Position numbers and translations under genes: made by a program. From Candidatus Kapaibacterium sp. (lineage in GTDB: Bacteria; Bacteroidota; Ignavibacteria; Kapaibacteriales; UBA2268), in the NCBI GenBank assembly GCA_041675005.1, contig JBAYUQ010000001.1, forward strand, positions 66,235-130,234: 64,000 bases of DNA, given 5' to 3'. The notes below the pieces were generated by a model. It had not been told where the DNA came from. It did not search any database and saw only the letters and a program-made list of their open reading frames with translations. How positions within the stretch are numbered: position 1 is the first letter of the stretch; the number at the start of each line of letters is the position of its first letter. This document shows positions 1-64,000 of this stretch, in pieces.

Positions 1-111
1 AGTCGTCTTTCCTGACCTATAGTTGTCAAACTAATTCTAGCCGAACCCATTTGACTGCTACAAATATAGCAATAATTAATTAATTATTAACATATTTAGG
101 GAGTAAAAATT
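1..111 (+). promoter_or_regulatory. Conserved leader/promoter element, copy A (probably truncated by the window edge), upstream of cassette A.
   Basis: ~90% identical to 50286-50401 and 54076-54193 (motif agtcgtYtttcctgacctRtagttgtcaaactaattct...ccgaacMcatttgac...acaaatatagcaataatta...ttattaacatattt). Contains a TTGTCAAA/TTTGAC inverted repeat. TTTG and TAatTAtT boxes ~19 nt apart resemble a Bacteroidota-type -33/-7 promoter. Confidence 0.6.
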
Positions 112-1692
112 ATGAAAAAGTATATTATACTATTCATGCTTCTTTTAGGAGCAAGTAACCCACTTTATAATCAAATTGATTCTATTTGGATAGGGAATTC
201 GCCAGAGCCATGTATTACAACACACATAGATAATGATACTTGTTACAGGACGAGTGGTTGGGTAGGTCCAATGACAGATACTATTCGTGGTATTTATGGG
301 GATCCAAATTGTAATCCCAATTGTTACTTTGTAGTTGTGTATTATGAAAGATTTGATACACTTAATACTCAATGTTACGGTGAGGAATATAAAGAATACC
401 AAGATGATGAAGTACAGTCTTATTACCCTTTTATTTCAGGTATTTATTGGTATGGAGAAGACGATTGTTACGAATGTGAATCTGATAAATTGGAACTTTA
501 TTTTATTGAGAATTTTTATAAAGATGCAGAAGAGGAAATGCCAGGTATAATAAACAACTTATCGGTTTGTTATTTTGGTGGGATAAGAGTCCATTGCGAA
601 GGTATTGCAACACAATATTATACTATAGGAAAATGTTACGATAATGACGGTAAAGAATGTGATAAGGGTACTCAACGGTGTTGCACAAATAGAATAAATG
701 TAAATTCAGATGCAACAGATACATTAAATAGACAAGTGGATTCTATTACTTACTTCCCAGGTGGTAGTGGTCCTCTTCCCCCTTGCCCTGGTAGTTGCGA
801 AGATGGATGTGACCCCAAAAAGAAAAGCTTGTTAGCAGGGCTATCTACTTGCGCTATTCCTTGTAATGAGGGGCTATGGATAGCAGATTCATCTGAAACA
901 ATTACAATTGATTCATTGCTTACTGGTTGTAGTGGATGTACGATTAAAATTCATTATAGTTATCGAAATAACAATAATCCTTCTTGTCCAGACAATTACA
1001 AAGATGCACGGTTCGATTCTATTTCCTATGACTGTCTTGATAATAGCTGTATAGATCAACTAACCCCAGAGGAAATGGTTGCTTATGTGAATGAGTGGCT
1101 TTTAAAATATAGCATAGTAAATAATGTACCACTAGGTGGATGTAGAGATAATTATAGATTAGTGAATGCTCTCTGTGTTACTGACTTTGACACAATATCC
1201 CATACAGGATTGGGTGATTGTAACCCTTTATATAATGATCAGCTAGGATGTTGTTGGGGCAGATATTTAGTTTGTCAAGTAGCACCTAATGAATATACTG
1301 CGGTGAAAATAGATGGTTCTGAAATGATTGGTGATACTTGCGTTTGGTTTACTCGCCCTTGTATACCTATTTGTGATAACGTTTATAATAGTATAATGAG
1401 CGACCCTAATGATCCTTTTGGAGAGAATACTTTCGAGGACGTATATAGGGCAATGGAAACAATTGAAAAAGCAGAGAGCTATGTTGTCTCTTCAGTTAAT
1501 GAAGGGATAAATGTATATGATAAAATAGGAAGAGAAAGTAAGGTTCTTATATATGATTTATTTGGCAAGTTAGTCGGAAATGAGAATACACTCCCTATTA
1601 TGTATCAACACTTAGTTAAGGGTACGTACTTTATAACTGTAAAAGTAGGTAATAATGTTTTAAAAATCTATAAAATCTATATAGAAAAATGA
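112..1692 (+). CDS. Cys-rich secreted protein (~38 Cys) with a T9SS-like C-terminal sorting domain; cassette A, gene 1.
   Basis: N-terminal signal peptide. Dense Cys motifs; module GCSGCTIKIHYSYRNNNNPSCP is shared with the Cys-rich proteins at 43036, 54194 and (weakly) 50402. C-terminus ...IYDLFGKLV...GTYFITVKVGNNVLKIYKI is T9SS-CTD-like. Confidence 0.75.
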   Translation: MKKYIILFMLLLGASNPLYNQIDSIWIGNSPEPCITTHIDNDTCYRTSGWVGPMTDTIRGIYGDPNCNPNCYFVVVYYERFDTLNTQCYGEEYKEYQDDEVQSYYPFISGIYWYGEDDCYECESDKLELYFIENFYKDAEEEMPGIINNLSVCYFGGIRVHCEGIATQYYTIGKCYDNDGKECDKGTQRCCTNRINVNSDATDTLNRQVDSITYFPGGSGPLPPCPGSCEDGCDPKKKSLLAGLSTCAIPCNEGLWIADSSETITIDSLLTGCSGCTIKIHYSYRNNNNPSCPDNYKDARFDSISYDCLDNSCIDQLTPEEMVAYVNEWLLKYSIVNNVPLGGCRDNYRLVNALCVTDFDTISHTGLGDCNPLYNDQLGCCWGRYLVCQVAPNEYTAVKIDGSEMIGDTCVWFTRPCIPICDNVYNSIMSDPNDPFGENTFEDVYRAMETIEKAESYVVSSVNEGINVYDKIGRESKVLIYDLFGKLVGNENTLPIMYQHLVKGTYFITVKVGNNVLKIYKIYIEK

Positions 1693-3050
1693 AAACATCA
1701 TTAATAATAATAACATTTATGCTTCACTCATCACTTTTTTGTGGTGAGTGGACTAATTTAAGTAATCTAGGAACGAGTTTAGTAGCACCTAAAGTTGAAG
1801 CTGTTAATGATAATGTGATGATCTCTGGAAATGTTGGTGGGATTATCCCTCATGTATTCAAATCAACTGATAGAGGAGTGACCTGGGAAATTGCCTTAGA
1901 TGATTCTGTTAAAAGAGATGAGACTGGAAAAGTTATATATCATCCTAGAAGAATGAATGATTTTAAATATATGACTGAAGACCACGCTTTTATAATGAAT
2001 GAAGGGACTTTATATTGGTACACTTCTGATGGAGGGGACACTTGGTTTCAAGATAGTATTATAGATGGTTCAAAAGGTGGGGTAAATCGATACATAAATT
2101 TTAACTCTAAAGGATATGGTGTTACAAGTATTTATGACTTATACCTTACAAAAGATTGGGGTAAGACTTTTGAGACTATTGAAATAAAAAGTGAAACCGA
2201 TACTTTGATTAATAAATCAGTTTATGATGATTTAATAATTACAGATGATGGATTAATATTTGGAGCAGGATATTATATAGTAAAGCCATATCATGAAGAT
2301 AATAAACTATTCACTGTACTATCTAAAGACTTAGGTAAAACTTGGGAAGTTAGTTCTATTCTTGAGAAAAGAATGAATGCATACACCCAATTATCGAATG
2401 GAAATATAATTGCAGTTGGTTCAGAACAAACCAAACCAAACGCATCAACGTTCAAAGATATAATACAAATATCTACTGATGGAGGATATAGTTGGGAAGT
2501 TGTTTTAGATACTTTATCATCTCCTAGTAGTATATTATGGGATGTCGAATTTATCAATGACAATGATGGAATTACTTTTTCTCCGGGTTTCTCGAAGTTA
2601 TTAAGAACCTCAGATGGTGGTAGGACTTGGTACAGGGATTATGGAACTTATGATTTACCAGAATCACCTGAGGATTATGCTTATCTTCCGAATGGAGAAA
2701 TACTAGCAGTTGATAGAGCAGGAGAGGTCTCCAAATGGTCTGACCCAGTACTTAGTGTGGAAGATGATAGCAAGTTCAATACTGAACCAAGCATCAAACT
2801 TTATCCAAATCCATTATCAATAAACGAACCTTTAAATATAGAGTTCTTACCTCGTTATTTAGGACAAATAGAACTTTCAATAATAGATATAACAGGCAAA
2901 AAGTTAAGTTCATATACTTTAGATATAATAGGAAATAACAAACAAACATTAACCTATAAACCTGATAATGATCTAACTTCGGGTACATATTTCATCCAAA
3001 TCGGCTATAAGAACGGAATAGCTGAAAGACAAAAGTTTGTGGTGGAGTAA
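1689..3050 (+). CDS. Asp-box/BNR-repeat beta-propeller protein (Ycf48/sialidase-like fold) with a T9SS C-terminal domain; cassette A, gene 2.
   Basis: Six repeats of the STDRGVTWE / SDGGDTWF / TKDWGKTFE / SKDLGKTWE / STDGGYSWE / TSDGGRTWY type. C-terminal KLYPNPLS...GTYFIQIGYKNGIAERQKFVVE is a Por_Secre_tail. ATGA start/stop overlap with the upstream gene indicates translational coupling. Confidence 0.8.
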   Translation: MKTSLIIITFMLHSSLFCGEWTNLSNLGTSLVAPKVEAVNDNVMISGNVGGIIPHVFKSTDRGVTWEIALDDSVKRDETGKVIYHPRRMNDFKYMTEDHAFIMNEGTLYWYTSDGGDTWFQDSIIDGSKGGVNRYINFNSKGYGVTSIYDLYLTKDWGKTFETIEIKSETDTLINKSVYDDLIITDDGLIFGAGYYIVKPYHEDNKLFTVLSKDLGKTWEVSSILEKRMNAYTQLSNGNIIAVGSEQTKPNASTFKDIIQISTDGGYSWEVVLDTLSSPSSILWDVEFINDNDGITFSPGFSKLLRTSDGGRTWYRDYGTYDLPESPEDYAYLPNGEILAVDRAGEVSKWSDPVLSVEDDSKFNTEPSIKLYPNPLSINEPLNIEFLPRYLGQIELSIIDITGKKLSSYTLDIIGNNKQTLTYKPDNDLTSGTYFIQIGYKNGIAERQKFVVE

Positions 3051-3074
3051 CAAACTCCAACAAAATATAAACAC

Positions 3075-3101
3075 AAAAAAGCTCCCTCGGGAGCTTTTTT
3101 G
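3075..3101. terminator. Bidirectional rho-independent terminator between convergent genes.
   Basis: aaaaaaGCTCCCtcGGGAGCtttttt: GC stem flanked by an A-run and a T-run. Confidence 0.7.
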
Positions 3102-3106
3102 TTATT

Positions 3107-3913
3107 CTAAATCCCCAACTCCAACACAATAGGGCAGTGGTCTGAGCCGAGTTGCTTGGGCTGATGATAGGAGTTCTTCACTTGCATTAGCAAATCATTG
3201 CTCACGAAGTGATAGTCTATTCTCCATCCTACATTGTTTTCTCTTGCTCTGCCACGCGGTGACCACCAAGTGTAGTTATCGCCATCTTTGTTGAATAGTC
3301 GGAACGCATCCGAGTATCCCATAGCAAATATCTCATCTAGCTTCTCTCGCTCTTCGGGTAGAAATCCAGATGTTTTCTCGTTATCTTTTGGTCGTGCTAG
3401 ATCAATTTCTGTGTGTGCGGTATTATAATCGCCGCTTACTATTACTTTCCTACCGTCTTTTCTTCTTTCATTTGCCTTAGCGAATAGTGCATCGTAGAAC
3501 TCTAGTTTGTATTGAACACGTTCTGGTCCTTGCTGTCCATTCGGGAAATAAACATTGAAATATGAAATACCATCTATTCCGATTTCTATTACTCTACCTT
3601 CATTATCAAATTGCTCTACGTCTATACTATCGTTGATATACTCTGGCTCTTTTTTGCTGAATATACCGACTCCGCTGTATCCTTTCTTTATCTTGCAAGA
3701 TGAGAAATGTGAGTTATATCCTTCGGGTGCTAATAAATGTTCGAGTATCTGATCTTTCTCAGACTTAGTTTCTTGCATTAGCAGTAGATCTGGCTTTTCT
3801 TTTTCTACATATTCAAATAGGTCATTAATTTGTACTTTCTCGCCATATCTCAATTTGGGATTCTGTCCTGATATTGATCTATAACCGTTTATATTCCAAG
3901 ATACTATTTTCAT
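3107..3913 (-). CDS. xth: Exodeoxyribonuclease III (EEP-family AP endonuclease).
   Basis: N-terminal MKIVSWNINGYRS and C-terminal SDHCPIVLEL are hallmarks of ExoIII/APE1. Confidence 0.85.
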   Translation of the reverse strand: MKIVSWNINGYRSISGQNPKLRYGEKVQINDLFEYVEKEKPDLLLMQETKSEKDQILEHLLAPEGYNSHFSSCKIKKGYSGVGIFSKKEPEYINDSIDVEQFDNEGRVIEIGIDGISYFNVYFPNGQQGPERVQYKLEFYDALFAKANERRKDGRKVIVSGDYNTAHTEIDLARPKDNEKTSGFLPEEREKLDEIFAMGYSDAFRLFNKDGDNYTWWSPRGRARENNVGWRIDYHFVSNDLLMQVKNSYHQPKQLGSDHCPIVLELGI

Positions 3914-3922
3914 TCTTCTTCC

Positions 3923-4993
3923 TTATTTTATTATATCTTTATCATCATCTTCGGAGATTATACCGAGCTTTTTGGCTCTTTTCTCCCAATTTTTTCTTGC
4001 GAATTGCTGTAAATCTTCTGTAGAGTCATATTCATCCATTATCTCTACACCGAGCAATGTCTCAATTATATCTTCCATAGTTAATATACCAGAGAAGCCT
4101 TTGTATTCATCATATACAGCGGCTATATGCTCGTTGTTGTGGATGAATTGCTCATAAGCCGTAGGTAAAGTGTCATCAATTGAAATAAACCTAATAGGAC
4201 GCTTAAATTTCTCTAATTTGCTTTTCCCTTGTTTTGCTATTATATCGTTTATCAAGTCTTCTTTAATAACATAACCAGTTATATTTTCTACTGATTCTTT
4301 GTACAGCGGAATACGTGTAAAGTGTCTAAACTTCAAATTCTTGAAAAACTCAGTTGCTGTAGTATTCTCATCTTCTGACACTACTACCGTTCTTGGTGTC
4401 ATTATATCGTGTACGGTTATTTCGTCGAACCTGAGTAGGTTCTGTATGATTTGAGACTCTTCCTTGTCGAGTATCCCTTCTGTTTCGCCGAGCATAGTCA
4501 TCATGTGTATATCATAGCGACTGATTTCAGAGCCTTCTTTTTTAGTTTTGAATCTTTTAGTAATGAATGGAGCTAATACTACGAAAGGATATAAAACCCA
4601 TATCATTCCTTGAACAGTATAAGCTATAAATGGTGCAAATTTCTTCCAATATGCAGCCCCTATAGTTTTAGGAATAATTTCAGAAATAATAAGTATAATC
4701 AGCGTAAGTGCAATAGATATGACCGTTAAGTATTCGGCACCCCATATATGTTGGGCTTGCGCGCCAACTCCTGCCGCTCCGAAAGTGTTAGCAAATGTAT
4801 TCAATGTCAAAATGGCTGTTAGTGGTTTATCAACTTCGTCCTTGAACTTCTTTAATTTGAAGGCATAAGGACGGTTTTCCATCACTTCAGCACTGATGAA
4901 GCTATGAGTTGTACTTAGTAAAGCTGCCTCCAGAAATGAACAAAGGAAGGAAAAAAATACAGCTACGAATAAGTAAATTAGTAAGAGTTCCAT
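3923..4993 (-). CDS. HlyC/CorC-family membrane protein (DUF21/CNNM transmembrane region plus CBS pair and CorC_HlyC C-terminus).
   Basis: Four N-terminal TM helices followed by CBS-like region and conserved transporter-associated tail. Confidence 0.7.
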   Translation of the reverse strand: MELLLIYLFVAVFFSFLCSFLEAALLSTTHSFISAEVMENRPYAFKLKKFKDEVDKPLTAILTLNTFANTFGAAGVGAQAQHIWGAEYLTVISIALTLIILIISEIIPKTIGAAYWKKFAPFIAYTVQGMIWVLYPFVVLAPFITKRFKTKKEGSEISRYDIHMMTMLGETEGILDKEESQIIQNLLRFDEITVHDIMTPRTVVVSEDENTTATEFFKNLKFRHFTRIPLYKESVENITGYVIKEDLINDIIAKQGKSKLEKFKRPIRFISIDDTLPTAYEQFIHNNEHIAAVYDEYKGFSGILTMEDIIETLLGVEIMDEYDSTEDLQQFARKNWEKRAKKLGIISEDDDKDIIK

Positions 4994-5045
4994 ATATTTA
5001 GGATTAGTGGTATTAATTTTTTTGAAATATAATCAATACGATTAG

Positions 5046-7232
5046 ATGAACAAACCTATTTCTGATGATTTACCTTTGCAATTTATCAAAGGTATTGGCC
5101 CTAAACGTGCACAAGCGTTAGCAAAAGAAGATATTTATCATGTCATAGACCTTATAAATTATTTTCCACGAGATTATATAAATCGTGATTCTTCTTTTAC
5201 TCTTGCTTCATTGAGCAAAAAACTATTCTTCAGCTCAAATAATATATTTGACTATGAAGAGGATTTTAAAAATGTTGAATATTCATTTATTGTTGATGTT
5301 GTTGATAAATCGCTCCAGAATTTCAGAAATAGACGTAAATTATTCTCACTTTCCGTGAAAGATGATAGTGGTGGAACAGCAAAGATAAATTTTTGGGCGA
5401 ATGTTCATTTCTTTGAAAACACATATAAAGTTGGCGACAAATTATTAATAAGTGGGAAACCTGATAAGACGAAGTTTGGTATTTCATTTACACATCCTGA
5501 AATAGATAAGATAGATTTAGATGAGTTGAAGGAATTCAAAGAGGAAGGGATACTTCCACTTTATAAATTACCTACTTCATTTATCAAGGTTGGTATCCGT
5601 AATCGTGCTTTGAGGGATATGATTCGTCATTGCATCGACAAAAATTTAACTCAAATAAAAGAAACACTTGACAAAGAAATATTAGAACAAATAGACGCAC
5701 CTGATATACAAACAGCAACCGAGAATCTACATTTTCCAGCTAGTACAAACTTACTCAAATTATCGCAAAAGCGGTTCAAATTCGAAGAAATGCTTTTCTA
5801 TCAGCTGACTATACTTTCACAACAAGACAAATTCGTGAAAACCGAGAAAGCTGCACCTATGGGTAAATCACTAACACTAGCTAAGGAGACACTTGCGAGC
5901 TTTCCCTTTGAACTTACTGATGATCAGAAAAATGCTCTAAATATAATCTGGAAAAAGCTGAATTCTACTAAACCTATGAATGTGCTATTGCAAGGTGATG
6001 TAGGCTCGGGTAAGACGATAGTTGCGATTGTGTCAATGATGATGGCGGTGGAAAGTGGTCATCAGACATTACTAATGGCACCGACTGAGATATTAGCAAA
6101 GCAGCACTATAAAACTCTACAGAGTATTTTACCAGAGTCTATCAGAACAGAATTGCTTGTCGGTGGCCTTTCTGCTAAAGATAAAAAAGAAACTCTAGGT
6201 AAAATAGAATCAGGACTTACGAATATTATAATAGGTACTCATGCACTTTTCCAAGATAAAGTTGAGTATAATAATCTTGGATATGTAGTAATTGATGAGC
6301 AACATAGATTCGGTGTTGACCAACGTTCGTTACTTAAAGAACTAGGAAAGAAATCCGGTGATGAAAGTACAGTTCCGCACATGCTTTTGATGACTGCCAC
6401 ACCGATTCCTCGTACTTTAGCAATGACAAAATATACTGACTTGCAGATAATTTCTATAAAATCAAAGCCAAAAGACAGAAAGGAAATAGTTACTAAAGTT
6501 AGATTTGAAAGCGATTTACCAAAAATATATGAGTTTATTAGAACACAAGTGAAGAAGGGGAGGCAGGCATATATTGTTTACCCTTTGGTTGAGGAATCAG
6601 AGAAACTAGAATTGAAATCAGCTGTGGAACACTATGAATTGCTAAGTAAGCAAGTATTTCCTGAGTTGAGATGTGGTCTTCTCCATGGACAAATGCACTG
6701 GAAAGAGAAAGATGAAGTAATGAAAGATTTCTCAGATAATAAGTACGATGTGCTAATATCAACTACAGTTATAGAAGTTGGGATAGATGTACCTAATACG
6801 ACTGTTATGTTAATTGAGAATGCAGAGAGATTTGGGCTATCCCAATTGCACCAGCTACGTGGTCGTGTAGGTAGGGGAGAACATCAATCATATTGCATAT
6901 TAGTTGCATCGCAAAAGTACAAGCAATTATTTGTTAAAAATCTAACAGATATACCGACAGTAAAAAGACTTAACGCATTGGAATCTACAAGTGATGGATT
7001 TGAATTGTCTGAGATTGATCTTGAACTTCGGGGACCAGGTGATTTTCTAGGGACTAAGCAGTCAGGTATGCCTGAATTCAAATTTGTGGATATAGTAAAT
7101 GATAAAGACATAATAAACGATGCTAAACGCATCGCAGAGCAATTAATAGACTCTGGCCTACAAAACTATCCCAAAACGGCTAAAACGTACTCTATACATG
7201 AAAAAAAGGGTAATTATATTACTGTTGGTTAG
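5046..7232 (+). CDS. recG: ATP-dependent DNA helicase RecG.
   Basis: Wedge/OB N-terminal domain; Walker A GDVGSGKT; DEQHRFGV motif; C-terminal helicase motifs. Confidence 0.9.
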   Translation: MNKPISDDLPLQFIKGIGPKRAQALAKEDIYHVIDLINYFPRDYINRDSSFTLASLSKKLFFSSNNIFDYEEDFKNVEYSFIVDVVDKSLQNFRNRRKLFSLSVKDDSGGTAKINFWANVHFFENTYKVGDKLLISGKPDKTKFGISFTHPEIDKIDLDELKEFKEEGILPLYKLPTSFIKVGIRNRALRDMIRHCIDKNLTQIKETLDKEILEQIDAPDIQTATENLHFPASTNLLKLSQKRFKFEEMLFYQLTILSQQDKFVKTEKAAPMGKSLTLAKETLASFPFELTDDQKNALNIIWKKLNSTKPMNVLLQGDVGSGKTIVAIVSMMMAVESGHQTLLMAPTEILAKQHYKTLQSILPESIRTELLVGGLSAKDKKETLGKIESGLTNIIIGTHALFQDKVEYNNLGYVVIDEQHRFGVDQRSLLKELGKKSGDESTVPHMLLMTATPIPRTLAMTKYTDLQIISIKSKPKDRKEIVTKVRFESDLPKIYEFIRTQVKKGRQAYIVYPLVEESEKLELKSAVEHYELLSKQVFPELRCGLLHGQMHWKEKDEVMKDFSDNKYDVLISTTVIEVGIDVPNTTVMLIENAERFGLSQLHQLRGRVGRGEHQSYCILVASQKYKQLFVKNLTDIPTVKRLNALESTSDGFELSEIDLELRGPGDFLGTKQSGMPEFKFVDIVNDKDIINDAKRIAEQLIDSGLQNYPKTAKTYSIHEKKGNYITVG

Positions 7233-7608
7233 ACCTTTCATTTAACATCTCCATTGTTAAACCATGTGGTTTAGATCTTCCATTGCCATCCATATTGACA
7301 AATACTATTTTATCAATTGTAACAATAACTGTTTCAGTACCTTTGACTCTAACTAAACACTTCAAAGTTACGGAAGTCCTTCCTAATGAAATAAGCTCAC
7401 ATCCTATTTCTATTATATCTCCTCTGAATGCAGGGCTTACAAACTCTACTTCAGACATATACTTAGTAACGACTTTGTTGTTGTTTAGTTGACATATCAC
7501 AAATATAGACGCTTCTTCATCTATCCATTCCATCAGTACGCCACCCATCAATGCTCCTGAAGGACTCAAATCTGGTGGTTTTACGTGCTTTCTTGTATTG
7601 AATATCAT
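7219..7608 (-). CDS. Acyl-CoA thioesterase, hotdog fold (YciA-like), paralogue 1.
   Basis: ~55% identical to the adjacent ORF; conserved ...WIDEEA.IF...VTKYMSE..F..PA...DIIEIGCE... pattern. Confidence 0.75.
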   Translation of the reverse strand: MIFNTRKHVKPPDLSPSGALMGGVLMEWIDEEASIFVICQLNNNKVVTKYMSEVEFVSPAFRGDIIEIGCELISLGRTSVTLKCLVRVKGTETVIVTIDKIVFVNMDGNGRSKPHGLTMEMLNERSNQQ

Positions 7609-7989
7609 CTATACTTTATCCTTTATCATTTCCAAAGTTTTACCATGTGCTTTCGGTCTTCCATTCGAATCTACATGGACTAAAACAATCTCATCTATCT
7701 TGATAATAGTAGTTTTAGTGTCTTTTACTCTTACTTCGCAGTTAATAGTTATAGAAGTTCTACCTACTTTTACGGTTTCACATCCGATTTCAATAATATC
7801 ATTATTATATGCTGGATTAACAAAATTAATTTCTGACATATACTTTGTAACAATATGATTGTCAGATAGTTGGCACATAGCAAATATAGCCGCTTCTTCG
7901 TCTATCCATTTCAATAATTGCCCACCAAATAGTGTATTCGCTGGATTTAAGTCCGGAGGACTAACTAATTTTCTTGTTTTGAATATCAT
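7609..7989 (-). CDS. Acyl-CoA thioesterase, hotdog fold, paralogue 2 (tandem duplicate).
   Basis: See 7219-7608; the two genes abut head to tail. Confidence 0.75.
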   Translation of the reverse strand: MIFKTRKLVSPPDLNPANTLFGGQLLKWIDEEAAIFAMCQLSDNHIVTKYMSEINFVNPAYNNDIIEIGCETVKVGRTSITINCEVRVKDTKTTIIKIDEIVLVHVDSNGRPKAHGKTLEMIKDKV

Positions 7990-7993
7990 ATTT

Positions 7994-8353
7994 CTATTTC
8001 ACCCAATTTTTCCATTCATTTGGTTCATATCCACAAGTCACATTACGTTCGTATCTGACTATTGGTGTTCTGATTAGATTATTATTTGCTAATATTTCTT
8101 CTTTTATATCGAAAACCATGTATTCTAATCCTTTGTCTTTGTATGCTTTACCGTCAGTATCTAATAAGTTGTCAATTCCAATCTTATTTGAAATATTTTC
8201 AAATTCACCAGGGCTTAGTTCTTTCTCATTCAAATCTCTGAAGTGGGGTTCTATTCTTCTTTCCTTGAAGAATCGGATTGCTTTCTTAGTCTCACTGCAT
8301 TTTTTAGTACCCATTATCTGTATTACCACTAGCTTACCTCTTCTATTTTCCAA
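7994..8353 (-). CDS. ArsC/Spx/YffB-family thioredoxin-fold protein.
   Basis: 119 aa; ...KKCSETKKAIRFF... shows the N-terminal Cys in an ArsC-family context. Confidence 0.6.
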   Translation of the reverse strand: MENRRGKLVVIQIMGTKKCSETKKAIRFFKERRIEPHFRDLNEKELSPGEFENISNKIGIDNLLDTDGKAYKDKGLEYMVFDIKEEILANNNLIRTPIVRYERNVTCGYEPNEWKNWVK

Positions 8354-9333
8354 TTCAGCTTTTTCCCAGAATTAAATGGAACTACATTACCATACTTTTC
8401 AGGTATAGTATATTCTCCTCTGACTAAAGTAACTGTTTTATTATTATAAGATAAGCTGTAGTTTTTCATTGCATTGTCTGATACGAACTTCTGCAAATTA
8501 TCTAGTTTACCATTGCTTTCAAATATATCAGCTAAGTATTGTAGAGCGAAAGGAGATGTAAAACATCCAGCTGAACAATATGCTGATTCTTTCTTATCAA
8601 TCGGATGCGGAGCAGAATCACTACCAAACGAAAGTTTTGGGTGAGCAGATAATGCTGCATTAAGCAAAGCAGATTTATCTTCGGGTCTTTTTGCTATTGG
8701 TTTGCAGAAATTATGTGGCTGCATTAACCCACCTATTACATCATCTAACGTAATACATAGATGTTGTAATGTAACTGTTGCAAATAAGTTATCGTGTTTA
8801 TCTAATAGTTCAACAGCCGCAGCTGTAGTTATATGTTCCATCACAATCATCAGCTTTGGAAATTCAGATGCTAAGTGATCATAGATACCAAGGAACTCTT
8901 GTTCTCTATCCATCACGAATCCGTGTGTTTCACCATGAACTAAGAGTGGAATACCCAATTCTTCCATTATTCTGAATGTATCGAATGCATCTTCAATTTC
9001 CTTGATTCCTTCATCACTATTAGTTGTAGCACCAGCTGGATAGAGCTTAATTGCTCTTATTTTTCCTTTTACTGATTCCAAGAACTCACGACTATATTTC
9101 TTAAAGAAAATAGTCATAAATGGTGTGAAGTTATATCCTTTAACTGCATTATCTATTTCAGATATATAGTTATCTAATCGCTCGATATTATCTACAGGAG
9201 GGACTAAATTAGGCATTATAATACCACCAGAAAAAGTCTCAGCACTAAGAGGTGCAACTAAATCTAGCATCTCACCTTCACGAAAATGAATATGCATATC
9301 AAAAGGGTCTTTTATTATTATCCTATCTGTCAT
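8329..9333 (-). CDS. pyrC: Dihydroorotase, homodimeric class II type.
   Basis: DMHIHFREG metal-binding motif and ...PNLVPPV... match E. coli-type PyrC. Confidence 0.8.
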   Translation of the reverse strand: MTDRIIIKDPFDMHIHFREGEMLDLVAPLSAETFSGGIIMPNLVPPVDNIERLDNYISEIDNAVKGYNFTPFMTIFFKKYSREFLESVKGKIRAIKLYPAGATTNSDEGIKEIEDAFDTFRIMEELGIPLLVHGETHGFVMDREQEFLGIYDHLASEFPKLMIVMEHITTAAAVELLDKHDNLFATVTLQHLCITLDDVIGGLMQPHNFCKPIAKRPEDKSALLNAALSAHPKLSFGSDSAPHPIDKKESAYCSAGCFTSPFALQYLADIFESNGKLDNLQKFVSDNAMKNYSLSYNNKTVTLVRGEYTIPEKYGNVVPFNSGKKLNWKIEEVS

Positions 9334-10157
9334 ACTTTTATCAAATTATCATTTTTCTGAATTACAGCTTCTATTATACTAAAGTCCGAAAGTATATCTG
9401 GGCCATTACTAGTAATTGCTATATTATGCTCAAAATGAGCTGACATCTCTCTGTCTTTAGTTACTATTGTCCATTTATCTTCTAATTCTTCTACTTCATA
9501 AGTACCGACATTTATCATTGGTTCAATTGCTATAGTCATACCACGTTTTAGTACTCTTCCTCTACCTTGTTCGCCATAGTTTGGTACTTGGGGGTCTTCA
9601 TGTAGTTTTCGTCCTAAGCCATGCCCAACTAATGACCTAACAACACTGAAACCTCTATCTTCGCAATACTTCTGAATGGCGTATCCAATATCACCAACAT
9701 GATTTCCTATAACACATTGTGCAATTCCTTGGTATAAAGATTCTTTTGTTACTTCCATTAACTCAATTGTTTTAGGAGCAACTTCGCCAATTGCAAAAGT
9801 ATAGGCGTGATCACCATAATAACCATTTTTTAAAACTCCACAATCAACAGAGATTAAATCACCATTTTTAAGTGGTATATCTGAAGGTAATCCATGTACA
9901 ACTGCTTCATTAACGGAGGTTAGTAAAGTACTTGGACAGCCATACAAACCTAAAAATCCAGGATTTGCATCATTATCTCTGATGAATTGCTCAGCCATTG
10001 TATCCAGCTCCTTTGTTGTCATACCTTCTTTGATATGCTCTGCTACCAATGCAAGTGTTTTAGAAACCAGAGTTGCAGATTCACGCATTAACTCTATTTG
10101 TGATGGACTTTTATAATGTATCATTTTAATAACTCCAATTGTCTGAGTTTTAGTCAA
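9330..10157 (-). CDS. map: Methionine aminopeptidase type I.
   Basis: Pita-bread fold motifs: ...GYYGDHAYTF..., HGLGRKLHEDPQVPNY. Confidence 0.85.
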   Translation of the reverse strand: MTKTQTIGVIKMIHYKSPSQIELMRESATLVSKTLALVAEHIKEGMTTKELDTMAEQFIRDNDANPGFLGLYGCPSTLLTSVNEAVVHGLPSDIPLKNGDLISVDCGVLKNGYYGDHAYTFAIGEVAPKTIELMEVTKESLYQGIAQCVIGNHVGDIGYAIQKYCEDRGFSVVRSLVGHGLGRKLHEDPQVPNYGEQGRGRVLKRGMTIAIEPMINVGTYEVEELEDKWTIVTKDREMSAHFEHNIAITSNGPDILSDFSIIEAVIQKNDNLIKV

Positions 10158-10869
10158 GTAAGAAATTTATATTCGTATTATTATCGTATTCTTTTGCTTC
10201 TCTACCTTTTATGAAAACTCGTAAAGTTGGCTCACCAATAAGAGTTACATCATTATTTTCAATTTTCAAGATTGAACCTTCTCTTAGTCCAACAACTATA
10301 TTATCATTTTGAAAATGGTATTCGTTGATTCTAGTTTCCCTAGTTTCGCCTTTGTGAGTAGAATGTGGATCTGGATCTAAGTAATGAGGGTTAATATTGA
10401 AAGGAACAAACCCGAAAGCGTCAAATGATGGTGGATAGACTATAGGCATATCATTAGTAGTTTTGATACTCGGACCTGCTACATTCGAGCCAGCACTAGT
10501 ACCCATATACCTAAGCCCAGCTTTTACTTTTTGTTGGATTGGAGAAATTAATCCTTTCTCGTAAAGGGATTTGAGTAAAAGGAATGTATTTCCTCCACCT
10601 ATGAAAATCCCATCGCAATATTCAATAGCTTCTATTGGATTATCAAATTCTTCAATTCCTCTGATTTTCAAACCAGCATTTTCGAATCCTTTTTTTGCAA
10701 CTAAGCTATAATTCTCTAAGCTAACACCACCCGGTCTAGCATAAGAAATGAAAATTATATTTTTACACCCTGAGAAAAATTCAGCAATATCATCCTTGCA
10801 ATATTCCAAATATCCCATTGGATGTACAGTTGAGGAACTGCAAAGAAGTAAATTTAATTTATCAGTCAT
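10150..10869 (-). CDS. pepE: Dipeptidase E (S51 peptidase, alpha-aspartyl dipeptidase).
   Basis: 239 aa; S51 family layout with a GTSAGS serine-nucleophile region. Confidence 0.7.
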   Translation of the reverse strand: MTDKLNLLLCSSSTVHPMGYLEYCKDDIAEFFSGCKNIIFISYARPGGVSLENYSLVAKKGFENAGLKIRGIEEFDNPIEAIEYCDGIFIGGGNTFLLLKSLYEKGLISPIQQKVKAGLRYMGTSAGSNVAGPSIKTTNDMPIVYPPSFDAFGFVPFNINPHYLDPDPHSTHKGETRETRINEYHFQNDNIVVGLREGSILKIENNDVTLIGEPTLRVFIKGREAKEYDNNTNINFLLD

Positions 10870-10931
10870 TATTCTTTAATTTCATTTTCTATAATTTACA
10901 AAAATACGAAATTTGATACTCAAGTTATAAT

Positions 10932-11378
10932 ATGAGACAATTACCGAAGATAAATATTCCTATATCTGAACATAAATTTCAAGATTCTAAAATCTATGAT
11001 AAAGTCAGAAAGAAATATGTAGAATGCACACCAGAAGAGTGGGTGAGACAGAACCTAATCGATTTTCTTGCATCAGATTATGGTTATTTGCTTTCTAGAA
11101 TGCAAGTAGAAATAGGTTTCAAAATAAATGAGAAAGAATTCAGATTAGATATTATCTGCCACGATAAAAAAGGAAATCCCTATCTCATAGTGGAGTGCAA
11201 ATCGCCTGATATTAAACTCAATCAAGCTACTCTCAATCAGATAGGGATTTATAATATTGCCCAAAAAACTCAATTTCTTCTTGTTACTAACGGCTTGGAA
11301 TTTTTAGTTTTCCAAACCGATTATACTAGTAACAATATAACTCAAATCGACTATATACCTACTGCCCAGCAAATCTAG
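10932..11378 (+). CDS. Stand-alone type I restriction enzyme HsdR N-terminal-like domain protein (PD-(D/E)xK-like nuclease fold).
   Basis: ...EEWVRQNLIDFL...RLDIIC..KKGNPYLIVECKSP... matches HsdR_N-type domain signatures. No hsdM/hsdS nearby. Confidence 0.55.
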   Translation: MRQLPKINIPISEHKFQDSKIYDKVRKKYVECTPEEWVRQNLIDFLASDYGYLLSRMQVEIGFKINEKEFRLDIICHDKKGNPYLIVECKSPDIKLNQATLNQIGIYNIAQKTQFLLVTNGLEFLVFQTDYTSNNITQIDYIPTAQQI

Positions 11379-14300
11379 GGCGTTTGCCGAATATTGTGTA
11401 TTTCATTGCTGAACCTACACCATGACCTCTCGATCTAGATAATGCATATTTCTGTCTAACAGCAAACTGGATAGTGTACATAGTAGGTACAACTAATAGT
11501 GTCAAGAATGTAGAGAACGTCAATCCAAAGATAATCGCCCAAGACATAGGAGCCCAGAATACTGTATTATCAGAACCGAAAGAAATATTCGGCGCAAAAT
11601 CAGAGAACAGAGTTGCAAAGTTTATGTTAAAGCCTAATGCTAATGGAACTAATCCAAGCATTGTAGAACCAGCTGTTAATATTACTGGTTGCAATCTAAC
11701 GACACCACCATCTATTATTGAACTAGTTGGCTTCATACCTTCTTTCAATCTAATATCAGTGAAGTCGATTAGTAATATACCGTTATTAACTACGATTCCA
11801 GCCAGTGCTATAATACCCACGCCCGACATCACTATTACGAAGTCCATACCAGTAATAGCATAACCTAATAATACCCCAATCACACTGAATATAATAGTAG
11901 AGAATATCATTAGTGGCTTTATAGTAGAATTGAACATAGTTACTAAGATGAAGAACACTAATAACATTGATATTAAAAATGCTTTCATCAGGAATTCACC
12001 GGTTTCTTTCTGTTGTTCTTGCTCACCAGTTAGTTTTATCTCATATCCAGCAGGCAAGTTAAACTCTTTTGCTGTTTTTGTGATTTCTTGATTTATTTGG
12101 TTCGCATTGTATCCACTAAGTACATTAGAGCTTAGTGTAACTGTACGTTCTACATCTTTTCTATTGATACCACCAAAAGTATTTTGGAATTTGATATCAG
12201 CAAAAGCAGAAATAGGAACTTGACGGAAATCACCAGTTTTTTCTCTGAAAGTCAATTTGATATTCATAAGTTGGTCTATGTTCTGTCTGTATTCTTCTCT
12301 CAATCGCAACTGAACAGGATAATCATCATCAGCCGTTCTGTATTTAGTTACTTCAGTACCATATAGAGCAGTTCTAATCGCCGAACTAATCTGAGAAGTA
12401 GATAAACCTTCTTTATTTGCTTTTTCTCTATTTATCTCTACTAATATCTCAGGTTTGTTTAACTCCAAGTTTGACTGTAGATTCTCGATACCTTGTATAT
12501 TCAATGAGTCAACTAAAGTATATTTGAATTTTTTGGAGAAATCTACAAGTTTATCAAAGTCAGCACCACTTATCTCGATATTTATTGGTTTACCCGTAGG
12601 AGGTCCACCTTGTTCTTTATCAACTTGAATATCAACTCCTGCCATTTCTCCAATTCCTTTCCTGATTTTCTCCATGTATTCCCAAGTATTTTCACCATTT
12701 CTTTTTCCGAATTCCACGAAGGAAACAGTTACTTTACCTTTATTTGGTTTTACACTTCGGTCAGGATTCATAGGGTCACCAGCACCAACTCCTACATTCG
12801 AAATTACAGATGTAACAATCGGATTATTTTCACCAACTATATCAATTACTTTGTTTTCGACAATAGTAGTGATACTATCAGTAATTTCTGCTCTTGTACC
12901 CAGAGGTAATTCTAGATAAACCATCACATTATTAGGATCAGGATTAGGGAAGAACTCAACTTTAGGAGTCGCAACTGCAAAAATAAAAATACTCAATATA
13001 AGCGCAAAAAATACACCTATTAGAACTAGTGCTGGGCGTTTACCTTTTAATATATACGTTAAAGTAGATTTATATGTCTTAATTAACCAAGGCACAAATG
13101 TAGCTTGGAATTTTCTAATAATAATTGGAGTTAGGATAAATTTGTTAAACCAGAATAATACGATGGCAATCATAATCAAATTACCAAGCGTAGATACTCC
13201 ACTTAACGATAATAATAATCCCAAACCAAAAATACTAAATGTTGTTATATAAAATCCCATAGTTGGTTTTTTTGTCACTCCTTGTTTCATCGAGTCCATA
13301 AACTGAACTGCAAATACTGGGTTGATTATAAAAGCAACTATAAGAGAAGCAGTCAAAAGTATAATCAATACTGCAGGCAAGAAGAACATAAATTCACCCA
13401 TTATCCCAGGCCAGAAAAGTAGTGGGAAGAAAGGGGCTAAAGTTGTTAAAGTACCCGCTAGTACAGCTGAGAAAACCTCTGCAGATGCTGTATTAGCAGC
13501 TTCCTTTATTGGCATTCCTTCAGTAAAGTGGAGTCTATATGTATTCTCGACTACTACAATCGCATTATCGACGAGTATCCCTAATCCAAGTAGGAAGGAG
13601 AAAGTCACGATAATATTGAATGTAAAGTCTAATGGTGGAAGAACTATAAATGAAATAGCCGCCGATAATGGCACAGCTAACCCAACATAAACTGCATTAC
13701 TAACACCCATAAAGAACATAAGTACAACAGTTACTAGTATGAAACCGATAATAACTGAGTTAATTAGATCTGTAATAGCGACTCTTGTATTATCAGATAA
13801 ATCACCAGTTATTGTGACATTCAAATCATCAGGAAATACATTTTCTTTCATATCCGCTATAACAGCGTTTATCTCATCGGAAGCTTCGATTAGATTTTCT
13901 CCACTTCTTTTGATTACACTTAATGCTATTACAGGTTTTTTGTTCATTCTAGCAAAACTACTCCTTTCCTCATTAGTAAACTCAATAGTAGCTATATCAC
14001 GTAAATATATTTTATCGCTCTTGCTACTTGTTACTAATATGTTCCCAATCTCAGATACATCGTGGAATTCACCTATTACTCGGATTGCTCTTTCAAGTCT
14101 TCCGACGTCCAAATTACCACCACCGATATTGACATTTTCATCTTTGATAGCACTGTAAACATCGTTAAAAGATACATTAGCTGCTGTCATTCTATATAAA
14201 TCTAGATTGACTTGAACTTCTTTTTCTAATGCACCAATCATATCAGCACGAGTTATTTGAGTAAGACCTTCTATTCTGTCTTGCAAATCATCAGCATAAT

Positions 14301-14778
14301 TCTTCAAAATATCTAAGTTGTAATCACCAGATATATTAACTGTCATTATAGGCATTTCTGAAAAATCAATCTCTTGTACAATTGGATCTTGATCCAAATC
14401 TGTAGGTAAATCTTTCATTGCCATATCAACTTTATCAGCAATTCGTTGCTTTGCAACTGCTGGATCTATATCAGTATTGAACTCTACAGTAATAGCTGAG
14501 TAGTTCTGTACGGATTGACTGACTATCTTTTTCACACCAGAAACTGATTTCAATTGTTGTTCAATTGGTCTAGTTATTAGTGTCTCTATATCATCAGGAG
14601 AAGTCCCTTGGTATATTGTTTGTATGTAAATAGTTGGAATTACTATCTCAGGAAACTTCTCTTTAGGTAAGCCCATATAAGCTAGCAAACCTATAGCAAC
14701 TAAGATAAATGATAGAACAAAAATACTGACTCTATTATTTATCGCCCAGTTGGTGGGCTTAAAAATTGGATTAGACAT
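11359..14778 (-). CDS. RND (HAE1/AcrB-CzcA family) efflux permease.
   Basis: 1139 aa with 12 TM helices and two large periplasmic loops; co-operonic with MFP and TolC genes. Confidence 0.9.
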   Translation of the reverse strand: MSNPIFKPTNWAINNRVSIFVLSFILVAIGLLAYMGLPKEKFPEIVIPTIYIQTIYQGTSPDDIETLITRPIEQQLKSVSGVKKIVSQSVQNYSAITVEFNTDIDPAVAKQRIADKVDMAMKDLPTDLDQDPIVQEIDFSEMPIMTVNISGDYNLDILKNYADDLQDRIEGLTQITRADMIGALEKEVQVNLDLYRMTAANVSFNDVYSAIKDENVNIGGGNLDVGRLERAIRVIGEFHDVSEIGNILVTSSKSDKIYLRDIATIEFTNEERSSFARMNKKPVIALSVIKRSGENLIEASDEINAVIADMKENVFPDDLNVTITGDLSDNTRVAITDLINSVIIGFILVTVVLMFFMGVSNAVYVGLAVPLSAAISFIVLPPLDFTFNIIVTFSFLLGLGILVDNAIVVVENTYRLHFTEGMPIKEAANTASAEVFSAVLAGTLTTLAPFFPLLFWPGIMGEFMFFLPAVLIILLTASLIVAFIINPVFAVQFMDSMKQGVTKKPTMGFYITTFSIFGLGLLLSLSGVSTLGNLIMIAIVLFWFNKFILTPIIIRKFQATFVPWLIKTYKSTLTYILKGKRPALVLIGVFFALILSIFIFAVATPKVEFFPNPDPNNVMVYLELPLGTRAEITDSITTIVENKVIDIVGENNPIVTSVISNVGVGAGDPMNPDRSVKPNKGKVTVSFVEFGKRNGENTWEYMEKIRKGIGEMAGVDIQVDKEQGGPPTGKPINIEISGADFDKLVDFSKKFKYTLVDSLNIQGIENLQSNLELNKPEILVEINREKANKEGLSTSQISSAIRTALYGTEVTKYRTADDDYPVQLRLREEYRQNIDQLMNIKLTFREKTGDFRQVPISAFADIKFQNTFGGINRKDVERTVTLSSNVLSGYNANQINQEITKTAKEFNLPAGYEIKLTGEQEQQKETGEFLMKAFLISMLLVFFILVTMFNSTIKPLMIFSTIIFSVIGVLLGYAITGMDFVIVMSGVGIIALAGIVVNNGILLIDFTDIRLKEGMKPTSSIIDGGVVRLQPVILTAGSTMLGLVPLALGFNINFATLFSDFAPNISFGSDNTVFWAPMSWAIIFGLTFSTFLTLLVVPTMYTIQFAVRQKYALSRSRGHGVGSAMKYTIFGKRPRFAGQ

Positions 14779-14790
14779 GTATTTCTCTTA

Positions 14791-15933
14791 TTATTTCTGT
14801 TGACTTGTTTTTATTAAATCGCCTTCTCTTACGTTCTCATAACCTACTGAAATGATTTTGTCGTCTAGTTTCAAACCACCTATTATTTCAGTAACACCAT
14901 TATAAGTTTTCCCTTTGACAATGATTTTCTTAGCTGCTTCTAATTTTTGATTCTTATTTTTACTAGCTACTAATACATATTCAGTTGTACCTTCTTGTTG
15001 TATCAAGTTAGTTGGTAGAGTAATAGCGTCTTCAATCTCAGCAGTTTTGAATTTGACTGTTGCTAACATTGCAGGTTTTACTTTGCTATAGACTGATTTC
15101 GGTAAATCTACATATATACTTACAGTTCTATTAACTCTATCTATTGATTGAGAAATAGCACTTATTGTTAAATTCAAAGTATCAATTTCCAAATCAGGGA
15201 ATATTATATTAGCTTTATCACCTTTTTTCAATTTTCTAGCTACTGCTTCTGAAATGTCAGTTTTCACTTTTAGATTGCTTTCGCTCACTAAGTGGAATGC
15301 AGGTGCACTTGGTGACGCTGTTTCTCCCTCTTTGATATATATTTTATCAATTACCCCACTAAATGGAGCTGTGATACGCATATTTGATAACTCTTCGTTT
15401 AATATAGCGATTCTGTTTTCCATAGATTCTTTATCATTCTTAGCTTTTAAGAAATCTACTTCACTTCCTACATTTTTTTCCCAAACGCCTTTTTGTTTCT
15501 CAAATACAGTTTTGATAAACTCGTAACTATCTTTAGCTTCTTTTAGTCTTTTAAGTACCATTTGATTGTCTATTTGTGCTAATAATTGACCTTTAGAAAC
15601 TCTTTGACCTTCTTGTACTGATACGTTACTAACAACTCCCATTGCTTTGGGATTCATATTCACATCTTGGTCAGATTGCACTTCACCATAAACACTAGTA
15701 TAGTGAGAAAATGGATTTTTATTCAAATCCATAACTTCGACTGGTACTGTTTTTTCTACAGTTCCCAACTGCAAACGCAAATCTGCAATTTTTGTATCTA
15801 AATCAGCTCTTTCTGATTCTAGTTTCTTTAACCTTTCTTCGATTGATATTTCAGAGTTTGCACTTTCTGAACATGATACAGCAAATAATGAAATCGACAT
15901 TATCATTAGTACTATTATATTTTTTGCTTTCAC
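14791..15933 (-). CDS. RND efflux periplasmic adaptor (membrane fusion protein).
   Basis: Signal/lipobox region followed by coiled-coil and beta-barrel MFP domains; lies between the TolC and RND genes. Confidence 0.85.
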   Translation of the reverse strand: MKAKNIIVLMIMSISLFAVSCSESANSEISIEERLKKLESERADLDTKIADLRLQLGTVEKTVPVEVMDLNKNPFSHYTSVYGEVQSDQDVNMNPKAMGVVSNVSVQEGQRVSKGQLLAQIDNQMVLKRLKEAKDSYEFIKTVFEKQKGVWEKNVGSEVDFLKAKNDKESMENRIAILNEELSNMRITAPFSGVIDKIYIKEGETASPSAPAFHLVSESNLKVKTDISEAVARKLKKGDKANIIFPDLEIDTLNLTISAISQSIDRVNRTVSIYVDLPKSVYSKVKPAMLATVKFKTAEIEDAITLPTNLIQQEGTTEYVLVASKNKNQKLEAAKKIIVKGKTYNGVTEIIGGLKLDDKIISVGYENVREGDLIKTSQQK

Positions 15934-15956
15934 TTTATTTTAATCCTATTTATTAT

Positions 15957-17354
15957 TTATTTTGCTATTTTATATTTATCTGAATAATTGCCAAGTAGTT
16001 GGTCTAATTGTGCGTAAGATATAAGCAACTCAAACTTAGTTCTTAGGTTATTAATCTTAGCTGTTCTCAGTGCTAGATCCGAATCATTAATTTCTAAAAG
16101 AGAACCAATTCCTTCTTCATATCTGATTTTAGAAATATCATAACCTCTTTGTGCTTGACTTATATTTCTTGTATTAGCTTCTAGTTGTTTTTGAGAAGAT
16201 TGAATTCTCTTTACCAGATTTTTTACTTGCGATTTCAATGATAATTCTACTAACTCTGTTTGAGTTTTAGTCTTTTTCAAATCCAATTCAGCTTTCTCTA
16301 CTCTAGCATTTGTTTGTAAACCAGAGAACAAATTCATTTTGAATCTTAATCCTACTTGCGAAGTGCTTGCAGTTGGGAAGTTGAAATCATTTGATTGACC
16401 TTGCAAAGAGTAGTTCCCAAAAGCAGATAGAGTTGGCAAATATTCCGATTCGTAAACGGCGATAAAATCTTTGTTTACTTCTTCCTGCATATTAAGTGCA
16501 GATAACTGTGGATTGACTAATAGTATTTGGTCTTCTATTTCTTCTATTTTATACTCATCACTATAATCATCTTTGAATGAATTTAATTGGTCTGTTAAAT
16601 CAATTTTTACTTGAGGCTCCATACCCATTATAACTTTCAAGTTATTCTTTGCAGATTCATATTCATTTTCAGCTGATATTAATTGAGGTGCAAAGTTCTC
16701 CACTTGTACTTCTGCTCTTATCATATCATACTCTCCAATTAGCCCTTCATTGAAAAGTGTTTTGATATCTTTGAAGCTTGTTTCAGCATTAGTTTTACTT
16801 GCTTTTACCAATTCGTAAGACTCCTTTTGCAATAAAGCTTGCATATAAGCACTTTTGACGTTGAATACTAACTCATCTACCTTCACATTCATATTCAATT
16901 TAGCAGCATCATAATAATTGTCTGCTCCAGAAATTGAACGGAATACCGCCGAATTGAATATAGTTTGAGATACATCTATTCTTGCATCTATCGCATTGTC
17001 AGATGACGCCTTAATGAATCTACCTGCACCACCGGTGCTTCCATCCGGAGAAGGAAATAAGTCACCGGATATATAAAACTGCATTGGTTCCAAATATCGA
17101 GTGTAGTTAGCACTAAGGTCAACAGTAGGTAGTGCATGACCATAAGCTTCATCTACATCAGCTTCGGCTTTATTTACATCGTATATGGCACTTTTAAGTT
17201 GTTTGTTGTTTTCTAGTGCCAATTTGATAGCGTCATCTAGTGATACTTTTTCTTGTGCGAATGTATTTATAGTTGCGAACAACATAATTGCTAATAGAGC
17301 ATATAAGCTCTTCCCGTAATTCATTTTTCTTCCTTCGATTTTATTTTTTATCAT
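15957..17354 (-). CDS. TolC-family outer-membrane efflux protein.
   Basis: 465 aa; signal peptide; two OEP repeat halves. Confidence 0.85.
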   Translation of the reverse strand: MIKNKIEGRKMNYGKSLYALLAIMLFATINTFAQEKVSLDDAIKLALENNKQLKSAIYDVNKAEADVDEAYGHALPTVDLSANYTRYLEPMQFYISGDLFPSPDGSTGGAGRFIKASSDNAIDARIDVSQTIFNSAVFRSISGADNYYDAAKLNMNVKVDELVFNVKSAYMQALLQKESYELVKASKTNAETSFKDIKTLFNEGLIGEYDMIRAEVQVENFAPQLISAENEYESAKNNLKVIMGMEPQVKIDLTDQLNSFKDDYSDEYKIEEIEDQILLVNPQLSALNMQEEVNKDFIAVYESEYLPTLSAFGNYSLQGQSNDFNFPTASTSQVGLRFKMNLFSGLQTNARVEKAELDLKKTKTQTELVELSLKSQVKNLVKRIQSSQKQLEANTRNISQAQRGYDISKIRYEEGIGSLLEINDSDLALRTAKINNLRTKFELLISYAQLDQLLGNYSDKYKIAK

Positions 17355-17976
17355 TTTGTTCTTTCACTATTATTTTATTGTATTTAGTATATCCTTCACG
17401 GGAGAATACTCCTTCAAAAAATATCATACTCAAGTAATCGTACAATTCTTCCATAGAATGTTGGTTACTGTCAATTGCTATCGTAAACATGTGGTTCATC
17501 ATAGCATAATACATTTCAGAGACTATTTTTATTGGAATGTCTTTTCTAAAATAATTCTCTTCTAATCCTCTAGAGTAAAAATCTTCGAAGACTTTGACTA
17601 TACTTTCACGTCTAATCTCTTCAACTTTCATTGATAACTCTGGAGCATTTCTCTTTAAATCTTTCAAAAAAGCTATAGGCGCATTTGTTAAGTCTTTTGC
17701 GTTTCTATATCCTATCAATCGCATCTTCTCAAGAAAGTCTATGTCTAGATCATATATATCTTGGAACATATCTTTTTTCTCTGTCATACGACATTTCATT
17801 ACTTCCCAGAAAATCTCTTCTTTGCTGTTGAAGTATTGATAGATTGTTTTCTTGCTTACGCCAGCGGCTTTTGCCACTTCGTCAACTGTAACTTTTGTGT
17901 ATCCAAACTGCATAAATTCTCTTTGTGCAGCTTGTGATATCTTTTCTTTAGATGATATTGGTGTTTGTTTTGTCAT
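17341..17976 (-). CDS. TetR/AcrR-family transcriptional regulator, first gene of the efflux operon.
   Basis: N-terminal HTH ...VTVDEVAKAAGVSKKTIYQYF... Confidence 0.85.
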   Translation of the reverse strand: MTKQTPISSKEKISQAAQREFMQFGYTKVTVDEVAKAAGVSKKTIYQYFNSKEEIFWEVMKCRMTEKKDMFQDIYDLDIDFLEKMRLIGYRNAKDLTNAPIAFLKDLKRNAPELSMKVEEIRRESIVKVFEDFYSRGLEENYFRKDIPIKIVSEMYYAMMNHMFTIAIDSNQHSMEELYDYLSMIFFEGVFSREGYTKYNKIIVKEQNDKK

Positions 17977-18122
17977 TGTATGGAAACTTTTTACACTATA
18001 TTAGTTTATTATTATGCGAAATTATACTTCTTCAACGTTTAATACAACAAAAAAGTTTACTAGGAAACTGAAATTGTGTTATTAGTTTCTATACTCTTTT
18101 GTCCTTTATTATGTGATTCGGC

Positions 18123-20291
18123 TTAGATTAAGCCTGATAGTTTCCTGATAACCCACTCAGTAGCAAAACACATAAGCGAAATTATAAGAAATAGGGGTAG
18201 GTTCCAAAGTGCATAATCTTGCTTTTTGGAGATGAATTTTTCTTTGAAGTTTTCTTTTGCTTTTATTTCTTCAAAAAGTTTCGATATATTATTAGAGTAA
18301 AACTTGCCATCAGTTGCCTCAGAAATACTATTTAATAGGTTCTTATTCATAGTCAATTCCGAGTATTCTGGGTTCATTTCGCCGACTATAAACCTACCGG
18401 TGCTTTTACCCATCACATCTTTACCGATACTAGCTTGCCCTTCATAAGTGTAATCTCCTTTGGAAAGGTTTTCTAGCTTATAGTAGTACTGACCATTGCC
18501 AATATCTGAAAGCAATAGTTCTCGAGGTTTACCATTTTCACTTTTAACTGTAACTGCGATTTTAGCCTCATCTACAGGTAAGTAGCTATCATCATACAAT
18601 TGTGCTATGAACTCAACGGTTTCGCCTTCTGTATATGTACGTTTATTAGTTTTTAGCACAAATGAATCAAAGCTGTTATCAATACTTAACCAACGAACGC
18701 TATTATCCATCAATTGCGAATATAAATCAACTACATCTTTTCCCTTTGATAATTCCTCAGCATAGCCTTGTAGTTTCCATCTTTGTAGCCCGTAGCCCAA
18801 TACGAAGATTCCTCGCTTATTACCCAAAGTTCGTGAGACTATAAGCGGCTCATTCATTGCACTATTACCAAAAGTGTAGTTCATCAATATGTTTGCTTCT
18901 GGATTCGGTTTTATGAAAGTTTCGGTTTTGGAAATAGGGGGGAGGGCGTTCCATTTTTCTATATCACTTTTATCACCATTAACTCTTAGTATAGAGTTAC
19001 CAACTTCCTTAGCGTTCACACTTGGTAAAACTTCCATCTCATTTCTTCCTTCAGAAAGAACTGTGAAAGGTACATGTTCACCTAGTTTAGCTAGTTTCTT
19101 GTAATCGATATCGCTCGATGCTATGAATAGAAGTGGCTTACCTCTATCTAATTCTCGCTTTATTAGTTCCAAGTACTTCACATCAGTTGAAGCATTAGGA
19201 AACCCTACAAGTATTATTATCTCGGCATCTTGCAGGTCTTTCTGTTTGAAATCATCATAGAAGCTAGTCGCATTTTTCTGAACGTATTTGTGCAGTTCCT
19301 GATTCTTATTCTTAGTTAACTCTTTTACTAGGAAAGACACATCATAACTTGGTCGTCCACCGAATAGTGCTACGCTTTTTTTATTTTCTAATACTCTTAC
19401 TATATCTGATTTGCTATTATTAAGCTTTGTTATTTCTTCATCGAAGCTATCCACCGTGGCGTTTAGTTTATAGTTTCCAGGTTTATCAGGTGTAAATGAG
19501 AATTTCAGCTTATACCTAGTCTGATTCTTTACTAGTTTGACTTTCTCTTCACCTATTAACTTACCATTAGTAGTTACCTTTACGTTCACCTCTTTATCAT
19601 AAATACCATTAGCATCTAAATTAATAAATATAGGTGTTGGTGTATTAATATATGAGACTTCATTCGTTATCAAATCTGTGATTTTCAAATCCTTAGGGCT
19701 ATTAGTATCACCTATTCCAACTGAAAACACTGGTTTACCAAAGCTTTGAGCTGCATAGAATGGGTTTTCTCCAGCATTATATGCTCCATCAGTTAATAGT
19801 ACTACCGCTTGTATATTCGAAGTGTCTTGTCTGTACTCTAACTCGCGCATAGCTTTTGATATATCTGTGCGTTTTCCTTTACTTTTCAGTGTCGCCAGAC
19901 TATCGATGCTAAAATCATTTATATTATCATCGAAGGCAAAGAATATATCTTCTTCGTTAGCTTTATCTTGGATTTCTTTGATTATCTTATCGTAAACAGC
20001 TTTTCGATCTATACTTGCATCTTTTATTGATATGGATTCACTATCATCTATCAAGAATGCGATTTTGGGTTTTATCACTTCATCGAATGAATTAGTAACT
20101 ATCGGCTGGAAAATAGCGAATAGTAAAAGTAGCATACCTATAATCCTTAGAGTAAGCAAGGTGGCCCTCTTCACCCCTGATATTGGTGGGTTTGTGCTTC
20201 TATATGAATAGAAACTAACACCAATAATGAGTAAAGCCAATACTATAAATAATACCCAAGATCCACTAATCGCCAAACTATAAGAATTCAT
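18123..20291 (-). CDS. Membrane-anchored von Willebrand factor A domain protein (BatA-like N-terminus with a long extension and a C-terminal TM).
   Basis: N-terminal TM helices followed by a ...IAFLIDDSESIS...VVLLTDGAYN... VWA/MIDAS region; C-terminal hydrophobic helix. Confidence 0.6.
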   Translation of the reverse strand: MNSYSLAISGSWVLFIVLALLIIGVSFYSYRSTNPPISGVKRATLLTLRIIGMLLLLFAIFQPIVTNSFDEVIKPKIAFLIDDSESISIKDASIDRKAVYDKIIKEIQDKANEEDIFFAFDDNINDFSIDSLATLKSKGKRTDISKAMRELEYRQDTSNIQAVVLLTDGAYNAGENPFYAAQSFGKPVFSVGIGDTNSPKDLKITDLITNEVSYINTPTPIFINLDANGIYDKEVNVKVTTNGKLIGEEKVKLVKNQTRYKLKFSFTPDKPGNYKLNATVDSFDEEITKLNNSKSDIVRVLENKKSVALFGGRPSYDVSFLVKELTKNKNQELHKYVQKNATSFYDDFKQKDLQDAEIIILVGFPNASTDVKYLELIKRELDRGKPLLFIASSDIDYKKLAKLGEHVPFTVLSEGRNEMEVLPSVNAKEVGNSILRVNGDKSDIEKWNALPPISKTETFIKPNPEANILMNYTFGNSAMNEPLIVSRTLGNKRGIFVLGYGLQRWKLQGYAEELSKGKDVVDLYSQLMDNSVRWLSIDNSFDSFVLKTNKRTYTEGETVEFIAQLYDDSYLPVDEAKIAVTVKSENGKPRELLLSDIGNGQYYYKLENLSKGDYTYEGQASIGKDVMGKSTGRFIVGEMNPEYSELTMNKNLLNSISEATDGKFYSNNISKLFEEIKAKENFKEKFISKKQDYALWNLPLFLIISLMCFATEWVIRKLSGLI

Positions 20292-20421
20292 TAACTAATT
20301 CGTTTATTGCAAAATCATTAATACGAAGTAGCAATTTATAAAGTTTAATATCAGCAATAAAATAAAATATCGTGGAACTTTATTAATTTACATTTTTTAT
20401 AATAACAAAAACTAAAAAACT

Positions 20422-21141
20422 ATGGCATTAGAATATTACCAAGCCGAAGTATATAATATAATTCAAGAAACTCCAGCAGTTAGAAGATTTCAACTCCGAT
20501 TCAACGATTTAGACGTATTTGATTTCAAAGCAGGTCAATATGTTAAAGTTGATATGCCTCTGAATAGTACGAAAAATTATCGACAGTACTCTATTTCATC
20601 TGAACCAAAAGGCAATAATGAAATAGAACTCCTTATTGTATTAAAAGAAGGGGGAGACGGCACAGCTTATATGTTCAACGAAGTAAAAGTTGGTTCTATG
20701 CTTACGGTATCTCGTGCTTTAGGTAGATTTGTATTGCCTGATACTATTGACAGAGAAATCTGCTTTATCTGTACTGGCGTTGGACTTGCCCCATTCCGTT
20801 CTATGTACTTAGATGTACTTAACAAGAATATTCCCCACAAAGGAATGCACCTAATTTTCGGTACTCGTACTCGTGAAGATCTATGCTATGCAGAAGAGCT
20901 ATTTGGACTAGACAAAGAAGATAATAACTTCCACTACCATCCTGTTCTATCTCGTGAAGAAAGTGCTGATTGGACTGGCAGAAAGGGTTACTTACACCAA
21001 ATTTATAAAGAGTTATATGCAGAAAAGCCAGATGCTATATTCTACCTATGCGGTTGGGACGATATGATAAAAGAAGCCCGTGCGAACCTAATGGAAATTG
21101 GCTATGGCAGAAGGGATATCTTGTTTGAGAAGTATGACTAA
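20422..21141 (+). CDS. Ferredoxin-NADP reductase-like FAD/NAD(P)-binding oxidoreductase.
   Basis: RQYSISS FAD-binding motif and a GTGxAP-like NAD motif (CTGVGLAPFRSM). Confidence 0.7.
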   Translation: MALEYYQAEVYNIIQETPAVRRFQLRFNDLDVFDFKAGQYVKVDMPLNSTKNYRQYSISSEPKGNNEIELLIVLKEGGDGTAYMFNEVKVGSMLTVSRALGRFVLPDTIDREICFICTGVGLAPFRSMYLDVLNKNIPHKGMHLIFGTRTREDLCYAEELFGLDKEDNNFHYHPVLSREESADWTGRKGYLHQIYKELYAEKPDAIFYLCGWDDMIKEARANLMEIGYGRRDILFEKYD

Positions 21142-21195
21142 TAAAATCTAATCAAAAACTGGGTGTGTTTGTAAACACCCAGTTTACAATTATAA

Positions 21196-21876
21196 TCAAA
21201 TGGCCCGTTCTTCAATTTTCTTCACTCCTTTAATCAAGAGCCAAACTGTAAATGAAAATTCACCTAACACTCCTGCTACAATAACAAAGCTTTCTAAGAT
21301 TTCTTTATAATGAATATAGTTGTTTATAGCTATTTGTGCAGTACTATCTACAATATAACCAATACCTGAGAGTAGAATTAATAATCCCAATATTCTAGGA
21401 AATAATTCTGATTTATAAAGTAACTGACTTAATAGAATCAGATGAATGCCAAAGACTATAAGCCCGTAATTCCATATTATATTAAAATCTATAAAAGGCT
21501 GCATCGATAAATTCGAAGTCAAATCTCGGACATCATTAACTAGACTTATGTCGATTATACTTTTGAGTGCAAGAAAGAAAATACCAGCATTAATTATTCT
21601 TAAAATTGATGAAGTTAAGGCTAAATTTTTATTTATATTCTTGAATAATAAATATAGTGGCCATGAAAGTAAAAGGTCAATTACTACCATTATGAAAAAT
21701 GATAAGACACCATAATTATAAGTTTCAAAATTATTTGTTATGTTTTCAAAAGTACTAATTGCATCACCGGCAACAACCATATTCTCGAGAACATAAAAGT
21801 TTCCGAAAAACCCAGTAATAAATATTATTAAATAACCTAGACCTGTCAATCTTGCAATAGTTTTAATATTTTTCAT
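21196..21876 (-). CDS. Hypothetical polytopic membrane protein.
   Basis: ~6 predicted TM helices; no recognisable motif. Confidence 0.5.
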   Translation of the reverse strand: MKNIKTIARLTGLGYLIIFITGFFGNFYVLENMVVAGDAISTFENITNNFETYNYGVLSFFIMVVIDLLLSWPLYLLFKNINKNLALTSSILRIINAGIFFLALKSIIDISLVNDVRDLTSNLSMQPFIDFNIIWNYGLIVFGIHLILLSQLLYKSELFPRILGLLILLSGIGYIVDSTAQIAINNYIHYKEILESFVIVAGVLGEFSFTVWLLIKGVKKIEERAI

Positions 21877-21901
21877 TTTAATCTCTATTATCTTATATTT
21901 A

Positions 21902-22894
21902 TTAATGATTAGAAGTTATAACTACATTACCTTTCTTGTGACCTGTATCTATATAGGCGTGAGCCTGTGCAACTTTTTCTAGCGGGAATTGTCGATCAAT
22001 GACTGTCTTAAGCTTTCCCTCTTTGAAGATATCTATAAGTTGAAAAAGTAAATTTTTTAACTCATCTTTCTTTTTCATACCAGTTGCATCAAACCTTGCT
22101 TTTTTATTTCCTATTAAAGAAGTCAAAAACATTTGAAATAGTAAACTTAGCTTTAATACAGGTGAAATATATTTACCATTTTTTGAAAGAACTTTTTTTA
22201 CTTTTCCGAAAGAGCTTATCCCAATCGTATCGTATATTAAGTCATAATTAATTTCTCTATTTAGAAAATTTTCTTGTGAGTAATCTATTACAAAATCAGC
22301 ACCTAAAGATTTAACTAAACTAATATTCCTATTACTACTTACCCCTGTAACTTCTGCACCATAATACTTTGCTAACTGAACAGCAGAAGTACCTAAAGAG
22401 CCTGATGCACCGATGATTAGTACTCTTTGACCTGGTTGTATTTCCCCTACATTTTTCAAAAAATTTATTGAAGTAAGGTGTCCATCACTATAGGTTGCTG
22501 CTTCTTCAAAACTTAGATTTTGAGGTTTATGTATTATCACTTCGTCCATTGAAATAGTTATATACTCTGCATTAGCACTAAAATTTGTAGTAGATTCACC
22601 GAAGACTTCATCATTCTCCTCAAAGTTATTAACTTTAGCCCCTTTGCTAATTATTACTCCAGCAAATCCAGTTCCTGGTATGGTATGCTTTGGTTTAGTA
22701 ATACCTAAGAAAAATCGACCGAAATAAGGTTTTCCTCTTCTAATCATACTATCAGCACGAGTCGAAGAACTATAAAGCACTTTTACAAGTACTTCATTTT
22801 CCTTAGGAATTGGAAGGTCTACCTCTCCATATTTTATTTTATCTGGGGCCCCGTATCCAGTTAACACTGCTGCATTCATTTTTTTAGTTTCCAT
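21902..22894 (-). CDS. Zn-independent MDR-family NADPH:quinone oxidoreductase / alcohol dehydrogenase-like.
   Basis: GASGSLGTSAVQLAK Rossmann motif in an MDR family layout. Confidence 0.75.
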   Translation of the reverse strand: METKKMNAAVLTGYGAPDKIKYGEVDLPIPKENEVLVKVLYSSSTRADSMIRRGKPYFGRFFLGITKPKHTIPGTGFAGVIISKGAKVNNFEENDEVFGESTTNFSANAEYITISMDEVIIHKPQNLSFEEAATYSDGHLTSINFLKNVGEIQPGQRVLIIGASGSLGTSAVQLAKYYGAEVTGVSSNRNISLVKSLGADFVIDYSQENFLNREINYDLIYDTIGISSFGKVKKVLSKNGKYISPVLKLSLLFQMFLTSLIGNKKARFDATGMKKKDELKNLLFQLIDIFKEGKLKTVIDRQFPLEKVAQAHAYIDTGHKKGNVVITSNH

Positions 22895-23023
22895 TATAAA
22901 TCTCTTTTTTTAGTTTTACAATTAATAATTGATTCAAAACTAGTGCATGTTTCATCTGCAATCGTTCAGAAAAAATATTAATGAGTTCGAGATTATAATT
23001 TTGAACAAAAAAGTATGGAAACT

Positions 23024-24811
23024 CTATGTTTGACTTTTGATAAATTCACTAGGAGTAATACCAGTTTCTTTCTTGAAATAGGTATTAAAAGTAGTCTTGG
23101 AATTAAATCCACTTTCGAAAGCGAGTCCAATCAAGGAAATATGACTATTAGAAGTGTCTAATGCTAATGTTTTGAAATGAGAAATTCGGTAATGATTAAT
23201 AAATTCATTAAAATTTTTATTGAGTTTTTTGTTCAATAACCACGATAGTTGGTTAGGGTGTATCTCTATGAGTTCTGCAAGTAATCGAAGTGATAAATCG
23301 GGGTTTAGAAAAGGAGATTCTTGTTCGATAAATTCTTCCAATTTTTTAATAATTATTTTAGATGTAACTTCATCTATTAATTCAGGTTTACTTTTCTTTA
23401 CTTCTATTAATGAATATATATCTGGATAAATTAGTTTCTCAAATTGATAATATCTACTGTCATTTCTTAGATTTTTAGCTAATGGATCCGAGTAGCTAAT
23501 TAGAAAAATTGGGGACTGATTAGACAATGACTTTTCAAGTAAATTGAAAGCATCGTCGAAGCGATTTAAATTTATATATGATAGAAATAAATAGGAATGA
23601 GCTTGAATTGCAGATATAGACCTAGCATTTTCTTCTAAGTTGCTAAGTAGCTTATTCGACTTTTCTTTTTCTCCATCTATTATTCTAGCTAAACATTCTA
23701 TCCCGAGTTTATCATCAATTATGACTACTTCTTCAGGTAGTTCATTTATAAGTTGTAAAGCTCTCTTAGTTTCTCCTAAGCACAATAAGCTATAAGCTTT
23801 GACTGTAAATGCAGGGATATTCTTTGAATTAGTATTCAATAATTCGTCTAGTATAGTAATTGAGTTCTGGTAATCTCCATTCCGATAATTGAAAAATGCT
23901 TTATAGAACAAAGTCTCTTGATTAAGTGGGTCAAGATCTAATGCAAGGCTAAGGTGTTTAAGTGCATTTTTCATATCTCCTTTTAGAGTAAATAGAAATG
24001 ACAAGAATTGCTGTCCTTCAGGGTAATTATTTTTAATTTTAATAGCTTTATTTGCATGTTTGTAAGCAGTTACGAAATCACAATTCATAAAAAATGCAAT
24101 ATTTGCTAATAAATAATAAACTTCAGGATTATTAGAGTCTAATTCCAATGCTCTATTAGTATATTCAACTGTTTTCGCCCAAGCTACTTCAGCATTCATA
24201 AAACCAGTAGTACCTAAAAAGCTGTAAGCATCAGCTAAACCAATATGAGACTCAACGTGGTTCGGATCTAATAGCAGAGCTTGATTATATAAATTAATCG
24301 ATTTTTCAACATCTTCCGGATTCCATCTGTTAAAATAATAACGAGCCTCCAAAGACAGTTTATAGGTATCAATGCTATCTGTTTGAGCTTTAACTAAATG
24401 TTCAACTATTTCAATATGACCTATATTTTCCCTTAGCTTCTCAGCAATCTGGATGCTTATTTCATCTTGTATCTCAAAAATATTATCAAGATTTCGATCC
24501 CACCTATTAGACCAAAGATGAGTATCTTCAATAGCATTTATGATTTGAGAGGAAATCCTAACAGTATTCCCATTCACCCTTACGCTACCTTCTATGGCAA
24601 TATGAGCGTTTAGTTTTTTGGCAATTTCTTTTAAAGGTATTATTTTATTTTTGAAGTAAAAAGATGAAGTTCTAGATATTATATTTATCTCATTTAGTTT
24701 TGAAAGTGCGGAAATGATTTCTTCAGTTATACCATCACTAAAGTAGTCATTATCTTCATCAGATGACATGTTGACGAAAGGAAGGACTACAATTGTTAAT
24801 TTATTATTCAC
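23024..24811 (-). CDS. TPR-repeat protein with a C-terminal AraC-type HTH domain (regulator).
   Basis: C-terminal ...FINHYRISHFKTLAL...GFNSKTTFNTYFKKETGITPSEF matches an AraC HTH. Central TPR-like repeats; N-terminal VVLPFVNMSSDEDNDYFSDGITEE sensor-like motif. Confidence 0.7.
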   Translation of the reverse strand: MNNKLTIVVLPFVNMSSDEDNDYFSDGITEEIISALSKLNEINIISRTSSFYFKNKIIPLKEIAKKLNAHIAIEGSVRVNGNTVRISSQIINAIEDTHLWSNRWDRNLDNIFEIQDEISIQIAEKLRENIGHIEIVEHLVKAQTDSIDTYKLSLEARYYFNRWNPEDVEKSINLYNQALLLDPNHVESHIGLADAYSFLGTTGFMNAEVAWAKTVEYTNRALELDSNNPEVYYLLANIAFFMNCDFVTAYKHANKAIKIKNNYPEGQQFLSFLFTLKGDMKNALKHLSLALDLDPLNQETLFYKAFFNYRNGDYQNSITILDELLNTNSKNIPAFTVKAYSLLCLGETKRALQLINELPEEVVIIDDKLGIECLARIIDGEKEKSNKLLSNLEENARSISAIQAHSYLFLSYINLNRFDDAFNLLEKSLSNQSPIFLISYSDPLAKNLRNDSRYYQFEKLIYPDIYSLIEVKKSKPELIDEVTSKIIIKKLEEFIEQESPFLNPDLSLRLLAELIEIHPNQLSWLLNKKLNKNFNEFINHYRISHFKTLALDTSNSHISLIGLAFESGFNSKTTFNTYFKKETGITPSEFIKSQT

Positions 24812-24992
24812 TAAATTTATCTAAATAGTAATTTTATTGATTTTGAATTTAGAAACTAGATAACCAAATTACAAACTTCTATTTTTTATAACAAATGAGT
24901 TTTGATTGCGAACAAAGTTTTTGAAAAAATTATATTCATAAGTTCTATTTACTCTTAGAATTTAAGAAAGAGTTTATTAGTAACTTATTCTT

Positions 24993-25496
24993 CTATTTTC
25001 TATCCAAGGTCATTTCGAAAAATTGGCTCCAGTTTTCTCCTCTTTTGTACTCTCCTTTCTCATACCATTGGCCATTATCGTTAAGCCAAATAATATAACG
25101 TACACTCTCGGTCGGATACCAATAGAGTTTTTTATCAATTAACTCCGCCTTGAATTCTGCATTCTGACCACTTGGTAAAAATGACCTGAAAGTATAATTG
25201 TCTTCTGCTTTATTATAAGTTAAAATAGCTAATGCATTGTGCACTACTTTTCCATTAGCACTTCCCTTACCTTCTATTAGTATAGCTGTCGAATCTAATT
25301 TGAACTCAATTTCTTCAGTCTGATCAAAATTTGATTTTCCTTCTCTTCCTGCCATCCATCCAGTTCCTTCCCAATTACCAACCATAAAACTCAATTCAGA
25401 TATTTTTGATTTGGATAATGAGTCTGTTTCCGATGATTGAGAAAAAGATATATTGATGGAGAATACAATCATGAGAAATATAAGGTATACTTTCAT
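24993..25496 (-). CDS. Hypothetical secreted protein.
   Basis: Signal peptide; no recognised domain. Confidence 0.5.
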   Translation of the reverse strand: MKVYLIFLMIVFSINISFSQSSETDSLSKSKISELSFMVGNWEGTGWMAGREGKSNFDQTEEIEFKLDSTAILIEGKGSANGKVVHNALAILTYNKAEDNYTFRSFLPSGQNAEFKAELIDKKLYWYPTESVRYIIWLNDNGQWYEKGEYKRGENWSQFFEMTLDRK

Positions 25497-25546
25497 AATA
25501 TTTAAGTTCCAATGTTTTAAGAATAAAGTAATATAACAATATTCTA

Positions 25547-26155
25547 CTAATTCCCCAACGCTCTTTTCCTTTTAATCCGATAATATACCCCACCTAAGAC
25601 AAGCATTATCAAAGTAGTAAGTCCAAAGTTTAACTTAGCACAATTTTCGTTCTTTGCCTTCCATACACCTTCTTTATTCTGGATATCGATAGTGTGCTGA
25701 TTTTCATTACTAAGAACATATTTTTCTTTTGGGAAAATATCACTAAGAAATAGTACAGTTAGTTTGTTATTGGGAACATTTTGGAAAAAAGTATTTTTTA
25801 ATTTTATAGATTCTATTTTCTTTGGAATATCTATTGCTTCTACAATTAACTTTGTCTCATGACCAAGTATCACAAGTGGGTCTTTAAACTTGACTTCTTT
25901 TTCATTAATTTGAAAAGAGATATTCTTTCTAAAGTGATCTATTACTAATTCTTTGAATTCTTCAGGTGTTTTATATGCATCTTTAGAATAAGTATAATGT
26001 ATTTCGGTTTCGATTCCGGTCAATGCACCATTTAACTGAATTATATGTTTTCCATCATCCGTTTTAGAATATATAAGACTTGCTAATTCAGGTTGATGAG
26101 CATAAGTACTTATACTCATCAAGGCTAGTAATAATATGATTAGTTTCTTTTTCAT
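25547..26155 (-). CDS. Hypothetical protein with an N-terminal signal peptide and a C-terminal TM anchor.
   Basis: Hydrophobic N- and C-termini; basic RIKRKRALGN tail. Confidence 0.5.
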   Translation of the reverse strand: MKKKLIILLLALMSISTYAHQPELASLIYSKTDDGKHIIQLNGALTGIETEIHYTYSKDAYKTPEEFKELVIDHFRKNISFQINEKEVKFKDPLVILGHETKLIVEAIDIPKKIESIKLKNTFFQNVPNNKLTVLFLSDIFPKEKYVLSNENQHTIDIQNKEGVWKAKNENCAKLNFGLTTLIMLVLGGVYYRIKRKRALGN

Positions 26156-26160
26156 TTCTT

Positions 26161-27138
26161 TTACTGGGCGTAAACACCACGAAGGCCGTTAATAAAATTG
26201 TTGTTTCCTGCCTTGTCAACGTGATAATGATATCCTCTTACTTCGTCATAATGTCCACGTGCTTGGTCTAAATCTGTGTATTCTTTTCCTTCTGCATCTG
26301 TATTAGCAAACAGTCCGTAACCGTCTAGTGCATATCCAATCATTGGTGCATGTCCGTCACTTTGAGTGATTTTTGTTGACACACCAGTAGCTGCGTGATA
26401 GTGATAACCAGCTTGCAGATTTATATGTCCACCAGCATCATCGAACGGTGCTAATGTATATGCACCTAATATAGCATTAACCGGAGCAGGGGCATCAAAC
26501 CGAACGCCGTTGAAAGCTATACCTCTAACTGAAGGACCTGAAGACATTGGCCCAGGACCTCCGAATTCCTTAATAGAAGAAGCAGCTTTGGGAGTTACAG
26601 GTATATAATATGTTTCATTCATATCACCTAAGTATGATGGTAAACATTCAACACAATAGTTCTCATACTCTGCACCAACATTAGGGTTTGCTGCAGCTTC
26701 ACAATCTGCTTTTGACATAGTCTTAGTGATTTCACCTGTACTAATATCATACATCATCCAAGTATTGTCTTTGTAGAATGTAGATAGATTCTTAATAAAC
26801 TCACCATCTACATCATAAACTTCTCCACCTTCTAACCATATCCCACCAGCTGTGGCATCATCTGAAATATTAGTTGGACACCAAGGTCCCATAGTGTGGT
26901 CCGATGGGGTGTTATTCACTACTATTTTATAACAATCAGCAGTAGAACCATCAGAAAGAGTTCGAGAAACTATAGTAATTGGTTCTGCTAATCCGCCTGA
27001 AAGGAATAGATTTTTGTCAACATCAACAATTACATTGTAAGTAGGAGCTTCTGCACCGTTGTCATCACTACAAGCTACGAGCCCTAAAGCAGCAATGGCT
27101 AAACTCGAAAGTAAGATTATATAGATTGATTTTTTCAT
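26161..27138 (-). CDS. YHYH-domain lipoprotein.
   Basis: Lipobox LVACSDD; GYHYHAATG and RGYHYHVDKAG motifs. Confidence 0.7.
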   Translation of the reverse strand: MKKSIYIILLSSLAIAALGLVACSDDNGAEAPTYNVIVDVDKNLFLSGGLAEPITIVSRTLSDGSTADCYKIVVNNTPSDHTMGPWCPTNISDDATAGGIWLEGGEVYDVDGEFIKNLSTFYKDNTWMMYDISTGEITKTMSKADCEAAANPNVGAEYENYCVECLPSYLGDMNETYYIPVTPKAASSIKEFGGPGPMSSGPSVRGIAFNGVRFDAPAPVNAILGAYTLAPFDDAGGHINLQAGYHYHAATGVSTKITQSDGHAPMIGYALDGYGLFANTDAEGKEYTDLDQARGHYDEVRGYHYHVDKAGNNNFINGLRGVYAQ

Positions 27139-27232
27139 GTCTTTATACCGTGTTATTTATTAATTATTTATCTTTTATAGAGTTTAGACAGATGATTCAA
27201 GTAAATCCTTCGGTGAGAGTCTCTTTTAATTG

Positions 27233-28453
27233 TTACTCATAACGCAACGCAGTTATTGGGTCCAAAGCTGATGCTTTTCTAGCAGGATACCATCCGAAAA
27301 AGATACCAGTTAATGAGCAAACAACAAAAGAGATAACAATAGAATAAAAAGACACACTTGTTGGCCAATTCAAGAATTTCTCAATAAAAAGAGTTGCTCC
27401 TAGTCCTAACAATACTCCTAAGACCCCACCTGTAATACTTATGAGAATCGCTTCAATTAAAAACTGCATCAAAATGTCTGAGCCTTTCCCTCCTACTGCC
27501 ATACGTAGTCCAATTTCTCTAGTACGCTCTTTAACAGATACATACATGATATTCATAATACCGATACCACCAATTAACAAAGAAATACTTGCTATAGCTA
27601 CTAAAAGGAGTGTGAGCATTTCAGTTGTAGAGCTAGAAGTAGAAATAAGCTCATCCATTGAACGAACGTGAAAATCGTCATCTTCATTTTCGGCTAATTT
27701 ATGTTGTACTCGTAAAATCTCAGAGACTTCACTAACCGCATTTTTGGCTTCATCTTCACTAACAGCAGATGCTACTATTTCTCTTAAATAATCTATAGCT
27801 AAAATACGTTTCTGTACGGTAGTATAAGGAGCTATTACCAAATCGTCTTGGTCTTGCCCTGATGTGTTTTCACCTTTTTCTTCTAATACTCCAATAACTT
27901 TAAATGGAATGTTGTTAAATCGAATCATTTGTCCCAAAGGATCTGTTCCATCAGGAAATATATTATCTACAATGGTTTGACCAATTACAGCAACTTTACC
28001 AGCCGATTTTACATCAGATTCAGTAAACATACTTCCACTTTGTAAATCCCAGACTTTAATATTCAAATAGTCTGGATTAACACCATAAATAGTGGACGGC
28101 CAGTTCTTTGATCCATTAATAACTTGCCCTCCGCCATCAACAGAAGGCGTTACATAAGCTAATAATGTCGCTTTTTCTTTAATTGCTAGGTAATCTTTGA
28201 GCGTAAGTGATTGCTGCTCGGTTCTACTTCTTCTAACCCCACCCTGAAAGTCTGCTCCAGGTTTAACTGCAATCATATTAGAACCCATACTAGTAATTGA
28301 AGCTCGAATGCTTTCTTTTGAACCTTCGCCAATGGCTAACATGGCAATCACTGAGGCTACACCGATGATGATGCCTAGCATAGTTAGCAAAGTTCTTGTT
28401 TTATTTAGAACTATAGCTTTTGTTGCGATTTTAAATAAGTTTAATATTCTCAT
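27233..28453 (-). CDS. ABC transporter permease, FtsX/MacB family.
   Basis: MacB-like periplasmic domain plus four C-terminal TM helices (FtsX). Confidence 0.85.
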   Translation of the reverse strand: MRILNLFKIATKAIVLNKTRTLLTMLGIIIGVASVIAMLAIGEGSKESIRASITSMGSNMIAVKPGADFQGGVRRSRTEQQSLTLKDYLAIKEKATLLAYVTPSVDGGGQVINGSKNWPSTIYGVNPDYLNIKVWDLQSGSMFTESDVKSAGKVAVIGQTIVDNIFPDGTDPLGQMIRFNNIPFKVIGVLEEKGENTSGQDQDDLVIAPYTTVQKRILAIDYLREIVASAVSEDEAKNAVSEVSEILRVQHKLAENEDDDFHVRSMDELISTSSSTTEMLTLLLVAIASISLLIGGIGIMNIMYVSVKERTREIGLRMAVGGKGSDILMQFLIEAILISITGGVLGVLLGLGATLFIEKFLNWPTSVSFYSIVISFVVCSLTGIFFGWYPARKASALDPITALRYE

Positions 28454-28455
28454 AG

Positions 28456-29199
28456 TTAACTTTCTAGTTTAGGTAATTTTGCTAATTCTGTTGATGCAGA
28501 CTGTACATTTTGATTTTTATAATCTTGTATAATATTTCCATCTTTTAACATTATAGTTCTACTACTAAATGCTGCAATATCAGGTTCATGTGTTACAAAT
28601 GTAATGGTAATTCCTTGCTTGTTTAGATCTTGAAACAATGTCATAATCTCATAAGAATTTCGTGTATCTAAGTTTCCTGTGGCTTCATCCGCAAGTATCA
28701 TAACTGGATTATTAACTAACGATCTTGCTATTGCAATACGTTGTTGTTGCCCACCCGAAAGCTGTGAAGGTGTATGGTCCATTCTGTTACCTAAACCAAC
28801 CATCTCTAGTGCTTTAATAGCTCGTTCTCGTCTTTCTTTATTTGATACTTTACTGTTGTATACAAGTGGTAATTCAACGTTTTCAATTGCAGTTGTTCTT
28901 GCTAGTAAATTATATGATTGAAAAATAAAACCAATCTTTTCATTTCTAATTGTTGCTAACTCATTTTTACTTAAGTCTTTTATATTTACACCATCAATTT
29001 CGTATGTCCCAAATGTAGGTTGGTCTAAACATCCCAATATATTCAAAAGTGTACTTTTACCTGATCCACTAGATCCCATAATGGTTACAAACTCGCCTTC
29101 TTCTACGGCAAATGAGATACCTCTTAATGCATGAACCGTTTCGGTACCCATTGTAAACTCACGTTTTAAGTTTTCTATTCTAATTATTTCTTTACTCAT
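28456..29199 (-). CDS. ABC transporter ATP-binding protein (MacB/LolD type).
   Basis: Walker A GSSGSGKST; signature LSGGQQQR; Walker B ILADE. Confidence 0.9.
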   Translation of the reverse strand: MSKEIIRIENLKREFTMGTETVHALRGISFAVEEGEFVTIMGSSGSGKSTLLNILGCLDQPTFGTYEIDGVNIKDLSKNELATIRNEKIGFIFQSYNLLARTTAIENVELPLVYNSKVSNKERRERAIKALEMVGLGNRMDHTPSQLSGGQQQRIAIARSLVNNPVMILADEATGNLDTRNSYEIMTLFQDLNKQGITITFVTHEPDIAAFSSRTIMLKDGNIIQDYKNQNVQSASTELAKLPKLES

Positions 29200-29202
29200 G
29201 AT

Positions 29203-30405
29203 TTATATTCTATTAGGGCGTCCGCCTTGTTGCACAAATGGGCTTTCATTCGGTCCATCTTTATTGATTTCAGATTTATTGACACCTTTTAAGCTATAGA
29301 CTATTTTTTCACCCTTAGTAACGCCGCTTAGTATTTGAACATTAACACCATCACTAGCTCCAAGTATAACTGTTCTTGGTAGTATTGCACCATCTATATC
29401 TAATACCCATATTATGGAATTGTTATTAGATGATTCTTGACTGTTTGCAGTTAGTTTATGTTGTAAATTATAGGTTTTCAGAGTTTCAGTATCTGGTTTA
29501 AAATTAATGGCTTTGGCCTCCACAGTCAAAACATTATTTAACTCCAAGGTGAAAATAGAAATGGTGGCTGTTAAACCTGGCTTCAATTTTAAATCTGGAT
29601 TTTTAGTTGTAATAACGACAGTATATGTCACTACGTTTGAAGTGATTTTGGGATCTAATCTAACTTGAGATACGACTCCTTCGAAGGTTTCACCTATATA
29701 AGCATCCACTGTAAAGGTTACTCGTTGTCCCTCTTTCACTTGTCCTATGTCTGCTTCATCTACATTTGCTTCTACTTGCATTTCCTTTAAATCTTGTGCA
29801 ATAGTAAAAAGAGTTGGTGTGTTAAAACTAGCAGCTACCGTTTGACCTTCATCAATATCTTTTGACAAAATAACGCCATCAATTGGTGAGTAGATGTTGG
29901 CATAACTTAAATTCGTAATTGATCTTTGAAGGTCAGAGAATTGTTGTGTTACTGTATTTTTTGCAGTTTCATAATTAAAATTGGCAACATCAAAATCTGA
30001 TTTACTTATAAATTGATCATCATACAATGATTTCTGACGATTATAAATTATCTTCATATATTCCCTTTGGTTAATAGCATTGTCATAAGAAGCCTGCGCT
30101 TGAGAATATGCTGCCTTTAAATTAGTTTTATCCAACTCTGCTATTAACTGACCGGCCTTAACTACACTGTTATAATCTACATATATTTTTTTAACAACTC
30201 CAGAAACTTGTGTACCAACGTCAACTTGTTTAATCGGCTCAATCGTTCCGGTTGCAGTTACCATTGTTGTTACATTGGCTTTCTTTACTGCAATTGTTTT
30301 TGCTGATATTATAATTTCGTCACCGCCTTGTAAAAAGATGTATGCCACTACAGCAAGTGTAACAATTACTAGGAGAGCAATAACTATTTTCATTTTATTT
30401 TTCAT
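29203..30405 (-). CDS. Efflux periplasmic adaptor (MacA/HlyD family).
   Basis: N-terminal TM anchor followed by coiled-coil, lipoyl-like and beta-barrel domains; upstream of the ABC ATPase and permease genes. Confidence 0.8.
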   Translation of the reverse strand: MKNKMKIVIALLVIVTLAVVAYIFLQGGDEIIISAKTIAVKKANVTTMVTATGTIEPIKQVDVGTQVSGVVKKIYVDYNSVVKAGQLIAELDKTNLKAAYSQAQASYDNAINQREYMKIIYNRQKSLYDDQFISKSDFDVANFNYETAKNTVTQQFSDLQRSITNLSYANIYSPIDGVILSKDIDEGQTVAASFNTPTLFTIAQDLKEMQVEANVDEADIGQVKEGQRVTFTVDAYIGETFEGVVSQVRLDPKITSNVVTYTVVITTKNPDLKLKPGLTATISIFTLELNNVLTVEAKAINFKPDTETLKTYNLQHKLTANSQESSNNNSIIWVLDIDGAILPRTVILGASDGVNVQILSGVTKGEKIVYSLKGVNKSEINKDGPNESPFVQQGGRPNRI

Positions 30406-30661
30406 ACTTATTCTAATACATTGTAATTATAAATTATATAGTTTAGACAGATGATTCTGGTAAATCCTTCGGTGCGGGATGTTTTAATTATAAAGGATAG
30501 GGTAAGTAAAAGAGTGGGGGAGTTGAATACTTCTCTAATTCACTGAGTTGGGTTATGTTAGTTAGATTCAGTAAATATAGTTTTGAACTATCATAAGATT
30601 TAGAATTACATGTGAACCCAAGCTTTGCTGGTAATTTTTGTTTTAATTTGTATCATATAAT

Positions 30662-31285
30662 TTAAGGTAATGGCTTCTCCATCCTCCATAGTAAAGGCAA
30701 TTGCCAATCATATCTAACTGCTAATAATCGGAATACAACTACAGAAATAAGACAAATTATATCAATTGGTATTTGAGGAATATCAATTTTTTGTAGCAAG
30801 AAAAAAAGGCCTCCACCAAATATGCATGCAGTTGCATATATCTCTTTCTCAAATATAAGTGGGATGTTGTTTAATAATATATCCCTTATCACACCACCAA
30901 AACATGCTGTTATAGTTCCAAGTGCAATACAAATTACTGGATGTAGTTCAAGTGAGACCCCAGTTTGAACTCCAACTACTGTGAAAAATCCGAGACCTAT
31001 AGAGTCAAACAATAATAGAATTTTATGGAAGTTCTGTAATACTCTTGTGAATAATAAAGCCCCGATTGTGCTTATTATTACAACTAACCCTGAACTTAAA
31101 TCAAGCATCCATTTGACAGGGACTTCACCAATCAAAACATCTCGTAATGTCCCACCACCCATTGCCGTAACAAATGCTATTATAAAGATACCGAAAAGGT
31201 CTAATCTTTTTTCCATTGCAGCGAATGCTCCTGCTATACTAAAAGCAACAGTACCTGCAATTTCAATAATTCTGAGAGATTCCAT
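30662..31285 (-). CDS. UPF0126/TRIC-family membrane protein (YicG/YadS-like).
   Basis: Two internal repeats carrying the GTxxDVLxGE-type motif (MGGGTLRDVLIGE / CFGGVIRDILLNN). Confidence 0.7.
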   Translation of the reverse strand: MESLRIIEIAGTVAFSIAGAFAAMEKRLDLFGIFIIAFVTAMGGGTLRDVLIGEVPVKWMLDLSSGLVVIISTIGALLFTRVLQNFHKILLLFDSIGLGFFTVVGVQTGVSLELHPVICIALGTITACFGGVIRDILLNNIPLIFEKEIYATACIFGGGLFFLLQKIDIPQIPIDIICLISVVVFRLLAVRYDWQLPLLWRMEKPLP

Positions 31286-31374
31286 TTCTTATCATTTAGT
31301 TTATTTTAATTTACTAGATTATCTAACTTAAAAGTTTCATCATCACTCTTTCAACATCATATCAAAGCAAAATT

Positions 31375-32583
31375 TTATAAAAAACTATAAACGTTATAAC
31401 TAAGTAAAACGATTGTTAAGATAATACCAAAAACACTAATCACGGGTATATTCTTGATATTTAATGGTATTCGATAAGGTCGATTAATATCCTTTTCGTT
31501 TACTCTAAGAACTATAACAGAAAGGTTTACAACAATAAATGTAATGAAAATAAAAATAGTAGTTATAAGTGCGACAGTCTCAATATTACCGATTAATGCA
31601 AAGCATGAAGTAATTACCAAAATCAAAGTTAGAGCTATGACTGGGGTTCTTCTTTTGGGAGAAATATAGGAAAATAATTGCAAGAGTTTTGTTTCTTTAG
31701 ACATACCAAATAAAACTCTTGAACTTCCCATCATGTTTGATAAGATGGTGTTGGATGTGGCAAATAAAGCTATTACCGAGATAACTACAATTCCAACAGT
31801 CCCAAACTTTGTATTTGCAATATCGGCAAGTGGGCTGGCTGATTCTGCTAATTGCTGATAGGGGGTTACACTAACAGCACTTATTGTAACCAAAGTATAA
31901 AGTACGATAACAACAGCACTAGAGATAAACAATGCTTTTGGTATGGTCTTTTCGGGATTATTAGTTTCTTCTGCCAATTTTACAATTTCTTCAAATCCCA
32001 TATATGCAAAAAATGCAATAACAGAAGCAGTCAGTAACCCGTTCACTCCTTTTGGTGAAAGTTCTGTTAGATTTACATCCCTGATAGAAGGGAAGGCAAC
32101 GTAAATTATAAGTAATAAACCTGCGGCTTCAATTATTGTGAAAATTATATTCAGTGATGAGGATTGCTTAATACCTGAAATATTAACTAAAAACAATAAA
32201 ATAATAATTCCGAGTGATGCTAAAAGCATACTTATACCAGTGAGAGTATTTAAGTATCCGGCAAAGCCAAGTGAAACAGTAGCAGCGCTTATAATACCAT
32301 TGAATGAAATAATAATACCAAGAAACACACCCATCTTTTGCCCGAATGCCTTTTTTGCATATATGTACTCACCACCAGCTTTCGGAAATGCAGCACTTAA
32401 CTCAGCATAAGAGAAAGCTGTAAACAAAGCGGCAATTGAAGCTATTAAAAAAGCGAGCCAAGTTAAATTGCCAGCCATTCCTGCTACTTTACCGATTAGA
32501 GTATATATGCCTGCACCTAATATAGAACCCACCCCAAAAAAGACGCATTCTGCAAGTCCTAAGGTTCTTTTTAATTCTGTCAA
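31375..32583 (-). CDS. APC-family amino-acid permease.
   Basis: 402 aa; ~11-12 TM helices; GSILGAGIY N-terminal consensus. Confidence 0.8.
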   Translation of the reverse strand: MTELKRTLGLAECVFFGVGSILGAGIYTLIGKVAGMAGNLTWLAFLIASIAALFTAFSYAELSAAFPKAGGEYIYAKKAFGQKMGVFLGIIISFNGIISAATVSLGFAGYLNTLTGISMLLASLGIIILLFLVNISGIKQSSSLNIIFTIIEAAGLLLIIYVAFPSIRDVNLTELSPKGVNGLLTASVIAFFAYMGFEEIVKLAEETNNPEKTIPKALFISSAVVIVLYTLVTISAVSVTPYQQLAESASPLADIANTKFGTVGIVVISVIALFATSNTILSNMMGSSRVLFGMSKETKLLQLFSYISPKRRTPVIALTLILVITSCFALIGNIETVALITTIFIFITFIVVNLSVIVLRVNEKDINRPYRIPLNIKNIPVISVFGIILTIVLLSYNVYSFL

Positions 32584-32646
32584 TATTTTCCTGTAGTGAT
32601 GTGTGAGTTTGAATAGAGTATAATCCTAAAACTCGCTATTTAACTT

Positions 32647-33285
32647 TTATTCCTTCAAAACCATATCTATACACATAACAGCTGCTAGTATAAGAAGACG
32701 AACGGGGTCATTTTGGGGTACAGTTGGTTCTATCTCTAGCATATAGTTGTCGGCACTAGTGAACAACTCTCGACCTATCCCAGCCCATTTCTTAGCAACA
32801 TGAGCTAACTTGACTTCACCTTGACTGAAATCAAAATTCCAGCTTGTCCATTTCCCTTTGAGAGAGCAAACCACATTATCCGCAGCATCAAGCACATCGA
32901 ACTTCCCACCAATAGAGAAGAACTTCTGTTTGAAGCGGCCAAATAAGACATCATTCTCATCGAATACTTCCACGTTAGACAAGAAAATGGAAATACCTCG
33001 CTTTACGGTTAATACCTTTCTTCCATCAGCAGTTTTTATCTCTATATCGAATGGTGTTGCACGCTTATAGTCGGTAAATCTAAATATCTTGGTGAATATA
33101 CCGAGCTTTTCTTCTCTGCAAGTCATAATCATCTGCTGAGTATTCGGGTCGAATATATCGTAGTTATTCGCTGCTTTAAATATTCCTCTGTGTTCTTTGA
33201 CGAAGAATAAGTTTTTATTGAGTATTGGATTCATTGGGGTTCCTGTGTTAATTATTATCACATTTAATGGTAAAATAAAGCTCAA
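32647..33285 (-). CDS. Scramblase/LURP-one-related (tubby C-terminal-like) protein. The true start is probably the internal Met (MNPILNK...).
   Basis: Beta-barrel tubby-like pattern ...FDI...ADG..VLTVKRGISIF...; the annotated start may be over-extended. Confidence 0.5.
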   Translation of the reverse strand: MSFILPLNVIIINTGTPMNPILNKNLFFVKEHRGIFKAANNYDIFDPNTQQMIMTCREEKLGIFTKIFRFTDYKRATPFDIEIKTADGRKVLTVKRGISIFLSNVEVFDENDVLFGRFKQKFFSIGGKFDVLDAADNVVCSLKGKWTSWNFDFSQGEVKLAHVAKKWAGIGRELFTSADNYMLEIEPTVPQNDPVRLLILAAVMCIDMVLKE

Positions 33286-33319
33286 TTTACATAAAAATTG
33301 AGCTTTAATTGAGATATTT

Positions 33320-34306
33320 CTAATTCGGCAATGTAAATTGCTTCAGCCAATTCCAATTAACTTGTGCACCAATCATCCAATGATTTTTCCCGTTTGGATA
33401 TTGATGCGTCAGATCTTTTATATATGCGAAATTGAAATTATTTGTTGTATTGCCATCATTTGGTACAAATGTAGCATAGACTACTGTATTAGTATCTCCA
33501 GAAATAGTATAATTTGGATTCAAATCAAAGCTTTTTATATGAGTCTGAACTATCTTATATGGTTGGTATTCAGCTGATGATAATACTTTATCAAATTCTG
33601 ATAATGGAATAAATGGACCAGTATTCGCAGGACCATAATCTCCATTACCAATTTGAAATAATATTGGTAATTTTCTTACAGGATTACTCATTGTATCTAA
33701 ATCGAATAATGCACCACTTTCAACAATTGCAGCAATCTTATCACCCATAAGTATAGATAGTTTGACACACATTTGTCCTCCATTTGAGAATCCCACAAAA
33801 TAAATCCGTTTAGAATCTATAGTATATTCTTTACCAAGTTCATCAATAATCTGTCTTAGAAATTTGATATCATCGGGAGGAGTAACATTTGAACAGTATT
33901 CAAAAGAGCAAAATGGTATGCTATTCCATTTTGTAATCTTTTTTTGTCCATCTTCATCGAGAATACAATAATTCATGGATGAAGGAAATACGGAAATAAA
34001 ATTTTCTTTTTCACCCAACTCCTTCCAACCTGAGGTATTATAGAACCTTTCACCATCTCCACCAGTTCCATGGAGCATAAATACTACTGGAACATCCGAT
34101 TTACCGTCATAGCTTTCTGGTATGCTTACTATGTATTCTCGTTCAACGTCATCAACAATTGTGGTAAATTCATTTTTCCCGTTTTTGATAACTGGATCAA
34201 CAATTTCATCTTTTTTATTACAACCTATAAATACAAATGAAATTGTTAAAAATAGTAATAATTTTTTCATACAAATACCTTTATTTATAAAAAGTGAATA
34301 AGTCAA
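33320..34306 (-). CDS. Esterase/PHB-depolymerase-family lipoprotein (alpha/beta hydrolase). It probably starts at the internal ATG (MKKLLLFLTISFVFIGC).
   Basis: The track start is a TTG; 12 codons downstream there is an ATG with a classic lipoprotein signal. HGTGGDGERF oxyanion region; GFSNGG nucleophile elbow. Confidence 0.75.
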   Translation of the reverse strand: MTYSLFINKGICMKKLLLFLTISFVFIGCNKKDEIVDPVIKNGKNEFTTIVDDVEREYIVSIPESYDGKSDVPVVFMLHGTGGDGERFYNTSGWKELGEKENFISVFPSSMNYCILDEDGQKKITKWNSIPFCSFEYCSNVTPPDDIKFLRQIIDELGKEYTIDSKRIYFVGFSNGGQMCVKLSILMGDKIAAIVESGALFDLDTMSNPVRKLPILFQIGNGDYGPANTGPFIPLSEFDKVLSSAEYQPYKIVQTHIKSFDLNPNYTISGDTNTVVYATFVPNDGNTTNNFNFAYIKDLTHQYPNGKNHWMIGAQVNWNWLKQFTLPN

Positions 34307-34442
34307 ATTTATAATTTTTAGTATATATAATCAAGAAAAAAAAACAACCCTGTTACTACTAACTTCAAGGGGAAAAGGTGGATATAAGCGAAAAATAATT
34401 TCTAATTTATAATAATTGGGATTGCTTCATTGTTATTTACCA

Positions 34443-34790
34443 ATATAAAAAATACTCCATTTCTGATATCCTTATTGCTAATATCAAGCATTGTATATTT
34501 TGATAAACGAATTGACCATTGCTATTTATAATTGCAATGCTTCTAATCTCTTCTGAAGATTTTATTTCTATTATGCTACTTTTTGCAATTGGATTAGGAT
34601 ATACCTTGAACTTTTCATTCTGTTTTAAAACGCTTAATATTCCAGTAGTTGGATAGTATTCATCGGCACCTGCTGATAATGATCCATATTGTCTAACTTC
34701 TCCATCTATATCTGTTTGGGGAAAATCTGAAATGGTTGCTACTACAAAATTATATGCTCCATGTTTAGAGGTAATATGAAAATTGTAAGG
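34443..34790 (-). pseudogene. Remnant of a T9SS-cargo gene: only the C-terminal sorting-domain fragment remains, with no start codon or upstream body.
   Basis: Minus-strand translation ...GSLSAGADEYYPTTGILSVLKQNEKFKVYPNPIAKSSIIEIKSSEEIRSIAIINSNGQFVYQNIQ... then stop. No in-frame Met ORF of 60 codons or more in the ORF track. Coordinates approximate. Confidence 0.45.
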
Positions 34791-34987
34791 TTGTAAGGAT
34801 GATAAAGATAGATGAATGTAGGATATTATTCAAAATTACATTCTTTGTATTTGGTTTAGTTTTAGTAATTTCTTTTCCTCCTCAAAATATCACTTATTTG
34901 TAGCTCATTTGATTCACTTTTGTTGCTCAATTTACATAATATTTGAGCTTTATTTCAAATTATTTTGAGCTACAAATTAAAAATAAA

Positions 34988-35992
34988 TTAAGTGTTCTTC
35001 TTATTGGAAATGATAGAAGCTAATATAGAAATGATTAATACCGAACCAATTATAGCTAATGAGATGGTAGAATGAAAATGATAAAATGGCATTATCAGCA
35101 TTTTAACACCTATAAATGATAATATTACAGCTAAACCATAGTTGAGTTTGGAGAACATATCCATAGAATTTGCTAATAAGAAGTAAAGGGATCTAAGACC
35201 TAGAATTGCAAAAATATTAGAAGTGTATAGTATGAAAGGATCATCTGGTGCTATAGCAAATATAGCAGGGATGCTATCTACAGCAAATATTAGATCTGTC
35301 AATTCTATCACAGTAATTGCAACAAATAGAGGGGTTACCATTTTAATACCATTCTGAACCGTAAAAAATTTATCACCATCAAAATGCGCACTAACTTTAT
35401 AAAATTTATGTACAAGTTTGACTGCAAAATTGTTTGACATATCTTTTTCTTCTTCCATATCATGACTTCCCCAAGATTTTATTCCGGCGAGAATTAAGAA
35501 GAATCCAAAAATAGTTAATACCAAATTAATCTGTCTAATGTCACCTTGTGAATCTAAGCCTAAAAATGGTGCATTGACATAAGTTAGTTTTATTAATTCG
35601 ACACCTGCAAAGATAAAAATAGCTCTAAATACCAAGGCACCAATAACTCCCCAAAAGAGGACCTTGTGTTGGTATTTTTTAGGTATTTGGAAGAATTTGA
35701 AAACTAATATAAAGACGAAAAGATTATCGACCGAAAGTGCTTTTTCTATCCAATATGCAGCTTGAAATCGTGAAAAATTGTCTGTTGTCCCTTGTGGATG
35801 GTCTAATAGATAATATATAACACCGCTAAAAACCATGGATAATGAAATCCATACTAATGACCAAATGAGTGCTTCTTTATTTCTGACTTCGTGCGCCTTT
35901 TTATTAAAGACACCTAAATCGAGTAACAGCATGAAAAAAATGATTATTACGAATCCGGCAAGAATGCCAGGGTGGTTGAAGAGATGATCCAT
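34988..35992 (-). CDS. TerC-family integral membrane protein.
   Basis: 334 aa, multiple TM helices, TerC-like conserved charged residues. Confidence 0.7.
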   Translation of the reverse strand: MDHLFNHPGILAGFVIIIFFMLLLDLGVFNKKAHEVRNKEALIWSLVWISLSMVFSGVIYYLLDHPQGTTDNFSRFQAAYWIEKALSVDNLFVFILVFKFFQIPKKYQHKVLFWGVIGALVFRAIFIFAGVELIKLTYVNAPFLGLDSQGDIRQINLVLTIFGFFLILAGIKSWGSHDMEEEKDMSNNFAVKLVHKFYKVSAHFDGDKFFTVQNGIKMVTPLFVAITVIELTDLIFAVDSIPAIFAIAPDDPFILYTSNIFAILGLRSLYFLLANSMDMFSKLNYGLAVILSFIGVKMLIMPFYHFHSTISLAIIGSVLIISILASIISNKKNT

Positions 35993-36195
35993 TCTGTATT
36001 ATTTTTAAGCCTATAACTGAAATTTTCAGTTTATTTTGTTGGTAATAATTTATTTAAAGGAATTCAAATAATTTGATTTGATGAAATTTATAAATATAAT
36101 TTCTTATTAATTAAGCTTTTTAATCTGTATCTCATTTGATCCACTTTTGTAATACAAATTACACAAAAAATGAGTTTTATTTCAAATAAATTTTG

Positions 36196-36232
36196 GCTTC
36201 AAAAAAAAAGACTACCTTGTGAGTAGTCTTCC
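36196..36232 (-). terminator. Rho-independent terminator downstream of clpP.
   Basis: Minus strand: GGAAGACTACtcacaagGTAGTCTTTTTTTTT. Confidence 0.75.
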
Positions 36233-36256
36233 TAAATATTCAAATGATAATAAATC

Positions 36257-36814
36257 CTATACCATCTTGTCAATCATCTTGTCAACGATTCCGTAAGCTA
36301 CTGATTCTTCAGCTGACATCCAGAAATCACGATTGAAATCAGCCATAATCTTATCAAAAGATTGACCACAATTATCGGCTAATATCTGAGCACTTTGCTC
36401 TTTTGTTTTGATTATCTCATTCATCTGTATTTCCATATCTGCTGATTTACCTCTGGCACCACCGCTTGGCTGGTGTATCATTACTCTAGCGTGTGGCAAT
36501 ACGAATCTTCTACCTTTTTCACCAGCTGATAGCAATATAGACCCCATTGAAGCTGCTAATCCAGTTGCTATAGTCGATACAGGGCTTGAAATCGCTTTCA
36601 TAGTGTCATATATAGCAAATCCAGCAGTTACGTATCCACCAGGGCTGTTGATTATCAGTTGTATCTCTTTACCCGGCTCTTCCATTTCTAAGTATAGCAA
36701 TCTATCTATTATGTGCTTAGCCGAATCATCATCTACTTCACTCCATAGGAATATCTTGCGGTCAGCTAATATTTTACTGTCTATTTTATCTTGTACTTTT
36801 TGGTTGTTGCTCAT
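36257..36814 (-). CDS. clpP: ATP-dependent Clp protease proteolytic subunit.
   Basis: ...INSPGGYVTAGFAIYDTM... and ...ASMGSILL... (catalytic Ser); His in ...MIHQP... Confidence 0.9.
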   Translation of the reverse strand: MSNNQKVQDKIDSKILADRKIFLWSEVDDDSAKHIIDRLLYLEMEEPGKEIQLIINSPGGYVTAGFAIYDTMKAISSPVSTIATGLAASMGSILLSAGEKGRRFVLPHARVMIHQPSGGARGKSADMEIQMNEIIKTKEQSAQILADNCGQSFDKIMADFNRDFWMSAEESVAYGIVDKMIDKMV

Positions 36815-36911
36815 TTTTCTAGTTTTTATGATTTTTAAAAATATAATTTACGAATTAACTCATTAAATACTGACAACTAATATTTTTAGTGTTTTTTGTG
36901 GGGAAGTATCA

Positions 36912-37337
36912 TCACTCATCAATATTCATAATATCAATATACTCTTTCAATTCTAATGCCCTTGATTTTATTAACTTCAGCTTATCCAAAGCTGCCATTA
37001 AAATATACATCGTTCCGACTTTAGATAGATATATCTCATTAATTAGCTTAAATTCATTCTCTTTATAGACTAACCAATATTGATGAGATTTTTTTAAATA
37101 GTTTTTTTTATCATCATCTAATTTAGAAATTAATTCATTGTAATTTTTGTTTAACTCTAATTTCCAGCTGTCCGTAGCAATATATACACAATCCAACATT
37201 GCTTGAGTAGAGTAGTTACTATCTAAATCCAAGCATATTTTCATTTCAGCTTCAATTGGATGAATTATTTCAGTAGAATCTTGCGAAATGGCTGGGATAT
37301 AAATAAGAAGAAATAAGAGTATAATATTTTTCATCAT
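36912..37337 (-). CDS. Secreted DUF1311/LprI-like protein.
   Basis: Signal peptide; ...C.D....QAML.C......W...LN..Y... pattern. Confidence 0.5.
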   Translation of the reverse strand: MMKNIILLFLLIYIPAISQDSTEIIHPIEAEMKICLDLDSNYSTQAMLDCVYIATDSWKLELNKNYNELISKLDDDKKNYLKKSHQYWLVYKENEFKLINEIYLSKVGTMYILMAALDKLKLIKSRALELKEYIDIMNIDE

Positions 37338-37987
37338 TCCTCAATAGGGTCGTAATTTTTATAAAACGGAAAACCTTCTTCTTGAATCGAATCAAATTTT
37401 GAGAAAGACACTTCACCATTCCTGTCATAAATAGTTAACCCTCGTTCAAATCCATTAATATCTATCGATGCTAATTCAATTAGTGTATCTACTTCAAGAG
37501 ATAGAAAGTACTGAGTTGTGCCTCCATGAAAAGCCCATCCTGTATAATTATCAAATTCAACATTGTATTTCAAGTTAGGGTAATCACTTGAGTTTTTTAT
37601 ATGAATGAAGTTGTTTGAAACTGAATCGAAAACAAAAAGTTCTCTTAATTCATTTGCTCCTTTAGCAGCTAAAAATGGTACATAACTGAAATCCAAAAAA
37701 CCGTCAGAATTAAAATCTTCAAGCTTTGGGAAATTTATATGGGTCTGGTTTCTTTCAGATTCAAACCTAAACACCTCCTCCCAATAATTTATTTCTTTTT
37801 TTAAAAAAATAATTTTTACCCAATGATCTTTATCTGGTTTTAATCCATATCTTAAAAATTCAACTTTAAAAGAAAGATTTTGATTTATTGATATACTATC
37901 AACAAATGATTCAAAAATCTTCTCATCTTGAGTAAAACTTGTTGAATAAAGGGCTATTAATATGAGTATTGTTAAAGCAAATCGCAT
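37334..37987 (-). CDS. Hypothetical secreted protein.
   Basis: Signal peptide; no recognised domain; 4-nt overlap with the downstream gene. Confidence 0.5.
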   Translation of the reverse strand: MRFALTILILIALYSTSFTQDEKIFESFVDSISINQNLSFKVEFLRYGLKPDKDHWVKIIFLKKEINYWEEVFRFESERNQTHINFPKLEDFNSDGFLDFSYVPFLAAKGANELRELFVFDSVSNNFIHIKNSSDYPNLKYNVEFDNYTGWAFHGGTTQYFLSLEVDTLIELASIDINGFERGLTIYDRNGEVSFSKFDSIQEEGFPFYKNYDPIEE

Positions 37988-38068
37988 AAGTTTTATTTCA
38001 AATATACAAAAAAAAAGACCATTCTCTCGAATAGCCTTTTTCCAATTTCAATAATAATCAGAATAATC

Positions 38069-40189
38069 TTAATAGTTAAGTAATTCTAATAGTATATCAT
38101 ATACCTTGTCTTCTGATGGTAATACATCATTCTCGTAGTTCGGGTGATAAGGAATATGCGAATCTTTGGCAGTTAATTTCTTAACAGGTGCATCCAAATA
38201 CTCGAAGCACTGGTCAGAGATTTCTGATATTATATTACCAGAAACGCTCGTAGTCATAGTATCTTCGTGTACTACTAATGCTCTATTAGTTTTCTTAACT
38301 GATTCACATACAGCTTCCACATCCCAAGGAACGATAGTCCTAAGATCGATAATCTCAACAGTTTTACCTGTCTCTTTTTCTATTCTCTTTACAGCATTAA
38401 CACTGTCTTTTACTCCCATACCGTAAGTGATGATAGTAGCGTCGTTTCCTTCTTTTACTATTCTCGCTTTACCGAAAGGTAATAAGTAGTTTTCATCAGG
38501 TTCTACAGTCTTTGCGAACGGTAATCTGTACATACCTTTGTGTTCACAGAAGATAACAGGGTCTTGCAATCTACAAGCAGTTTTCAATAGACCTTTCGCA
38601 TCTGCCGCATTCGATGGATAAGCTATAAGCAATCCAGGAATGTGAGAGAATATTGATTCTATATTTTGTGAGTGACATAGACCACCGTGTATATATCCAC
38701 CAACAGCAACTCTAGTTACAACAGCAGCAGAGAAACCACCGTTTGAACGGAATCTCATTGCCGATACTTCATTTTTGTATTGCATGAATGCTGGCCAGAT
38801 ATAGTCACCGAATTGAATCTCGATTACTGGTTTCCAACCTTTGACAGCCATACCAACAGCAGTACCTACTATAGATGCTTCAGCTAATGGAGAGTTGAAT
38901 ACTCTTTCAGTTCCAAATGCATCGCTTAGCCCTCTAGTAGCAGTGAATACACCACCTTTACCATCTTCTACGTCTTCGCCATAGATTACCATTTTATCAT
39001 TTAGTGCCATTTCTTCGTGCAATGCGTGATTAATAGCATCTACTAATACAGCTTCGTTCTCACCAGTTGGCTCACTTGTAGCATAAGGCAAATCACGAGT
39101 ACTCAAATCAGCGAAGTTTTCTTTAATTGAGTCAGCTGGATCTGGATCTTCTTGTTCCAAAGCCCAATCTGCTGCTTCAAATAATTCTTTTTTAACATCA
39201 GCCCACATTTTATCAATTTCTTTTTGTGTAGCTATTTTGTCTTTTATCAACTGTGCAGATAGTATTTTGATACAGTCTTTATCATCAGATTCTTTCTCCA
39301 ATTCATCCATATCACGATATTTTCTTTGATCATCAGAAGAAGAGTGAGATAATAATCTAACTACATCTGCATGTATCAAAGCAGGTCCTTTGCCAGCTCT
39401 CATCCATTCGATAGCTTCTTCAGCAGCTTTCACAGATTCAAAATAATCTGTTCCATCTACTCTGATTTTTTTCAAGTTTTCATATTTATCGAAAGCATCA
39501 GAGATGTCGCCACCCATTGTTTGATCTTTCTTTCTTACCGAGATAGCGTATTTGTTATCTTGGATACAGAATAGTACAGGTAACTTAGCTCTATTTGCCC
39601 AGTTCACAGCTTCGTAGAACTCACCTTGTGAAGTAGTTCCTTCACCTGATGCAACATATACGAACTGATCGCCACCTTCTTTCTTGATTGCAAGCGCAGT
39701 ACCAGTAGCGTTTAGGAACTGAGTACCTGTAGGTGAAGATTGAGTTGGGAAGTTTAATCTTGGATTACCAAAGTGACCCGGCATCTGACGGCCGCCAGTT
39801 GCTGGACAATCTTTCTTAGCAAATGCAAGTAGGAAATACTCATTCATAGTCATTCCTTTTGCATAAGTGATAGCCATATCACGATAGTATGTCCAACCCC
39901 AATCGTCTTCTCTCATACGAAGACCAATTGCAGTTTGGATACATTCGTGACCACTAACTCCGATGTGGAAGAATGATTTACCTTGCTTTACGAATCCTAA
40001 GTGTATGTTGTCTGTTGTTCTTGCTGTAATCATATTACGCAAGGCACCCATCAAATGAGCTTTATCCATTTTCATATTTTTTGAAGTTGCTACCTTTTTA
40101 GTAGCAGTCTTTTTAGCTGTCGTTGCTTTCGATTTAGTGCTTTTCGTTTTGACTGAAGCTTTTTTTGTGCTATTTTTTTTAGCCGCCAT
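38069..40189 (-). CDS. 2-oxoacid (branched-chain/pyruvate-type) dehydrogenase E1 component, fused alpha+beta subunits, with an N-terminal Lys/Ala/Thr-rich basic tail.
   Basis: TPP-binding E1-alpha region (...GEGTTSQGEF...) followed by a transketolase-like beta region and C-terminal domain. The first ~40 aa (AAKKNSTKKASVKTKSTKSKATTAKKTATKKVATSK) are low-complexity and basic. Confidence 0.8.
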   Translation of the reverse strand: MAAKKNSTKKASVKTKSTKSKATTAKKTATKKVATSKNMKMDKAHLMGALRNMITARTTDNIHLGFVKQGKSFFHIGVSGHECIQTAIGLRMREDDWGWTYYRDMAITYAKGMTMNEYFLLAFAKKDCPATGGRQMPGHFGNPRLNFPTQSSPTGTQFLNATGTALAIKKEGGDQFVYVASGEGTTSQGEFYEAVNWANRAKLPVLFCIQDNKYAISVRKKDQTMGGDISDAFDKYENLKKIRVDGTDYFESVKAAEEAIEWMRAGKGPALIHADVVRLLSHSSSDDQRKYRDMDELEKESDDKDCIKILSAQLIKDKIATQKEIDKMWADVKKELFEAADWALEQEDPDPADSIKENFADLSTRDLPYATSEPTGENEAVLVDAINHALHEEMALNDKMVIYGEDVEDGKGGVFTATRGLSDAFGTERVFNSPLAEASIVGTAVGMAVKGWKPVIEIQFGDYIWPAFMQYKNEVSAMRFRSNGGFSAAVVTRVAVGGYIHGGLCHSQNIESIFSHIPGLLIAYPSNAADAKGLLKTACRLQDPVIFCEHKGMYRLPFAKTVEPDENYLLPFGKARIVKEGNDATIITYGMGVKDSVNAVKRIEKETGKTVEIIDLRTIVPWDVEAVCESVKKTNRALVVHEDTMTTSVSGNIISEISDQCFEYLDAPVKKLTAKDSHIPYHPNYENDVLPSEDKVYDILLELLNY

Positions 40190-40294
40190 GCTTTACTCAC
40201 CAAATTTTAATTAATATTTTTCTTATTCTTGTTTTATACAATTTCACAATTTACAATTTTAACATCTCAATTAAAAAATCTTATTTGTTAATTT

Positions 40295-41383
40295 ATGATT
40301 AAACTTTACGGTAACCAAAAAATTTACAACTTGCTAACTAACGCAAGTACCAATAATTCTATTGCATCGACATATCTTTTTTATGGGCCTAAGGGCGTAG
40401 GAAAGGAAGCTGTTGCACTAAAATTTGCATCTATTGTTAACCAAATTGATGAATCAAGGTGGCTTAACTCCTCTAATATCACTTATCTTCATAAAACTCC
40501 TGCTAATAAGTCAACTAAGAAAGCAGAGAACTTTTATGATAATTTTCCGAATGATGTAGTGGAGAATATAAAAGAGGAATTAGAAAAAAAACAATCTAAT
40601 CCTTATTATAGCATTGAGATAGCTAATGCTTCACAGATTAGGATAGATTCTATTCGTATTCTAAGAAAAAAGTTATCGACATCAAGTTCAAGTGGTAGGC
40701 GATTTGTAATAGTTTCTGATGCTGATACTATGAATCCAGCTGCTGCTAACTCTTTTTTGAAGACATTAGAAGAACCAAACCCCGATACTACGATAATTTT
40801 AATAGCTGATAATATCAACTCAATGCTACCTACAATTCTTTCAAGGGCACAGAAATTGAAATTTGCACCTTTGACAAATGAAGAATTGAATGAGTATTTG
40901 GCAGATAATTATCCAGAACTGACTGAAGAGAAAAGAAGTATAATTACTTCTTTTTCTCAAGGGTCAATTAGTAATGCAATTGATTTTATAGACCAAGATA
41001 TTAGTCTTTTGGTTGAGGCTACTATTAATTTGCTTCGAGCATCATTGCAAAAATCTGGTTATCGTATATTATTATCAGAAAGAGTGGGTGAGTTAACTAA
41101 GTTAAGAGATAAGAATCTAATAATAACAGCTCTAAAGCTTTTGCAACGGTGGCTACAAGATGCACTACATCTGAGCAATGGCGAAGATAAACTAATAGTG
41201 AACATTAGCACTATTGACTCAATTAGGAAGTTCGCTAATTATTACGACAAAGCTAATTATTTCAAAGCGTTCGATTATATCGAACAGGCAATAGTAAAGG
41301 TTAACCGAAACGTAAGTTCCGACCTTTTGCTTATAGACTTATTCTTGAAATTGAGGAATGAATTCCTAGGGTCAAAGCTCTAG
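40295..41383 (+). CDS. holB: DNA polymerase III delta-prime subunit.
   Basis: AAA+ layout; YLFYGPKGVGKEAVALKFA; SRAQ sensor motif. Confidence 0.75.
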   Translation: MIKLYGNQKIYNLLTNASTNNSIASTYLFYGPKGVGKEAVALKFASIVNQIDESRWLNSSNITYLHKTPANKSTKKAENFYDNFPNDVVENIKEELEKKQSNPYYSIEIANASQIRIDSIRILRKKLSTSSSSGRRFVIVSDADTMNPAAANSFLKTLEEPNPDTTIILIADNINSMLPTILSRAQKLKFAPLTNEELNEYLADNYPELTEEKRSIITSFSQGSISNAIDFIDQDISLLVEATINLLRASLQKSGYRILLSERVGELTKLRDKNLIITALKLLQRWLQDALHLSNGEDKLIVNISTIDSIRKFANYYDKANYFKAFDYIEQAIVKVNRNVSSDLLLIDLFLKLRNEFLGSKL

Positions 41384-41613
41384 TCTTTGCTGTCTGGGCT
41401 TCCAGATTTCTTTACATAATCAGTTTCGTAGAATCCGGTGCCTTTTAGCATAACACCTATTCCGGTGCCAATTTTTCTACGTATTTTCTTAGGTTTGTTA
41501 GCATCGAAACCCTTCACATCTTCTGGCCAAAACTCTAAAGCATTTGAGTTAATACCTTGGATGTATTCGAACTCCTCACCAGTCTCGTCACATATATAAA
41601 CATAAGTAGGCAT
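41380..41613 (-). CDS. FmdB-like small protein (degenerate zinc ribbon).
   Basis: N-terminus MPTYVY.CDE.G.EFE resembles FmdB/CxxC_CxxC_SSSS proteins, but only one Cys is retained. Confidence 0.45.
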   Translation of the reverse strand: MPTYVYICDETGEEFEYIQGINSNALEFWPEDVKGFDANKPKKIRRKIGTGIGVMLKGTGFYETDYVKKSGSPDSKD

Positions 41614-41679
41614 ATCAAAACAATTCAGATAATTAATAAAAATACAGTTACAATAATAAGTAAAATCCGTCTATCAATA

Positions 41680-42675
41680 TTAATATTGTAAGAAACCGAC
41701 TTTCTTATACACTTTAGATAACGTTTTAAAGGCAACTTTATTAGCTTGCTCATCACCCTTTTTTAAGATATTAGTAAGTAATTCCTTGTCTTCTCTGTAT
41801 CGTTTGAACTCCTCACGAATCGGCTGTATGTAAGAAGCCACTGCTTCTGCGACATCAGATTTGAATTTTCCATAACCCTCACCCTCGTACTCGGCTACTA
41901 TTTCTTTCGAGCTTTTGCCAGTAGAAACTGATAGAAGAGTAATCAGGTTTTCAATCCCTTCTTTACCTTTTCCGGTAGTAACTTCACTTCCAGAATCTGT
42001 TACAGAACGCTTTATTTTACGAACGATAGTATCATTATCATCTGTGAGGAAAATAACAGCATTTTGATTGGGGTCAGATTTAGACATTTTTGCTGTTGGC
42101 TCTTGCAAACTCATTATCCTAGCTCCAATCTCAGGAATATATGGCTCAGGTATCACAAAAGTTTCCGAATAGTGATGATTGAACCTCTGAGCTAGATTGC
42201 GTGTCAGCTCCAAATGCTGCTTTTGGTCGTCTCCAACTGGTACTGCATCTGCCTGATATAGTAATATATCGCACGCCATAAGAATAGGATATGAGAATAG
42301 TCCTACGTTCACATTGTCTGGCTTTTTCTTTGATTTATCTTTGAATTGAGTCATTCGCTCTGCTTCACCCATACCTGTAAATGAGCTCATAACCCACGCT
42401 AATTGTGCGTGAGCTGGTACATGCGATTGAGTGAACATAACAGAAGTTTCTGGGTCAATACCGCAAGCCAAGAACATAGCCGCTGTGTCCAAAGTCCACG
42501 AACGAAGATTAGCTGGCTCTTGCTTTTGGGTAATAGCGTGCAAATCCGCAATCATAAAAAACGATTCGAACTCCGTTTGCATTTTCTTCCAGTTGGAAAG
42601 TGCCCCAGTCAGATGACCGATAGTCAGCACACCCGATGGCTGTATTCCGCTTAGTATTCTCTTTTTCTCAGACAT
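41680..42675 (-). CDS. trpS: Tryptophan--tRNA ligase.
   Basis: Class I aaRS; HIGH-like TIGHLTGAL and KMSKS motifs. Confidence 0.9.
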   Translation of the reverse strand: MSEKKRILSGIQPSGVLTIGHLTGALSNWKKMQTEFESFFMIADLHAITQKQEPANLRSWTLDTAAMFLACGIDPETSVMFTQSHVPAHAQLAWVMSSFTGMGEAERMTQFKDKSKKKPDNVNVGLFSYPILMACDILLYQADAVPVGDDQKQHLELTRNLAQRFNHHYSETFVIPEPYIPEIGARIMSLQEPTAKMSKSDPNQNAVIFLTDDNDTIVRKIKRSVTDSGSEVTTGKGKEGIENLITLLSVSTGKSSKEIVAEYEGEGYGKFKSDVAEAVASYIQPIREEFKRYREDKELLTNILKKGDEQANKVAFKTLSKVYKKVGFLQY

Positions 42676-42897
42676 ATTTTTTCTTGTTTTGGATTTCTAA
42701 TAATCCGAAAATTAATCATTTTTGGGGGAATATTTATAGAATTGAATATATTTCTTAACGAGAAATAGTAACAAAATATTAATAATATTAAATTAAATTC
42801 GGCAAAATGAAAAAATAATTAGGTTATTTCATTATTTTTTTTTTTAGTTTCAATTAAATTTTTATTTTAAATCAGAAATTAGTGGGAAAAAATAATA

Positions 42898-43035
42898 AAG
42901 GTCAGAAAAAACTTCGTGGGTAATTCCTGACCTGTATTTATCATCTAAAATTGCACACCTCAAATGATATTTACAAATTTAATGAATTATCCTCAAACAA
43001 TTAAATAAATATTAATTTTTATAGGAATTTCAGAA
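42898..43035 (+). promoter_or_regulatory. Degenerate copy of the cassette leader element upstream of cassette B.
   Basis: ggtcagaaaaaac...cctgacctgta retains the GTCAG/CTGAC inverted repeat and the ttatagg box; the central part has diverged. Confidence 0.4.
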
Positions 43036-44016
43036 ATGAAAAAAATTACAAACATATTGATTGCTCTTGGAGTAACACTATTCCTTCTGACAGTTGGGAT
43101 GAAAAGCGAGGCGGAGGCACAAACACCGCATTGTGATGGTGATCCATGTGTGAATGCTTCTGCTTGTGGTTCTTGGATTCAAGCACCAGATTTACCCATC
43201 CCATTAGACCCAAATTGCCCTTCTTGTATTATGACAATTCGTTACAAATACAGGGATAACTCTGGGTGTAATAATCCATGTCCTAATGCACCTAAATTTG
43301 AATTCCAAATAGATTATGTAGTAACAGATGGTTCTTGCTTTTATCCTTGCAATGGAAACCCTGCTCAGTATAGTTTTAGTCAGATGGATAAATTATATAT
43401 GGAAGCAGTATTTCAGTTAATTAAAAAATATTCATTACCATTTATAACTGTTCCACCGAATCCACCTTTAGGGTGTGGACCTGTTATTCCGAACTTTAAA
43501 GGGACTTCATGTAAAAAGCAATATATTGCTCCTGACGGAAATGTATATATTTTGACTTGTTTTCTAACTGAATGTTGCGTTCAAAATCTTCAATTCTGTG
43601 TAGATATAAACGGTAAAGAGACTATGACTAAGGCTAATATTTATTCGCCGCCTGATAATTGTGGTACTGATCCCGATGGTTTAAGTTGTACTTATTCATG
43701 TGACTGGGAATGGGAAGAATCATTAGTACCAAAAGAAGTGAAAGCACTTCCAAATAATATTTATGATAATTATAAAGTAGATTATACTATTGACCCAAGT
43801 AATTTGAATATAAAATTAGAAGGAGAATTAAATGGGAAGCTTTCTCTAAATATCTTTAGCACTGAAGGTGTTAGTAATATTTATGAAGTATTCAACGTAA
43901 ATGAGACAAGTTTTGAAATTAACTTAGATAATAATTTTACCAATGGTGCTTATTATATGGCTTTCAGTCTCAACGGTGAATTAATTAAAGTTGAAAGTTT
44001 CATGATAGTAAAATAA
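43036..44016 (+). CDS. Cys-rich secreted protein with a T9SS-like CTD; cassette B, gene 1.
   Basis: Signal peptide. NCPSCIMTIRYKYRDNSGCNNPCP and TECCVQNLQFCVDING modules are homologous to the 112-1692 protein. C-terminal ...LSLNIFSTEGVSNIYEV...GAYYMAFSLNGELIKV. Confidence 0.75.
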   Translation: MKKITNILIALGVTLFLLTVGMKSEAEAQTPHCDGDPCVNASACGSWIQAPDLPIPLDPNCPSCIMTIRYKYRDNSGCNNPCPNAPKFEFQIDYVVTDGSCFYPCNGNPAQYSFSQMDKLYMEAVFQLIKKYSLPFITVPPNPPLGCGPVIPNFKGTSCKKQYIAPDGNVYILTCFLTECCVQNLQFCVDINGKETMTKANIYSPPDNCGTDPDGLSCTYSCDWEWEESLVPKEVKALPNNIYDNYKVDYTIDPSNLNIKLEGELNGKLSLNIFSTEGVSNIYEVFNVNETSFEINLDNNFTNGAYYMAFSLNGELIKVESFMIVK

Positions 44017-44034
44017 CAATTCTGAGGTTTTGAT

Positions 44035-45486
44035 ATGATTAAGTATATATTACTATTATTACTAGCAAATAGCTCAGTATTCTCTGTTGATTTTAATAAA
44101 TATGATTTTACTCCATTATTGGTAAAGGAGGGATTTATATTAGAGCAAATCGAAACAAATAGTACTGGTAACATTATTGTATCTGGATATAATAAAATAG
44201 GCGATGATCCTCAAACTCATATTTTTAATAATGTGGTATTGAAATCAATTGATAAGGGATTAAATTGGACTATTATTTATTTAGATTCCAATGAAACTTT
44301 ACCCAAATCTGAAAGGAGTTTCTACAATGTTGAAGAATTGAAGTATTTGGATAACGGTAATATATTACTTTTTTCTCATACAGGGTATATTTTACAATCG
44401 TTTGACGATGGTGAGACTTGGATAAGAGATTCATTAGGTGTGTTCAAAACTCCAGTACAGGTCGAATTTATTGATAGTGAAAATGGTATTGCACTATTTT
44501 TTAAATCTTATGATAAGAAACTTACTACAGAACTATACTTGACAAACGATGGTGGAATGAATTGGAACGAATTAAATGTTCCAGTAAACGCTTTACTTGA
44601 ATATGAAACAGAATTAAGAATAGGGGAGTTCTATTCTTTCGGTGAAGGTACTATTTCATTTTTTATGGTTGATCGTCATTACGAAAATGATTCATTGATT
44701 GAATCAACGAATTACTTAATCAGTTCTCCTAATTATGGTACAACTTGGGAAAAGGAGATATTTAATTTGCCTGTGGAACGTTCAAGAATAAAGTTTTTAG
44801 ATGATAAGTATATTATTCTATTTGGTATTTTGCAATCCAAAACTCATTTTGACAATTTAGGAAATCCTTTTGGTCACGATATTGTTTTGGAGAGCTTCGA
44901 TAGAGGGACTTCTTGGGATACACTTTTAATTAATTTAGATACTAATGTTAATTCTAGTATACAAGGTAGTCTTGAGTATGTTGATGAAAAATATTTATTA
45001 TTCAGGGGGGCAAACTCTGGCATAAGTATTTTTGACAGAGGAAACAAAGGTATTATAGCCCTTTACCCAAATAATATCTTAGAATTAAGAGAACAGTACA
45101 ATTATCAGAATAGCTACGATTATATAAGATTTGGAGATAAAATACTAGTTACTGGTGGTGGTGGTTATCTTTTTTATGTTGACTACAAAAGTCCGATAAC
45201 TTCGGTAGAAGATTTGTTTAGTCAGTCTGAATTAGAGATTTATCCAAACCCAGTTTCTCGTAGTCAATCTATTAATTTAAAATTAGCCCCAGTAGCATGG
45301 GGTATTTCTACAATTTCTATTATTGATATGAATGGTAGAACTATTTCCTCTTTTGATAGGAACTTAACTTCTATTTCAGAGACTTTAGAAATCAATCCAA
45401 ATAATAGTTTGACTTCGGGTCTGTATTTTGTCCAGATTGAATATCCAAACGGATTTGTCGATAGACAGAAGTTTATCGTCAATTGA
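44035..45486 (+). CDS. Asp-box/BNR beta-propeller protein with a T9SS CTD; cassette B, gene 2.
   Basis: SIDKGLNWT, SFDDGETWI, TNDGGMNWN, SPNYGTTWE, SFDRGTSWD; C-terminal EIYPNPVS...GLYFVQIEYPNGFVDRQKFIVN. Confidence 0.8.
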   Translation: MIKYILLLLLANSSVFSVDFNKYDFTPLLVKEGFILEQIETNSTGNIIVSGYNKIGDDPQTHIFNNVVLKSIDKGLNWTIIYLDSNETLPKSERSFYNVEELKYLDNGNILLFSHTGYILQSFDDGETWIRDSLGVFKTPVQVEFIDSENGIALFFKSYDKKLTTELYLTNDGGMNWNELNVPVNALLEYETELRIGEFYSFGEGTISFFMVDRHYENDSLIESTNYLISSPNYGTTWEKEIFNLPVERSRIKFLDDKYIILFGILQSKTHFDNLGNPFGHDIVLESFDRGTSWDTLLINLDTNVNSSIQGSLEYVDEKYLLFRGANSGISIFDRGNKGIIALYPNNILELREQYNYQNSYDYIRFGDKILVTGGGGYLFYVDYKSPITSVEDLFSQSELEIYPNPVSRSQSINLKLAPVAWGISTISIIDMNGRTISSFDRNLTSISETLEINPNNSLTSGLYFVQIEYPNGFVDRQKFIVN

Positions 45487-45501
45487 TATGTAATACTTAT
45501 G

Positions 45502-45526
45502 AAAGGAGCTTCGGCTCCTTTTTCAT
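45502..45526 (+). terminator. Rho-independent terminator of cassette B.
   Basis: gAAAGGAGCttcgGCTCCTTTTTc. Confidence 0.7.
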
Positions 45527-45537
45527 TTATAGCCCAA

Positions 45538-48036
45538 CTACATCACCGAGCTGGCATCTACGTTTATGTTTATTCGCAAATCGCCATGACCACTGAGCTT
45601 AGTATAGAACTCAACGCAGCCCCACACATATTTCCGCATTACTTTACCCGTTGGGTCTAGTAGTTTGTTGTTTTTTATTACTATTATTTTTCTGTACTTC
45701 TTGCGTACTTTTTTAATAACTGGGTCTGTCGGTGGTAGTATATCTAGTTCTGGTTTATCTTTGGGGAAAGTCTTATAGAGTGCCATCGCCTGTCTTTCTA
45801 GCTGTGCATAATCAGAGGATATCATCTCGATTACCACTAACCTAGAAAATGGGGGATAGCTAAGATCTTCTCTGTGTTGCAACTCCTCGCCGAGAAAATC
45901 TAGATTTAACAACTGCTTGATTGATTTGATAGCGTAGTTATTCGGTACTGTTGTTTGTAGAATTACTTTACTCTCGGAGTTCTTGCTTCTACCAGCTCTA
46001 CCTGCTACCTGATTTATTAGTTGGTATGTCTTTTCTGCGGCTCTTATATCACTCATAAATAAATCCACATCAGCATTCAATATTCCTACTAACCCAATAG
46101 TAGAGAAATCCAACCCTTTGGCTATCATCTGCGTACCTACTAGTATATCTATCCCACCATCGGTGAATTTCTGTAATATTTGTCTTTGCTTATTCTTATT
46201 AGTCACCGTATCCGAATCATATCGTACTACGGTTACTTTATCACCCAATATCTCATTTATCTCATCTTCTACTTGCTGAGTGCCAAGACCTATTTTCATC
46301 ACATCATCTGCACCACAGCCTTTGCAATGTTCAGAATACTCTTCTTTCTGACCGCAATAGTGGCATATCATCATATTACTATGGCTGTGATAAGTCATTG
46401 CTATATCACAATCATCACAAAGCGGTATATGAGCACAGCTCTGACATTGAACGAAACTGGAATGACCACGCCTATTTTGGAAGAGCATTACTTTTCTCCC
46501 TTCTGCAAGTGTAGATTTTATCTGCTCTATAAGCCCATAAGAGAACGAGCCGTGCATTCCACCCGATTTGCGCGCATTTAGTAAGTCAACTAATTCAATA
46601 GCTGGTAGCTTGTGCGAATCAGCTCTTTCCGTCATCTGGAAATAACCGTACTTTCCTTGCTTGGCATTATAGTAAGTCTCCAGCGAAGGAGTCGCCGACC
46701 CGAATAGCACAGGGCAATCTAGTATATGCCCTCTTACTGTTGCCAAATCCCTTGCATTGTATCGAGGAGCGGGGGAGTCTTGCTTGTAACTTTGGTCATG
46801 TTCCTCATCTACTATTATCAGCCCAATGTTTTTCATAGGGGAGAAGATAGTCGAGCGTGGGCCTATTACAATGTCATATTCGCCGTTGGCTATCTGTTGC
46901 CATAGTTCATAACGTTCATTCTTGTTCAGCTTACTATGAATAGTACACACTCGCCCTGGGAACGAGAGCTTGAACCTATCCGTCAGCTGTGGGGTTAGTG
47001 ATATTTCTGGCAGGAGCATAACCACTTGCTTACCTTTACTAATTACATCTCTGATTAAGTGCATATATATCAGAGTTTTCCCACTACCTGTTATACCGTG
47101 AATTAGGATATTCTTTTTTCCTGTGGCTATCTCTTGTCTGATATTGGTCAATAGTTCTTTTTGGAAGTCCGCTAACTCTAGCTGCAATTCAACTTTTGAG
47201 CTTAGCTCTGATAATTCATCTGTTACTCTGCTGACTTCTATCTCAACTTTTTCTATTAAACCTTTCTTTTCCAAGGCAGTAATAGCAGCAGAAGAAATAT
47301 TATAATCGTTAATTAGCAATTGCTGCAATATTGGCTCACTAGTCTCTATATAGTGATTGCAAATAGTGTCAAACGCTTCCAATTGCTTTGCCGATCTAGA
47401 AAAGTACTCTTTCCCTATTCGGTGTATATACTTGTCGTCTATTCCTTCTGTTTTAGTTGGTCGAACAGCTACCATCATTTTCGGCTTATGTTCTTCTCTC
47501 ATCTCATAGCTTATATCTATGAATCCCGAATCTCGGAACTCTAAGTATTGCTTGTAACTATAAGTAAACGCGAATTTGTTTTTCAAAGTGCTGAGTGCGA
47601 TATAATCATCTGACTCAGTGAGTAGATTGATAAGTTCTTCTCTTTTTTTGGAACTCTGTTTAAACTTTGTCAGTTCATTTTCGTTATATACGTCAGACAG
47701 TTTGACGAAAACTTCTTCTTGTGGGAAAGTCTTAGGTGGGAATGCCGCCATGAAAACTTCACCAAGTGAGCATAAGTAATAGTCAGCAGTCCATTGGCAT
47801 AATTTCAAGAAACCTAAATCGGCAATCGGTTCTTTGTCAACTACATCTGATATTTCCTTCAGCTTAATGTCTGGTTTATCTTTAGTTACATTGACTACTA
47901 ACCCAGTTATAATCTTGTTGGAGAAATTAACGATTACACGCTTTCCTATCATATCTGAGCCGAAACGCTCTGGTATGAGGTAAGAGTATATTTGGTTTAC
48001 ACGTAATGGTACAGATACTTCTGCTACTAGTGGCAT
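45538..48036 (-). CDS. priA: Primosomal protein N' (replication restart helicase).
   Basis: Walker A GITGSGKT; DEEH box; Cys-rich zinc-binding insertion CQSCAHIPLCDDCD...CHYCG...CKGCG. Confidence 0.9.
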   Translation of the reverse strand: MPLVAEVSVPLRVNQIYSYLIPERFGSDMIGKRVIVNFSNKIITGLVVNVTKDKPDIKLKEISDVVDKEPIADLGFLKLCQWTADYYLCSLGEVFMAAFPPKTFPQEEVFVKLSDVYNENELTKFKQSSKKREELINLLTESDDYIALSTLKNKFAFTYSYKQYLEFRDSGFIDISYEMREEHKPKMMVAVRPTKTEGIDDKYIHRIGKEYFSRSAKQLEAFDTICNHYIETSEPILQQLLINDYNISSAAITALEKKGLIEKVEIEVSRVTDELSELSSKVELQLELADFQKELLTNIRQEIATGKKNILIHGITGSGKTLIYMHLIRDVISKGKQVVMLLPEISLTPQLTDRFKLSFPGRVCTIHSKLNKNERYELWQQIANGEYDIVIGPRSTIFSPMKNIGLIIVDEEHDQSYKQDSPAPRYNARDLATVRGHILDCPVLFGSATPSLETYYNAKQGKYGYFQMTERADSHKLPAIELVDLLNARKSGGMHGSFSYGLIEQIKSTLAEGRKVMLFQNRRGHSSFVQCQSCAHIPLCDDCDIAMTYHSHSNMMICHYCGQKEEYSEHCKGCGADDVMKIGLGTQQVEDEINEILGDKVTVVRYDSDTVTNKNKQRQILQKFTDGGIDILVGTQMIAKGLDFSTIGLVGILNADVDLFMSDIRAAEKTYQLINQVAGRAGRSKNSESKVILQTTVPNNYAIKSIKQLLNLDFLGEELQHREDLSYPPFSRLVVIEMISSDYAQLERQAMALYKTFPKDKPELDILPPTDPVIKKVRKKYRKIIVIKNNKLLDPTGKVMRKYVWGCVEFYTKLSGHGDLRININVDASSVM

Positions 48037-48096
48037 AATCGAATTTTTGTAATTGTATTAGGTTTCAAATGTAATATAATCTAATTAGAATAAAGA

Positions 48097-49248
48097 GTGG
48101 AATATATGAAAAAACAATACATAATCTTATTTGTCAGTCTAGTTATGCTTTTTGCAATAAAAAGCGAAAGCATTGCACAAAATGACATAGCAAGTTCTCG
48201 TCAAAATGCGATAACTCGAGCAATAGAGAAAGCTAGTCCTGCCATTGTAGGTATAAACGTAACAGAAGTAAGGCAGGTACTATATCGTAATCCTTATGGA
48301 GGTACTTTATTCGAGAGATTTTTTGGTAAGCAAAGAGATAGAGTACGTGAGTATGAAGTAAAAGGACTCGGTTCGGGGTTTATCATCTCTCCTGACGGAT
48401 ATATCCTAACTAATAACCACGTAGCTGGCAATGCAAAGAAAGTAGTTATCACAACCACTGACGGCAAGAGATACGATGCCGAAATTATAGGCACAGACCC
48501 AGCTACCGATATTGCTTTGCTAAAGATAAAATCTGATGATAAACTACCATATATACAATTCGCAAATTCCGATGATTTGATAATAGGTGAATGGGCTATT
48601 GCACTAGGTAACCCATTTGGACTATTCGATATAAATGCAAAACCGACTGTAACAGTTGGAGTTATATCTAATAAAGGCGTGAACTTCCTAGAGGAGCAAG
48701 ACAAACGGTTAACTGTTTACAAAGATATGATTCAGACCGACGCAGCAATAAGCTCGGGTAACTCTGGTGGACCTTTGGTGAATGCCGAAGGGAAGGCAAT
48801 AGGTATGAATACAATGATTTTTTCAACAGCTCAATCTCAATCGGGTTCAGGTAGTATAGGAATTGGGTTTTCCATTCCTATCAACAGAGTTAGCCAAATA
48901 GTTGAGTTGATAAAATCAAAGAAGGTTATTAACCGCAATGTTTTCTTAGGACTAGAAATACAAGAAATTGACGACAAGGTGATATCTTATCTAAACTTAC
49001 CAGACATAAGAGGAGTAGTTATATACTCTACACAAAACAACGGTCCAGCGAATAGAGCAGGGTTAGAACCCGGTGATGTGATACTTACAATCAATGGTCG
49101 GAAAGTGATGAGAGAAGATGATTACTATATTGAAATATATGATAGCATGGTCGGAGATACTATGGAATTTCAAATCCTGCGTGGAGATAAGGAAAAAACT
49201 ATTAAATTGCAGTTAGAAGAACCCCAACAAAACAGAAGATATAGATAG
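48097..49248 (+). CDS. HtrA/DegP-family trypsin-like serine protease with a PDZ domain.
   Basis: Catalytic motifs TNNHV, D.ALLK and GNSGGPL; C-terminal PDZ. Confidence 0.85.
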
Positions 49249-50009
49249 TGGAAGAAGGCAAATCAGTTCTATCAGCACAAGGACTAATCAAAATCTATGG
49301 CAAACGAACAGTTGTCAAAGGGATAGACATAGAAGTAAAGCAAGGTGAAATAGTCGGTCTGCTTGGTCCCAACGGAGCTGGTAAGACTACAGCCTTCTAT
49401 ATGATAGTTGGTATGGTTCGACCGAATAAGGGTATAGTACGAATAGATGATAAAAAGATTACCCGTAAGGCGATGTACCAACGCGCTAGAATGGGTATTA
49501 GTTATCTGCCACAAGAGCCATCTATATTCCGTAAGCTATCAGTTGAAGATAATATAAAAGCTGTACTCCAGCTACAAAAAGGACTCAGCCGAAAGCAAGT
49601 AAAGGAAAAGTTAGAACAGCTCCTTGAAGATTTTAAAATTGCTCGTGTGCGTAAGAGTAAGGGGTATATGCTTTCGGGAGGGGAGAGACGCCGTTGCGAG
49701 ATAGCCCGAACGCTAGCATCAGACCCCAAATTCATTCTCTTAGATGAGCCATTCGCAGGAATTGACCCTATTTCAGTAGAAGATATTATGGATATTATCT
49801 TTGCTCTTAAAAACAAGGGAATTGGAATACTAATCACCGATCACAACGTCCACGAAACTCTGTCAATCACTGATAGAGCTTACATTCTAATAGACGGCAG
49901 TCTATTCACGAGCGGAAAATCCGAAGAAGTAGCTGCTAATCCTGATGTCCTCAAGTTTTACCTCGGCGAGAATTTCCGCTTGGAAAGATACGTACCTAAA
50001 GACCTATAA
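49248..50009 (+). CDS. lptB: LPS export ABC transporter ATP-binding protein.
   Basis: Walker [10 protein letters not shown]; signature LSGGERRR; Walker B ILLDEP; GTG start overlapping the htrA stop. Confidence 0.85.
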
Positions 50010-50130
50010 GCAATAAGTAAATTCGCCACTTTTGCCTACTTTGTTACTAATTCAACTCCCCCTTAACTCTAGTTATAACATTTATATACAATTGTTGATA
50101 AAAGCTGCTTGTTTTTTAAAATAAATTTGG

Positions 50131-50145
50131 ATTTTATTTTATTTT
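50131..50145. repeat. (ATTTT)3 pentanucleotide tract in the cassette C upstream region.
   Basis: ggATTTTATTTTATTTTaaac; the homologous position in the duplicate copy (53896-53935) carries 8 units. Confidence 0.8.
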
Positions 50146-50278
50146 AAACTTGATACAAATGAAATTAATCAATATTTGTAAACTGTTCTATAAAATGAAT
50201 TACAAATGAATCCAACAACAAAGCACCACTCATCTGGAGGCAAAAAGTGGTTTTCAAATTCTAGTAGATATAAAAAAA

Positions 50279-50401
50279 GTCAGAAAAAACGAAAGTCGTT
50301 TTTCCTGACCTGTAGTTGTCAAACTAATTCTGACCGAACACATTTGACAGTCACAAATATAGCAATAATTATTTATTATTAACATATTTATAGGTAAGCA
50401 A
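50279..50401 (+). promoter_or_regulatory. Conserved leader/promoter element, copy C.
   Basis: 13-bp imperfect inverted repeat GTCAGAAAAAACG-aaagt-CGTTTTTCCTGAC (50279-50309); TTGTCAAA-N19-TTTGACAG inverted repeat; putative -33 TTTG and -7 TAatTAtT boxes; ends at the ATG. Confidence 0.6.
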
Positions 50402-51001
50402 ATGAAAACTCTAAAATTTATCTTATTAAGCGTAGTTGTTTTTATTATAACTATTAATTTCTCTAATGCCGCTCCTTGTCCTTTAGGACAAAGTACTGTT
50501 TATAAGACTTTCCTAATAACTTACAACGGTGTATCTTGTTGGGTTGAAGCACAAATCTGTGCCGATTGTGATATTACTGGAAGTAATGTATATTTAGCAG
50601 TGAACGACATAAAAAAACCAAGTTACCCAGGAATTCCAACAGCCATAATTTATCAACAAGTTGCTGCTCAGTTATCTGAGAATGTATTTGAAATCTGTCA
50701 AATTGAACCTTGTAGTTCTCCTACAACTTCAAAAGTTTACGTAAAAACACCAGTTTGTGTGAAAAAATCTGCTGTTATGGAATTTGGAAACCTTTATATT
50801 TATATTATACCTTGTGATTGGAGTGCATACTATGAAGTTTATACACAAACTTGTTTTGATCCAATTTTGGATGACTATATAACAACACCAGTTGGTGTAG
50901 AAAAGTTTGGAACACCAAGTTGTACTGCGTTAGCCGAACCAGGCGATCCAGCTATAGATAACGTTACAGATTGCTACCAACAAGACTGTTTTCAAGATTA
51001 A
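50402..51001 (+). CDS. Small Cys-rich secreted protein (no CTD); cassette C, gene 1.
   Basis: Signal peptide (..SNA/AP); 14 Cys; C-x2-E-x3-C-x2-C and P.IP...I..Q...Q.S modules shared with the 54194-54838 protein. Confidence 0.7.
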   Translation: MKTLKFILLSVVVFIITINFSNAAPCPLGQSTVYKTFLITYNGVSCWVEAQICADCDITGSNVYLAVNDIKKPSYPGIPTAIIYQQVAAQLSENVFEICQIEPCSSPTTSKVYVKTPVCVKKSAVMEFGNLYIYIIPCDWSAYYEVYTQTCFDPILDDYITTPVGVEKFGTPSCTALAEPGDPAIDNVTDCYQQDCFQD

Positions 51002-51014
51002 TAATAATAGAAAT

Positions 51015-53444
51015 ATGAAATACATTTTAATTCTTATAGCTTTAAGTACTAACCTTATAGCACAGCAATTCAATATAACCCCTTTGAGTATTAATTTCAA
51101 TGGGGTTATATCTATTGATGATAATATAGTTATTTATGGTGATAACGGTTATTATTATTTCTCTCAAGATGGAGCAAATAATTGGGAACAAAGACTGTTG
51201 CTTGAGCAAAAGAACATTCGCAAAATACAAGAGAATAATGGCGTACTTTATGGTATTTTGGAAGATGGTTATCTGATCAAATCAACTAACAAAGGGTTAG
51301 ATTGGAGGATAACGAAATTTGAAAATGATACTAGTATGAAATTTGTTACTATGGATGTAAATGATAAAAATGTATATGTCCGAGGCATAGACGAAATTTT
51401 AAAATTTGACTTAGATTTTAACTTAGTTAAAAGATATAAAAATTCAATTCTAAACTATTATGGGCCATCCCTAATCTTCACTTATGATGTGAATTTAATA
51501 AACAAATTCATACAGTATTATAATGGTTATTTAGTTGTTCCTCTACAAAATGAAAATTATCTGATTTTAAACGATGAATTAGAATATATTAAGGAAGTCT
51601 ATCTCATTGATTCTTTAGATGCGATTGATGACCCAGATGCTAGATTGATAGATATGATTGTATATGGTGATGAATTATTAGTCACTCTTGATGGTCCCAT
51701 TAAAAGTGGATTAGACTATTTTATAATAAATGAAACAAATCTACTCGGGAAGTGGGATGAAATAGTTCTTAGTAAAGATAGAAAAAGACTTTTATTTAGT
51801 AGCTTTAAAAATGAACTTTATACTTTAGAATTTAGTGTTGAAACTAATGAAGAAGATGTTGGAAGTACTTGGAGATTTAAGGCAAGTGTTAGTAAATATA
51901 GATTACGAAAATATAATAAAGTTACTAATGATTTTGATTCAATCGGGGAATGGTTTGATTCATTTTTTGTTCTTGGTTTAACTAGAGTTACAGAAAATGG
52001 ATACTCGCCTATTTATACAAATAAACCAAATATAACATCGGATTCAACTGTATTAGTAGTTGGTGATAAAAAAACTATTCTTACCTCACAATATGGTAAA
52101 AACTGGAATTTATTCTCTTATATTGAAGGAACTCCTAGTCAGATATTTAATGATAACGTCTATTTGAATAAAGGTATTTACGCTTCTACGACGAAAGACG
52201 GTGGACTATCAAGCACAAATAGGCGAATAGTAGATACTACTGATTGTCATTATTGCAAATTCACTAATTTTCATCAATCATTTATCAGCCCCAATGGAAA
52301 TGGTTTTCTTTATGGAAGTCCAATTTATGACACTTGGGCTAATATTGGATTTACCAAAGATAGTGGCAATACTTTTGAATTTTCATACAATACTGATTTC
52401 TATTTTAGAACTTTCAAATTTGCAACAAACTTTGCTGAATTAGGAGACGAGTATTGTACAATCCATAATCGAAAAACAACCGCTTCTAACCCTTTGCTTA
52501 GCAGTATGTGGGTTACGTATGCATATTACTTCAATAAAGATGATTTCAGTGATTATAGGATGGAAGTATTAGATACTAACGAATATAGATACTATTACTT
52601 ATTTACTCAAAGTGCGGATTATTATCAACAAGTTAGATATAACTTCGAACAACTTCACCCTAAAGATCAGTTTTTAGAGATAAGGACTACAACTGATGCT
52701 GGTAAGAGTTGGACTTCTTTTCATAAGATTCAGAATTATTCGGAGAATTTTAAGTTTTATGAGCATAACAAAGATAGTTTATTTATTACTAGCTATGGAT
52801 ACACAAGTTATGGGGATTTTGATTATACTAATAGAGTGTATCTTTATGACAGAACGAGAGATGTAGTCGATACCTTATTTAGTGAAGACGAGGTAAATAG
52901 AAAAAATCTGCAACTTGTTTTCTTTGATAATCATTTTTATATAATGGGTGATAGCATACTCAAAGTAGGTAATAAAACTCTAACAGAATGGTCTGATGTA
53001 CAGAATTGGCCAACTCAGAACCCATCATTTGAAGAAGTCTTATCGAATGGAAATGTAATTCTAACTAAATACAAAGATGATACTAGAAAGTCAAAGGATT
53101 TCTATTTAGATAATTATTATAAGATAGTAGCTGATAAAACTACAGATGTCGAAATTACAACTGTTGCGCTTAGAACTTATGAAGCATATCCAAATCCAAC
53201 TACTGGGAAAGTATTTGCTGAGATATATTGGCAATCTGGTTTTGATATATTTGAATCTATCAAAGGTGTTTATGATATATCAGGTAATCTGGTTTCAACA
53301 AGGGAGCAAATCGCATTGACAAAATCCCATAACTATTCTGGATTATTAGAATGGGATAGTAGCTCACATCCGTCCGGGATTTATTTCATTGTAATTAAAC
53401 ATGGGAACAATAAACAATCGATTCCATTTGTGGTGGTTGAATAA
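51015..53444 (+). CDS. Large Asp-box/BNR beta-propeller protein with a T9SS CTD; cassette C, gene 2.
   Basis: SQDGANNWE, STNKGLDWR, TTDAGKSWT, TKDSGNTFE; C-terminal AYPNPTTGKV...GIYFIVIKHGNNKQSIPFVVVE. Confidence 0.8.
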   Translation: MKYILILIALSTNLIAQQFNITPLSINFNGVISIDDNIVIYGDNGYYYFSQDGANNWEQRLLLEQKNIRKIQENNGVLYGILEDGYLIKSTNKGLDWRITKFENDTSMKFVTMDVNDKNVYVRGIDEILKFDLDFNLVKRYKNSILNYYGPSLIFTYDVNLINKFIQYYNGYLVVPLQNENYLILNDELEYIKEVYLIDSLDAIDDPDARLIDMIVYGDELLVTLDGPIKSGLDYFIINETNLLGKWDEIVLSKDRKRLLFSSFKNELYTLEFSVETNEEDVGSTWRFKASVSKYRLRKYNKVTNDFDSIGEWFDSFFVLGLTRVTENGYSPIYTNKPNITSDSTVLVVGDKKTILTSQYGKNWNLFSYIEGTPSQIFNDNVYLNKGIYASTTKDGGLSSTNRRIVDTTDCHYCKFTNFHQSFISPNGNGFLYGSPIYDTWANIGFTKDSGNTFEFSYNTDFYFRTFKFATNFAELGDEYCTIHNRKTTASNPLLSSMWVTYAYYFNKDDFSDYRMEVLDTNEYRYYYLFTQSADYYQQVRYNFEQLHPKDQFLEIRTTTDAGKSWTSFHKIQNYSENFKFYEHNKDSLFITSYGYTSYGDFDYTNRVYLYDRTRDVVDTLFSEDEVNRKNLQLVFFDNHFYIMGDSILKVGNKTLTEWSDVQNWPTQNPSFEEVLSNGNVILTKYKDDTRKSKDFYLDNYYKIVADKTTDVEITTVALRTYEAYPNPTTGKVFAEIYWQSGFDIFESIKGVYDISGNLVSTREQIALTKSHNYSGLLEWDSSSHPSGIYFIVIKHGNNKQSIPFVVVE

Positions 53445-53455
53445 AAATAAATCTA

Positions 53456-53481
53456 AAGGAGCCAACTCGGCTCCTTTTTTC
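53456..53481 (+). terminator. Rho-independent terminator of cassette C.
   Basis: AAAGGAGCCaactCGGCTCCTTTTTT. Confidence 0.75.
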
Positions 53482-53608
53482 TATTTATTCTCCTCTTACA
53501 ATAACTAACTTAATAACAAGTTTATACACCAATCATTATTTGTTTGCAATTGCTTCTTTTTGATAGTAATTTTGCAACTACCTAAAAAGATAATATTTGG
53601 AGATTAAT

Positions 53609-53773
53609 ATGCCATTCGTTCCAGCATCGGACAAAGATAGAGCATATATACTAATAGACGGCAGTCTATTCACTAGCGGAAAATCCGAAGAAGTGGCTGC
53701 TAATCCTGATGTCCTCAAGTTTTACCTCGGTGAGAATTTCCGCTTAGAAAGATACGTCCCGAAAGACCTATAA
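53609..53773 (+). pseudogene. Chimeric 54-codon ORF marking the tandem-duplication junction: gcvPA codons 1-11 fused in frame to the last ~43 codons of lptB.
   Basis: Translation MPFVPASDKDR|[43 protein letters not shown]. The first part matches 57183..., the second matches 49879-50009. The junction lies at the shared GATAGAG microhomology. Confidence 0.85.
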
Positions 53774-53895
53774 TCAACAAGTGAACTTGTTCCCTTGTTC
53801 CAATATTGTCACCCTCCCTATACATTTCTAACTCTAGTTATAACACTGCGATAAAAATGTTAATAAAAAACGCTTGTTTTTAATAAATAATTTGG

Positions 53896-53935
53896 ATTTT
53901 ATTTTATTTTATTTTATTTTATTTTATTTTATTTT
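53896..53935. repeat. (ATTTT)8 pentanucleotide microsatellite in the cassette D upstream region.
   Basis: Eight tandem ATTTT units, versus three at the homologous position 50131-50145. Confidence 0.85.
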
Positions 53936-54068
53936 AAATTTGATACAAATGAAATTAATCAATATTTGTAAACTGTTCTATAAAATGAATTACAAATGAA
54001 TCCATCAAAAAAGCACCACTTAACTGGAGACAAAAAGTGGTTTTCAAATTCTAGTAGATATAAAAAAA

Positions 54069-54193
54069 GTCAGAAAAAACGAAAGTCGTTTTTCCTGACC
54101 TGTAGTTGTCAAACTAATTCTTGCCGAACACATTTGACAGTTACAAATATAGCAATAATTATTTATTATTAACATATTTTGTGGAGTTAAAAA
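54069..54193 (+). promoter_or_regulatory. Conserved leader/promoter element, copy D.
   Basis: Near-identical to 50279-50401, including the GTCAGAAAAAACG/CGTTTTTCCTGAC hairpin (54069-54099). Confidence 0.6.
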
Positions 54194-54838
54194 ATGAAAG
54201 CAACAATTAACAATTTGATTTTTTTAAGTATAACAATATTCGTTGCCAAAAGCATTAATATTGAAGCCAAACCTATTTGTACCAAACCATGGGTAAATAT
54301 CGTAGATACAGTTACAGTTGACGGATGTGATTATGAAATAGATTTATGTGTATACTGTGCATTCGCTTATCCAGGGAAAGTTAAAATTAATTATTATAGA
54401 AATATTAGTGGATGTACACCTACCATACCACCTAATCAAATAACAAATCAAATTATATCTCAAATCTCAACGTATGCCTATTTTTGGTTTGATTATTGTC
54501 AATTCAATTTACCCCCGTGTTCAGGTTCACTGCGTAAAAAAATAGAATGGGATATTTATATATGTTGGAAGGCTAAATTAGTAATTAAAGGTGCGACCCC
54601 ACATGATGATGTCTACCTCCATTTACCTTGTGAAGATAATGATACCTTCTGTCGTGTTACTTATTCTTATTGTGTAGATGAGTTTGCCGTTGTTCATCAT
54701 AATGTTTCTGGATACTTAGGCTATAATTTTGATCCTTCATGTACACTGGAAGGTTCAGCAGTATTCCCTTTACCACCATCCGCTATGGTTGGAGATGAGA
54801 CAGCATGTTACGTTTTACACACGGTATGTAACCCATAG
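54194..54838 (+). CDS. Small Cys-rich secreted protein (no CTD); cassette D, gene 1.
   Basis: Signal peptide; 20 Cys; CVYCAFAYPGKVKINYYRNISGC matches the CxxC-x3-I-x-Y-x-YR-N module of the 112 and 43036 proteins. Confidence 0.7.
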   Translation: MKATINNLIFLSITIFVAKSINIEAKPICTKPWVNIVDTVTVDGCDYEIDLCVYCAFAYPGKVKINYYRNISGCTPTIPPNQITNQIISQISTYAYFWFDYCQFNLPPCSGSLRKKIEWDIYICWKAKLVIKGATPHDDVYLHLPCEDNDTFCRVTYSYCVDEFAVVHHNVSGYLGYNFDPSCTLEGSAVFPLPPSAMVGDETACYVLHTVCNP

Positions 54839-54844
54839 AATAAT

Positions 54845-57001
54845 ATGTATAAATTTCTTATAGTATTAATTTTCATAATCCCTTTTGCATCAAATGCCAA
54901 TATTTGGACTAAGGCGGATGGGCCATTTGGTTATGCTATGTCGTACAATATTTTCAATTATGATAATAATCTATATTCATCTAGTCAATCTAATGGTTTA
55001 TCAGTATATAAATTAGATAATAAAGAATGGACACGATTAGATACTGGTTTCTTTTCTGGCAAAGGATTAATACATTATTTTGATCAAAAAGAAAACGTAG
55101 TACTTACTTCTACTGATTCAGGTATTTATTTGTCCTATAATTATGGAAAGGACTGGAAGCATTTTGATACATTAGGTGGTTTTGATAGATTTCATTTTGT
55201 CACCATTGTTGACGAAACAATATTTTTACAATCCAACCAATTCAGAAGTTTGTATAAACTTGAAAAGGGTTCTGAGACTTTAGAAAAAATATATGCTAAT
55301 GAACAAAAAACAGACTCTATATTTGCTGATGTTATTATAACGAATGATAACTATATTTTTGCTGCTGACCCTGTTAAACATTATGATGTTCAAGATAAAG
55401 AAGGGACATTATATATATCAAGTGACAAAGGAGAAAGTTGGAAACTATCTGAAACAATGAATAAAAAAATCAAGAATTTATTATTTCATGAGGATATATT
55501 ATTAGCCTTTACTGAAGAAGATGGATTATTTAGGTCAACCGACTACGGAAAAAGTTGGACTACTGATACAAATTTAGTAATTAAATCAAATAAAGTAGCT
55601 TCCTATAAGAATTTGATTTTTTCATGTGAGAACGAAATACAAATTTCTACTGATAACGGAATCAGTTGGAAAGTTCAAAACAATGGTTTAAAGTCAATTG
55701 CTTGTAGGGATATTCGTATAGTAAATGATACATTATATTACTTTACAAATCAAAGAATAATATATTATTTCGATTATGAAAATAAATTGTGGATAAGAAA
55801 TACTCCAATTACTGATGACGTGTCTCAAGAGTTTATTTCAGCAGAAAATGATACTCTATTCACAACAGGATCATATACGATAAACTATTCGATTGATAAT
55901 GGATTAACTTGGAGTATATATAGTGATAGTTTGTATTACAATTTTACAAACATTGGAAGAATATATAAGCAAGATAGTGTAATATTTGCCTTAAATCGCC
56001 TTAATTCTTTACTCTTAATCTCGATTGATTATGGACAATCTTGGAGATTTGAAACTTTAGGAAAATCTGAAAATCAACCTTGGATAGGCGATGTATTGCT
56101 AATGGACAATCGAATACTCCTCTTTACAAAGTTTGGTAATTTTTATTCTGAAGATGTTGGTTTAAATTGGGTTGAGTATGAAGGGGAAGTACTAGATAAG
56201 GATGTGAAAGTAAGAAGATATTATAGACTAAGTAATTCCAAAATAATTGTTTATAGTGAGGTAGGGCTTTATCTAACCTATAATAATGGATTAACTTGGG
56301 TCTATGAAAAAGCTGACGAAGAAGTAATGACCCACTACTATACTTACAGAGAAGATAATAATTTATATACAATGGACTTTCTTGAATTTGATCAAATATA
56401 TAAATCTACTAACTTAGGACGTACTTGGGTTGATTTAGAAATAAATATAGAATCTGGTTTAAGGTGGGCTAGTATAATACCATATAATGGTAATTTAATA
56501 TTGTTAACTAGTACTGGAGTTTTTGTTTCTGATAATGAAGGAAAAGAATGGACAAAATATGAGATTAATTTATTTACTCCTGACCAAAAGGAACTTTATT
56601 TCTATAGTGGGTTAATTGTTGATGAGTGTTTAGTATTAACCTCTGCTTATGGTAATTGGCGAGCGAAACTCTCCGATCTTGGAGTTGAAGTAAAGTCTTC
56701 CGTCGAATCAGAAATAGAGCGAAACTATCTATATACTTATCCACCATACCCTAACCCAGCAAAATCAGAGGTAAAGGTTCTGTTTTATTGGGATATAAAC
56801 TTACCAATGACGACAGACGACATTAGCATATATGATATAACTGGTAAGAAAATAGATGCGATTGATAAGATTAGCTTAGTTAAGCAAGAGAGTCATTATG
56901 GCAACCTAATCTGGGATTGCTCTACAGCTCAGCCGGGTATATACCTAATCAACATAAAACATGGCACAGAAGAGAAAACCGTGAAAGTGGTGGTGGAGTA
57001 G
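54845..57001 (+). CDS. Asp-box/BNR beta-propeller protein with a T9SS CTD; cassette D, gene 2.
   Basis: Ten Asp-box-like repeats (SYNYGKDWK, SSDKGESWK, STDYGKSWT, STDNGISWK, SIDNGLTWS, SIDYGQSWR, SEDVGLNWV, TYNNGLTWV, STNLGRTWV, SDNEGKEWT); C-terminal YPPYPNPAKSEV...GIYLINIKHGTEEKTVKVVVE. Confidence 0.8.
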   Translation: MYKFLIVLIFIIPFASNANIWTKADGPFGYAMSYNIFNYDNNLYSSSQSNGLSVYKLDNKEWTRLDTGFFSGKGLIHYFDQKENVVLTSTDSGIYLSYNYGKDWKHFDTLGGFDRFHFVTIVDETIFLQSNQFRSLYKLEKGSETLEKIYANEQKTDSIFADVIITNDNYIFAADPVKHYDVQDKEGTLYISSDKGESWKLSETMNKKIKNLLFHEDILLAFTEEDGLFRSTDYGKSWTTDTNLVIKSNKVASYKNLIFSCENEIQISTDNGISWKVQNNGLKSIACRDIRIVNDTLYYFTNQRIIYYFDYENKLWIRNTPITDDVSQEFISAENDTLFTTGSYTINYSIDNGLTWSIYSDSLYYNFTNIGRIYKQDSVIFALNRLNSLLLISIDYGQSWRFETLGKSENQPWIGDVLLMDNRILLFTKFGNFYSEDVGLNWVEYEGEVLDKDVKVRRYYRLSNSKIIVYSEVGLYLTYNNGLTWVYEKADEEVMTHYYTYREDNNLYTMDFLEFDQIYKSTNLGRTWVDLEINIESGLRWASIIPYNGNLILLTSTGVFVSDNEGKEWTKYEINLFTPDQKELYFYSGLIVDECLVLTSAYGNWRAKLSDLGVEVKSSVESEIERNYLYTYPPYPNPAKSEVKVLFYWDINLPMTTDDISIYDITGKKIDAIDKISLVKQESHYGNLIWDCSTAQPGIYLINIKHGTEEKTVKVVVE

Positions 57002-57027
57002 GAATTCCCAATCACAAAGTAAAAACA

Positions 57028-57054
57028 AAAGGAGCCAACTTGGCTCCTTTTTTC
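57028..57054 (+). terminator. Rho-independent terminator of cassette D.
   Basis: AAAAGGAGCCaactTGGCTCCTTTTTT; one-base difference from the cassette C terminator. Confidence 0.75.
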
Positions 57055-57182
57055 TATTTATACCCATCTTACAATAACTAACTTAATAACAAGTTTATAC
57101 ACCAATCATTATTTGTTTGCAATTACATCTTTTTGATAGTAATTTTGCAACTACCTAAAAAGATAATATTTGGAGATTAAAA

Positions 57183-58520
57183 ATGCCTTTCGTTCCAGCA
57201 TCGGACAAAGATAGAGAATATATGCTAAGTAAAATTGGCGTACAAAATTTTGAACAATTAATAGAAAACATCCCATCTGAAGTACGTTACAGAGGTGGTA
57301 TGGATTTCCCAGAGCAGCTTTCGGAGTACGAAGTAACTCGTCTTATGCTCTCTTATTCTAATATGAATAACTCTGCTTCTTCGCATATCTGCTTTATGGG
57401 CGGTGGTGCTTATGAAAGATATATCCCTTCTATCGTAGGTGATACTATCAACAGAGCTGAGTTTCGTACAGCATATACGCCTTACCAAGCAGAAGTATCG
57501 CAAGGTACTTTGCAGGCTATGTATGAGTTCCAAACTATGATTTGTGAGCTATATGGTATGGATGTTGCCAATGCTTCTATGTATGATGGTGGTACTGCAC
57601 TTGCAGAGGCAGTTCTTATGTCAACAGCAATCAACCGTAAAACAGAATTTGTTTATGTTGGTACTATCAACCCTAACTACAAAGATGTAGTAAAAACAAT
57701 CACACAAGGTAGAAAGTTCACTTATCTAGATGCAGTTGCTGCAGATGGAACTACTGATTTCGAAAAGTTGAAATCGTTACTAAGTGATAAAACTTCTGCT
57801 GTAGTAGTTCAACAACCTAATTTCTTGGGTTCAATTGAAGATGTACGTGAAATAGAGAAATTAGCACATGCTAATGGAAGTTTATTTATAGTTGCTGCCG
57901 ATCCATTCTCAGTTGGTGTATTAGAAGCACCGGGTAACTACAATGCAGATATAGTTATCGCTGAAGGGCAACCTTTAGGTATCCCACTTAGTTATGGTGG
58001 TCCTTACCTAGGTATATTCGCTTGTAAACAAGAATTTGTACGTAAGATTCCTGGACGTTTAGCAGGTGTTACTTCTGATTTAGATGGTAAACGTGGTTTT
58101 GTATTAACTTTACAAACTCGTGAACAGCAAATCAAACGTGAGAAAGCTACATCTAATATCTGTACTAACCAAGGTCTTTTCATGTTAGCGGCCACTGTTT
58201 ATTTGGAAACAATGGGAAAAGCTGGTGTGAAGGAAGTTGCTGAGCAATCATTCCATAAAGCACATTACCTAGCTGAGAGAATTACGGAATTAGATGGTTA
58301 CGAATTATTCAACGATAAGCCATTCGTATTCGAATTTGCTGTTAATGTACCCGGAGATATAGAAGTTCTATTAGATCAAGCAAATGAAGCAGGTTTCTTA
58401 GCTGGTATAAATGTTTCTAAACATGTAAATAGTCCTAACACACTACTTATAACAGTTACTGAAACTAGAACTAAAAAAGAAATGGATGATTTCGTTGATT
58501 TCTTGAAGCAATTCAAATAA
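57183..58520 (+). CDS. gcvPA: Glycine dehydrogenase (decarboxylating) subunit 1 (split P-protein, N-terminal half).
   Basis: 445 aa; ...TAYTPYQAEVSQGTLQAMYEFQTMI... conserved glycine cleavage P-protein region; no gcvPB adjacent. Confidence 0.85.
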   Translation: MPFVPASDKDREYMLSKIGVQNFEQLIENIPSEVRYRGGMDFPEQLSEYEVTRLMLSYSNMNNSASSHICFMGGGAYERYIPSIVGDTINRAEFRTAYTPYQAEVSQGTLQAMYEFQTMICELYGMDVANASMYDGGTALAEAVLMSTAINRKTEFVYVGTINPNYKDVVKTITQGRKFTYLDAVAADGTTDFEKLKSLLSDKTSAVVVQQPNFLGSIEDVREIEKLAHANGSLFIVAADPFSVGVLEAPGNYNADIVIAEGQPLGIPLSYGGPYLGIFACKQEFVRKIPGRLAGVTSDLDGKRGFVLTLQTREQQIKREKATSNICTNQGLFMLAATVYLETMGKAGVKEVAEQSFHKAHYLAERITELDGYELFNDKPFVFEFAVNVPGDIEVLLDQANEAGFLAGINVSKHVNSPNTLLITVTETRTKKEMDDFVDFLKQFK

Positions 58521-58534
58521 AAATAACGAAATAA

Positions 58535-58870
58535 ATGACTGAAGATAACAAACAGAAATTACACGAAAACCCCGTCAAAAGACATCTTGTCGTAGGCGGG
58601 GTTATTTTATTTGTAATTCTGATATTCTATCTTTTCACAGATTATGGAGCTATTAACAAATACTCCTACATTACTAAAGAAAGTGACCTATCTGAGAAAG
58701 CTGAAAAACTCCGTTCTGAAATTGATTCACTGAAAAAATTAGAAGTACAGATGAAAAAAGATACTTTAGAAATAGAGCGTCTTGCCCGTGAAAAATACGG
58801 TATGATCAAACCCAGAGAAAAAGTTATATTCATCAAGAAAAAGAAGAATGATGAAGAATCTGGGGATTGA
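58535..58870 (+). CDS. ftsB: Septum formation initiator (FtsB/DivIC family).
   Basis: Single N-terminal TM followed by a coiled coil ending ...EKYGMIKPREKVIFIKK. Confidence 0.65.
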   Translation: MTEDNKQKLHENPVKRHLVVGGVILFVILIFYLFTDYGAINKYSYITKESDLSEKAEKLRSEIDSLKKLEVQMKKDTLEIERLAREKYGMIKPREKVIFIKKKKNDEESGD

Positions 58871-59759
58871 TATAGGTGGCTCATTTATCAAATTCGGCAT
58901 AGCTGAAGATAATAGTCTCATCCACAATACTGAAATCCAAAATAATGCTAATAGCTTATCGGAATTCGAATCTAAAGTAAAGACTACAATCAATGACCTG
59001 ACAAATAGATTTTCTCCTGAATCGATTGGTATAGGATTCCCAGGAACAATAAACTCAGCAGGTATCGTTATTTCAGCTCCTAATATGACTTATTGGGAAG
59101 GTAACAATATAATTGAAATCTTCGGAAAGTTATCTGATTTACCTCTTTATTACCAGAATGATGCCTATCTAGCCGGCTACGCAGAAGCTAAGCTCAATGA
59201 ACTAGGTGAATACTACTTCGTTACCTTAGGTACCGGAATAGGCAGTGTATTGATTAAAGATAAATCATTGGTTACCTCTACTAGTGGTAGTTCAGGTGAG
59301 TTAGGGCATATAATCATCAACTACCAAGCAAAGGGAGATGATTATCGAACAGGCATATTCGAGAACTATTTTAATGCAAATGAATTCGTAGTAAAAGCCA
59401 AGTCAGATTTAAAAAATTTCCCTAACTCAATGCTTCGTTCTCTGGACTCATTTTCTGTAAGAGAAATATCGGATGCAGTGAATATTGGCGATGATCTTGC
59501 AATTATAAATTTTATGGAAATGGGTAAATTATTAGGAATTGGGCTAAGCTCTGCTGCTAATTTAACTGGAATTCCTATATTTGTGATTGGTGGAGGTATT
59601 AGTCAAGTAAATAATCTTCTTTTCGATACGGCAATGAGCGAAATGAAGAAACGAGTAATTCCCGAGTTAAAAGACAAAGTAAGTATAATTAAATCAAAAT
59701 TGCAAAATGAAGCAGGCATATTAGGTGCGGCTTTATTCGCAAAGGAAAATATGAAATGA
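58848..59759 (+). CDS. ROK-family sugar kinase (glucokinase-like).
   Basis: N-terminal [14 protein letters not shown] ATPase motif; ROK glycine-rich segments. Confidence 0.75.
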
Positions 59760-60136
59760 CAAAAGAAATAATAGAAACACCGCATGCTCCAGCTCCAGTA
59801 GGACCATATTCGCAAGCTGTAAAAGCTTCAGGTTCTATGTTGTTTATATCTGGACAGATTCCATTCGATACTAAAGGAAATATGGTAGGTGAGACTGTAG
59901 CCGAGCAAACTCAAAAAGTAATAGAGAATATAAAAGCTATTCTTGCATCACAAGGATTAAGTCTAAATAATGTAGTCAAAACTACAGTACTGATGACTGA
60001 CCTAGGCAAATTCGGGGAGATGAATGAGACTTATAATACTTATTTCCACGAATCAAAGCCAGCAAGAGCTACATTTGAAGTCAGCCGATTACCAAAAGAT
60101 GTTCAAATTGAAATAGAAGCTATCGCAGTATGTTAA
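59756..60136 (+). CDS. ridA: RidA/YjgF-family reactive-intermediate deaminase.
   Basis: 126 aa; ...[12 protein letters not shown].....LFISGQIP...; C-terminal ...RATFEV..LP....EIE. Confidence 0.85.
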
Positions 60137-60729
60137 AATCGCTAATCATATCGATTGCTTTTTTAACTATTACAAATATCAATTATGCTCAAGATAGTAC
60201 TATAGCCGTTCAATCAGAGATTAAAACGGCACCTCATTCCGATAATAACTATATGAGCAAATCCCCAAGCGAGGCACTTTGGAAATCTATTATTCCAGGA
60301 TGGGGTCAGTATTATAATGAAGAGTATTGGAAAGCTCCAATTTTGTTTGGTACTGCTGTTGGGTTGGGTGGTCTTATCTATTATTATAATAGCGAATTCA
60401 ATAGCTATAGAGACGAATTAGAAGCCGCTACGAGGACAGGCACGAAAATCCCAATTGACAATCCTGATAACCTCAGTGATACTTATTACCCAATAAAGAA
60501 AAGTGTACTCACAGATTTACAAATAAGACAACTTAAAGCTAATAAAGAGTTGAATAGAGATAATAGAGATATGATGGCTTTCTACTTGCTTGGAGTATAT
60601 GTTATATCAGCCGTAGATGCTTATGTGGGTGCTCATCTTTATGATTTCAATGTAGATGATGAGTTGTCTTACAAAATGAACGTGAACAAGTTCGGATACC
60701 CCGAATTTGCACTTAGCTATTCCTTTTAA
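60130..60729 (+). CDS. DUF5683-domain protein (Bacteroidota-type).
   Basis: Signal peptide; S..PGWGQ.YN..YWKAP.....GL... motif. Confidence 0.6.
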
Positions 60730-63538
60730 CTACAACTATCGTCATATCATCAAATTGCTCCATTTCACCAGTGAAGCTTTGTACTCTACGTAGTATGTTA
60801 TTCTTAATTTCATCAGCTGATTGGCTACTATATATACTAAGCATTCTGATTATTTCCTTTTCATCGAACTCATTTCCACCACTATCTCTGGTCTCCAAAA
60901 TACCATCTGTGATGAATAATAATACATCACCAGGATTGAAATCAATTACTACTTCTTCTAATATATCAGAAAATTTAGCTCCGTTGCCGAATCCAAGCAT
61001 TATGCCATTTGGTTTAAGGTTTTCTACTCGATCTTCTTTACTATTGTAAAAATAAAGTGGTAAGTGCCCAGCTCTTGAGATTGTCACAGTTTGAGTATCT
61101 AAATCAATAAATGCACTTGTAGCTGTAACAAAAGACCTATTGTCCATACTATCGCTTATAAGGGTATTGGTTCTGACTAATAGTTCTTTGGGCTTCAAAT
61201 CAAATTCGTGAAGTGTACGCATTATACCTTGAATCTTGGACATATATAATGCCGCCGAAGTTCCTTTCCCGCTTACGTCACCTATTACTATTGTTACTGC
61301 GTTAGATTTACCATTCAAATAATCATAAAAATCTCCACCTACTTCTAGTGCTGGTATAGATACACCAGCTATATCAAGTCCGGAAATATCTGGTGTTTTG
61401 ATAGGAAGCGAAGCTAATTGGATACCACGTGCAATCTCTAATTCGTGTCTGAATCTCTCTTGTTTAGCCAAATCTTCATAAAGCAATGAGTTCTCTATAG
61501 CTACAGACGCTTGACCCGAAATAGCTGATAAGAATAGTAAATCATCATTATGATAAGCCGTTTCAGAAAGTTTCTCACCAACGAATATTATCCCGATTAA
61601 GTCATCTTTCGACCAAATAGGCGTTAAGTATTGGAACTTGAATTCACGGAGTACTATCCTCTGTGCATCTGGCAAATAATCAACTGGAACACTATCCGAA
61701 TAGTTCTTTAAACTCATGTGCAGCTTTCCATTAACAGCAGAGATATATTCTGTTAATGTATCATCATTGAATCCAGCAAACCTCTGTGATACTAAATGGC
61801 CGTCTTTGAAAAGTAGTAAACCAGCTCTTTTAGTTTGTATCATATCTAGCAACCTATTCAAAAAGAATTTGCTGAATTGGTCAGGATTAAAACTCTTTGA
61901 ATTGAGCTTGCTAAATTCTTTTGCAGCTTGTCTAAAATCTGATTTAGATCTATAGAATTTATGATTAATTTTCTCTTGTATTACTTTTGCAACGTTCCAT
62001 AATAATATAGCAATTGACATAGAAAGTAAGACTATCAATATCTTCTCATAAAGGTCATGCATTTCAGGGCTTAATGGGTTTTTAAGAACTTCAATAGATG
62101 TACCAGAGAAATGTAGATTTGGTATTTCCCATTGTATTGAGGAAAGTAAGTATATAAACAATATTACTACTGATGTGTAAACCAAATAAAGCCCTGAGCT
62201 TACTAGTAAATACTGGTAATTTCTTTTTAATCTGATATTTAAGTCAAATACCCTGTACAACCCTACCGAGACCATATAAGAAACAGGGATTAGAAGCAGA
62301 GAACCGTAGATTAGCTCTCTGAGTTTGAAATAACCAAATTGGAAAAGTATAGATTGTACAACTATCACAAAGAAAACTAGAGTATAAGTAAACCGAATTA
62401 ATCTACCCTTTTTCCAATCCTTTTTGTTTATTGATTTTCTATGGATTAGATTCGTTAGGAATATGAATATAGCCATTATAATCAAAAATATGAGGAACAA
62501 GGAGTTAGAAATAAATTCTAATGTCCTAATATCAATCAAATTAATCCAAAATTCATAGTAGATACCCACTTGGAATAGAAAAAACACCCCCGCAATAACA
62601 TAAGGAGTAATAATAGTATATTTATTCTCGGTTAACCCTACCAAATGTCGTGGAAAGTATTTCAAACTATGTAGAATCAGTGGGATAGATACGAACATTG
62701 CAAAATTTGCAAAATTGAGTAAAAAATGATCGAATACATTATCAATAGAACTCAGCCCAACTATCCCGAGAGTAGATACTAATCCAAACATAACTAGTGA
62801 TAGCGAAGTAATCCTAGCTCCTCTTATTCTCGGACGCTTGATACCAATTATCTCACCTAGAAATATCAGAAACATACCACAAATCATCATTAATAATTGC
62901 GATAGATTTATACCAAATTTGGGCAAAGTAAGATGCTTATTGAATACTTTTCCATTTCGGTTTATCAGATATTCTATGTTGCTGCCGGAACGACTACTTT
63001 TTATAATTCGGTCTGCTTGCTGCACACTGGTGAATGTCTGACCATTGATTTCTAATACTATATCACCACTTCTCAAACCAGCTCTATCTGAAACTCCTTC
63101 AGGGAAAACATAAGTTATAATAACTGATGATTTTAGATTTTCTAGGTAAAAGTTATCTAAATCACTAGAGGGAATTCTTATTGTTTGAACTTCTTGACTA
63201 TTGAAATTTGCTATTTCTAAAGATATACTACTCTCAGCATTCTTTCTTTTTTCTAATATATCGTATTGGTTAGTTACACTATCCAATGAAATATTATCGA
63301 TAGCAACTATAAAGCTGCCTACGAATGCTGTATCATAGTATTTACGTTTGCTGTAATCATCGAATTCGCCCTTGAGTTTTGATATATAAATATCTGAAGG
63401 AGGGGAAATAAATAAATTCTCATCACTAACTGTGGTAGCCAGTTTTACAAAATAGAATGTCCCCAGTAAAACGAAGCAAAAGCTTAGTACTGATATGAAA
63501 ATCTGATAGTAAATTGGATTCTTATCCCAATAGCTCAC
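60713..63538 (-). CDS. Multidomain PP2C (SpoIIE/RsbU-type) serine phosphatase: N-terminal TM, PDZ, polytopic membrane region, GAF and PP2C domains.
   Basis: PDZ motif ...GLRSGDIVLEING...; ~8 TM helices; GAF region; C-terminal ...GDVSGKG..AAL... / ..TDGILE... phosphatase motifs. Confidence 0.75.
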   Translation of the reverse strand: MSYWDKNPIYYQIFISVLSFCFVLLGTFYFVKLATTVSDENLFISPPSDIYISKLKGEFDDYSKRKYYDTAFVGSFIVAIDNISLDSVTNQYDILEKRKNAESSISLEIANFNSQEVQTIRIPSSDLDNFYLENLKSSVIITYVFPEGVSDRAGLRSGDIVLEINGQTFTSVQQADRIIKSSRSGSNIEYLINRNGKVFNKHLTLPKFGINLSQLLMMICGMFLIFLGEIIGIKRPRIRGARITSLSLVMFGLVSTLGIVGLSSIDNVFDHFLLNFANFAMFVSIPLILHSLKYFPRHLVGLTENKYTIITPYVIAGVFFLFQVGIYYEFWINLIDIRTLEFISNSLFLIFLIIMAIFIFLTNLIHRKSINKKDWKKGRLIRFTYTLVFFVIVVQSILFQFGYFKLRELIYGSLLLIPVSYMVSVGLYRVFDLNIRLKRNYQYLLVSSGLYLVYTSVVILFIYLLSSIQWEIPNLHFSGTSIEVLKNPLSPEMHDLYEKILIVLLSMSIAILLWNVAKVIQEKINHKFYRSKSDFRQAAKEFSKLNSKSFNPDQFSKFFLNRLLDMIQTKRAGLLLFKDGHLVSQRFAGFNDDTLTEYISAVNGKLHMSLKNYSDSVPVDYLPDAQRIVLREFKFQYLTPIWSKDDLIGIIFVGEKLSETAYHNDDLLFLSAISGQASVAIENSLLYEDLAKQERFRHELEIARGIQLASLPIKTPDISGLDIAGVSIPALEVGGDFYDYLNGKSNAVTIVIGDVSGKGTSAALYMSKIQGIMRTLHEFDLKPKELLVRTNTLISDSMDNRSFVTATSAFIDLDTQTVTISRAGHLPLYFYNSKEDRVENLKPNGIMLGFGNGAKFSDILEEVVIDFNPGDVLLFITDGILETRDSGGNEFDEKEIIRMLSIYSSQSADEIKNNILRRVQSFTGEMEQFDDMTIVVVKRNS

Positions 63539-63779
63539 TTTTATTATGCTGTTCAGTGATTATAATCTTAACAATTTAATCAAAAAAAATTAATTATTGA
63601 ATAGAAGTAGGGAATGATTAATCTATTAAATTTTGAATGTTCAATATAAATTCATTATTTTATCAAAATGCAAAGAAATATTATCATATTTTTTATTTTT
63701 ATAACCACTCTTTTTGTTGCCCATAGTCAATTAGAAAAGGATTTATGTTCTGAAATATTTAAATTCAATAAGGTGAAGT

Positions 63780-64000
63780 GATGACTATAACTGAACCAGA
63801 ATCCGCTATGGAGTATCCTATAAGTTTGCGATGCAATGGCGATTCAACTATGCTAACTCTATATGATAATTGTGTAGAATGTATAAAAGCTCTAGGACTA
63901 AAAGCTACATATTACGGAAGAGAAGCTGGTGGTAAAACATTAGCACTTTATGAAACAGATCCTCCTATAAATGATGCAACTGGAATGTACTCATGTCAAG
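63780..64000 (+). CDS. Hypothetical protein, 5' partial at the window edge.
   Basis: Open frame running to the window end; no recognised motif. Confidence 0.3.

Follow-up and report, generated by a model that had tools for sequence, protein, structure and literature searches.

SSR contingency loci are textbook features of such host-adapted pathogens as Neisseria, Haemophilus, Campylobacter, and Mycoplasma. To our knowledge, the phase variation known from the Bacteroidota/Chlorobiota superphylum is almost wholly DNA inversion. The poly-C tract of opc and the (TA)n tract of hifA/B are both SSRs in promoter spacers. The poly-G tract of porA likewise lies between core elements, where slippage shifts the length of the spacer and the strength of the promoter (PMC3639595). 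In M. gallisepticum, each vlhA paralogue carries a (GAA)n tract between conserved flanks, and just the allele with 12 GAA is considered active (PMC6258824). The (TAAA)n tract of nadA in N. meningitidis is distal, being located upstream of the -35 element between NadR operators with IHF, and exerts graded control at a single locus (PMC2791445). In Bacteroides, invertible promoters of the TAnnTTTG type provide stochastic on/off control of capsule and OMV loci by site-specific inversion between inverted repeats (PMC4747536).

The (ATTTT)8 tract described here lies in a stretch of 64,000 nt from Candidatus Kapaibacterium sp. (GenBank assembly GCA_041675005.1, contig JBAYUQ010000001.1, positions 66,235 to 130,234), which is called the window and whose LptB protein carries this taxon name at NCBI. 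Its closest analogue in logic is vlhA, while in geometry it is nearer to the promoter-spacer tracts of Neisseria (porA). With vlhA it shares a multigene family of variable surface or secreted products, an SSR belonging to each copy, and unit numbers that differ among paralogues and strains. The single permissive length of vlhA also parallels the narrow permissive spacing proposed for the Kapaibacterium tract. However, the vlhA repeat is a trinucleotide ~40 nt upstream of the start site and outside the core promoter, whereas a pentanucleotide is repeated here; phylum and sigma type differ as well, and just 3-4 copies were seen in the Kapaibacterium genome. The nadA tract would be alike in that its AT-rich units alter the spacing of promoter elements and its product is located at the surface, but the Kapaibacterium tract is flanked by conserved blocks, apparently abuts the -7 box, and has no known regulator. 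While the 1-2 bp units of porA, opc, and hifA/B allow fine steps at sigma-70 promoters (-35/-10), a 5-bp unit would cause all-or-none jumps, and the candidate Kapaibacterium promoter is of the FCB type (-33/-7). The Bacteroides promoters would resemble it in their stochastic surface control, superphylum, and promoter type, yet they do not switch by slippage, and neither flanking inverted repeats nor a recombinase were seen at the Kapaibacterium tract. The principle of SSR contingency promoters is already known; the unit size, promoter type, environmental uncultured taxon, and T9SS cargo are different. Literature searches returned nothing on phase variation in Kapabacteria.

Tract and cassettes in the Kapaibacterium genome

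The tract at 53896-53935 (plus strand) comprises eight perfect units or 40 nt in the leader of cassette copy D, and a homologous (ATTTT)3 tract with shared flanks is found in copy C at 50131-50145 (plus strand). Tandem Repeats Finder assigned period 5, 8.2 copies, and 100% matches to 53896-53936, with a score of 82 that was the highest of the window and was followed by 53 for the second-ranked repeat; the copy C tract (50131-50146) was given 3.2 copies. These two are the only runs of at least three ATTTT units on both strands of the whole window. The stretches from tract to ATG (50131-50389 vs 53921-54179) are 97% identical, and a 25-nt gap in the tract is the sole length difference between the copies in this alignment. 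The original prediction had placed the two tracts at homologous positions ~265 nt upstream of the start codons, and both direct reading and Tandem Repeats Finder agree with the homology; the distance was close, with 257 and 259 nt measured from the tract 3′ end to the ATG in copies C and D, respectively. At the base composition of the window (A = 0.32, T = 0.34), seven extra exact ATTTT units would arise by chance with a probability of ~3e-17 per position, and a chance origin of (ATTTT)8 is thereby excluded. Tract D was seen in one accessible assembly, and the window matches part of the 580-kb ENA contig ERZ27247358 k141_1852216 without any difference. The Logan contigs of SRR6484325 stop ~45 nt before each cassette ATG because the leader is repeated, and the tracts are thus not covered by them.

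In a third paralogous leader, copy A, the tract at the corresponding position is (ATTTT)6 (L005 9705-9734). Its 3′ end occupies 1-111 of the window (plus strand), its tract lies ~180 nt to the left of window base 1, and the rest of the leader beyond the left end was retrieved via its encoded protein. Three paralogous promoters of a single genome thus differ in their tracts, with 3, 6, and 8 units, and, as at vlhA, each has its SSR between conserved flanks. The diverged leader of copy B (42676-43035, plus strand) has kept both hairpins and has ~2 units and a T11 run at 42835-42845. This run is located ~30 nt upstream of a box-like TAAATCAG and may be another kind of slippery tract at a similar promoter.

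Each leader heads a two-gene cassette, in which a small Cys-rich secreted protein is encoded along with a larger one that bears a T9SS sorting domain. In cassette D (54194-57001, plus strand), a Cys-rich secreted protein of 214 aa (54194-54838) is followed by a BNR/T9SS protein of 718 aa (54845-57001; BNR 1.6e-11, Por_Secre_tail 3.6e-10). Cassette C (50402-53444, plus strand) pairs a Cys-rich secreted protein of 199 aa (50402-51001) with a T9SS-sorted protein of 809 aa (51015-53444). Cassette B occupies 43036-45486 behind the diverged leader, and cassette A begins at window base 112 downstream of porU-porV. The small Cys-rich proteins matched no Pfam family. The larger ones carry Por_Secre_tail, the T9SS C-terminal sorting domain, joined by BNR or Sortilin-Vps10-type repeats in copies A, B, and D; these repeats were not detected in the larger protein of copy C. 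The genes behind the tracts encode products with signal peptides, Por_Secre_tail, and BNR repeats. Cassette A directly follows porU (Peptidase_C25) and porV, which are T9SS components (L005 4081-9297), and the linkage of porV with a leader recurs in HGW-Ignavibacteriae-4 (L009).

Cassettes C and D stand in tandem in the order lptB (49248-50009), C, D, gcvPA (57183-58520). At the junction of the tandem units (53449-53785, plus strand), a duplicated gcvPA promoter region with 13 codons is joined to the last 150 nt of lptB, leaving a chimeric 54-aa ORF at 53610-53774. In the junction alignment, the crossover that leads from codons 1-13 of gcvPA into the 3′ end of lptB falls on the microhomology GATAGAG. 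The junction repeats D3 and D4 are 95 and 92% identical, respectively, and the cassette flanks overall 92-97%, but the small proteins of cassettes C and D share just 25% identity. This disparity suggests that the tandem originated from the gain of a foreign allele, by circle integration or homology-facilitated recombination, and not from simple duplication followed by divergence.

The interval between lptB and gcvPA is a strain-variable island (L030-L046, L064). It is empty in L032, where gcvPA comes right after lptB, holds a minus-strand arylsulfotransferase gene in L030, L034-L036, L040, L041, L043, and L044, and contains differing cassettes in L031, L033, L020, L042, and L066. A palindrome, ACAAGGGAAC/GTTCCCTTGT, marks the 5′ edge of the promoter module at 53787-53808 of the window and also occurs in the leaders of L016 and L018; in the latter, its arms have changed in a compensatory way (GGAAAC/GTTCTC). 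The palindrome might bind a protein, or it might act against read-through from lptB as a terminator or insulator.

Tract variation in related lineages

Public genomes and metagenomes were scanned with an invariant 19-mer of the leader, and more leader copies were obtained from MAGs labeled as Ignavibacteriota/Chlorobiota. L010, L012, L013, and L017 proved to be chance matches to the 19-mer when their sequences were read and were discarded. LptB homologues served as anchors to reach the orthologous locus downstream of lptB. A period-5 tract was found at the identical position in every leader, across several Candidatus Kapaibacterium genomes. Unit number ranged from 2 to 8 and four types of unit occurred, ATTTT, ATGTT, AAATT, and AATTT, all of which fit A-n-n-T-T with A1, T4, and T5 invariant. 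ATTTT was repeated three times in L008, L014, L042, and L045, five times in nine assemblies (L020, L022-L029), six times in L037, and seven times in L021. ATGTT occurred in six units in L011 and L015 and in seven, one of them variant, in L018; AATTT in six units in L007; and AAATT in four, five, and six units in L067 with L068, L066, and L031, respectively. L009 and L016 contain two versions of a degenerate tract. Both ATTTT and AATTT are present in the HKST-UBA125 MAG, with five units at one copy (L027) and six at another (L007). Pure arrays of differing units imply that point mutations spread through repeated expansion and contraction. Apart from homopolymers and one (TC)10, no SSR of at least 18 nt in the 385 kb of retrieved Kapaibacterium DNA falls outside this tract family.

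In more distant lineages by LptB (87-89% identity), leader and tract are absent and an unrelated polymorphic (TC)n is present. It sits between lptB and an FGE-sulfatase gene, ~195-215 nt past the lptB stop, and has 7, 8, or 10 units among near-identical assemblies (L047-L056). Irregular leader sequences were also noted. On the reverse strand of L008 (5991-6140), a second promoter module with (ATTTT)2 followed by ATTAT leads straight onto a Cys-rich gene with TAA as its second codon, an arrangement that could reflect either a pseudogene or faulty assembly. In L024 (3960-4138, a Logan contig), one leader variant turns into another midway, either because the assembly is chimeric across the repeat or because leaders have truly recombined. 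In L016, the leader is broken within the first hairpin (~5600), with unrelated sequence beyond.

Changes of unit number were observed between closely related strains. L020 (GCA_020635265.1) and L021 (GCA_041391585.1) have 5 and 7 units, respectively, and differ over 6762 nt by a single mismatch and a 10-nt gap. L066 has 5 units and L067/L068 have 4, with seven mismatches and a single gap of 5 nt over 3579 nt, and L038 and L042 have at least 6 and 3 units at 99.1% identity. L011 and L015 both have 6 units at 99.6% identity, and L008, L042, and L045 all have 3 units at 99.4-100% identity. Five units were found in nine of the ten assemblies of the L020-L029 group, and the eight assemblies besides L020 and L021 are from other samples. 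An assembly artefact behind the change from 5 to 7 is excluded, as the count of 5 is shared by nine independent assemblies, a read is longer than the tract, and the difference is exactly two units in 6.7 kb of otherwise identical sequence.

Because 5 vs 7 units coincide with a single SNP and 4 vs 5 with seven SNPs, the orthologous tracts are shown to be length-hypermutable, whole units being gained or lost at a much higher per-site rate than changes in the flanks. These comparisons are between consensus assemblies of orthologous tracts in two related lineages, in which minority alleles are hidden. Unit number was unchanged between L011 and L015 and among L008, L042, and L045. Change is therefore frequent relative to substitutions, while switching at the pace by which phase variation is defined (1e-3 to 1e-5 per generation) goes beyond what these comparisons show. 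The earlier expectation of a slippage-prone tract that varies by whole units was therefore borne out beyond the paralogues, in orthologous tracts of near-identical assemblies. Its proposed check for unit heterogeneity in populations, made here on orthologues instead of tract D, returned the differences of 5 vs 7 and 4 vs 5.

Probable promoter elements, spacing, and rival explanations

Promoter-like elements were found on both sides of the tract. A TTG, the candidate -33 element, lies one base before it at 53892-53894 in copy D (plus strand; 50127-50129 in copy C), and 15 of 16 distinct modules have TTG plus one nucleotide in front of the tract. The tract 3′ end abuts the candidate -7 box, which is TAAATTTG at 53935-53942 in copy D, TAAACTTG at 50145-50152 in copy C (both plus strand), and TAAGTTTG, directly after the tract, in copy A. 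In every module, the 8-mer that follows the tract has no more than one mismatch to TAnnTTTG. The primary sigma factor of Bacteroidota recognizes the published consensus TTG-N17-23-TAnnTTTG, the box of which spans -12 to -5 in Flavobacterium (PMC9723704); the promoter consensus of Chlorobaculum is of a related form (bioRxiv 10.1101/172254). Among 66 non-redundant gene starts of Kapaibacterium sequences, nine perfect TAnnTTTG boxes start 31-50 nt before the gene, with ~1.2 expected (~7-fold enrichment). The closest TTG was 12-21 nt upstream in 6 of the 13 perfect boxes that possess an upstream TTG. A sigma-70 reading was set aside, as a scan returned 29 sites against 27.3 expected from shuffles, and the FCB-type box was preferred after the enrichment test.

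Upstream of the tract, the alignment of 11 leaders delimits a further, conserved part of the promoter module (53806-53895, plus strand; 50041-50130 in copy C), in which the motifs TTGTYAC..., TAACTCTAGTTATAAC, GTTRATAAAA, and TTGTTTT are possibly regulator sites. Downstream, a module of ~250 nt stretches from the box to the ATG and is the presumed 5′ UTR of cassette D (53943-54193, plus strand; 50153-50401 in copy C). It is 97% identical between copies C and D and is kept across species. UTR-less variants occur in L031, L066-L068, and the second L008 copy, where the upstream module with its tract is joined straight to the gene; the absence of the 250-nt module there shows that it is separable from the promoter. 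In these variants, 41 nt lie between the post-tract sequence and the ATG, and the box starts 49 nt before the ATG. Given the enrichment of the box upstream of genes and this typical distance of -49 in the UTR-less copies, the sequences at 53935-53942 and 50145-50152 are probably -7 boxes, and the TTG at 53892-53894 and 50127-50129 is probably the -33 element. The link to a promoter proposed earlier is supported in so far as TTG and TAnnTTTG-like elements bracket the tract, while the geometry probably differs from the one proposed, the tract apparently lying inside the -33/-7 spacer, not far upstream. With the tract apparently in the core promoter, the conserved "leader" downstream of it would be a long 5′ UTR and not a promoter.

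The distance from TTG to box was a multiple of 5 in all modules. It was 10 bp in the second L008 copy, 15 bp in C, L008, L014, and L067, 20 bp in L016, L066, and L009 (the last counted by hand), 25 bp in the L020 group, L011, and L031, 30 bp in A, L037, and L018, 35 bp in L021, and 40 bp in D. The two most degenerate tracts, L016 and L009, which are no longer pure arrays, are both at exactly 20 bp, and only 15-20 bp is compatible with the other promoters here.

With slightly better than even confidence, we regard the tract as a promoter-embedded hypermutable SSR that alters transcription. Slipped-strand mispairing would gain or lose whole 5-bp units of a spacer between the TTG (-33) and the TAnnTTTG-like box (-7) of a primary sigma factor of the Bacteroidota/Chlorobiota type, and since the tract fills this gap, each unit would shift the spacing by 5 bp. 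The permissive spacing of 15-20 bp, equal to 3-4 ATTTT units, is predicted from the promoter consensus only, and longer tracts would fall outside it. Copy C (15 bp) would be at or beside the active length, and copies A (30 bp) and D (40 bp) would be weak or silent until contraction. The outcome would be a heritable, reversible, copy-by-copy variation of the secreted or surface cassette that is expressed. Promoter assignment, active length, and effect on expression are what we infer from these sequences. A point in favor is that the cassette products are secreted or surface proteins (Por_Secre_tail, BNR), which are the usual targets of contingency switching. Since most pure tracts measure 25-40 bp, beyond the canonical range, the spacer switch would require that, in most populations, the consensus shows the majority of copies switched off.

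Spacings of 10-40 bp are all found with intact cassettes, and a helical-phasing test on the distance between the conserved blocks that flank the tract, which is 66-91 nt, detected neither a mod-5 nor a mod-10.5 constraint. Both observations would suit a neutral microsatellite, a slippery AT-rich filler whose length has no regulatory consequence. We consider this unlikely, as a long pure array is kept at one exact position of the highly conserved module in many lineages, with turnover of its units and in genomes otherwise poor in SSRs, as the invariant A1, T4, and T5 match the TAnnTT core of the -7 box, and as promoter-like elements bracket the tract. The region 20-90 nt upstream of the tract contains strongly conserved blocks (a GTTAC...GTAAC palindrome and GTTGAWAAAA), which would be compatible with control from a distance, in which the core promoter works without the TTG and the tract sets the distance or helical face between the -7 box and upstream regulator sites, or acts as an AT-rich, UP-like enhancer, with graded output as at nadA. 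The nadA precedent (PMC2791445), the near half helical turn of one unit, and the weak conservation of -33 elements in this genome would fit such control. It is nevertheless distinctly improbable in our assessment, because both parities of unit number are present in no pattern, no regulator or binding site was identified, and the UTR-less L066 retains a variable tract without part of the upstream block.

Some lineages have a competing TAnnTTTG box on the other side of the tract, at its 5′ junction. The copy C version is TAAATTTG at 50122-50129, with a conserved TTG 23-24 nt upstream, and if the boxes in A, C, L011, and L066 are the real ones, the tract is transcribed and not a spacer. That this junction box is the true -7 box seems very unlikely to us, as does a transcription start in the first unit, so that (AUUUU)n forms the mRNA 5′ end, and an effect of the tract on promoter escape, stability, or translation is to be judged with the same strong reserve. 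The box is perfect in A, C, L011/L015, and L066/L067/L031, and the conserved GTTGAWAAAA lies ~24 nt upstream of it; however, this spacing of 24 exceeds N17-23, the box is poor in the L008, L014, and L020 lineages, and it has gained or lost bases between TA and TTTG in front of intact cassettes (TAATTTG in D, TAAAATTTG in L018). The UTR-less copies would, moreover, have an atypical distance of ~77 nt from box to ATG.

The presumed 5′ UTR module and implications

On the minus strand of the 5′ UTR module, 54062-54151 appears to be an ~80-nt sRNA gene antisense to the cassette 5′ UTR, with counterparts at 50272-50361 in copy C, 1-68 in copy A, and ~42895-42975 in copy B. The candidate gene has a conserved TAnnTTTG-type box, TATATTTG, at 54151-54144 (68-61 in copy A), a first hairpin at 54138-54106, six bases after the box, and a terminator hairpin of 14-16 bp at 54099-54069, followed by T7 at 54068-54062, all on the minus strand. 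The minus strand folds with -31.5 kcal/mol (z = -6.6). Across 11 copies, the helices are paired in 95.8% of pair cells when read on the minus strand vs 82.2% on the plus strand, because a G.U pair on the former corresponds to A.C on the latter. The element is shared by all long-leader copies, among them the diverged copy B, whose helices show a compensatory change. No match was found in Rfam at E <=1 on either strand of 49000-58000.

The same module contains a conserved hairpin, CACCACT...AGTGGT, at 54014-54041 (50224-50251 in copy C), with a Shine-Dalgarno-like GGAG or GGAGG loop and, after it, a GTG and a very short ORF. A GTG-initiated uORF was set aside as its peptide is not conserved between copies, and a riboswitch-like element was set aside as the plus-strand fold of the whole 5′ UTR reached merely z = -3.0.

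Tract and antisense candidate could also be combined, which we regard as highly speculative. The tract would then be an array of tandem partial -7 boxes (TAnnTT every 5 bp), slippage would select the cassette whose promoter is able to fire, and near-identical antisense sRNAs would act in trans on the other leaders, making expression of the cassettes mutually exclusive. If true, this would be antigenic variation by SSR plus antisense RNA in a free-living Bacteroidota/Chlorobiota group.

The spacer switch, if confirmed, would place T9SS cargo of an uncultured environmental Kapaibacterium under a slippage-controlled promoter of the TTG/TAnnTTTG type. The unit number of each cassette would then be a simple marker of subpopulation dynamics in metagenomic time series, and free-living members, too, would hedge their surface and secreted repertoire through localized hypermutation.
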